Origin: Candidatus Saccharimonas aalborgensis
Lineage (GTDB): Bacteria; Patescibacteriota; Saccharimonadia; Saccharimonadales; Saccharimonadaceae
Direction: 5' to 3'
Length of the DNA stretch: 32,000 nt
Assembly: GCF_000392435.1 (NCBI RefSeq)
Contig: NC_021219.1
Location: 810,001-842,000 of the forward strand
This document shows positions 1 to 32,000 of this stretch, piece by piece. The notes below the pieces were generated by a model, which had not been told where the DNA came from, did no database searches, and saw nothing but the letters and a program-made list of their open reading frames with translations. The position numbers and the translations under genes are program-made. Each line of letters opens with the position of its first letter. Position 1 is the first letter of the stretch.

Positions 1-348
1 TTGGCCCTCGACGAAGCTCTGCAATGTCTTGGGAACCCATACATAAAAACGGATTCTACCGGCGACTGAAGCAATCTCAAAGCTGAGGTGTTCTTGGTAT
101 CCCCCATTTGCACGGAGCTCTTTGGCATCGCGCAGGATACCGTGCAGGCTGGCAAACATCTGCTCGGCGGCAAGCTCACTCTTGTCATTCGCCTTTGGAA
201 TCTCAAGCGCCAGGAGGACACTCTCGACATCTCTTACCATATCGATGCGTTGATAATTGCGCCATGTCAGGTAGAGAAGGATGACAACAATAGGTACCCA
301 GACGTACCATTGAAGCAACAGAGAGACAAACCACGTGATAAATGCCAT
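1..348 (-). CDS. N-terminal 116 codons of a membrane-anchored protein that continues past the window start; family uncertain (tentatively resembles N-termini of DUF87/VirD4-like ATPase-family proteins)
   Basis: My own minus-strand translation from ATG at 348 gives MAFITWFVSLLLQWYVWVPIVVILLYLTWRNYQRIDMVRDVESVLLALEIPKANDKSELAAEQMFASLHGILRDAKELRANGGYQEHLSFEIASVAGRIRFYVWVPKTLQSFVEGQ, open to base 1. It is absent from the ORF track because it has no stop in the window. The listed + ORF 88..384 is antisense to it. Confidence 0.6.
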   Translation of the reverse strand, partial: MAFITWFVSLLLQWYVWVPIVVILLYLTWRNYQRIDMVRDVESVLLALEIPKANDKSELAAEQMFASLHGILRDAKELRANGGYQEHLSFEIASVAGRIRFYVWVPKTLQSFVEGQ

Positions 349-414
349 AACTTAGTGCTTCTCATTATATCATACCTCTGTTAATTTTGCAAGAGTAAGC
401 ATGATCAGATAATG

Positions 415-468
415 ACAAAACCCGCCACCGGCGAGTCGTGCGCACTCGCATGGTGCGAGTAGCGGGTT
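415..468 (-). terminator. Rho-independent terminator downstream of CDS 488..829
   Basis: AACCCGC (419-425) pairs with GCGGGTT (462-468), with internal GC-rich sub-stems (CGAGT/ACTCG). On the minus strand the stem is followed by TTTTGT (plus-strand acaaaa, 415-420). Confidence 0.6.
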
Positions 469-487
469 CTGTCGGTTGGCGGGTTAT

Positions 488-829
488 CTAGTAGTTGGAG
501 ACCACCTGGTACCCCGCATTCCAGACGGCCGTGAGGCCCTCTGCAAATGCCACCATCTCCTCCCAGCCGATCGGGTCACCCTCGACGGGCTTGAAGACGA
601 TTTTGAGGTCCAGCTTGGGGCCGTCGGTGAACTCGAGGGTGATATGGGGGTCATTGCCGGTGGCTTCGATGGTGAGCCGACTCGCCGAATCCCTCCCCTT
701 ATCATCACTGAGCTCTTGGACGATAACGCTCGTTGCGTACCGGTGCACGTGCGCCGTTCCGCCGCGACGGGTCCCACGTCCGGAACCGTAGTACCGGAAT
801 ATCCTGACGGTGCCATTTCTGGTGGACAT
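488..829 (-). CDS. Hypothetical small protein (113 aa) in a GC-rich islet
   Basis: ORF track 488..829 (-) has a balanced amino-acid composition. AAGGAAAC lies just upstream of the ATG, a strong promoter lies upstream and a terminator downstream, all on the minus strand. The three overlapping ORFs in other frames look like GC-rich artefacts. Confidence 0.6.
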   Translation of the reverse strand: MSTRNGTVRIFRYYGSGRGTRRGGTAHVHRYATSVIVQELSDDKGRDSASRLTIEATGNDPHITLEFTDGPKLDLKIVFKPVEGDPIGWEEMVAFAEGLTAVWNAGYQVVSNY

Positions 830-883
830 GTTTCCTTTTTCTACTAGGAAAATTCGGGAGCAAAACGCACCCCGATGAACGTG

Positions 884-912
884 ATTATATACTTTTCATA
901 TAAATAAGTCAA
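884..912 (-). promoter_or_regulatory. Sigma-70-type promoter for CDS 488..829
   Basis: The minus strand reads TTGACT (907-912), a 17-nt spacer, then TATAAT (884-889). This lies about 55 nt upstream of the ATG at 829. Confidence 0.55.
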
Positions 913-992
913 ATCAAGGTCTCATAAAGTATACAGCGTAAACAAAAGAGCTCGCTGTGATGCGAGACTCTTATGATTTAGCTTTCGGGGTT

Positions 993-2051
993 TTATTTAC
1001 CGTCAACTTCAGCGAGAGTGTATGTGGCCTTAGCGACACGTTTGAACTCTGATTTGCTCTGGAGGTTGAGGAGAATAGTCGTCTCCTTGACTTGTCGGCT
1101 TTTGAGTACGCGTTTGACAATTTCGTCGCGGTGGAGGGGCTCCCCCGCTTTTTTGAGCACCTTGGTGATAATATCGCTCACGGTACCCTTGCTATAGCCC
1201 CACTCGTCGAGGGCATAGATACCGCGGCCGATGAGGACAAAGCGCTTGTCTTTGATAAGCTCATTGTGGATGGCCTGCGTGGTCACGTCTTTGCGTTTGA
1301 AATCACTCTGCTTGATCGTTTTTGCGATGTCGCTGAAATGGAGTGGTTTACCACCATCAGCGAGGATAACGTAGATCTTGTCGCGGATATTTTTTGGATT
1401 GACGGTAGGCCATTTGACGAGACCCCATACGTCCTTGAGGCTTGCGAGGAGCTTACTGAGGCTTGCGAGCGCACGAACTTGGTTTGGGTTTTCATAGCTG
1501 AGCATATCGTGGAGCTGCTCGATACCAACTGGTTCGCCATGTTTCTTGATAGTTTTGACGATGTCGTCCACCGAAGCGCGTACTTTCTTTTCGTCGCCAT
1601 ACTCTGCGATACCAACGCCCAGATAGTAATTGTCGTTTTCATTGATAACTATTAGCTTTGGTGATAACTCACCGATAAATGCGACATGCGCTTTGGTTTG
1701 AGCCGAAGGAGCTGTGGTGACAAGGCGCGTCGCGAGGTCTTGCACGCGAGCGACGCGGCCGTTTTCGCTAAGATCGCGAATAATGAGTCGCTCTACGTCG
1801 TGGATGGCTGGTATCTTTCCTTCGTCGGCAGCGATTTTGAGACGGATGAGGATGGCTTTTTCGAGCTGGCGGACGCGCTCGCGAGTGATACCGAGTAACT
1901 CGCCGATTTGTTCCAACGTTTCGCGTCGGTCAAAAAGTCCAAAGCGTCGGGTAATAATCTCACGTTCGCGCTCCTGCTCGATGACACGCAAGATGTCTTC
2001 AACGGCCTTCTTCAGAGTTGCTGCAGTATTTTGCTGTGCAGGTTCACTCAT
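993..2051 (-). CDS. Sigma-70 region-4 (HTH) protein with two C-terminal HARE-HTH-like domains
   Basis: The N-terminus ...ITRRFGLFDRRETLEQIGELLGITRERVRQLEKAILIRLK is a classic sigma region 4.2 HTH. Two later segments (YVILADGGKPLHFSDIAKTI... and ITKVLKKAGEPLHRDEIVKRVL...) resemble HARE-HTH. I placed the start at ATG 2051 (MSEPAQQ), preceded by GGAGATACAAGTA, rather than at the GVG at 2081. Confidence 0.75.
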   Translation of the reverse strand: MSEPAQQNTAATLKKAVEDILRVIEQEREREIITRRFGLFDRRETLEQIGELLGITRERVRQLEKAILIRLKIAADEGKIPAIHDVERLIIRDLSENGRVARVQDLATRLVTTAPSAQTKAHVAFIGELSPKLIVINENDNYYLGVGIAEYGDEKKVRASVDDIVKTIKKHGEPVGIEQLHDMLSYENPNQVRALASLSKLLASLKDVWGLVKWPTVNPKNIRDKIYVILADGGKPLHFSDIAKTIKQSDFKRKDVTTQAIHNELIKDKRFVLIGRGIYALDEWGYSKGTVSDIITKVLKKAGEPLHRDEIVKRVLKSRQVKETTILLNLQSKSEFKRVAKATYTLAEVDGK

Positions 2052-2224
2052 TACTTGTATCTCCATTCCTCTCTGCCTCACCTCTGGAAATTATGTTTAC
2101 TATTGAATCTTGGTTTTGATTATAGAACAATATTTCCAAAATGTCAAACCCCAAATTCTCTATGGCATTATTATAGCACAATGTCGACGCTTATGGTAAA
2201 TACTTTTTTGAGACTTTTTATATC

Positions 2225-2252
2225 AAAAAATGATGGTGAGGCTAACCATCAT
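2225..2252 (-). terminator. Rho-independent terminator (minus strand)
   Basis: ATGATGGT (2230-2237) pairs with ACCATCAT (2245-2252). On the minus strand the stem is followed by TTTTTT (plus-strand aaaaaa, 2225-2230). Confidence 0.6.
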
Positions 2253-2345
2253 CTTCAATACTGTCAACTTTCACCCCTGTTTTATTGCTATAGTTGCCAA
2301 TGGAAAACGTGGCAAATATTACACCAGCTATAGCCAATTTTACGA

Positions 2346-2408
2346 AGAGAGCCCGCCCCAGAGGAGCGGTGGACCGAAGCCGGGGTGACGGCTTGGGACG
2401 GGCTCTCT
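2346..2408 (-). other. Long GC-rich imperfect hairpin immediately 3' of CDS 2426..2707
   Basis: AGAGAGCCCG (2346-2355) is the perfect reverse complement of CGGGCTCTCT (2399-2408). There is an inner CGAAGCCG/CGGCTTGG sub-stem and no U-tract. Confidence 0.45.
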
Positions 2409-2425
2409 CTGGTGCGGGCTGGAGC

Positions 2426-2707
2426 TCACACCTCGATGTTGTTCGGGGGCCTGAGAGGGTGGCTGTTCCTGTTGAGCAGCCAAAAGGCGCTACAGCCGCC
2501 GAGGGCCCACCAGAAGTCACTGGCGAGTTGGTGCTGGTGACGTAATAGCTCACCCCCAAGCCACCCACCCAGCGTCCAGCCGGCGACTCCTACGGGGAAC
2601 CAGGTCCCCCGTAGGATCTCGTACCTGAAGACGGCTCTGACGATGAGCCAGAGGAGCAGGCCGACCATCAGGCCGCTGATGTAGATCTCGAACGGGATGC
2701 TGTTCAT
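2426..2707 (-). CDS. Small hypothetical membrane protein (about 3 TM helices) in a GC-rich islet; possibly GlsB/YeaQ/YmgE-like (weak)
   Basis: ORF track 2426..2755 (-). Hydrophobic segments are IYISGLMVGLLLWLIV, WFPVGVAGWTLGGWLGG and FWWALGGCSAFWLL. I moved the start to the ATG at 2707 (MNSIPFEIY). Confidence 0.5.
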   Translation of the reverse strand: MNSIPFEIYISGLMVGLLLWLIVRAVFRYEILRGTWFPVGVAGWTLGGWLGGELLRHQHQLASDFWWALGGCSAFWLLNRNSHPLRPPNNIEV

Positions 2708-2811
2708 CTCAGATGCCTTTCTCGAGAGGAGCTGACAGGAGTCGAAGAGACTCAAGTTCGTACGTAATTATATCAAATAACGGTATAAAAGTCAATATCT
2801 GATAGAGGTAG

Positions 2812-5142
2812 TTATGCCTTTTTGCGTCGTGGGATGCGGCGTGCTTTGCCTTTTGCTGGCGCTGATTCTAAGAGCTGTTTTGCTTCTGATTCTTTGATAG
2901 TCTTGGGGTCAGTATCTTTTGGTATCTTGGCATTTTTTTTGCCATCGGTGATGTAGGGACCAAAGCGGCCGTTGAGGATTTTTATCGTACCAAAGTCGGC
3001 AATAGTTTTTTCGGCTTCGGCGTGTAACTTAGCAGAGTAGAGCTCGCGTGCATCAGCGAGCGCGATAGTACGAGGATCGTGGTCCTTGATCGAGACAAAC
3101 AGCTTGCCAACTTGGATATAGGGGCCAAAGCGGCCGACGTTTGCCTTGATGTCTTGACCATCTTCTGTCTGACCGACGAGTCGTGGTAAGGTAAAGGCTT
3201 CAAGCGCTTGCTCGAGTGTCACCGAATCGATACTCGTACCTTTTGGCAATGGCGCAAACTGGGGTTTATTTCCCTCCTCGGTGTTACCGAGCTGGAGCAT
3301 CGGACCATAGCGGCCAAAACGAGCGATAATAGGCTGATTGGTTTTGGGATCAAGACCAATCTCTTTACTATGTCCCACACTGCTGCGGTCGATATCTCCC
3401 GATTTCTCAATGAGCTGATGAAAGGGTGTATAGAACTCTTGGAGCATCATATTTCGCGGTAACTTGTCTCCGGCGATATCGTCGAAGTGCTCTTCAACAC
3501 TAGCGGTAAAGCCATAGTCGATCACTTGATTGAAGTGTTTGCCAAGGAAGTCGCTGATGAGTTCACCGGCGGGCGTTGGTACTAATTTACCTCTGTTGGA
3601 ACCGGTTTTTTCTTGCTCGATTTCGCGATGAACCGTATCGTCGATAAGCTGGAGTACGATAAGATCACGTGGCATGCCTTCGGACTCACCTTTCTCGGCA
3701 TAGCCACGGGCTTGAACCGTATTGATGATCGTCGCGTAGGTACTTGGTCGGCCGATACCGAGCTCCTCAAGCTTTTTGACGAGCATACCCTCGGTGTAGC
3801 GGGCGGGTGGTCGTGCGAAGACCTGACGTGCCTCAAGGCTATAGACGGCAAGTGAATCCTTGGTGGACAGGGCGGGCAGCAGCGTGTCTTCCTTGCCACC
3901 GCCATAAACGCGCAGGAAACCATCAAAGATAACGACTTGACCTTTCGCTTCAAACACGAGCTGTCGAGGCGCTACATTGGGAAGTGATGCGGCGTTCACT
4001 ATGTCAATTGTGATAGTAGTGTTTTCCAGTGTTGCTGCTGCCATCTGACTTGCAAGGGTGCGGCGGCGAATGAGGTCATACAGTTTTTGGTCGTAGTCGC
4101 TCCCACTGACTGATTCACGACTAATGTCGGTAGGACGAATTGCCTCATGGGCCTCCTGCGCCCCCGCAGATTTGGTGGTAAATTTGCGTACATGGCTATA
4201 CTCCACCCCGTAAAGACGCTTGATGTAGTCGGCAGCAGCCGAGATGGCCTGTGTCGAGAGATTGACGCTGTCAGTACGCATATAGGTGATCTTACCTTCT
4301 TGGTAGAGCTTTTGTGCAGTCGACATGGTGGTGCGACTACTGAAACCAAGCTTACTGTTTGCTTCCTGTTGCAAGGTGCTGGTCGTAAACGGTGCTGCAG
4401 GATTGCGCGTGGAGGGACTTGTCGAAATATCACTTACCGTATACTGGGCAGTTTTGACACTTTCGAGGAATGCTCGGGCAGTCTCCTCGGTATCAAAACG
4501 CTGTCGAAGCTCGGCCTTGAACTCATGACCGTTGTGGGTAAAAATAGCGACGACCTTGAACTGCGATGTGCTCTCAAAGGCGCGGATTTCGCGTTCACGC
4601 TCGACGAGCAGGCGGACGGCGGGGCTTTGTACCCTTCCGGCACTCTTGCCGCCAGGTACTTTTTGCCAGACGACGGGACTGAGCTCAAACCCGACGATGC
4701 GGTCGAGAATCTGTCGGGCCTGCTGCGCCTCGACAAGTTTCATGTCAACGGTGCGCGGGTGAGCGACTGCCTCTTCGATAGCGGACTTGGTAATTTCATG
4801 AAAAACAATACGGTTTGTCGTCGCGGGATTGAGCTTGAGGACTTCACAGAGGTGCCACGCAATGGCTTCGCCTTCTCGGTCTTCATCGGTTGCCAGCCAG
4901 ACGGTCTCGGCTGCTTTGACGGCTTTTTTTAGTTCGGCGATTGTCTTTTTCTTTTCGGGGTCTATTTCGTAGGTAGTAGCAAAGCCATTTTTGACATCTA
5001 TGGGCGGTGTACCGTCCTTTGTTTTCTTGGCGATGCTACGAATATGCCCGATAGAGCTAAGAACCTTGAAGTCTTTTCCAAGGTATTTTTCGATAGTTTT
5101 TGCCTTTGCGGGCGACTCAACGATAACGAGATGTTTGCTCAT
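2812..5142 (-). CDS. topA: DNA topoisomerase I
   Basis: Toprim N-terminus MSKHLVIVESPAKAKTIEKYLGKDF...; ATDEDREGEAIAWH; active-site region ITYMRTDS; C-terminal GRFGPY repeats and a basic tail. The start ATG at 5142 is preceded by AGGTGAT. Confidence 0.95.
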   Translation of the reverse strand: MSKHLVIVESPAKAKTIEKYLGKDFKVLSSIGHIRSIAKKTKDGTPPIDVKNGFATTYEIDPEKKKTIAELKKAVKAAETVWLATDEDREGEAIAWHLCEVLKLNPATTNRIVFHEITKSAIEEAVAHPRTVDMKLVEAQQARQILDRIVGFELSPVVWQKVPGGKSAGRVQSPAVRLLVEREREIRAFESTSQFKVVAIFTHNGHEFKAELRQRFDTEETARAFLESVKTAQYTVSDISTSPSTRNPAAPFTTSTLQQEANSKLGFSSRTTMSTAQKLYQEGKITYMRTDSVNLSTQAISAAADYIKRLYGVEYSHVRKFTTKSAGAQEAHEAIRPTDISRESVSGSDYDQKLYDLIRRRTLASQMAAATLENTTITIDIVNAASLPNVAPRQLVFEAKGQVVIFDGFLRVYGGGKEDTLLPALSTKDSLAVYSLEARQVFARPPARYTEGMLVKKLEELGIGRPSTYATIINTVQARGYAEKGESEGMPRDLIVLQLIDDTVHREIEQEKTGSNRGKLVPTPAGELISDFLGKHFNQVIDYGFTASVEEHFDDIAGDKLPRNMMLQEFYTPFHQLIEKSGDIDRSSVGHSKEIGLDPKTNQPIIARFGRYGPMLQLGNTEEGNKPQFAPLPKGTSIDSVTLEQALEAFTLPRLVGQTEDGQDIKANVGRFGPYIQVGKLFVSIKDHDPRTIALADARELYSAKLHAEAEKTIADFGTIKILNGRFGPYITDGKKNAKIPKDTDPKTIKESEAKQLLESAPAKGKARRIPRRKKA

Positions 5143-5245
5143 GTGTATCACCTACTATATATGAATGTTGGCGTCTGGGCCACAAATCCAAGTCCGTATA
5201 GTACGCGTCTCCTACTAAGATTGCAAGTCAAAAGTAGGCGTAGTA

Positions 5246-5301
5246 CGAAAATCCGCCCCGAAAGGCGCTGAGCCGAGGGCTCGAAGCGGATTTCGGGGCG
5301 G
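5246..5301 (-). terminator. GC-rich terminator hairpin downstream of CDS 5327..5662
   Basis: CCGCCCCGAAA (5253-5263) is the perfect complement of TTTCGGGGCGG (5291-5301), with an inner GAGCC/GGCTC stem. On the minus strand it is followed by ATTTTCG. Confidence 0.55.
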
Positions 5302-5326
5302 CAGAGGCCCTTATGGTGGCTGGCGG

Positions 5327-5662
5327 CTACTGGCGCGGAGGATTCACAAGAGCCCGGTGCTGGTAGATCACGCAGGCGTTGCGGACCGTGTTTGTCTCTG
5401 TGCGCGGCTCATTGGTGGGCCGTGTCTCCTGGATGTTGAGCATCGCATAGAGTGCGCTGAAATCGAGGTCTCCCCAAGCGTACGCGTTGAAGAGGTTTGC
5501 CCACTCACTGGAATGAGCTTGACCCGACTCGCGGACCAGCTCGGCGTAAGCGGCGAGCAGCTCGCCAAGCAGATGGCGATGGGTCGCGAGGTCCAGCCGG
5601 GCTGCCTCCGCCTCAGAAGTGAGCACGGCGATGTGCGTTTTGCGCAGATCGTTATACATCAT
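5327..5662 (-). CDS. Hypothetical protein (111 aa) in a GC-rich islet between dprA and topA
   Basis: ORF track 5327..5662 (-). A strong SD (GGGAGGGA) lies directly upstream of the ATGATG, and the gene has its own terminator. No recognisable family. Confidence 0.6.
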   Translation of the reverse strand: MMYNDLRKTHIAVLTSEAEAARLDLATHRHLLGELLAAYAELVRESGQAHSSEWANLFNAYAWGDLDFSALYAMLNIQETRPTNEPRTETNTVRNACVIYQHRALVNPPRQ

Positions 5663-5738
5663 TCCCTCCCAGGATGATTGTCAGTAAGCAAGGGCTTCCC
5701 TCTACAGTAGAGGGCTAAAAAATATTATTACACTAATT

Positions 5739-6599
5739 CTAGTATATTGTCCACTGATTTGCGCCGAGCGAGCGGATGGTGCCGTTTACCTCAAGCATGC
5801 TCAAGGCAGTTGAGAGCGAGGCTGCATCGAGGCCCGTCTGGCGCTGAATAAGTTCGCCATCATGAACACCGTTTTGTAGTTGCTCGATGATCAACCGTTC
5901 AGTGGGGCTATATGTCAGTATCTGATGTGCTGGTGCCGAGAGGAGTTCGGGCGCGAGGATCTCAAGAATATCGTCTGAGCAGGTTACGGGGTGGGCTCCT
6001 TGTTTGATAAGCGCATTGCAGCCGGCGCTCAAAGGACTGGTAATATTGCCCGGGACAACAAATACGTCTTTGCCCTGCTCAAGGGCATGCATCGCCGTAT
6101 TGAGCGTACCGCTTTTTGCACTGGCTTCAGTGATCAATACGGCATCGCTGATACCTGCCACTAGCCGGTTGCGCTCGAGAAAGCTCCATGGGCCGAACTT
6201 TTCATCTGTCGCGTGCTCGGCGATGATAGCACCTCCCTGAGCGATAATACGCTCGCCCAGAGAGCGGTTTGTAAGAGGACGAATCGCGGGGAGTGCGTTC
6301 GCTAGCACCGCGATCGTAGTACCATGCGCTTCGAGTGCGGCACCGTGAGCGATGGCGTCAATCCCGAGGGCGAGGCCGCTGACGATCACCACTCCTTTTT
6401 GCGCCAGTTCAGCGACAATCCGCGACGTCACCTCTTTCCCGTAGGTGGTGGGCTTACGGGTGCCGACCACCGCCAATGTCACTTGGCGCTCCGCGGGAAG
6501 TGTCCCGACAAAGTGCAATGTATTAGGACATTTTGCAATACTACTTAGTATCTTGAGGTAAGGATGTTCCTGGGGTGATAATACGTTGATTTTAAGCAT
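5739..6599 (-). CDS. dprA: DNA-processing protein DprA (Smf)
   Basis: The Rossmann-like DprA core is present: LAVVGTRKPTTYGKEVTSRIVAELAQKGVVIVSGLALGIDAIAHGAALE...TIAVLANAL...AIIAEH, followed by a C-terminal winged-helix-like tail. Confidence 0.9.
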   Translation of the reverse strand: MLKINVLSPQEHPYLKILSSIAKCPNTLHFVGTLPAERQVTLAVVGTRKPTTYGKEVTSRIVAELAQKGVVIVSGLALGIDAIAHGAALEAHGTTIAVLANALPAIRPLTNRSLGERIIAQGGAIIAEHATDEKFGPWSFLERNRLVAGISDAVLITEASAKSGTLNTAMHALEQGKDVFVVPGNITSPLSAGCNALIKQGAHPVTCSDDILEILAPELLSAPAHQILTYSPTERLIIEQLQNGVHDGELIQRQTGLDAASLSTALSMLEVNGTIRSLGANQWTIY

Positions 6600-6617
6600 G
6601 ATTTGTTATGAAAAGTG

Positions 6618-6646
6618 TTGACATAATGTCAAGTGTGTGATAATAT
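6618..6646 (+). promoter_or_regulatory. Near-consensus sigma-70 promoter with extended -10
   Basis: TTGACA (6618-6623), a 17-nt spacer ending in TGA, then TAATAT (6641-6646). The -35 hexamer is embedded in the palindrome TTGACATAATGTCAA (6618-6632). Confidence 0.6.
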
Positions 6647-6652
6647 GGCTAT

Positions 6653-6907
6653 GATTGATTGATTCTGCGAGAACAATCAACCGCACCTTATACCCCCTAT
6701 TCTAACTTATGTTAGGGTACGCACAAGGTGTGTTATAGTATTCTACCCTCCACTGTAACACCGTTTAGAAAGCCTGGTGCGTATACTAACGCCTTTATCC
6801 GGCGGACCTCGTATTTGTGAGGTGGGTCACGCTAATACCCGATATTCAGGGTGGGATGAAGGCTGAAATGGCGCTAGGTGATGCCCACCCTTACCTAGCG
6901 CCTTTTT
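6653..6907 (+). ncRNA. Candidate structured non-coding RNA, or a long cis-regulatory leader of the ZIP transporter gene (class unknown)
   Basis: The interval is bounded by the promoter at 6618-6646 and an intrinsic terminator at 6870-6907. The longest ORF inside is 5 codons. Several local helices are visible: TTGATTG/CAATCAA, CGCACCTT/AAGGTGTG, CTAAC/GTTAG, ACCTC/GAGGT and AGGGTGGG/CCCACCCT. Confidence 0.4.
6870..6907 (+). terminator. Rho-independent terminator
   Basis: GGCGCTAGGT (6870-6879) pairs with ACCTAGCGCC (6893-6902) and is followed by TTTTT (6903-6907). Confidence 0.7.
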
Positions 6908-6927
6908 GGTTGTGTTAAAATACCTCT

Positions 6928-7677
6928 ATGAATTCTTTTGCTCTGATGGTGCTCGCAATCATAGTAGGTAGTGCTCTCTCGCTGATCGGTGGTGCCTTAC
7001 TTTTTTTGACAAAAAAGCGGAGGGCGCACGCTATCACGTATGCGTTGCCATTTGGTGCAGGTGCACTGTTGGCGGCGGCATTTTTTGATCTATTGCCAGA
7101 GAGTTTTGAGATGGGTCAACCAAGAGAATTGCTCGTGTGGGTACTTGTAGGCTTCATCATATTCTTTTTACTCGAGCGGAGCTCGACGTGGTTTCACCAT
7201 CATCATGAGCATAAGCTGGGAGCAAAAAATACTTCTCAAAACCTTCTGGTGATGACGGGAGATCTCGTCCATAACATTATCGATGGTATTGCCATTGGGG
7301 CGGCATTTGTGGTTAATCCCGTGAGCGGGTTTGTGACGACACTCGCAGTGAGTGCACATGAAATTCCCAAGGAGTTAGGGACATTTGGTATCCTTCTGTC
7401 GCGCGGGTGGCATGATCGTAAGGTGTTGCTCGCGAACATCATGACCGCAGTTGGCACGCTGCTTGCTGCCACGACCGTCTATCTGCTCGGTACAACAGTA
7501 AAGATACCCGAAGCCGAACTATTAGCCCTCACCAGTGGTTTCTTCATCTACGTAGCAGCGAGCGACATTATTCCCGATATTCACGAGCAACCCCGGCGCG
7601 TGGGAACGCTGCAGGCACTTGTATTGGTTATGGCACTTGTGATGGTTGCCGCTATTATTAAGCTTCTCGGTGTGTAG
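6928..7677 (+). CDS. ZIP-family (ZupT-like) divalent metal transporter
   Basis: Multi-TM protein with a His-rich loop (WFHHHHEHK) and ZIP signature helices (HNIIDGIAIGAAF; SAHEIPKELGTFGILL). Confidence 0.85.
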   Translation: MNSFALMVLAIIVGSALSLIGGALLFLTKKRRAHAITYALPFGAGALLAAAFFDLLPESFEMGQPRELLVWVLVGFIIFFLLERSSTWFHHHHEHKLGAKNTSQNLLVMTGDLVHNIIDGIAIGAAFVVNPVSGFVTTLAVSAHEIPKELGTFGILLSRGWHDRKVLLANIMTAVGTLLAATTVYLLGTTVKIPEAELLALTSGFFIYVAASDIIPDIHEQPRRVGTLQALVLVMALVMVAAIIKLLGV

Positions 7678-8221
7678 TTACTGCAAAGTCACCAGCAAGG
7701 AACGCGTCGATAAGTGATGTGACTTTTGGGAGCAGCGCTGCTAACTGCTGCTGCTCTGCTGCGGAGAGTTTGCCCAGCACAACATCGGTTGCCTCTCGAC
7801 CCTCATGGGTATCATCCCATACGCCAATGCGAAGCCGGCACGTTGTTTCACCAAGGTGGCTGGTGAGGGATTTGAGACCATTATTGCCGCCACTACTGCC
7901 GCCAATTCGCGTTCTTACGGTGCCAAGGGGTAGCGCAAGGTCGTCGTGAATAATCAAGGTGTCTTCGGGCGCGATTTTATAAAAATCGCTGATAGCACGC
8001 GCTGACTCGCCAACCAAATTATAGTAGGTCGTGGGTTTTGCGATGATGACATGCTGACCACTGGGGGCTACATACTCTGCTGTGATTGCATGAAATTTCT
8101 TCTGTTTTTGCCAGCTAGCATGCCATTGCCCGACAAGATGGTCGGCAATAAAAAACCCAATATTATGACGGGTCCCGTCATAGCGTTTCTCTGGATTGCC
8201 GAGTGCAATGATAAGTTTCAT
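7658..8221 (-). CDS. pth: Peptidyl-tRNA hydrolase
   Basis: MKLIIALGNPEKRYDGTRHNIGFFIADHL...HDDLALPLGTVRTRIGGSSGGNNGLKS. I placed the start at ATG 8221 (the MKLI... typical of Pth); the track ORF starts 3 codons earlier, at 8230. Confidence 0.9.
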   Translation of the reverse strand: MKLIIALGNPEKRYDGTRHNIGFFIADHLVGQWHASWQKQKKFHAITAEYVAPSGQHVIIAKPTTYYNLVGESARAISDFYKIAPEDTLIIHDDLALPLGTVRTRIGGSSGGNNGLKSLTSHLGETTCRLRIGVWDDTHEGREATDVVLGKLSAAEQQQLAALLPKVTSLIDAFLAGDFAVTTHREA

Positions 8222-8260
8222 ACGTATCATTATAAACCACTGTAAAAGATGACAAAGATC

Positions 8261-8268
8261 ATTACTTA
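8261..8268. repeat. Left copy of the 8-bp target-site duplication ATTACTTA
   Basis: Identical to 16434..16441 and directly abuts the outer end of the left inverted repeat. Confidence 0.8.
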
Positions 8269-8296
8269 GGCAATTATATACTTGATGTCACCAAAT
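8269..8296 (+). repeat. Left terminal inverted repeat of the IS1595-family element
   Basis: See the mobile_element entry. It begins GGCAATTAT, which fits my recollection of the GGnnATTAT-type ends in one IS1595 subgroup (to be checked in ISfinder). Confidence 0.75.
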
Positions 8297-8329
8297 CACA
8301 CTAAAGGCGGCTATTCTTGAAAAGTAAAG

Positions 8330-8560
8330 CTACCTGTCATTTTCTAAATCTTCGATCTCTTTGCGTTGATCTTTGACCCACTTTGCAACTTCGTTATTCG
8401 TCATAGGCGGGGCTTGCGACATTTCTTTTACCGCGTCCTGAAAAGCAGCGCCAACTCTTACGCGGCGCTCATTTTCGCGTACAGGCTTTTCTTGATCGGC
8501 TTTAATTTGAGCCTCTAGCTCCTTGATCTCTGCCTTAGTCGGCTTTTTATCTGTTGTCAT
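8330..8560 (-). CDS. Small charged/coiled-coil hypothetical protein (76 aa), cargo of the IS element
   Basis: ORF track 8330..8584. I moved the start to ATG 8560 (MTTDKKPTKAEIKELEAQIKADQEK...). No family recognised. Confidence 0.45.
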   Translation of the reverse strand: MTTDKKPTKAEIKELEAQIKADQEKPVRENERRVRVGAAFQDAVKEMSQAPPMTNNEVAKWVKDQRKEIEDLENDR

Positions 8561-8592
8561 GCCTTGATTATAACAAAACGCCACGACATTAT

Positions 8593-9036
8593 TTAGTGAT
8601 ACAATACATATGCACTTTTGCAGACGTCTCGATAGAGCCGCTCTGCTTCTGTCCTGTCAAAAGTACCTGCATCGTAATCAATTATCTTATAGTTAAAGTC
8701 ATCGTATGGCATGACGTACCGCGCATTACCATACCACGGCACTTCATCAAACTTTTTGATGAGTTTTTGCCATAACCTCCCACATTCGGTTTCGTTCATC
8801 AGGCGCATCGTATATATCACGCCACTATGATGCCGGAGGATTGCCATGCAAATGAAATCAAATTGTTGTGCGGCAGGCTCGAGGCCCGCCATATACCGCA
8901 CTGTGTCGACTTCTGGGCCTGACATCTGGTGCTGCTCACCGTTTTTGCCGCTGATGTAGTGGCCTTTGCTGTCGAACCAGTGCGGTTCATCTGGGCGGAT
9001 GTATCTGACTGAAGTGAAGCGAGGGAGATAGAGCAT
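8593..9036 (-). CDS. Hypothetical protein (147 aa), cargo of the IS element
   Basis: ORF track 8593..9099. I moved the start to ATG 9036 (MLYLPRFTSVRYIRPDEPHWFDSKGHY...). No family recognised. Confidence 0.5.
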   Translation of the reverse strand: MLYLPRFTSVRYIRPDEPHWFDSKGHYISGKNGEQHQMSGPEVDTVRYMAGLEPAAQQFDFICMAILRHHSGVIYTMRLMNETECGRLWQKLIKKFDEVPWYGNARYVMPYDDFNYKIIDYDAGTFDRTEAERLYRDVCKSAYVLYH

Positions 9037-9101
9037 GGTCTTAGTGTAGCATCCGATCCCTCTATTCCCATAAATACACCTTAGCGCTATACTAAACAAT
9101 A

Positions 9102-9695
9102 ATGCTTATCCTGCCACGAAAACGTCCGCACTCTATTGCCCGTATTGTTTTGCTTTTGCTTATAGTGTGCCTTCTTCTCGGTGGTGGCTACCTCCTCCTG
9201 CTTGTTTCTGCGCCGGCCATTGCTCCACTTGCCATCAAGTCGATCGATACAAAAACCTTACCTACACCAAAAGTAGGCGATAACCGCATCATCATTCCAA
9301 AAATCGGTGTCAATATACCCTACGGAACAGACGGACTCAACTCGCTCAACCACGGAGCCTGGTGGCGCTATCCAGAGAGAGGCAACCCGATCGATGGCGG
9401 TAATTTCATCATCGCAGCCCACCGCTTCACACTAGAGGGCACCGTTGCCGGGACGATTGAAAAGTCGCCATTCTACAACCTTGGCAAACTCGTGCTGAAC
9501 GACCAAATCCTGATTGACTACAACGGCAAACGTTACACCTATTACGTTGATAAAATCTTTGATGTCAAACCGACACAAACGGAGATTGAGGCGCCGAGCA
9601 AAGATGCGAAACTCACCCTCTATACATGCAGCCTCGGCGGTTCAAGCGATGGCCGGCTTGTTTTGATAGCCAAGCAAGTGATGGCAGCAAACTAA
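9102..9695 (+). CDS. Sortase-family transpeptidase
   Basis: N-terminal TM anchor, catalytic His context NFIIAAHRF, catalytic Cys context KLTLYTCS, and a C-terminal Arg (DGRLVLIA). Confidence 0.8.
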   Translation: MLILPRKRPHSIARIVLLLLIVCLLLGGGYLLLLVSAPAIAPLAIKSIDTKTLPTPKVGDNRIIIPKIGVNIPYGTDGLNSLNHGAWWRYPERGNPIDGGNFIIAAHRFTLEGTVAGTIEKSPFYNLGKLVLNDQILIDYNGKRYTYYVDKIFDVKPTQTEIEAPSKDAKLTLYTCSLGGSSDGRLVLIAKQVMAAN

Positions 9696-9704
9696 CCTCC
9701 AGCA

Positions 9705-10739
9705 ATGAAGTCTCTCAGGCGTTCACTCCAGTCAACCGCCAAGCAGTCTTCTCTCCACGAGGCCTATCGACGAGCCGTCCGCAACAAATCGCAGCGCCCC
9801 GAGGTTGCACGGTTCTTGCCCCAAAAAGTTCTCTTGCTGCATCAAATAACAAGGAGTTTGCAAACACAGACATACGTGCCCTCGCCGTACTATGAGTTTA
9901 CGATTCATGATCCAAAAACCAGGCATATCCTAGCCCTTCCGATTCATGACCGTATCGTTCACCAGTGGGTCGTCGAGGAATTCATCAAACCCTACTATAT
10001 CCCGCGATTTATCGCCCATACCTACGCCTGCATTCCCGAACGTGGCACGCACCAGGCCGTTGCCACCGCTCAGCATTTTTTGCGTACGGCGCTCGCTCAC
10101 TTCACCTCGCCCTATATTATCAAGTTGGATATCGCCAGCTTCTTCTCGAATATCGACAAAGCGATTCTCTACCAACTGCTCGCAAAGAACATCCGCGATA
10201 GGGAGCTCCAAGCACTTCTTTTTACCATTCTTTTTCACAATACACCCACGCAGGGTATCCCCATCGGCAACTATACCTCACAGTATTTTGCTAATATCTA
10301 CCTCAATGAGCTTGACCAGTTCGTAAAGCGAGAGCTGAAAGTCAAATACTACGTGCGCTATATGGACGATTTCATTTGTTTTGTTGAGAGCAAAAATGAA
10401 GCGGGGCGCATTTACCAAGCAATCGAGTCATTCTTATACACCAAACTGCACCTCCCACTCAATCCTAAAAGTCGCTACTATCCGGCACGTCACGGACTGG
10501 ATTTTTGCGGTTACAAAATCCATCCGCATCACAGAAGGCTTCGTAATCGCAGTAAACGCAAGTTATGTGAAATCATCGATGAGTACGAAAGTGGAATGGA
10601 TTCACTAGAGCGTTTTGAGCTCCGCGTCAATTCTTGGCTTGGCCATGCAGCACATGTGAACGCCCACACTTACACGCGACGTAAGTTGGCTCGCTATCAG
10701 GAGCAGTTCCGATCCTTGCGCCAAAAAAACAGTCCCTGA
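9705..10739 (+). CDS. DGR-type reverse transcriptase
   Basis: RT motifs include the DGR-diagnostic IGNYTSQYFANIYL (I/LGxxxSQ) and the catalytic YVRYMDDF. The 344-aa size is typical of DGR RTs. A TR/VR pair lies within 2 kb. Confidence 0.9.
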   Translation: MKSLRRSLQSTAKQSSLHEAYRRAVRNKSQRPEVARFLPQKVLLLHQITRSLQTQTYVPSPYYEFTIHDPKTRHILALPIHDRIVHQWVVEEFIKPYYIPRFIAHTYACIPERGTHQAVATAQHFLRTALAHFTSPYIIKLDIASFFSNIDKAILYQLLAKNIRDRELQALLFTILFHNTPTQGIPIGNYTSQYFANIYLNELDQFVKRELKVKYYVRYMDDFICFVESKNEAGRIYQAIESFLYTKLHLPLNPKSRYYPARHGLDFCGYKIHPHHRRLRNRSKRKLCEIIDEYESGMDSLERFELRVNSWLGHAAHVNAHTYTRRKLARYQEQFRSLRQKNSP

Positions 10740-10893
10740 GAGTCAGCGAAATCCGCCTACCAAAAAGGGACTGTCGTATTGATATGTTTATTCTCCCGCT
10801 AAGTAAACGAGAGAAGAGGACGAGTCTCTGAGTGTTGCGTGCATGCCCTTCGCCTCCGTAGAGCGCTACTCAGGCACTTTAGTTTGCTACACG

Positions 10894-11079
10894 CTGGACA
10901 ACACGAAATCCGTTATCGTTGTTCGCCGACCCGTCGTTGGTATTCGCATAGAACAGACCAGCGTTCGAACCATTGTTCGCATTGCCGCCCCGGATAACCC
11001 AAGGGTTGTTCGGGTCGACCGAGTTCGAATTCTCGCCGAGCCACGACTGATTCCAGTCGGACACCGGCGAGGCGGAGGT
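10894..11079 (-). repeat. DGR template repeat (TR), 186 bp
   Basis: Gap-free alignment to 12262..12447 shows 23 mismatches. All 23 fall at positions that are A on the minus (sense) strand of this copy. This copy encodes an Asn-rich peptide (...ENSNSVDPNNPWVIRGGNANNGSNAGLFYANTNDGSANNDNGFRVVQ). Confidence 0.95.
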
Positions 11080-11167
11080 GTCACCGTGCGAGACAAGCCC
11101 TAGCATGATGAACATGCCGTCTACAGTATACTTCGGATACTAGCAAAGTGATAGAATAAGAAAAGAT

Positions 11168-11554
11168 ATGTCCAAAAAGTACGAAGTAGTTGTTAAAACA
11201 GACCTTATAGATTCGCCGCACGATCATGAGATGACGGCTGCGGTTATTTTGGCGCATCACTTCAAAACAAATGTTATATTCCTGCGCCCAGAACGAAAGA
11301 AGACGCCAGATATAGAGGCCAACGGTACAAAGTGGGAAGTCAAGAGTCCGAAAGGTGATGGCAGAAAGACGATAGACAACAACTTGCGAACAGCCCGTAA
11401 ACAGTCCCATAACATAGTCATAGATTTACGCCGAGCCAAACTCCACCAGAAGAAAGCGGAAGCACGGATCCGCTACTACCTCGCGTCTGGTCCGCATGAC
11501 ATCAAACGGCTCAAGATTATTACGAAAGCCCGAAAAATTATTGACATACTGTAA
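11168..11554 (+). CDS. Small hypothetical protein (128 aa) with a PD-(D/E)xK-like motif (putative restriction-endonuclease-fold / CdiA-CT-like)
   Basis: ORF track 11168..11554 (+). The motif KKTPDIEANGTKWEVKSPKG (PD...ExK) is followed by ...RKQSHNIVIDL. The region is AT-richer than its neighbours. Function is inferred from the motif only. Confidence 0.5.
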   Translation: MSKKYEVVVKTDLIDSPHDHEMTAAVILAHHFKTNVIFLRPERKKTPDIEANGTKWEVKSPKGDGRKTIDNNLRTARKQSHNIVIDLRRAKLHQKKAEARIRYYLASGPHDIKRLKIITKARKIIDIL

Positions 11555-11619
11555 GTGTTTTGTTATTATGAAAGGTAGATAAGGCGCGCGCGTTACTGTA
11601 CTGTATCAACCGCGTCTTT

Positions 11620-12207
11620 TCATTTTGCTGCCTCTTTCTTCCCTAAACTCATCGCCCACCCTACCACCGCGTCATCAAGATTGGAGAGCTTGCCTGCCCA
11701 GGCTGTCAGGTTTTTGTCGGTGATATAGCGCTTGTTGTAGGCATATTCGACTAGCACGGCGATCATTTTGATGCGGATATCGGCTTTGCGGAGCAGTTGC
11801 TCGCGATTATGGTCACGGCTGTAGTAGCTGGCGGCCTCAAGGATCAGCTCAACCACATCTTCGGTGCGGCCACGGATGGCTTGCATCAGGCCGAGCTTTT
11901 CGTGTTTCGGAAATTTCTCAATCAAGGTGTAGGTATAGTTGAGTAGCAGCGTCGCCTGGTAGTAGGTTTGGTAGTGGACGGGCGGCATCTTGCGGGCACG
12001 CTGGCGCATTTTATTGACAGCTGATGGTTTCTTGGCTTTTGATGGAGTTGACGTAGGTGCTTTTTGGGCACTTTCTGCTATTTTAGCTATTTTTTCACGC
12101 TTTGGCGGCTTCGCCGCAGCGGATTTCGGCAGCTGGTCTGTGGGACCAGCTGCCACCTCGCCGAAAAGGCTCGCTTGCACACTTGAAGAAAGTGGTTTCT
12201 TAGGCAT
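11620..12207 (-). CDS. avd: Avd-like DGR accessory protein (four-helix-bundle family) with a Lys/Pro/Ala-rich N-terminal extension
   Basis: The C-terminal ~120 aa (YQTYYQATLLLNYTYTLIEKFPKHEKLGLMQAIRGRTEDVVELILEAA...IRIKMIAVLVEYAYNKRYITDKNL...) matches the Avd / '23S rRNA intervening-sequence protein' pattern. The gene sits directly downstream of the VR-bearing gene. Confidence 0.75.
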   Translation of the reverse strand: MPKKPLSSSVQASLFGEVAAGPTDQLPKSAAAKPPKREKIAKIAESAQKAPTSTPSKAKKPSAVNKMRQRARKMPPVHYQTYYQATLLLNYTYTLIEKFPKHEKLGLMQAIRGRTEDVVELILEAASYYSRDHNREQLLRKADIRIKMIAVLVEYAYNKRYITDKNLTAWAGKLSNLDDAVVGWAMSLGKKEAAK

Positions 12208-12237
12208 AGTGATGAAAAGAGTTAAAGAGATAAACGC

Positions 12238-12255
12238 TTTTAGCTGAAGCTAAAA
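12238..12255 (-). promoter_or_regulatory. Hairpin immediately 3' of the VR (candidate DGR target-recognition hairpin)
   Basis: TTTTAGC (12238-12244), a TGAA loop, then GCTAAAA (12249-12255). It overlaps the target-gene stop codon (12250-12252), lies 7 nt from the VR end, and is absent next to the TR. Confidence 0.5.
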
Positions 12256-14253
12256 CCGACTCTGGACAACACGAAAGCCGCTACCGCCGTACGCCGACCC
12301 GTCGTCGGTAACCGCAGAGAACAGACCAGCGTACGAACCACTGTCCGCAACGCCGCCCCGGAAAACCCAAGGGAGGTACGGGTCGACCGAGATCGAAATC
12401 TCGCCGAGCCACGACTGACCCCAGTCGGACACCGGCGAGGCGGAGGTCGTCTCAAAGAACGCTTGGCCGCCGCAGGTTGCCCAGGTACAATTCTGGTAGT
12501 TTCCGAAGTAGTCGCCAGCGGCAGCGTTGAAGGTAGTTGTGCTGTAGCCGTCAAAGTATTTGCTGGCTGGGAGCGTGGCAAAGCCGCTATTATCGCTATA
12601 GTTCGCAATATTGGTATCGTTGACGAGATGTGCCATGACATATTGCCAGTTACCACCGACCATGTCGTAGATGCCACTGGTGTTGCCGGTGGTGCTGGCT
12701 GTTTGGCCGATCGTAGTCTGGTACGCGCCGCTGTCATCAGTGCCAACCGCGCAGCTCTGCGTATAACTGGCGCTTGACGAACCACCACTCCAGCCAGTAC
12801 GACCGTTGTAGTCGTTCCAGTCAGCTGCGACACAGTTATTGATTGCTACAGGATTTGCTGCGCCTTGGCCGTAGACACTCGTCGTGAGATACGCCACCGC
12901 ACCCCAGTCGCTGTTGGTCATCATGCGGGAGTCGGTCGTGCCAGCGCTCATACCCTGGTAGGTTGCTTTAGTGCTGTCGGCGAAGCTCTGGGCGGTGGCG
13001 AACTGGTTCGAAACGGTCTGGTTGCTGAAGCCCCATTGGTTTGGCTTGATCGTGACGTCACCGCTCGTGACCGCTGCCGCCGAAGCGGTTTCGCTGGCAA
13101 CATTGGCCTCGCTGCTGGTACTGGTCTGGTATTTACCGACCCAGATACCGTTGAGCTGCGCCGTGCCAAAGGTAAAGGCAGGGTGTGTTGCCCAGCCGCC
13201 GATGGTCGTGCCGTTATACGAGGTAGTCTGGCTGGCGGTTTGGAACTTGATGTTGAAGTTGTACGGGCTGGCGGTCGAGAGCACGTCTGCACCGGTGCCG
13301 TCTTGGCATTGCCCGGCACTGAGTGTCAGTGAATCGCTCGCATTCGGGCGGCAAACTTGATATTGGTAACGCGGGATGTAGGTGTAGTAGCCAAGTACGT
13401 CACTTTCAGGGATGATGGTGCCAGCGGCAGCGTTTTGATAGGTGGTACGCACGCCAGCCTTGACCGCAACAGCATTCGCCCATTGCTTGGCCTGGTAGTT
13501 ATACCAATTGCCTTCGCTGTTGACGTCAGCCTTGCTCCACTGTGGGCTTGCCGTCGTACCGGTGTACGTGACGGGGATAAGGGCAGCATCCATGTCGACC
13601 TGGCAAGCACTTACTGGGTTGGCGTTTTCACAAACAGCAGGGTTAGCGGGGACAGGAGTTTCCGTCAGCGTGTAGGTCAACTTAAGATCGCTCGTGCCCG
13701 GGGTGGCGTTGGCGGTTGCGGCAACCGTGAGGGTGGTGTTGACTGCCGTGCTCGTTGCGGCGCTTGATGATTGCTTCACGGTGACGGGACTTGCAGCAAT
13801 AGGCGTATCCGAAGTGAGGTCACCGCCCTTCACTGTGGCGCTGACACCATTGGCGCTTTGGGCTTGGACGAGGGTCAAGGTGTAGCCAGCGGTCGAAGTA
13901 GTATTCAATGTTGCCGTGGTTGGAATGGTCGCCTGGCTGCCCTGGGCAACGGAAATAGCTTGGTTTTGTGGCGTCAAGGCGAGGGTGGCAGTGGCAGAAG
14001 CGGCGTGGGTCTGCGAGAAGATAAAAACACCCGTAAGACCAGCTAGTGCGATCAGTGAGAAGAAGCCACGGAATTTGGCGCGTGCCGTGCGGCCTTGTTT
14101 GAGGTAGATGAACGTCAGTGCAGCTGCAACCAGGAGGCAGAGAGCCCCAACACCGACAAAAAGAGGTAGGTTTTCACCGGTGTTAGCAAGTGTACCGCCA
14201 CTGTTTGCTGGCGCGGTCGTGACAGTAATCGTCTGGGTGATGGATTGGTTCAT
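12250..14253 (-). CDS. DGR target (variable) surface protein with an N-terminal two-TM segment, a Thr/Ala-rich region, and a C-terminal FGE-sulfatase/C-type-lectin-fold domain carrying the VR
   Basis: 667-aa ORF with the SD AAGGGAG 7 nt upstream of ATG 14253. FGE/CLec-type landmarks are HPAFTF...GIWVGKYQTS, SGIYDMVGGNWQYV and a terminal ...RGG...GFRVVQ. The VR occupies the last ~62 codons. Confidence 0.9.
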   Translation of the reverse strand: MNQSITQTITVTTAPANSGGTLANTGENLPLFVGVGALCLLVAAALTFIYLKQGRTARAKFRGFFSLIALAGLTGVFIFSQTHAASATATLALTPQNQAISVAQGSQATIPTTATLNTTSTAGYTLTLVQAQSANGVSATVKGGDLTSDTPIAASPVTVKQSSSAATSTAVNTTLTVAATANATPGTSDLKLTYTLTETPVPANPAVCENANPVSACQVDMDAALIPVTYTGTTASPQWSKADVNSEGNWYNYQAKQWANAVAVKAGVRTTYQNAAAGTIIPESDVLGYYTYIPRYQYQVCRPNASDSLTLSAGQCQDGTGADVLSTASPYNFNIKFQTASQTTSYNGTTIGGWATHPAFTFGTAQLNGIWVGKYQTSTSSEANVASETASAAAVTSGDVTIKPNQWGFSNQTVSNQFATAQSFADSTKATYQGMSAGTTDSRMMTNSDWGAVAYLTTSVYGQGAANPVAINNCVAADWNDYNGRTGWSGGSSSASYTQSCAVGTDDSGAYQTTIGQTASTTGNTSGIYDMVGGNWQYVMAHLVNDTNIANYSDNSGFATLPASKYFDGYSTTTFNAAAGDYFGNYQNCTWATCGGQAFFETTSASPVSDWGQSWLGEISISVDPYLPWVFRGGVADSGSYAGLFSAVTDDGSAYGGSGFRVVQSRF
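12262..12447 (-). repeat. DGR variable repeat (VR), 186 bp, at the 3' end of the target gene
   Basis: It is the partner of TR 10894..11079. It ends 3 codons before the stop of CDS 12250..14253. It encodes ...EISISVDPYLPWVFRGGVADSGSYAGLFSAVTDDGSAYGGSGFRVVQ. Confidence 0.95.
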
Positions 14254-14293
14254 CGGGAGACTCCCTTCGCCACTACCTGCCCGCTGGGCGAGT

Positions 14294-14338
<45 letters not shown>

Positions 14339-14444
14339 GCTGCGAGTGTTTATATGTGAGTACGACATTCCACCAGGGTTCCTTTTGAGATTATTTGCTA
14401 TCTATTTCTCTTTTTGACAGTGGTGGATGCCTAAGATTTACTTC

Positions 14445-14474
14445 AGTTTAGCATGAGAGGAATGGGGGTGTCAA
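14445..14474 (-). promoter_or_regulatory. Candidate promoter of the DGR target gene
   Basis: The minus strand reads TTGACA (14469-14474), an 18-nt spacer, then TAAACT (14445-14450). This placement would put the (CU)n tract in the 5' UTR. Confidence 0.35.
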
Positions 14475-14502
14475 GGAACTTTGGTTGAATCTGGCGCGGT
14501 TG

Positions 14503-15333
14503 CTACAGCTTTACTAAATCTATCTCTTGCTCCTCGTCTATCTTCTGCCATAACCTACTTGTAGTCGTGGCTTTTTCTAATTGCTCTCGTGTAATCGTCG
14601 CAAACACAATCTCGTCCCACATATCTTCCTCCTCAACTGCCCGCCGTATCTGCTTAGCCAGTTTTGTCTGTGTGCGCTCGTCTGGACAAATCGCCAAGAC
14701 AGTCGGCAGCTCCCCATGCCCATACGGCCAGTCACCATCTGTGGCGTAATGAATGTAATTGCGTATTTTACGCACGCTCACAAAGAACGGCTTGGTATCG
14801 TCCCATACATCAAGAAAGTAGCGTCGTGGACTACCGGTGCCACCGCTTCCTGTCTTCTTGCCTTTGAAGCTCAGAAACAAGTCTGGCTTCCATGTAGGAA
14901 AGTACTCGTATGGTGTGAGCTGGCTGCTCGCAAATGAACGGAGTTTGTCGTCATATATGGCTTGTAATGTCAGGACGGTATCAGCTACGTTGAGGCAGTG
15001 CGTGATGAACTCTGGCGATACGGTTTTGTTTTTGTAGAGAGCTTTTATAGCCCACTCGTTTGTACTATCTGCTGGTAACTGGCGTGCGCCTTTGGGCGTC
15101 AAAAAATACTCCGCTGGTCGTCCTGCGAGCTTGTATGACTTGTTGTAGTGCTTGCTAATAAAGCCGCGTTCTTCGAGTATCTGTAGCTTGTTCTGTATGG
15201 TCTTCTGGTTCGGTTTAAGTAGGTACTTAGCTATTTGTTTACTATTACTGAAACGTACTTTATACAGCCAGTCTAATACCGCTACTTGCTCTAGGTTTAA
15301 GGGTCTTCTATACTTCGGTTCTGCTACTGTCAT
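14503..15333 (-). CDS. Replication-relaxation-family (winged-HTH) protein
   Basis: The N-terminal wHTH-like segment LNLEQVAVLDWLYKVRFSNSKQIAKYLLKPNQKTIQNKLQILEERGFISKHY resembles the Replic_Relax family. I moved the start to ATG 15333 (MTVAEPKYRR). The 41-codon upstream extension in the track is low-complexity and would overlap the transposase gene. Confidence 0.5.
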   Translation of the reverse strand: MTVAEPKYRRPLNLEQVAVLDWLYKVRFSNSKQIAKYLLKPNQKTIQNKLQILEERGFISKHYNKSYKLAGRPAEYFLTPKGARQLPADSTNEWAIKALYKNKTVSPEFITHCLNVADTVLTLQAIYDDKLRSFASSQLTPYEYFPTWKPDLFLSFKGKKTGSGGTGSPRRYFLDVWDDTKPFFVSVRKIRNYIHYATDGDWPYGHGELPTVLAICPDERTQTKLAKQIRRAVEEEDMWDEIVFATITREQLEKATTTSRLWQKIDEEQEIDLVKL

Positions 15334-15440
15334 ACGCTTAGTCACTTTCTTCTTATATTTATATATAAAAAGAGAGGAAAAGAAAAGAAGTGAAAACAGA
15401 TAGAAAGAGTAGTTATAGGTTGGGTATCGATACCAAAGTT

Positions 15441-16385
15441 TTAAGAACGCCTGCAAATGAGGTTCCTGTACATCAGGCGCTTGCCGTCGATGTTATCAAA
15501 CCATACCTCAAAACGCTCGCCGTCAGTCAGTTCGCGCGTATTCCAGCGGAACGTATATTCATCACAGTATAGCTGCAAATGCTTGGCGCTTACATGGTGG
15601 TAAATACCATTGATACCGCGCTTTAGGTGCGACCAAAAGCCCTCTGCGGTGTTCGTACTAGCCATGCCGTTTACAAACTCTTTGACGCCGTGGTTGACGC
15701 TTTCGTGCTTGAAACCAATTTTAGGCAGGGTGCGATACGGCATGTGTTCGTCTGTGTAGATCGTAGCGTCAATAGCAATGTTCTTGCGCGCTAGGTTCAT
15801 GAGCGTAGCGCTACCTGTGTCTTTTGTTGCAATAACGCGTAGGCGGCCGCCACGTTCAACCATGCCGACGACAGGAGCTTTACTATTCTTGCTGCCGTGG
15901 CCTTGTGCGCCTTTGCCAGTAAGAGTCTTAAGTTTCTTGTTGTGGTGCTTGTATTTATCTGAGCCGCCTATATACGCCTCGTCCATTTCAACCTCACCAG
16001 TTAGCTTCTCGAAGCTGCCAGTTTCAAACACATGGCGTATACGTTGGAGCATAAACCAAGCAGTTTTTTGGGTGACGCCAATATACTTACTTAGCTGAAT
16101 AGAAGACACGCCCTTTTTGAGGCTCGTACATAGATAGATCGCCAAAAACCATTTACGGAGCGGTACAGGGCTTTCTTCAAAGATAATACCCATACGGACG
16201 GTAAATGGGTTACGGCAGCTAGCGCACTTCATGCGGCCGCTGGCGAGCTTATAATACTTGATACCTATTTCACCACATTTTGGGCAAGTAACGCCGTCTG
16301 ACCAGCGCTGCTCAAACAAGAACTTTTGACACTGTTCTTCTGTGGCAAATGAGTCGTAGAATTGGATGAGGTTGAATGCTTCCAT
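15441..16385 (-). CDS. IS1595-family (ISXO2-like) DDE transposase
   Basis: N-terminal zinc-ribbon/HTH: FATEEQCQKFLFEQRWSDGVTCPKCGE...KCASCRNPFTVRMGIIFEESPVPLRKWFLAIYL...GVSSIQLSKYIGVTQKTAWFMLQRIR. This is followed by a DDE domain (EVEMDEAYIGG...TDEHMPY...). Confidence 0.9.
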   Translation of the reverse strand: MEAFNLIQFYDSFATEEQCQKFLFEQRWSDGVTCPKCGEIGIKYYKLASGRMKCASCRNPFTVRMGIIFEESPVPLRKWFLAIYLCTSLKKGVSSIQLSKYIGVTQKTAWFMLQRIRHVFETGSFEKLTGEVEMDEAYIGGSDKYKHHNKKLKTLTGKGAQGHGSKNSKAPVVGMVERGGRLRVIATKDTGSATLMNLARKNIAIDATIYTDEHMPYRTLPKIGFKHESVNHGVKEFVNGMASTNTAEGFWSHLKRGINGIYHHVSAKHLQLYCDEYTFRWNTRELTDGERFEVWFDNIDGKRLMYRNLICRRS

Positions 16386-16405
16386 GCCTCTATTGTATCA
16401 GGGGT

Positions 16406-16433
16406 AGTTGGTAACGTCAAGTATATAATTACC
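16406..16433 (-). repeat. Right terminal inverted repeat of the IS1595-family element
   Basis: The reverse complement reads GGTAATTATATACTTGACGTTACCAACT and pairs with 8269..8296. Confidence 0.75.
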
Positions 16434-16441
16434 ATTACTTA
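16434..16441. repeat. Right copy of the 8-bp target-site duplication ATTACTTA
   Basis: Identical to 8261..8268 and directly abuts the right IR. Confidence 0.8.
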
Positions 16442-16499
16442 TGATATAAATATTGGTGTAAGGGTAGACCAAACGATTGAGTGAGGAGGTGAAATACAA

Positions 16500-16724
16500 G
16501 TGAGTCCACTTGTGGATCCGGCAGCGTTTACGTCGGCACATTCCAGGGGTGAGGCTATCCTCTTGATGGTCTTGGGGACGGTGCTCATCATCATGGGAGC
16601 GTTACTCGGCGTCGTTACGAGCCAGTGGTTCACCGGCGTCATGGCTGTGCTTCTGGGTGCACTCGGTGGCTGGACGGGAGTTGTCCTGAATCGCGAGATT
16701 ACCAAGGGGCGCCGGCGCGCCTGA
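16500..16724 (+). CDS. Small two-TM hypothetical membrane protein (74 aa), GC-rich
   Basis: GTG start preceded by a strong SD (GAGGAGGTGA) at about 8 nt. Hydrophobic segments are AILLMVLGTVLIIMGALLGVV and VMAVLLGALGGWTGVVL. Confidence 0.55.
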   Translation: MSPLVDPAAFTSAHSRGEAILLMVLGTVLIIMGALLGVVTSQWFTGVMAVLLGALGGWTGVVLNREITKGRRRA

Positions 16725-16738
16725 TATTCTGCCCCCCC

Positions 16739-16767
16739 AAAAAAAAGCCCAGGGAACCTCCCTGGCC
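16739..16767 (-). terminator. Rho-independent terminator of der
   Basis: CCAGGGA (16749-16755) pairs with TCCCTGG (16759-16765). On the minus strand the stem is followed by T8 (plus-strand A8, 16739-16746). Confidence 0.7.
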
Positions 16768-16808
16768 CCCCGTCCTTGTTGGCGGGGGTTCGTTCTATGG
16801 TGACAAGA

Positions 16809-18215
16809 TTATTTGGCGGATTGTTCGGCTTTCTTGCGCTGCTTGTATGCTTTTGTAACGGGTTCAAGACCCTTGGCAATACGTTCGCGGTTGGCCTTGA
16901 TTTGTTTTTCGTCGCGGTAGCTAAACTTTACAGGAGTGCCACTATAATCATACGTTTCGCGCAGCAGTCGCTCCAGATAGCGTTTGTAGCTCCAGTGGAC
17001 AAACTTGAGGTTGCTCCCATAGATGACGAACCATGGCGGAGCGGTATCGGTCTGAACCATATAGCGGAGTTTGGGGTGCGAGTTTTTGAGACCGGCCGGT
17101 GGATGTTTTTGGACGGCTTGCTGTAAGAGATCGTTGAGAACACGCGTCTTAGTTGCCTGATTGCGGCGAGTGATAATGTCGGTAGCAAGCTCAAAGAGTT
17201 TGGTAACGTTTTGACCAGTCACACTGCTCGTAAAAATGAGTGGTGCCCAAGGTACAAAATCGAAGCTGTGGGCTATTTTCGGGGCGAGGGCGTCGCGAGT
17301 AAAGGCGTCTTTTCCCTCCACACTGTCCCATTTGCTTACAACCAAGACTAGCCCTTTGCCCGCTTCGTTGATGAGACCAGCCAGACGTTGGTCGAGTTGG
17401 GTGTTTAGCTCGCCAACATCCATCAGGAGGAAGCAAACATCGGCTTCTTCGATGGCCTGGAGCGTGCGCAAGACCGAAAACTTTTCGATTCCCACCTCTT
17501 GCTTTCCCTGGCGACGGACACCCGCTGTGTCAATGAGCTCGAGTGTTTGGCGGTGAAACGTTACGCGAGTGCGCCCGAGATCGCGGGTCGTCCCTGCGAT
17601 ATTTGCGACAAGCGCTTGCTGCTTGCCAGCGAGCGTGTTGAACAAGTGACTTTTGCCAACATTTGGACGACCAATCAATGCGATTCGTACGACGTCATCT
17701 GGCTCAGACTCGCGTGCTATGGGGATCAAGTCTGTAATCTTGGTTAATAGCTCGGCGATACCGCTGTTATGCTCAGCACTTGTACGAATACTGTCGCTTA
17801 TCCCTAGGCAGCGAAACTCTGTGTCGGGCAGACTCGTTTTTAGATCAGCCTTGTTTGTAACGAGGATAACTGGTTTTTTGCTCTTGAGCGCTTTTTTGGC
17901 AACCATGCGATCCTCATCGCCTGGGTACTCAGTACTATCAACGACAACAATGATAACATCTGCGGCCTCAGCAGCATCATCAATCTGGTGTTGAATGGTT
18001 GCCTCGAACTCATCCAATGGATCCTTGAGACCGGCCGTGTCGACAAGCCAAAATTGATGGTCTTGGTACTGCACCTTGCCCGTGACGTTATCTCGGGTGG
18101 TCCCAGCCTCACGGGCAACAATTGCTTGCTGTGAGCGGACCATACGATTAAAAAGCGAGCTTTTGCCCGCATTCGCACGTCCGATAATAGCAACCATAGG
18201 GAGTTTTGCCGCCAT
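16809..18215 (-). CDS. der: Ribosome-associated GTPase Der (EngA)
   Basis: Two tandem GTPase domains (GRANAGKSSLFN...DTAG; GRPNVGKSHLFN...DTAG...SKWD) plus a KH-like C-terminus. I placed the start at ATG 18215 (MAAKLPMVAIIG). The 40-codon upstream extension in the track is implausible. Confidence 0.9.
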   Translation of the reverse strand: MAAKLPMVAIIGRANAGKSSLFNRMVRSQQAIVAREAGTTRDNVTGKVQYQDHQFWLVDTAGLKDPLDEFEATIQHQIDDAAEAADVIIVVVDSTEYPGDEDRMVAKKALKSKKPVILVTNKADLKTSLPDTEFRCLGISDSIRTSAEHNSGIAELLTKITDLIPIARESEPDDVVRIALIGRPNVGKSHLFNTLAGKQQALVANIAGTTRDLGRTRVTFHRQTLELIDTAGVRRQGKQEVGIEKFSVLRTLQAIEEADVCFLLMDVGELNTQLDQRLAGLINEAGKGLVLVVSKWDSVEGKDAFTRDALAPKIAHSFDFVPWAPLIFTSSVTGQNVTKLFELATDIITRRNQATKTRVLNDLLQQAVQKHPPAGLKNSHPKLRYMVQTDTAPPWFVIYGSNLKFVHWSYKRYLERLLRETYDYSGTPVKFSYRDEKQIKANRERIAKGLEPVTKAYKQRKKAEQSAK

Positions 18216-18337
18216 AATAGAGATAGTATAACAGAGGTAACGAGAAATAGCGAGCGTAAACACTATAATCTGAGTATTCCATAAGATTGACCAATAACAA
18301 ATAAAGTGATATAAAAACATGAATAAGGAAATCATCT

Positions 18338-19246
18338 ATGGCCGCACCGAGTAGTGAACAGCGACAACAATTTATTGGAGACAGTCTCGAGCGGGCATGG
18401 GGCTTTTTGCGTCATGAGGGTGTGAGGGATATCTTGGGTGCGACGACTGTCGCGGTGCTTGAGCGGCGGCTTAGCCAGGTAGTGATACCAGATATGGCCG
18501 TGTCGACTTCGGGGCTTGAGATAGATTTGCCGAGTCATGGTGAAAGTCAACAGGTATTTCCGGTTGTCGCCATGCTCCCCGGTGAGAACCTCTGCTATCC
18601 GAAAGAGATGACGACACAAGCGGATGAAGTTGTTGAAGCGCAGATTAGGCGCATGAGAGAGCTTTGTCCTAACCTGAGCCATCAAGATGCACTCGATGCA
18701 CTTATACGCCGAGAAGCGTATCGCCGCCAAGATACCACAACTAAGATTGAAATGGGGAGGGGCTATAGTGCTCAGGTCTTCACGGAGCGTGGCGAACACT
18801 CTGTTGGTGGTACACGCTTTGCAATCTATCAACAGCCGATCGTTGCCTTTGCCATGCAAGATGCCAAGAATGTCACCTATCCTTTTGCGCATCCTGTCGT
18901 GACAACGCATGAAGTGACACACCTCGATGACTATAGTATGTTTCCTGTTGTCGATATGAACGTAACGCTCCCCCACGAGTATCGGCTTAGTTCCGAACTA
19001 AGGGCATATCATATCTCTGCTCTGGCTGAAACAGCTATCGACAGATACGGTCTCGACAGCAACGGTCTCTGGCATAGAGCAGTTTATCCTGGTAGGCCGA
19101 CAGTATCATCGAGGGTTGAAGCGTTGCGCCGTTTGCACACTACGGCAGAACGTCCCTATCGACCGTTGCCATCACTATATCTTGCGCTCGAGGTAGAAGG
19201 TCTGGAAAGTATTTATCAAGCAAATATATCGCCTACTGAATATTAA
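18338..19246 (+). CDS. Hypothetical protein (302 aa) with an HExxH motif (possible zinc metallopeptidase)
   Basis: ORF track 18338..19246 (+). The motif is VVTTHEVTHLDD. It is divergent from der across an AT-rich ~120-bp gap. The antisense ORF 18332..18976 has poor composition. Confidence 0.5.
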   Translation: MAAPSSEQRQQFIGDSLERAWGFLRHEGVRDILGATTVAVLERRLSQVVIPDMAVSTSGLEIDLPSHGESQQVFPVVAMLPGENLCYPKEMTTQADEVVEAQIRRMRELCPNLSHQDALDALIRREAYRRQDTTTKIEMGRGYSAQVFTERGEHSVGGTRFAIYQQPIVAFAMQDAKNVTYPFAHPVVTTHEVTHLDDYSMFPVVDMNVTLPHEYRLSSELRAYHISALAETAIDRYGLDSNGLWHRAVYPGRPTVSSRVEALRRLHTTAERPYRPLPSLYLALEVEGLESIYQANISPTEY

Positions 19247-19928
19247 TCTGATGGTAAAGACCGCGCTTTATATCACCCAGTGAATAATTACCGAAATTAG
19301 TCCTATCGAGCCTCACCACTGTATATCCTAGTGCGGCAAAAGTACGGCGTATCTGTCGATTACGGCCTTCACTCATCGTTACTTGCCACTCGCGCAAATT
19401 GCCATCACGCAGTTTTGCTAAGGTCAGTTGACTACGTCCATCGTCGAGAGTGATGCCGATGTCACTAATCATTTGCTGGTGGAGTGGTTCGAGATCACGA
19501 TCGAGGCGTATACGGTATACTTTTGTTTTGCGATACTGAGGGTGCGTCATGCGGTGGGCAAAGTCTCCATCATTGGTAAGTATGATAAGGCCTGAGCTGT
19601 CCTTATCGAGACGACCAACTGATTTAAGGTGTTTGAGGGGTAATGGTAGAAGGTCGTAAATTGTTGGGGTATCTCCCTGGGAGCGTCGTGAACAGACGTA
19701 CCCGGCGGGCTTATTGAGGAGGAGGTAGGTGTACTTGGTGGGTGCCAAGGGTATTTCTTTGTTGTTTACCGTAATATGATCAGATGAGCTTACCTGGAGG
19801 CCGAGTTGAGCGGTGACGCCATTAACACACACGCTACCTTTTTCGATCAGCAGATCCGCTTCGCGACGTGAAATACCAAGCGCAAGAGCGAGGTATTTAT
19901 TGAGTCGCTGTGAATTACCAGGTAACAC
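19233..19928 (-). CDS. RsuA/RluB-family rRNA pseudouridine synthase
   Basis: N-terminal S4 domain (RLNKYLALALGISRREADLLIEKGSVCVNG) and the catalytic motif GRLDKDSSGLIILTNDG. Confidence 0.85.
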   Translation of the reverse strand: MLPGNSQRLNKYLALALGISRREADLLIEKGSVCVNGVTAQLGLQVSSSDHITVNNKEIPLAPTKYTYLLLNKPAGYVCSRRSQGDTPTIYDLLPLPLKHLKSVGRLDKDSSGLIILTNDGDFAHRMTHPQYRKTKVYRIRLDRDLEPLHQQMISDIGITLDDGRSQLTLAKLRDGNLREWQVTMSEGRNRQIRRTFAALGYTVVRLDRTNFGNYSLGDIKRGLYHQINIQ

Positions 19929-19939
19929 GATAGTTCGTA

Positions 19940-20881
19940 TTATACAACAGGAGTGACCGGATTGCTCGGTGGCGTCGGAGACTGAGGCATGGGTACTGTG
20001 GGCAGAGGAGGCGCTACAGGCGGCCGAGGTGTTTCCTCAAAGGAAAGACCACTGGCGGCCGGTGGGGTCGCAACTACCGGTGCAGAAAACGTTGGTGGAG
20101 GCGTTGGAATGGGAGGAGCGGTGGGAGCTTGCGGTTGAGGCATTACGGGTGCAGCGGTGCCTTGGACGCCGTTTGCCAGTTCTCTTGCCATGAGATTGTT
20201 GTAGTCGCGCGGAGGTTCTGAAGGCTGCAGTGGATGAATGACCCTATCCCCGAGTGTAGCCGGGCGAGGGGTGGAAAACGGTGCAGTCGGTTGCGGCAGA
20301 GGTGGTGGTGATGCCTGGGGCTGTGTTAAGGTGGGCGCTGGCTGAGGTGATGGTGCGGACGTAGCTGCCGTTGGTTGAGGAAGCGGAGCGGCAGGGGGCA
20401 TGGGAGCAACAGGAGCTACGGGTGCTGGAGAGGAAGTAGGCGCTGCCGGCGAAGGGGGTAACGGGGCGGAAGTGGTAGAGGAAGCGGGCCTCAGCGTATT
20501 TGCAGTGATAGGTGCGTCACCTAAGACTTCATGCACTGTGCGTACGACGTCCTCAATACCAACCTGTGACTTTACCAGGTAGCGATCGGCGCCAAGGCTT
20601 TCACCCCGCTTACGCTGATCTTCGCTGCTAAGAGCGGTCATCATAATGACCTTAATGCCCTTCGTCTCGGTTGTTGATCGCAGGATATCAAGCATATCGA
20701 ATCCACTGATTTTTGGCATCATCACATCACTAACAATAAGATCAGGACGATCCTTGATTGCCATGGCGAGTGCTTCTTCGCCGTCGCCTGCCGAGACAAT
20801 ATCGTATCCTTCCGCTAATAGGCGTACACCGTAGATCTCTCGTAAGCTTTTGTCATCCTCGACTAGCAGTATCTTTGTCAT
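19940..20881 (-). CDS. Response regulator: receiver domain plus a ~190-aa Pro/Ala/Thr-rich tail, with no recognisable output domain
   Basis: MTKILLVEDDKSLREIYGVRLLAEGYDIVSAGDGEEALAM...DLIVSDVMMPKISGFD...KVIMMTAL. The remainder is PAPTSSPAPVAPVAPMPPAAPLPQP...-type low complexity. The start ATG at 20881 follows GGAGG. Confidence 0.85.
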   Translation of the reverse strand: MTKILLVEDDKSLREIYGVRLLAEGYDIVSAGDGEEALAMAIKDRPDLIVSDVMMPKISGFDMLDILRSTTETKGIKVIMMTALSSEDQRKRGESLGADRYLVKSQVGIEDVVRTVHEVLGDAPITANTLRPASSTTSAPLPPSPAAPTSSPAPVAPVAPMPPAAPLPQPTAATSAPSPQPAPTLTQPQASPPPLPQPTAPFSTPRPATLGDRVIHPLQPSEPPRDYNNLMARELANGVQGTAAPVMPQPQAPTAPPIPTPPPTFSAPVVATPPAASGLSFEETPRPPVAPPLPTVPMPQSPTPPSNPVTPVV

Positions 20882-20932
20882 GTTACCTCCCATTGTATCC
20901 CAGGCATGTAAAAAAAACTATACCCCTCATGC

Positions 20933-22909
20933 TTATCTCTTGATTTCAGCTTGTGGAGACACACGTGTCGCTCCGTGATGGCTGATAAATGCACTTGGAT
21001 TTGCTTCAATTGTTGACAGCGGAATATTTGGAGCGGCGTAGGTTCTTCCTGGAACGAGGGGTTGAGATGCGGGTGCCATCAGAGGTGCCGGTGCTAGTAG
21101 TGGGGTCGTTGGTGGTGCGGTAACCACGCCCACAGGGGCGCTTTGGGAAGGAGTTGAGATGTCAGGAATAGCTGGCAGTGACGGTGGCACAGCAAGTGTT
21201 GTGGTACTTGTTGAAATCGGTGTGGTCGTTGTTGCCGCAGCTGCATTTTCGGCCTCGATACTCGCTTGCTCAATCAGACGCATCGCATCTTCATGGTTGA
21301 TACGGGGAAGCTCCACATAGAAGGTGCTCCCTTTTTTGTATTCGCTTTCTAGCCAAATACGTCCCCCCATTGTTTCGGTGAGGCGACGACAGAGATAGAG
21401 GCCAAGGCCGGTACCACCAATTTCACGCGTGTCGGTATTGTCCACTCGATAAAACTTTTGGAAAAGGTGTGCTTGGTCTTCTCTAGGAATGCCTAACCCC
21501 GTATCGGCGATGCTCATCACGATATGATTGTCATCACCATTGACGTCAACAACAACATCGCCGCTCGGTGTGTACTTGATGGCGTTCTCTATAAGGTTGC
21601 TCATCACCTCGCGGAGGTGATCGTTGTCGACATTGACATAAAATACTGGGCTCAGGCGTCGCCCGTTTAGTTTCTCTTTGGTGACATTGTCTTCGGGTAG
21701 CGGTTTGTAGATAAAATGAAGATTTTTTTCTTTTGCTTTTGACTCAAGCCCCTCAAAGATATCATGAACAAAGGGGACGACATCAACCACTTTAGGGTTA
21801 TTTTTGAGTCGGGCGTCATCTGCCTTGGTGACGTCGAGCAAGTCCTGAAAGAGTCGGCCAAGGTGCTGTGCCGAGGCGTGTGCTTTAGTAATAAAATCAC
21901 GTGCTTTGTCGTCGATGGTAGCGGTATTGGGGTTGAGTGCTAGGCCTAAGTATCCTTCGATAGAAGCAACCGGCGTACGCATTTCGTGACTTGCTGTACT
22001 GATAAACTCGGCTTGTTGACGTTCCTCTGCCTTCTCTCCGCTAATGTCACGAAAAACAATAATAACACCAGAGCCGGCTTGACCAACCGGTGACACAACA
22101 ATGGAGATAAGAGTGGTCTTGCCCGAGCTGGTGACAAGACTGAGAACTGATGAGGTGGCCTGTTTGTTTTCGTTGAGGGCTTTTGTGATCGGATCATTCA
22201 TGACATCAGGTTCTTGATTTTTGCCATCAACGAGTTTGAGTACCGATTTGTAGCTAAGGCCGAGTGCATCTTGCTTGCCCCACCCTATCAGCTGCTGCGC
22301 AGCAGGATTTATCAATTCGACCGACCCTTTACTGTCGAGAGCGATGACTCCGTCGGCAATGGCATTGATCACTACCTCAGATTTGCCCGAAACTTGGCTA
22401 AGCTGTGTCGCGAGTTCATGGTAGGATTTATCCTCCGAGGTTTCCTCGTCGTCATTGTCGCCCTGATGTCCCCAAATGAGCATGCCAACAGCAAGCGGTA
22501 GATCTCCCGCTAGGAGAGCGAGCATGAGACTATTGGTCGTGAGTGTATTGCTCGAATATTGCCAAAAGAGTATAGCGTTGACTACGATAAAAAGCATGAT
22601 GATCCCCTGCTTCCCGAATACGCCCGCAAACACTGACGCAGCCATCCAGAGCGCGATAAATGGCGAAGATATGCCACCCGTCCCAGCCATCAAGCAACCG
22701 ATGGTTACGAGCAGTAGGCCATAGATGAGGCGCGAAGAGAGACCGATAAATCGATGGGGGGTCCACTCGTACGCAATAAAGGAGCTTATGAGGGTCGCTG
22801 CGGCGACGATTGCCGCATAATCTGCGACAAGGAGTGTGTTATTTGGTTGCTTGACTCCTGAAAAGAACGACCACGCGTAGAGGCCAAGAACTGCGGCTGC
22901 TACTAGCAT
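20933..22909 (-). CDS. Sensor histidine kinase (multi-TM N-terminus, PAS-like, HisKA, HATPase_c) with a Pro/Thr/Ala-rich C-terminal tail
   Basis: H-box FISTASHEMRTPVASIEGY; N/G boxes NLIENAIKYTP...DTGLGI...GGTGLGL. About 110 aa of low complexity follow the ATPase domain. Confidence 0.9.
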   Translation of the reverse strand: MLVAAAVLGLYAWSFFSGVKQPNNTLLVADYAAIVAAATLISSFIAYEWTPHRFIGLSSRLIYGLLLVTIGCLMAGTGGISSPFIALWMAASVFAGVFGKQGIIMLFIVVNAILFWQYSSNTLTTNSLMLALLAGDLPLAVGMLIWGHQGDNDDEETSEDKSYHELATQLSQVSGKSEVVINAIADGVIALDSKGSVELINPAAQQLIGWGKQDALGLSYKSVLKLVDGKNQEPDVMNDPITKALNENKQATSSVLSLVTSSGKTTLISIVVSPVGQAGSGVIIVFRDISGEKAEERQQAEFISTASHEMRTPVASIEGYLGLALNPNTATIDDKARDFITKAHASAQHLGRLFQDLLDVTKADDARLKNNPKVVDVVPFVHDIFEGLESKAKEKNLHFIYKPLPEDNVTKEKLNGRRLSPVFYVNVDNDHLREVMSNLIENAIKYTPSGDVVVDVNGDDNHIVMSIADTGLGIPREDQAHLFQKFYRVDNTDTREIGGTGLGLYLCRRLTETMGGRIWLESEYKKGSTFYVELPRINHEDAMRLIEQASIEAENAAAATTTTPISTSTTTLAVPPSLPAIPDISTPSQSAPVGVVTAPPTTPLLAPAPLMAPASQPLVPGRTYAAPNIPLSTIEANPSAFISHHGATRVSPQAEIKR

Positions 22910-23170
22910 AACTGCTTCACAGAGCCGCCGATGCCAAAAGCGATTTAATTGGCGTGGTTTAATAAAATTGCCCCCTCGTTTGCTATCGATAGTACTTACG
23001 GTTAGTATAACGCATCAACGGGGGTGATTGCAACAATTCTGTCATATGAGGGTACGGAAGAAGCCCGAGAAAGGACCTGGGCTTCTCTCGCGGCTAAGAT
23101 GACCACCTCCAATATATTGGGATGGTGTTGATCTGAGGTGTGACGATGCCATGGGGACTACCTGATAATA

Positions 23171-23947
23171 TTATCTTTGTTGAGGTGGAAGTGGCACCAG
23201 TACTGAGGTGGCTCGGCGGTACTCGTTCCAATTTGGGTAGCGACTTGATCTCTGCTCGCTCGGTGGGATTCCTGATATAAAGATAATTAAAATACTGATC
23301 GTGGCAGCGCCAATCGTCGCGAGCCACCAAGAGGGCGAACTCAATGAGAGACACGCGATTCCCCACCACATCACGAGTTCTCCAAAATAATTTGGATGAC
23401 GTGAGTATCGCCATAGGCCACTCGTCATAAGTGTGCCGGGTTTTTGTGCAACATGGCTGCGGAGCTGGTAATCAGCGACCGACTCAATGATAAATCCGCC
23501 GACCCAGAGGACAAGCCCTAATGCGGTCAATGATGACACCGCTGGTTTGTCAAGCCAGAGCGCGATACCCGGAAGAGATACGATAACGGCGAGGACTGCT
23601 TGTACTAGGTAGATACGAAAAAATGTTTGTAAACCAACAAACCGTTTGGGCCATTGTTTTTTGAGCGCTACGTAGCGCGGGTCTTCTGCTTTGGCGTGAA
23701 GCCAGCGTTTTCCGATGTGAAACGATAGTCGGAGTGCCCACAAGCAGATGCAGGCGCTGGCAGCAATCGCTACGGTTGAGTGAGTAAAATGAAATGGTAT
23801 TTGAACGATTACCGATGCCAAGATTGCCATCCCCCATGCGACATCGACGCCATCGTAGCGTTTCTTGTACCAGCCAACAACAAAAGCACAACTCATAACA
23901 GCGAGTGCTGCAAAAAAACTAACCGCAAGATCGCCTATGACCACCAT
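23171..23947 (-). CDS. DUF1295 / steroid-5-alpha-reductase-like membrane protein
   Basis: Polytopic membrane protein with EDPRY and the signature GLWRYSRHPNYFGELVMWWG. Confidence 0.75.
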   Translation of the reverse strand: MVVIGDLAVSFFAALAVMSCAFVVGWYKKRYDGVDVAWGMAILASVIVQIPFHFTHSTVAIAASACICLWALRLSFHIGKRWLHAKAEDPRYVALKKQWPKRFVGLQTFFRIYLVQAVLAVIVSLPGIALWLDKPAVSSLTALGLVLWVGGFIIESVADYQLRSHVAQKPGTLMTSGLWRYSRHPNYFGELVMWWGIACLSLSSPSWWLATIGAATISILIIFISGIPPSEQRSSRYPNWNEYRRATSVLVPLPPQQR

Positions 23948-24342
23948 GTTCGCATCACCCAGTAGGCAATACCCGACACTGTGGCAGTCAACACCGTGCC
24001 CCAGATCAGGTCCACTATCACTAAGGTAAGAGGCCAGTTTTTGAGTGTGGCAAGATTGGTGAGGTCATAGGTTGCATAGGCGACGAACCCAAAGAGAGCG
24101 CCCATTCCTAGGGCATAGTGCCATGACTGCTTATCGAGTGCTGGTGATAATACAAATGCGACGATGCCGATGACATAAATAACATAAAATAGCACGGCTG
24201 CCGCCATGTTTGGCTTATCCATAAGGAGCGATCCGATTTGCGAGCGGTAAAACTTGTTGGCAACGACACTAAGCCATAGCCCATCGAATACACCCATTAC
24301 GACGCCAGTGACGACGAGTCTCACTAGAAATTGTTCAACCAT
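23935..24342 (-). CDS. DUF2177-like small membrane protein
   Basis: 135-aa, 4-TM protein (FDGLWLSVVANKFYRSQIGSLL...). It overlaps the downstream gene by 13 bp and lies 4 bp from the upstream MMPL stop. Confidence 0.6.
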   Translation of the reverse strand: MVEQFLVRLVVTGVVMGVFDGLWLSVVANKFYRSQIGSLLMDKPNMAAAVLFYVIYVIGIVAFVLSPALDKQSWHYALGMGALFGFVAYATYDLTNLATLKNWPLTLVIVDLIWGTVLTATVSGIAYWVMRTWWS

Positions 24343-24346
24343 ACTA

Positions 24347-26569
24347 CTATTCCCCCTTCCGCTGACGGGCTAGTTTGCTTGGCCACCACATCGGCCGCCC
24401 GATATCGATTGTGAGGCTTGGTACGAGGAGTGACCGAACGATAATTGTATCGAGCAGAACACCAAATGCCACGATAAAGGCAAGTTGCGCCAAAAATAGA
24501 ATTGGGATAACACCCAGTGCCGCAAATGTCGATGCTAGCACAACGCCAGCACTGGTAATGACCCCTCCAGTGACAACGAGTGCCTTGATGGTACCATCCA
24601 CTACCCCCCTTTTGTTGATCTCCTCGCGCACCCGTGTCATCAAGAAGATATTGTAGTCAATACCAAGTGCGACCAGGAAAACAAATCCAAATAACACAAC
24701 AGATGGGTCTGCGCCCGGGAATTGGAATACGTGGTTAAACAAGACTGCCGATACGCCAAGTGTCGCCTCGAAAGAAACGACTGTTGTTAGGAGCAGTATG
24801 ATTGGTGCCACTAGGGAGCGTAGCAGAACCACTAAGATGACTGTAATGGCTGCTAAGATGAGCGGAATAATAACATAACGGTCGCGCTCAGATGAGATAA
24901 TGGTGTCATATTGGACTGCGCTGATACCGCCTACCTTGATACTGTTTTCGAGCGGATGGAGGGCAGTCCTGAGCCTGACGATTGTCGCTCGCGCCGCCTG
25001 TGTATCCGCGCCATCTGTTAAAGTCACCTGGAGAAGTACCATTCCGTCGATGACTTTTGGCGTGGCGTTTTTGAAGGGCGAAAACGATTCAACTGGGGTG
25101 CCGGCAGGGATTTGACCACGCTTTGCGATAGCTGCCTGCAAGGTTTCGAGCAGTTTTTGCTTACTTTTGCCAATCGGGGCGGTTCCAGATGGTGATCCAG
25201 TGGCAGTGATGGCCGTAGAGGCAACGCCTGGATCGGCATCAATCACTGTGACAGATTGATCGACCTTTGATTCCGGAACAATAACGTAGGTAGGAGATCC
25301 CGAACCGCCCGGGAAATGATCGTTGAGGATAGCTTGAGCATCCCGTGCTTCTGACTTCCCTAGTACAAAATCACTTTGGGCAACACCGTCGGCTTTTAGT
25401 TGGAAATACCCCGCACACGCGACAATCAATAGTGCGGATGTTACTATCCAAACACGGCGTGGGTATTTACGTACGAAGGCTCCTACTGAGGCCCATAATC
25501 TGTGGCGCTGCTCGTATTTGTCATTGTGCGTTAGGTCGTACTGCGGCTTGCGAGGCCAGAAGGCCGTGCGTCCCGCCAGCAGCAATGCGGCCGGCAGAAA
25601 GGTCAGGCTGCTGATAATGGCTAAAATAATTCCGATTGAGCCTACCGGTCCAAGTGCTTTGTTTGATCCTAAGTCAGATAGCAGGAGGAAGAGCAGCCCA
25701 ACAATGACGGTACCGCCTGCTGCCACAATCGGTTCCCATGAGCCTTTGAGTGCGGCCTTTGTTGCTTCCCATGTCGTGCGGTGTTCACTCAACTCTTCGC
25801 GTAGGCGGGCGATGTAGAGTAGCGAGTAATCGGTCGCAGCACCAATAACCAGGATCGACAAAATCCCCTGCACTTGTCCGTTGAGCTGGATGGCACCATT
25901 TGCAGCCAAATGGTACACGATGATAATTGCCGCTGATAATGCGCTGATTGACCCCAAGAGAACGATGACCGGCAGTAAAGGTGATCGGTACACTATGAGC
26001 AAAATAACAAATACAACGGCGAGTGCTACCAATAATAACGTGACGTCGATGCCACCGAAGGCATTTTGCAAATCACGGGCGAATGAGGCCGGTCCTGCTA
26101 GTTTGTAGCTAATGCCAATGCCAGCACCATCGATCGTCGACTTCAGGGCTGGAAAGATAGTTTTGAACTCAGCCCCTGAAGCAAGGGGAATCACAATGAT
26201 AGCTGCCTTGCCATCATCTGAGCGAATCGGTGGTGAAATATCGCTAGAAACGCCCTCAATTGAGCGTAGTTGCTTGGCTGAATCTGTCAATTTCACCATA
26301 TCACTATCGCTTATATCGCGGTTAGTGTCGTGAAAAACTGCAATAAGCGGGATCGTAGAACTGTCACGAAACTTGAGTAGCTCGGTGTTTACAGCAGTTG
26401 CTTCAGCGCTTTTTGGCAAAAAGTTAGTGAGGTCGTTGCTCGAAACTTTACTAATCTTTCCAAAATACGGTCCGCCGATGCCAGAGACTGCCAGCCACCC
26501 GACGACAATAAGTGCTGAGAGACCGTATAGCCAACGAGAAGATACACGGGAGCGGGATTTTTTTGTCAT
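24347..26569 (-). CDS. MMPL-family (RND superfamily) membrane transporter
   Basis: Two 6-TM bundles with large extracytoplasmic loops and a typical N-terminus, RWLYGLSALIVVGWLAVSGIGGPYFGKIS...SNDLTNFLPKSAEA. The start at ATG 26569 is preferred because the longer track ORF would run into the terminator hairpin at 26623-26652. Confidence 0.85.
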   Translation of the reverse strand: MTKKSRSRVSSRWLYGLSALIVVGWLAVSGIGGPYFGKISKVSSNDLTNFLPKSAEATAVNTELLKFRDSSTIPLIAVFHDTNRDISDSDMVKLTDSAKQLRSIEGVSSDISPPIRSDDGKAAIIVIPLASGAEFKTIFPALKSTIDGAGIGISYKLAGPASFARDLQNAFGGIDVTLLLVALAVVFVILLIVYRSPLLPVIVLLGSISALSAAIIIVYHLAANGAIQLNGQVQGILSILVIGAATDYSLLYIARLREELSEHRTTWEATKAALKGSWEPIVAAGGTVIVGLLFLLLSDLGSNKALGPVGSIGIILAIISSLTFLPAALLLAGRTAFWPRKPQYDLTHNDKYEQRHRLWASVGAFVRKYPRRVWIVTSALLIVACAGYFQLKADGVAQSDFVLGKSEARDAQAILNDHFPGGSGSPTYVIVPESKVDQSVTVIDADPGVASTAITATGSPSGTAPIGKSKQKLLETLQAAIAKRGQIPAGTPVESFSPFKNATPKVIDGMVLLQVTLTDGADTQAARATIVRLRTALHPLENSIKVGGISAVQYDTIISSERDRYVIIPLILAAITVILVVLLRSLVAPIILLLTTVVSFEATLGVSAVLFNHVFQFPGADPSVVLFGFVFLVALGIDYNIFLMTRVREEINKRGVVDGTIKALVVTGGVITSAGVVLASTFAALGVIPILFLAQLAFIVAFGVLLDTIIVRSLLVPSLTIDIGRPMWWPSKLARQRKGE

Positions 26570-26622
26570 CGTACCTGTTATTGTATATGGTTTGGAGGAG
26601 TATTGATAGTGATTCTTTAAAG

Positions 26623-26652
26623 AAAACACCTCTTACTAACAAGAGGTGTTTT
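26623..26652 (-). terminator. Rho-independent terminator after the PepSY-like gene
   Basis: Perfect 12-bp stem AAAACACCTCTT / AAGAGGTGTTTT with a 6-nt loop, and a T-rich 3' flank on the minus strand. Confidence 0.75.
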
Positions 26653-26679
26653 CTCGACCGAGGAGAGGACAGAGGGCGG

Positions 26680-27198
26680 CTAGTTTTGCTGTGAAGAGTC
26701 AGCAGTAGTGCTGCTGTCCCGTGGGGGTCGTGGACCTCGCGGTCCTGGACTGTTTGGCCCATCCTCTGTACTAGTAACCGTGAAGTTCGTGTCGAGATAG
26801 ACGGTAGTGTGAGAACCGTCAGATTTCCTCATATGAACTTCGTAGGTTCCCTTGCCGTCGGCTTCGGTTTCGGCGCGAAGCACGGTAGCACCCGATACCT
26901 TTGCGGTCGCTGCGGCTGTGGCCTTCTCGAGATCAGTTCCCGTGAGAAGTGTTTCTGCCTTGCCGTTTGCAGTGTGACCACCTTTTGATTCGTCAAACAC
27001 AGGTGGACGCTGTGTCGATGTATCGTTTTGGGTGGATGTCGAGGTGCTTCCTATTGACGAACTAGCGCTTGTCAACGCATTGGCAACATTAGTAGCTGCG
27101 CTCACAGTAGCGATTGTTCCTACAACCCCTAGTGTAGCGAGGGCTGGGATAAGTAATTTATTGTTGGCTATGATAGTCTCCTTTCGTATTATGCTCAT
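26680..27198 (-). CDS. Secreted/anchored PepSY-like domain protein with low-complexity linkers
   Basis: N-terminal signal/anchor (LLIPALATLGVVGTIATVSA) and a PepSY-like core, GATVLRAETEADGKGTYEVHMRKSDGSHTTVYLDTNFTV. Confidence 0.6.
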   Translation of the reverse strand: MSIIRKETIIANNKLLIPALATLGVVGTIATVSAATNVANALTSASSSIGSTSTSTQNDTSTQRPPVFDESKGGHTANGKAETLLTGTDLEKATAAATAKVSGATVLRAETEADGKGTYEVHMRKSDGSHTTVYLDTNFTVTSTEDGPNSPGPRGPRPPRDSSTTADSSQQN

Positions 27199-27332
27199 CC
27201 GGATTGAGCGACCAGACTCTTAGCTGGTCGATACCAACTATAAGGAGCCAAGCTTGAAATTAACTGAAACAGAGATAGTCTAGCGGTCTCGATAACAATT
27301 TTTGTATACCACTTCCAGTGTTGTTGTGCATA

Positions 27333-28766
27333 TTAGGTTGTTACGCTCTTTCGGATACCGATACCGCCTACTGGGCCTTCGCTGCCCTTTGTGTAGGATT
27401 CGGGTATAGAATTGTGATTACGCCATGTTTGGATGATGGGCTCGAGGATTTCCCAGCACGCCAGAACTTCTGCACTTGTCGAAAAGAGCGTTTGGTCGCC
27501 AGCAATCGCGTCAAAAAGTACTCGTTCGTAGGCTTCCGGATTCTTACCCTCGAAGGCCGTATTGTAGGAGAAGTTCATCGATACTGGCCGTGTTTCATAG
27601 CCAAAGCCGGGTGACTTTGCGGTGAGCTGCAGTTCAATGCCTTCATCTGGTTGTACGTGGATGGTGAGAGTGTTTCGTCCGCTATCAATATTGTGCCGGT
27701 CCCGAAAGACTACTTCGATCGAGGTGTCTTTGTGATCGAGTGCTTTGCCCGTCTCTAATACCACGGGAACGCCGTGCCATTCGGGGAGGTCAACACCAAG
27801 TTTTACTATGGCGTAGGTCTCAACCTGCGATTCAGGGTTATTCACCTCTTCCCGATAGCCTTGGTATTGTCCACGGTTTGCAAACTCGTCAATCGGTTCG
27901 GTGGGTAGTTTGATGGCACCGAGCAGCGCATTTTTTTGCTCATGGATAGCGTGACTTTCCATGGCAGTTGGCGCATCCATCATGATGAGTGCCATTAGTT
28001 GCAACAAATGACTTTGCAGTAAGTCTCGAAGTGCACCAAGACTCTCATAGAAGTCGCTTCGCCCCTCGATATCAATTTTCTCGAGGGCGCGGATGTGAAT
28101 ATAGTCAATCCCATCGCGGTTCCAAATACTGCGAATGAGCGGGTTTTGGAAGCGGAACGTCAGGATATTTTGGACTGTTTCTTTCGCCAAGTAGTGGTCG
28201 ATGCGGTAAATTTGATGTTCCTCGAAGTGTGTTTTGATTGAGTCAATCAGATCTCTTGCTGATGCAAGATCACTGCCGAAAGGTTTTTCGATGAAAATGC
28301 GTCGGGCGACACCATCATACTCCTTGTTAAGTTCGGCCGCGCCGAGGCACGCGATAACTGGCTTAAAGATACTCGGTGGAATGGCCAGGTAGAAGATTCG
28401 CTGATGGGCAACACTGAATTCGTGATCTATGCCGTCAAGCATATCACGGAGTCGATAGTAGTCTTCTTGGTTTGTACTATCCATGATAATTGGTCGGATT
28501 AGTGATTTGAGACGCGCCAAAATTGCGGGGTCACATTCGCGGTGTTGTCGTAGCATTGTCACCTCAACTTGACTCATGACGGTATCGAGTGCCGCACTTG
28601 ACTGTCGGAAGATCGCGACGATACTCAGGCGCTCTGGCAAATGCCCATAGGCCAAGAGCTCGTAGAGTGCAGGAAAAAGCTTGATTTGAGCAAGGTTTCC
28701 TGAAGCACCAAAGATAACAAGCGTGGTGGGGTTTGAGAGCGTTTGTAAGTGAGAATTACTACCCAT
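27333..28766 (-). CDS. zwf: Glucose-6-phosphate 1-dehydrogenase
   Basis: NADP-binding LVIFGASGNLAQIKLFPALYEL, the signature RIDHYLAKETVQNIL, and EKPFG. The start ATG directly abuts the upstream stop (TAGATG). Confidence 0.92.
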   Translation of the reverse strand: MGSNSHLQTLSNPTTLVIFGASGNLAQIKLFPALYELLAYGHLPERLSIVAIFRQSSAALDTVMSQVEVTMLRQHRECDPAILARLKSLIRPIIMDSTNQEDYYRLRDMLDGIDHEFSVAHQRIFYLAIPPSIFKPVIACLGAAELNKEYDGVARRIFIEKPFGSDLASARDLIDSIKTHFEEHQIYRIDHYLAKETVQNILTFRFQNPLIRSIWNRDGIDYIHIRALEKIDIEGRSDFYESLGALRDLLQSHLLQLMALIMMDAPTAMESHAIHEQKNALLGAIKLPTEPIDEFANRGQYQGYREEVNNPESQVETYAIVKLGVDLPEWHGVPVVLETGKALDHKDTSIEVVFRDRHNIDSGRNTLTIHVQPDEGIELQLTAKSPGFGYETRPVSMNFSYNTAFEGKNPEAYERVLFDAIAGDQTLFSTSAEVLACWEILEPIIQTWRNHNSIPESYTKGSEGPVGGIGIRKSVTT

Positions 28767-30332
28767 CTATTTTTCCTCGTGGTTTATCGCATGACCGCCA
28801 AACTTATTGCGTAGCCCTGCAAGTAATTTAGTGGCAAAAGTATGGTGCCCCTCTTGGCTAGCTTGCCGTACTGCGAGTGCTTCACGGAGCGCCGGCATCG
28901 GTACTTGAGCCGCCTCAGCAGTTTCGTAGGTCCAACGACCTTCGCCTGAGTCAGCGACGTAGCCATCAATACCCTCTAGCTCAGGATTTTCTGAGAGTAA
29001 CTGCTCTATAAGCTCGTTGAGCGAAGAAGCAATAATACTACCACCCTGCCAAACGTGAGCAATTTCTGCGAGGTTGAGACCAGGTATCTCGCCATATTTC
29101 AAGAGGTCATATCCTTCGGCGTAACTTTGCATCAGAGCGTATTCGATACCATTGTGTATCATTTTGACATAGTGCCCGCTTCCGGGAGTACCGGTATGAA
29201 TCCAGCGTCCGCGCGGCATAGATAGCACCTCAAACAGTGGCGAGAGTGTTTGAACAGCGGCTTGCTCGCCGCCCACCATGAGGCTAAACCCGTTTTCAAG
29301 GCCCATGATGCCACCACTCGTGCCGGCATCAACGTACCGTATCTGGTGATCACGCAGGTCATCGGCGCGTCGAAGAGTGTCGTGAAAGTTTGAATTGCCA
29401 CCGTCGATCAGCATACTCCCTGCGGGAAGGAGGGTTTTGTAGGCGGCAACTTCTTGCTCAACATAGTCTGAGGGAATCATCAGCCAGATGATGGGGGTAT
29501 CACCCAGGGCTGCCACAAGTTCCTCGCGCGACGAGGCGGCCTCTGCTCCTTTTTCGGCGCAGGCGGCGACAGCGCTAGAATTGACATCGAAGACAACGAT
29601 GGAGTGTCCCGCTCCCAGTAGCTTTTCGACGATTTGACTCCCCATTTTTCCTAATCCGACAAAGCCGATTTTCATTGTCCCTCCCTCCTTATCTAGATAT
29701 ACCTCGTAGTGTTTTGTAGTTCGCAAAAATTCGACCGGGAATGTATCGGCCGGCTGAGCGAGACTGTTGAATTGATCGAGAACGGCTGCTTTAGCGGCAC
29801 CTTTCGTATAGACAAAGGCGTGATCGATCGACGAAAAAAATGCTCCTGAGATCGTAATACGCTCAAAGTCCGCAGCTTCATAATCACTTGCTGCGTTATC
29901 GCTATGGCAGGCGGGTGAACTGGGTTTGATACCGGCAATGTGCCCATCTTCTCCAATACCAAGAAGTGCGACGATGGTTGCACCTAATTGGTGCTGATGC
30001 TCGAGAAACGCTGAAAATGCCTGGCTGTCCTGCTGGCGGCTACCCCCTGAGAGTACGGGCACAAAGGATGCTTCTGGCAAGAGGTGCGCGGAGCGCGAGA
30101 CCGCCTGCCAGTTTGAGTGGTTATCCTTGATGGGTACGTAGCGTTCATCGCTCAGGGTGATTGTCAGACTATGCTGATATGGCAGAAGTGCCCTAAAAAG
30201 TGGTTCTATAGCCTGGCTCGCCGAACCACCCGGCAGCAGCAGAAGAACCTTATTGCCACTATCATGAGCCGCTCGAACTGCTCGCTCTATAGCATCAATG
30301 AGTTGTTGGGTAACAGGAGTAAGCTGGGTCAT
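28767..30332 (-). CDS. Single ORF fusing a 6-phosphogluconolactonase-like N-domain to a short-type 6-phosphogluconate dehydrogenase
   Basis: N-domain: LLLPGGSASQ...LSDERYVP...LGIGEDGHIAGI. C-domain, from the internal ATG at 29675: MKIGFVGLGKMGSQIVEKLL...KMIHNGIEYALMQSYAEGY. There is no stop between the two domains, and an internal SD (AAGGAGGGAGGG) precedes the internal ATG. Confidence 0.85.
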   Translation of the reverse strand: MTQLTPVTQQLIDAIERAVRAAHDSGNKVLLLLPGGSASQAIEPLFRALLPYQHSLTITLSDERYVPIKDNHSNWQAVSRSAHLLPEASFVPVLSGGSRQQDSQAFSAFLEHQHQLGATIVALLGIGEDGHIAGIKPSSPACHSDNAASDYEAADFERITISGAFFSSIDHAFVYTKGAAKAAVLDQFNSLAQPADTFPVEFLRTTKHYEVYLDKEGGTMKIGFVGLGKMGSQIVEKLLGAGHSIVVFDVNSSAVAACAEKGAEAASSREELVAALGDTPIIWLMIPSDYVEQEVAAYKTLLPAGSMLIDGGNSNFHDTLRRADDLRDHQIRYVDAGTSGGIMGLENGFSLMVGGEQAAVQTLSPLFEVLSMPRGRWIHTGTPGSGHYVKMIHNGIEYALMQSYAEGYDLLKYGEIPGLNLAEIAHVWQGGSIIASSLNELIEQLLSENPELEGIDGYVADSGEGRWTYETAEAAQVPMPALREALAVRQASQEGHHTFATKLLAGLRNKFGGHAINHEEK

Positions 30333-30965
30333 TTAGTGGAGCACATCGATTACAAGTGGTGTGGTATTATCCCAGCTCGTATCGACATAGAGCAGCAATG
30401 TGTCAGCTTTTTTTGGAACGGCAAAGCTGATCTGTCCCGTAGCTGTTGCTCCCGGTGCGAGGTCCTGGGCGGCGATGGGATTCTTAACATGCATTGAAGC
30501 GTGGAGTGCCGAGTATTCTCCCTCGGGGGTTCGGACAAACAACTGGTTGACGGGAATAAACGGCTTCGCCGTAGAAGTACGATTGGTAATCGTAAAACTC
30601 ATGATGAGCATTGTTTTGCCTTCTTCGACTCCGAAAGCGGGGTCTTCGGCACTATTTATGGTGACGTCCCTGACCGATGCCTCAAATGCACTGTTGAATG
30701 TAGGGTCGAGAGTTTTTGTGACATGCGTCGTCGCGGCCGAAACGGCGACAGCTCGTAGTTTGCTCTCGTTTTGTTTGGTGACTTCTACCCAAAAAAGCGT
30801 ATTGATGACCACTAGAGCGGCAATGCCAAGCACCAGTGTTCCCATAAGGAGACTATTCTCATCGGTAAAGCGACGAAAACGACCATATTCTTTTTTTAAT
30901 TCGCCTACTTCATCCGCAATGAACTCAGCGGGGGTGGTGTGTTTTTTGTGAAATAGTTTACGCAT
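30333..30965 (-). CDS. Membrane-anchored DUF4352-like (Ig-like extracellular) protein
   Basis: One TM helix (LLMGTLVLGIAALVVINTLFWV), then a beta-rich domain ending ...APGATATGQISFAVPKKADTLLLYVD. The start ATG at 30965 follows GGAG. Confidence 0.6.
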   Translation of the reverse strand: MRKLFHKKHTTPAEFIADEVGELKKEYGRFRRFTDENSLLMGTLVLGIAALVVINTLFWVEVTKQNESKLRAVAVSAATTHVTKTLDPTFNSAFEASVRDVTINSAEDPAFGVEEGKTMLIMSFTITNRTSTAKPFIPVNQLFVRTPEGEYSALHASMHVKNPIAAQDLAPGATATGQISFAVPKKADTLLLYVDTSWDNTTPLVIDVLH

Positions 30966-30976
30966 CACATCTCCTT

Positions 30977-32000
30977 TTATGGTTTGGTTGCATCATAATA
31001 CCCCACACGGTACCCGAGTAAGAGGCTGCTAGCAGAATTGTTGATGGTGGCACTGCCGTGCGCGTGAGTAGTTGCTCCGCCGCTATCCTGATAACCTGGT
31101 ATGCTTGCGGTACCTCTAAGAATCGTATTGATACTGTGATTACATGTGGCAGAAGTGTTCTCAAGTGTAGAGGTGGAGCCAGATTTAATGCCTCCCTTGT
31201 GTGTTGGCCGGAAGCTTGTGATGTTGACAACCCAGGTAGTGTTCCAACCCCAACAGTTGCCAATGGTACTGTGTGCGGCGAGATCGGTCGGTCCATAGCA
31301 AGGCGTTAGTCCGCCGCAATACACTGGTGCGGGGTCACTTACGGTAAGGTTGGTGCTGTTTGATGTGGTACCACCAGCGTTTGAGCAGCTAAGTGAATAC
31401 ACGTAGGTGCCTGCCGGTGATACGGCGCCGGTAGACTGTGATCCGCTGGCTGCTTTGCTACCAGACCAGTTGCCACCAGCTGTGCAGCTGGTGGGGCTAT
31501 TGGCTACGCTCCACGATACCGTAGCACTTCCACCTGTTGTAATACTGGATGGCGAAACAGAGATACTTATAGCAGGAGGGGTTACGACTGTAACGGTTGC
31601 AGAACCACTCCCAGAGCCTGAGGAGTTTGTGCACGTTAGTGTGTAGGTATAGGTACCGGCAGTTCCAATTGCTCCCGTGCTTGCTGAGCCATTAGCGCTT
31701 TGGCTACCGCTCCAGGAACCGCTACTTGTACAACTAGTGGGTGCATTTGTGGCAGACCATGTGAGCGTGCTAGCTGCGCCCGTGGCAATTGTTGTTGGTG
31801 AGGCGGTAATCGATACTGCGGGGGGATTCGAGGAAGTGCCGTTACTTACTGTGACGCTTGTACTTGCGCTCCCCGTTCCTCCGTCATTATTACAATCAAG
31901 GGTGTAGTTGTAGGTGCGGATCGTACCGAGACCACCAGTACTTACTGAGCCGCTCGCTGCTTTTGCTCCCGACCAGTCACCACTCGCATTACAGCTCAGC
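30977..32000 (-). CDS. C-terminal 340 codons of a large repetitive surface protein with tandem Ig-like repeats and a C-terminal domain with cytochrome-b5-like sequence features (tentative)
   Basis: I translated the minus strand by hand from 32000 to 30977 and found no stop. There is no in-frame start upstream of the GTG at 31402, which explains the truncated track ORF. The repeats follow the pattern P.A.SI..SP..I..G...T..WS..N.PTSCT..G.WSGS...G...TG.....GTY.Y.L.C.N. The tail contains YGPTDLAAHSTIGNCWGWNTTWVVNITSFRPTHKGG. Confidence 0.75.
   Translation of the reverse strand, partial: LSCNASGDWSGAKAASGSVSTGGLGTIRTYNYTLDCNNDGGTGSASTSVTVSNGTSSNPPAVSITASPTTIATGAASTLTWSATNAPTSCTSSGSWSGSQSANGSASTGAIGTAGTYTYTLTCTNSSGSGSGSATVTVVTPPAISISVSPSSITTGGSATVSWSVANSPTSCTAGGNWSGSKAASGSQSTGAVSPAGTYVYSLSCSNAGGTTSNSTNLTVSDPAPVYCGGLTPCYGPTDLAAHSTIGNCWGWNTTWVVNITSFRPTHKGGIKSGSTSTLENTSATCNHSINTILRGTASIPGYQDSGGATTHAHGSATINNSASSLLLGYRVGYYDATKP
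31334..32000 (-). repeat. Tandem 246-bp (82-codon) coding repeats, at least 2.7 copies
   Basis: Unit boundaries fall at 31334-31579 and 31580-31825, with a partial unit at 31826-32000. The two full units are the same length and roughly half-identical at the protein level. Confidence 0.8.

What the first reader, a model, noticed from the sequence alone, without database searches (positions are those of the whole stretch)
9705..14253. Complete, apparently active diversity-generating retroelement: a 186-bp TR/VR pair with 23 strictly adenine-specific differences
- TR 10894..11079 and VR 12262..12447 align without gaps.
- All 23 mismatches sit where the TR sense (minus) strand has A.
- 14 TR Asn codons, plus one Ile, one Tyr and one Asp, correspond to G,I,I,Y,L,F,V,D,S,Y,S,V,D,Y,G,G,S in the VR.
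- The VR ends 3 codons before the stop of a 667-aa protein with an FGE/C-type-lectin-type C-terminus.
- An RT with IGNYTSQ and YMDD motifs and an Avd-like gene are adjacent.
- This is the textbook signature of DGR mutagenic retrohoming.
Basis: partly seen in the sequence, partly recalled or inferred. Interest (0 to 1): 0.8.

Follow-up and report, generated by a model that had tools for sequence, protein, structure and literature searches.

The report
Active DGR riding an IS1595 transposon
This is a real, currently active diversity-generating retroelement in a Saccharibacteria (TM7) genome, and the whole kit (hypervariable surface protein, its sortase, reverse transcriptase, template RNA) is the cargo of an 8.2-kb jumping gene that has recently hopped between sites and between distantly related hosts.

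Summary
TR 10894-11079 and VR 12262-12447 (minus strand) align without gaps. All 23 mismatches sit at TR adenines (P about 6e-19). The interpretation as a complete, active DGR is supported:
- The RT carries the DGR-specific SQ motif, and its best solved relative is an unnamed 328-aa RT that I take to be the Bordetella phage DGR RT.
- An Avd-like gene is present.
- The target C-terminus models as the CLec fold of the Thermus DGR variable protein.
- Thirteen near-identical copies from other samples carry 13 different VR peptides, and every variable VR residue lies at an adenine-containing TR codon.

- The RT lies on the opposite strand, convergent with a discrete ~400-nt TR RNA unit. This unit has a conserved, covarying 3' domain and a terminator.
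- The whole cassette, plus a sortase, a Replic_Relax gene and an IS1595 transposase, is an 8,165-bp transposon (8269-16433). It has 26-bp inverted repeats and an 8-bp target duplication. I found seven insertion sites, exact empty sites, and 99.4% identity in a host whose flanking genes are only ~71% identical.
- The target has a sortase-type LAxTG sorting signal at its N-terminus.

The DGR mechanism is textbook. The vehicle and the anchoring are the new parts.

The parts
8261..8268 (.). Left copy of the 8-bp target-site duplication ATTACTTA
   Evidence: Empty-site contigs L052, L056, L057 and L058 carry a single ATTACTTA and match the predicted pre-insertion sequence 112/112 nt.
8269..8294 (+). 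Left terminal inverted repeat (26 nt) of the transposon
   Evidence: it matches the right IR at 23/26, with 0 matches expected by chance. The same IR sits at the element ends in other genomes.
8330..8584 (-). orf84, a small conserved gene at the left end of this transposon family (function unknown)
   Evidence: tblastn finds it next to the left IR in many family members, including ones without the DGR. No Pfam or NCBIfam hit.
8593..9099 (-). ORF of unknown function (168 aa from the first start codon; gene callers-147 aa), cargo
   Evidence: No family hit.
9102..9695 (+). Sortase (197 aa; N-terminal TM segment, His in IAAHR, Cys in LTLYTC, Arg present), 10 nt upstream of the RT
   Evidence: Pfam Sortase 3e-17. 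The best NCBIfam subfamily is class E, well below its cut-off. It is adjacent to the RT in all relatives with at least 75% RT identity.
9705..10739 (+). DGR reverse transcriptase (344 aa; IGNYTSQ and YMDD motifs)
   Evidence: RVT_1 3e-16. Best PDB hit 8ub7 at E 3.7e-44 over residues 14-322. 3741 homologues, mostly from CPR.
10721..10775 (-). Intrinsic terminator of the TR RNA: nested stems 10775-10766/10737-10728 and 10761-10754/10748-10741, then a U7 run. It overlaps the RT stop codon on the other strand.
   Evidence: helices 7 and 8 have 7 pairs with compensatory changes, and 100% and 93% of cells are paired.
10776..10893 (-). Conserved structured RNA directly 3' of the TR (Sp-like). It is a multi-stem domain with an invariant UACG-capped stem-loop carrying a bulged G (10866-10852), plus the 3' half of a long-range duplex (CACU..GAGAC..GUCCU).
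   Evidence: Long invariant blocks persist across relatives whose RTs are only 57-82% identical. RNAalifold predicts 42 pairs, 11 with compensatory changes; 0 of 500 shuffles reach this, and slid controls give 0-3.
10894..11079 (-). Template repeat (TR), 186 nt with 40 adenines. No adenine-mutated codon can become a stop.
   Evidence: Identical in 9 loci from other samples.
11080..11130 (-). 5' leader of the TR RNA. It holds an invariant 22-nt block AGGGCTTGTCTCGCACGGTGAC (11101-11080), which pairs with the Sp region, and a -10-like TATACT (11130-11125).
   Evidence: The long-range duplex is predicted in all 6 relatives. L065 has GCUCC x GGAGU in place of GUCUC x GAGAC, which is 3 compensatory pairs.
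11168..11554 (+). Nested gene for a standalone CdiA_C-type PD-(D/E)xK nuclease (128 aa). Probably a hitch-hiker, not a core DGR part.
   Evidence: PF18451 1e-17. AF2 pLDDT 90, and the top Foldseek hit is 4g6v CdiA-CT of B. pseudomallei at E 6.9e-6. The same slot holds an NYN gene, nothing, or an AAA_14 gene in relatives. The family also occurs away from DGRs.
11620..12207 (-). Avd-like accessory gene (195 aa), with an ~80-aa Lys/Pro/Ala-rich N-terminal extension
   Evidence: Pfam bAvd 2.2e-9 (38.2 bits, cut-off 40). NCBIfam DivGenRetAVD 3.6e-11 (43 bits, cut-off 80). It lies directly 3' of the target gene in all relatives.
12235..12258 (-). Hairpin directly 3' of the VR (CG.TTTTAGC-TTCA-GCTAAAA.CG), overlapping the stop codon
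   Evidence: DNA fold z-scores -3.6 to -6.0. The stem is conserved and the loop varies (TTCA, CTCG, TTTA) in relatives.
12262..12447 (-). Variable repeat (VR), codons 603-664 of the target
   Evidence: There are 6 distinct VR DNA sequences and 13 distinct VR peptides among near-identical copies.
12250..14253 (-). Target gene (667 aa). Parts in order: N-terminal strand, LAxTG signal, two TM helices, beta-sandwich (89-198), then a large CLec/FGE-type domain ending in the VR. Identical to L336_0831 of Candidatus Saccharimonas aalborgensis.
   Evidence: AF2 pLDDT 89.6, pTM 0.79. Foldseek top hit TaqVP 5vf4 at E 8.6e-9. A family profile hits 5vf4 at E 0.0026. Identity to AGL62533.1.
14089..14193 (-). 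N-terminal sortase-type sorting signal (residues 21-55: T-LANTG-E, hydrophobic helix, KQGR), followed by a second helix and an AxA-like site (THA|AS)
   Evidence: TIGR01167 LPXTG_anchor scores 17.2 bits (cut-off 15.9) on the isolated N-terminus; relatives score 22-23 bits. The signal is conserved down to 47% identity.
14297..14332 (.). (CT)18 microsatellite in the target gene 5' leader
   Evidence: n = 5, 11, 11, 13, 14, 14, 18, 18 and 22 across the window and eight other copies, and 6-16 in relatives.
14445..14474 (-). Promoter-like site (TTGACA-18-TAAACT) upstream of the target gene
   Evidence: Consensus match only.
14503..15456 (-). Replic_Relax (replication-relaxation) gene, part of the transposon backbone
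   Evidence: PF13814 4.8e-17. Present next to the transposase in family members with other cargo.
15441..16385 (-). IS1595-family DDE transposase (314 aa, with Zn ribbon)
   Evidence: PF12762 9.5e-45 and PF12760 2.9e-11. NCBIfam transpos_IS1595 198.9 bits, cut-off 75.
16408..16433 (-). Right terminal inverted repeat (26 nt); a promoter-like site for the transposase lies within it
16434..16441 (.). Right copy of the target-site duplication ATTACTTA

Best explanation
Window 8269-16433 is an 8,165-bp IS1595-family transposon of Candidatus Saccharimonas (Saccharibacteria, TM7). Its cargo is a complete, currently active DGR.

How the DGR works:
- Shown by sequence: a discrete ~400-nt RNA unit lies on the minus strand. 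It consists of a leader, the 186-nt TR, a conserved structured 3' domain and an intrinsic terminator. It runs convergent to the RT gene.
- Inferred by homology to the Bordetella phage bRT-Avd-RNA system: RT and Avd bind the stem-loops 3' of the TR and the leader/3' long-range duplex. They prime in cis and copy the TR into cDNA while misincorporating opposite adenines. The cDNA then replaces the VR at the 3' end of the target gene, guided by the shared 3' end (TTTCGTGTTGTCCAG) and the hairpin that follows the VR.
- Shown by natural variation: only the A-containing codons of the last 62 codons change. The theoretical repertoire is about 1e23 proteins, and no stop codon can be created.

The target (predicted) is a surface protein whose C-terminal CLec-fold domain displays the variable residues. 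It probably binds ligands on host bacteria or other partners.

How the vehicle works (shown): the DDE transposase acts on 26-bp inverted repeats and makes 8-bp duplications in AT-rich sites. The element occupies at least seven sites, exact empty sites exist, and it has crossed between hosts whose core genes are only ~71% identical. I infer that Replic_Relax and the T4SS that I believe is common in these bacteria help transfer between cells.
For: TR/VR statistics.

RT: SQ and YMDD motifs; best solved relative 8ub7 at E 3.7e-44.

Avd.

Target fold: AF2 pLDDT 89.6; Foldseek top hit TaqVP 5vf4 at E 8.6e-9, probability 1.0; profile hit to 5vf4.

VR hairpin.

TR RNA:
- Invariant blocks and covariation, with 11 compensatory pairs and 0 of 500 shuffles reaching that.
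- Leader/Sp duplex with 3 compensatory pairs in L065.
- It matches the element types described for DGR RNAs in bioRxiv 10.1101/2023.10.23.563531.

Activity:
- TR has 0 mismatches in 9 loci, and there are 6 VR DNA variants.
- L010 sits at the same insertion site as the window but has a different VR.
- There are 13 distinct VR peptides; 9 of the 13 proteins are identical outside the VR.
- 36 of the 40 TR adenines are substituted somewhere.

Transposon:
- IRs and TSDs. ATTACTTA, AATAATTA, TACTACTC and TAAAAATG were seen at both ends. TTTATTTT, TAAAATAT and TAAATGAT were seen at one end only.
- Empty sites match 112/112 nt.
- Family members with other cargo have their own perfect TSDs.
- The element is 99.4% identical in L004, against ~71% for the flanks.

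Host: Saccharibacteria record titles; the target is identical to the Ca. S. aalborgensis protein.
Against: - No read-level or experimental data were available, so activity is inferred from differences between assemblies.
- Avd scores fall just below both curated cut-offs.
- The target has no Pfam or NCBIfam hit; its CLec assignment rests on a predicted structure and a weak profile hit.
- No clear -35/-10 pair was found for the TR RNA.
- Two non-adenine VR changes occur, each next to an adenine (L004 T>G, L005 G>T).
- The role of Replic_Relax, and any conjugative transfer, are untested.
- Covariation rests on only six sequences, and the structure was derived from the same alignment.
Confidence: 0.9

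Rival explanations
1. The DGR is a recently dead fossil. The VR differences between copies were made in the past and nothing is being diversified now.
For: All evidence is from assemblies, not time series. L003 shows broken target, Replic_Relax and transposase ORFs.
Against: - The RT, Avd, TR, VR hairpin and TR RNA are intact, and the TR and the RT protein are identical across copies.
- 13 VR peptides sit on backgrounds with 0-4 other changes in 605 residues.
- Two VRs occur at the very same insertion site with 99.8-99.9% identical surroundings (L010 against the window).
- The L003 breaks look like indel errors of a long-read assembly, because the flanks are otherwise 100% identical.
Confidence: 0.05
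2. The 8.2-kb block is not moved by its own transposase. It is passed around by homologous recombination or as part of a larger ICE, and the IRs are the remains of an IS inserted beside it.
For: In relatives with 75-82% RT identity, the same DGR-sortase module sits next to T4SS genes, Replic_Relax and a serine recombinase, with no IS1595 transposase called within the ~9-kb flanks examined.
Against: - Perfect 8-bp duplications flank both IRs at four sites, and the empty site is exact to the base.
- Flanking DNA at the other sites shares no similarity with the window.
- No second, inner IR lies near the transposase that would define a simple IS.
- The family carries different cargo between the same IRs, each copy with its own TSD.
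Confidence: 0.04
3. The N-terminal LAxTG motif of the target is not a sortase substrate. The N-terminus is simply a two-helix membrane anchor (or a long signal peptide), and the neighbouring sortase serves other proteins.
For: - Known sorting signals are C-terminal.
- The TIGR01167 score is only just above its cut-off (17.2 against 15.9), and short hydrophobic models hit easily.
- More distant DGR relatives with the same motif have no adjacent sortase.
Against: - Motif, helix and basic patch are conserved from 100% down to 47% identity, and relatives score 22-23 bits.
- The sortase is adjacent in all close relatives despite changes in its orientation.
- The positive-inside rule places LANTG outside the membrane, as in real substrates (inference).
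- AF2 places residues 2-14 as a confident strand (pLDDT about 88), although they are separated from the ectodomain by the two helices.
Confidence: 0.5
4. The nested nuclease gene (CdiA_C-type here, NYN in a sister element) is a new DGR accessory factor that processes or nicks the TR RNA.
For: - Two unrelated predicted nucleases (at least one of them a predicted RNase) alternate in the same slot between TR and avd.
- One model of DGR priming involves a nicked template RNA (PMC5703328 abstract).
Against: - The slot is empty in L045/L046 (same RT as L047) and in L065/L067, and holds an ATPase in L048.
- The CdiA_C-like family is common in Saccharimonadales away from any DGR.
- Wu et al. 2018 report that nested, non-conserved ORFs are frequent in DGR cassettes.
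Confidence: 0.08

Closest known systems
Bordetella phage BPP-1 DGR (mtd-avd-TR-brt), the prototype
   Same: - Adenine-specific TR-to-VR transfer.
- RT with an SQ motif. If 8ub7 is bRT, as I believe, it is the best solved relative (E 3.7e-44).
- An Avd partner, a VR at the 3' end of a CLec-fold target, and a hairpin after the VR.
- Structured RNA 3' of the TR, plus an upstream/downstream duplex around the TR.
   Different: - Chromosomal and transposon-borne, not phage-borne.
- The RT is on the opposite strand, convergent with the TR, so the TR RNA is a separate unit ending in its own terminator.
- The hairpin stem is AT-rich.
- Avd has an ~80-aa basic N-terminal extension.
- The target is a 667-aa cell-surface protein, not a tail-fibre tip.
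Thermus aquaticus DGR variable protein TaqVP (PDB 5vf4)
   Same: Closest solved structure to the target C-terminal ~400 residues (Foldseek E 8.6e-9, probability 1.0; profile E 0.0026). Both have an FGE/CLec-type fold with the VR at the C-terminus.
   Different: Only 17-18% identity and TM 0.41 (normalised to the target). The window protein also has an N-terminal LAxTG signal, two TM helices and a beta-sandwich domain.
CPR/Patescibacteria DGRs (Paul et al. 2017; 'CPR set' of Wu et al. 2018)
   Same: Same host radiation; Avd-containing cassettes with a single CLec-type target. Transposases have been noted near CPR DGRs (as cited in PMC10907252).
   Different: Wu et al. report architecture TR-(avd)-RT for 90% of their CPR set. 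Here the order is RT, then (TR), (avd) and (target) on the other strand. I could not read Paul et al. 2017, so I cannot say whether this locus is in their catalogue.
tISCpe8 / MTnSag1: IS1595-family insertion sequences with passenger genes (mobilisable)
   Same: IS1595-type DDE transposase, ~25-bp terminal inverted repeats, 8-bp target duplications, low target specificity in AT-rich DNA, and passenger genes (PMC5704250).
   Different: Those elements are 1.7-2.0 kb and carry one resistance gene. This one is 8.2 kb and carries nine genes, including a whole DGR, a sortase and a Replic_Relax gene. It belongs to a Saccharibacteria family whose cargo varies between 4.4 and 9.2 kb.
DGRs on other mobile elements (Bacteroides ICEs diversifying type V pilus tips; the Vibrio DGR beside Tn7-type sequences)
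   Same: DGRs that diversify adhesins and travel on mobile DNA (bioRxiv 10.1101/2024.11.15.621889; PMC3521204).
   Different: Here the vehicle is a small DDE transposon. Its ends, duplications, empty sites and multiple insertion sites are all visible in sequence. In the Vibrio case, the passages I read from PMC3521204 report no ends or target duplications.

Membership tests
Diversity-generating retroelement (DGR) | TR/VR repeat pair whose differences are confined to adenines of the TR | tested here: met
   23 of 23 mismatches at TR-A, P 6e-19. The same holds in relatives.
Diversity-generating retroelement (DGR) | RT of the DGR clade: SQ dipeptide in motif 4 ([ILV]GxxxSQ) and YxDD (criterion from PMC3521204) | tested here: met
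   IGNYTSQ and YMDD are present. Best PDB relative is the 328-aa RT 8ub7 at E 3.7e-44, against 1e-20 for group II intron and retron-type RTs. That 8ub7 is Bordetella bRT is from my memory and was not confirmed.
Diversity-generating retroelement (DGR) | VR at the 3' end of a target gene encoding a CLec (or Ig) fold that tolerates variation | tested here: met
   The VR is codons 603-664 of 667. The AF2 model's top match is the DGR variable protein TaqVP. No Pfam or NCBIfam hit.
Diversity-generating retroelement (DGR) | Accessory protein (Avd, HRDC, MSL or CH1) | tested here: inconclusive
   bAvd 38.2 bits against cut-off 40. DivGenRetAVD 43.3 bits against cut-off 80. No PDB sequence hit. Its position and conservation in all relatives support Avd.
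Diversity-generating retroelement (DGR) | cis elements: a shared 3' end of TR and VR (IMH-like), and an inverted repeat after the VR only | tested here: met
   15 identical nt lie at the 3' end. A hairpin at 12258-12235 follows the VR only and is conserved in relatives. IMH function itself is not testable here.
Diversity-generating retroelement (DGR) | Structured RNA around the TR: a stem-loop with tetraloop 3' of the TR, and an upstream/downstream duplex (bioRxiv 10.1101/2023.10.23.563531) | tested here: met
   A UACG-capped stem with a bulged G. 42 pairs, 11 of them compensatory. The leader/Sp duplex has 3 compensatory pairs. In silico only.
Diversity-generating retroelement (DGR) | Ongoing diversification of the VR with an invariant TR | tested here: met
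   comparing assemblies from different samples.
Diversity-generating retroelement (DGR) | Adenine-mutagenic cDNA synthesis and retrohoming shown experimentally | not testable with these tools
   Needs biochemistry or genetics.
IS1595-family transposon with passenger genes (tIS) | DDE_Tnp_IS1595 transposase with an N-terminal zinc ribbon | tested here: met
   PF12762 9.5e-45 and PF12760 2.9e-11. NF033547 198.9 bits, cut-off 75.
IS1595-family transposon with passenger genes (tIS) | Terminal inverted repeats of about 25 bp and 8-bp target-site duplications | tested here: met
   26-bp IRs matching 23/26. Perfect 8-bp duplications at 4 sites of this element and at 3 sites of family members.
IS1595-family transposon with passenger genes (tIS) | Mobility: several insertion sites and unoccupied sites | tested here: met
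   Seven sites. Four contigs carry the exact empty site.
Integrative mobilisable element (IME) | Relaxase and/or oriT used by a conjugative system; transfer between cells | tested here: inconclusive
   Replic_Relax scores 63 bits, cut-off 25.3, but its activity is unknown and no oriT was identified. Transfer between diverged hosts is implied by 99.4% element identity against ~71% flank identity.
Sortase-anchored surface protein (LPXTG class) | LPXTG-type motif, hydrophobic segment and basic tail | tested here: met
   TIGR01167 scores 17.2 bits (cut-off 15.9) on residues 1-60; relatives score 22-23.3 bits. The LAVTG and LAXTG models also hit.
Sortase-anchored surface protein (LPXTG class) | Sorting signal located at the C-terminus | tested here: not met
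   The signal is at residues 21-55 of 667. The C-terminus is the VR followed by SRF. The target is therefore not filed as a canonical member.
Contact-dependent inhibition (CdiA/CdiI) system | A CdiA-CT toxin domain at the end of a large filamentous CdiA, with a cognate CdiI immunity gene | tested here: not met
   Only the 128-aa domain is present (PF18451; fold of 4g6v). There is no delivery region and no adjacent small immunity gene.

The most novel reading that the evidence does not exclude
The DGR target is anchored to the cell wall by an inverted, N-terminal sortase signal, a mode of sortase anchoring I do not know to have been described.

Proposed steps:
- The N-terminus (strand 2-14 plus LANTG) is exported.
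- The element-encoded sortase cuts after Thr25 and links the 25-residue peptide to the wall.
- Signal peptidase may cut after THA84, which would remove the two-helix membrane hairpin.
- The wall-linked strand stays bound to the beta-sandwich domain (residues 89-198) by strand complementation, as in donor-strand pilins.

This would leave the C-terminus free for the VR, IMH and hairpin that the DGR needs at the gene's 3' end. Together with the transposon, the element would then be a portable, self-contained kit for a hypervariable adhesin. The kit spreads between episymbiotic Saccharibacteria.
Probability: 0.3. Interest if true: 0.8.

Novelty: new variant of a known kind. Interest (0 to 1): 0.6.

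Why it matters
- Saccharibacteria are obligate episymbionts with about 1-Mb genomes, so how they adapt their surface to hosts is an open question. This element is a natural case in which targeted hypermutation of a surface protein is packaged with its own sortase on a small transposon. That transposon demonstrably jumps and crosses between diverged hosts.
- The element has clear ends, empty sites and many natural VR variants in public wastewater metagenomes. DGR activity, dispersal and selection can therefore be followed with existing data.
- The compact 400-nt template RNA, separate from the RT gene, is a convenient unit for testing how general the Bordetella RNA mechanism is.
- If the N-terminal sorting signal is real, it extends what sortases are known to do.

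Tried and rejected
- Rfam (gathering thresholds) and tRNA scans of the whole window found nothing.
- Pfam and NCBIfam give no hit for the target, orf84 or orf168.
- Single-sequence PDB searches found nothing for the CdiA_C-like protein or for Avd.
- The IR pattern has no match in the viral contig collection.
- No paper in the library links Ca. Saccharimonas aalborgensis with a retroelement. Paul et al. 2017 is not held, and the supplements of Wu et al. 2018 are not held. I therefore could not check whether this DGR is already catalogued.
- I could not confirm from the literature that PDB 8ub7 is Bordetella bRT.
- I considered the nested nuclease as a DGR accessory and rejected it as unlikely.
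- I considered the convergent RT orientation as a novelty. I rejected this because Wu et al. 2018 already note TR and RT on different strands.
- I looked for a simple IS copy. L035 has a 1.39-kb derivative, but its transposase is truncated and it has no duplication.
- The consensus promoter scan found no convincing promoter for the TR RNA.
- I did not use the metagenome-wide scan, because the evidence was already sufficient.

Full report
**Observation.** Window 10894-11079 and 12262-12447, read on the minus strand, align without gaps over 186 nt and differ at 23 positions. All 23 are adenines in the first copy, which has 40 A among 186 nt. The chance that 23 random positions are all A is 6e-19. 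The second copy is in frame in the 667-aa ORF 12250-14253(-), covers codons 603-664, and is followed by three codons and the stop. No third copy exists in the window.

**The DGR parts.**
- RT: the ORF 9705-10739(+) is a reverse transcriptase (RVT_1 3e-16) with IGNYTSQ and YMDD. The SQ dipeptide is the published hallmark of DGR RTs (PMC3521204). Its best solved relative is the 328-aa RT 8ub7 at E 3.7e-44, far ahead of group II intron and retron-type RTs at about 1e-20. I believe 8ub7 is the Bordetella phage bRT but could not confirm this.
- Avd: ORF 11620-12207(-) matches bAvd (2e-9) and DivGenRetAVD (3.6e-11), in both cases just under the curated cut-offs. It carries an unusual ~80-residue Lys/Pro/Ala-rich N-terminal extension.
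- Target: it has no family hit. An AlphaFold model built on 99 homologues is confident (pLDDT 89.6, pTM 0.79). Its top structural match is TaqVP, the Thermus aquaticus DGR variable protein, at E 8.6e-9 and probability 1.0. A sequence profile of the family also finds that chain (E 0.0026).
- VR hairpin: directly after the VR, and overlapping the stop codon, lies the hairpin CG.TTTTAGC-TTCA-GCTAAAA.CG (12258-12235). The stem is conserved and the loop varies in relatives. The TR has no such hairpin.

**Is it active?**
- The exact RT protein occurs on at least 22 public contigs.
- In nine fetched loci the TR is identical to the window. Those loci and the window together carry six different VR sequences, with 21-28 differences from the TR, and 36 of the 40 TR adenines are substituted in at least one copy.
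- Only two non-adenine changes occur, each next to an adenine.
- L010 sits at the same chromosomal site as the window, with 99.8-99.9% identical surroundings, yet has a different VR.
- The 90% protein cluster of the target has 13 full-length members with 13 different VR peptides. Nine of them have no difference in the other 605 residues, and all 21 variable VR positions are TR codons that contain A.
- The TR allows 4^40 DNA variants and about 1e23 protein variants. None of its A-containing codons can mutate to a stop.
- I conclude that the element diversifies in nature. The only reservation is that this compares assemblies rather than reads.

**Architecture and the template RNA.**
- The RT is on the plus strand, while TR, avd and target are on the minus strand, so RT and TR converge. 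This is a clade feature: relatives with 57-82% RT identity all show it. It is not new in principle, because Wu et al. 2018 note that TR and RT can lie on different strands.
- The 154 nt between the TR and the RT stop codon are more conserved than the coding sequences around them.
- RNAalifold on six sequences predicts 42 pairs, 11 with compensatory changes and 96.8% of cells paired. None of 500 shuffles reaches this, and slid controls give 0-3 compensatory pairs.
- The domain starts at the last base of the TR. It contains an invariant UACG-capped stem-loop with a bulged G (10866-10852) and ends in a nested terminator stem plus U7 (10775-10721) that overlaps the RT stop codon.
- An invariant 22-nt block just 5' of the TR (11101-11080) pairs with the 3' domain (AGGGC..GUCUC..GGUG with CACU..GAGAC..GUCCU). 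In L065 the central helix is GCUCC with GGAGU, which is three compensatory pairs.
- These are the element types reported for the Bordetella DGR RNA and predicted in 207 other DGRs: a tetraloop-capped stem-loop just 3' of the TR, and a duplex between sequences upstream and downstream of the TR (bioRxiv 10.1101/2023.10.23.563531).
- A -10-like TATACT (TATAAT in one relative) lies about 25 nt upstream of the conserved leader block. The TR RNA therefore appears to be a separate unit of roughly 400 nt. Schillinger et al. 2012 had proposed the same idea on genomic grounds.

**The cassette is the cargo of a transposon.**
- Ends: a 26-nt inverted repeat (8269-8294 and 16408-16433, 23/26) encloses everything from orf84 to an IS1595-family transposase (15441-16385; NCBIfam 198.9 bits, cut-off 75). 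It has no other match in the window. Immediately outside both repeats is ATTACTTA.
- Other sites: the same element, 99.4-99.6% identical over 8,165 bp, sits in unrelated contexts in L002, L004 and L005. Each copy is flanked by its own perfect 8-bp duplication (AATAATTA, TACTACTC, TAAAAATG). One-sided views add TTTATTTT, TAAAATAT and TAAATGAT, giving seven AT-rich sites.
- Empty sites: four contigs that encode the identical Pth protein have der and pth adjacent with a single ATTACTTA. They match the predicted pre-insertion sequence at 112 of 112 nt.
- Transfer between hosts: in L004 the element is 99.4% identical, whereas the orthologous der, pseudouridine synthase, response-regulator and histidine-kinase genes beside it are only ~71% identical to the window. 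This means recent transfer between diverged hosts.
- The family: the IR occurs in 28 stretches of roughly 25 species-representative genomes. Most are labelled Saccharibacteria or Saccharimonadales, with one Woesebacteria and one other Patescibacteria record. Family members share the backbone orf84 ... Replic_Relax-transposase. They carry other cargo of 4.4, 7.4 and 9.2 kb, each with a perfect 8-bp duplication, and none has an RT.
- Comparators: the closest described elements are the IS1595-family tIS/IMEs tISCpe8 and MTnSag1 (25-bp IRs, 8-bp duplications, 1.7-2 kb; PMC5704250). Links between DGRs and mobile elements, including transposons, have been noted before (PMC3521204; PMC10907252; Bacteroides ICEs). 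The idea is therefore not new, but this case is unusually clean and complete.

**Host.** The target protein is identical to L336_0831 of Candidatus Saccharimonas aalborgensis. The window flanks are 99.98-100% identical to CP064959.1, the record from which L003 was taken. The rest of the window is ordinary chromosome: topA, dprA, a ZIP transporter, pth, der, a two-component system, an MMPL transporter, zwf and gnd.

**Sortase and the target N-terminus.**
- A sortase gene with His, Cys and Arg in place ends 10 nt before the RT. It is adjacent to the RT in all relatives with at least 75% RT identity, in either orientation.
- The target begins MNQSITQTITVTT...T-LANTG-E. This is followed by a hydrophobic helix, KQGRTARAKFR, a second helix and THA|AS.
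- This N-terminal piece passes the LPXTG_anchor model (17.2 bits, cut-off 15.9; relatives 22-23 bits) and also hits the LAVTG and LAXTG models.
- It is conserved down to 47% identity, and it is shared with proteins that have a different (Fib_succ_major) C-terminus.
- AlphaFold predicts residues 2-14 as a confident strand (pLDDT about 88), although two helices separate them from the ectodomain. The beta-sandwich at residues 89-198 weakly resembles donor-strand-complemented pilins (5n2b, 4y2l, 3qs2; E 0.006-0.02).
- A sorting signal at the N-terminus fails the defining C-terminal location. I therefore treat sortase processing as a hypothesis (about 0.3-0.5), not a finding.
- The attraction of the hypothesis is that the DGR needs the gene's 3' end for the VR and its hairpin, which excludes a C-terminal signal.

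**The nested gene.**
- ORF 11168-11554(+), between TR and avd, is a 128-aa CdiA_C-type protein (PF18451 1e-17) with a conserved PD...E.K motif. Its model matches the Burkholderia pseudomallei CdiA-CT (4g6v, E 6.9e-6, TM 0.62).
- In sister elements the slot holds an NYN gene, the same gene inverted, nothing, or an ATPase. The more distant relatives L065 and L067 have no nested gene.
- The family is common in Saccharimonadales away from DGRs. I regard it as a hitch-hiking nuclease, not a DGR part (about 0.08 for an accessory role).

**Verdict.** Three things lift it above a routine catalogue entry:
- It is demonstrably carried on an active, horizontally moving IS1595-family transposon.
- Its template RNA is a compact, separately terminated unit.
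- Its target appears to be coupled to a sortase through an N-terminal sorting signal.

Novelty: a new variant of a known kind. Interest: 0.6.

Noticed in passing
window 8261-16441: The whole DGR lies inside an 8,165-bp IS1595-family transposon. It has 26-bp IRs and an 8-bp duplication ATTACTTA. I found seven insertion sites, exact empty sites, and 99.4% identity in a host whose flanking genes are ~71% identical.
   Followed up: yes
window 14089-14253 (target residues 1-55) and sortase 9102-9695: The target carries an LAxTG sorting signal (motif, TM helix, basic patch) at its N-terminus, followed by a second helix and an AxA-like site. The signal is conserved to 47% identity and passes TIGR01167. 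AF2 gives a confident N-terminal strand (residues 2-14). A sortase gene is adjacent in close relatives.
   Followed up: partly
window 14297-14332: A (CT)18 microsatellite lies in the 5' leader of the target gene. Its length is 5-22 repeats across the window and eight other otherwise 99% identical copies, and 6-16 in relatives. This could mean phase variation, or it could be assembly noise. It explains why element length varies between 8138 and 8165 bp.
   Followed up: partly
window 11168-11554: A standalone 128-aa CdiA_C-type PD-(D/E)xK nuclease with no delivery domain and no immunity gene. The family is widespread in Saccharimonadales. The slot holds an NYN nuclease gene in a sister element (L042-L044).
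   Followed up: yes
window 11968-12207 (Avd residues 1-80): Avd has an ~80-residue Lys/Pro/Ala-rich, histone-tail-like N-terminal extension. Relatives also have long Avds (174-199 aa), whereas the Bordetella phage Avd is 128 aa.
   Followed up: no
L018+L019 (CAWFIL010000008.1), L025+L038 (CP025011.1), L028+L017 (CP064960.1): Sister transposons share the same IRs and the same Replic_Relax-transposase pair but carry other cargo. One (7.35 kb) holds a 378-aa and a 235-aa protein that were not scanned against any family library; they looked to me like an ATPase pair of a defence system.
   Followed up: partly
L039-L041, L045-L046: In relatives with ~75% RT identity the sortase-DGR module is not in the IS1595 transposon. 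It sits beside a T4SS gene cluster (TrbC, TrbL-like, PrgI, TraC-like, VirB4-like, CHAP, coupling protein). In L039-L041 it also sits beside Replic_Relax, DUF3768 and a large serine recombinase, which is an ICE-like setting.
   Followed up: partly
L006:4768-12760: A diverged copy (97.4% identical) lacks the left 176 nt and the left IR. Its own TR variant has a different 5' end and two G>A changes (one turns Asp657 into Asn). A second right-type IR lies at L006:114-139 in the same orientation.
   Followed up: partly
window 11541-11569 (+ strand): The strongest sigma-70-like match in the region (TTGACA-17-TATTAT with an extended TG, 11/12) points into avd in the antisense direction.
   Followed up: no
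L035:2839-5056: Three IR copies lie within 2.2 kb around a truncated transposase. The flanks of the outer pair are reverse complements of each other rather than direct repeats, which suggests an inversion between two elements.
   Followed up: no
L003 (CP064959.1): In this complete genome the target is called as 599 aa, Replic_Relax is split and the transposase is not called, although the flanks are 100% identical to the window. These are probably indel errors of a long-read assembly rather than real pseudogenes.
   Followed up: no
L004 and L005 VRs: Two non-adenine substitutions (T>G at TR position 84 and G>T at position 22, 1-based), each immediately next to a mutated adenine.
   Followed up: no
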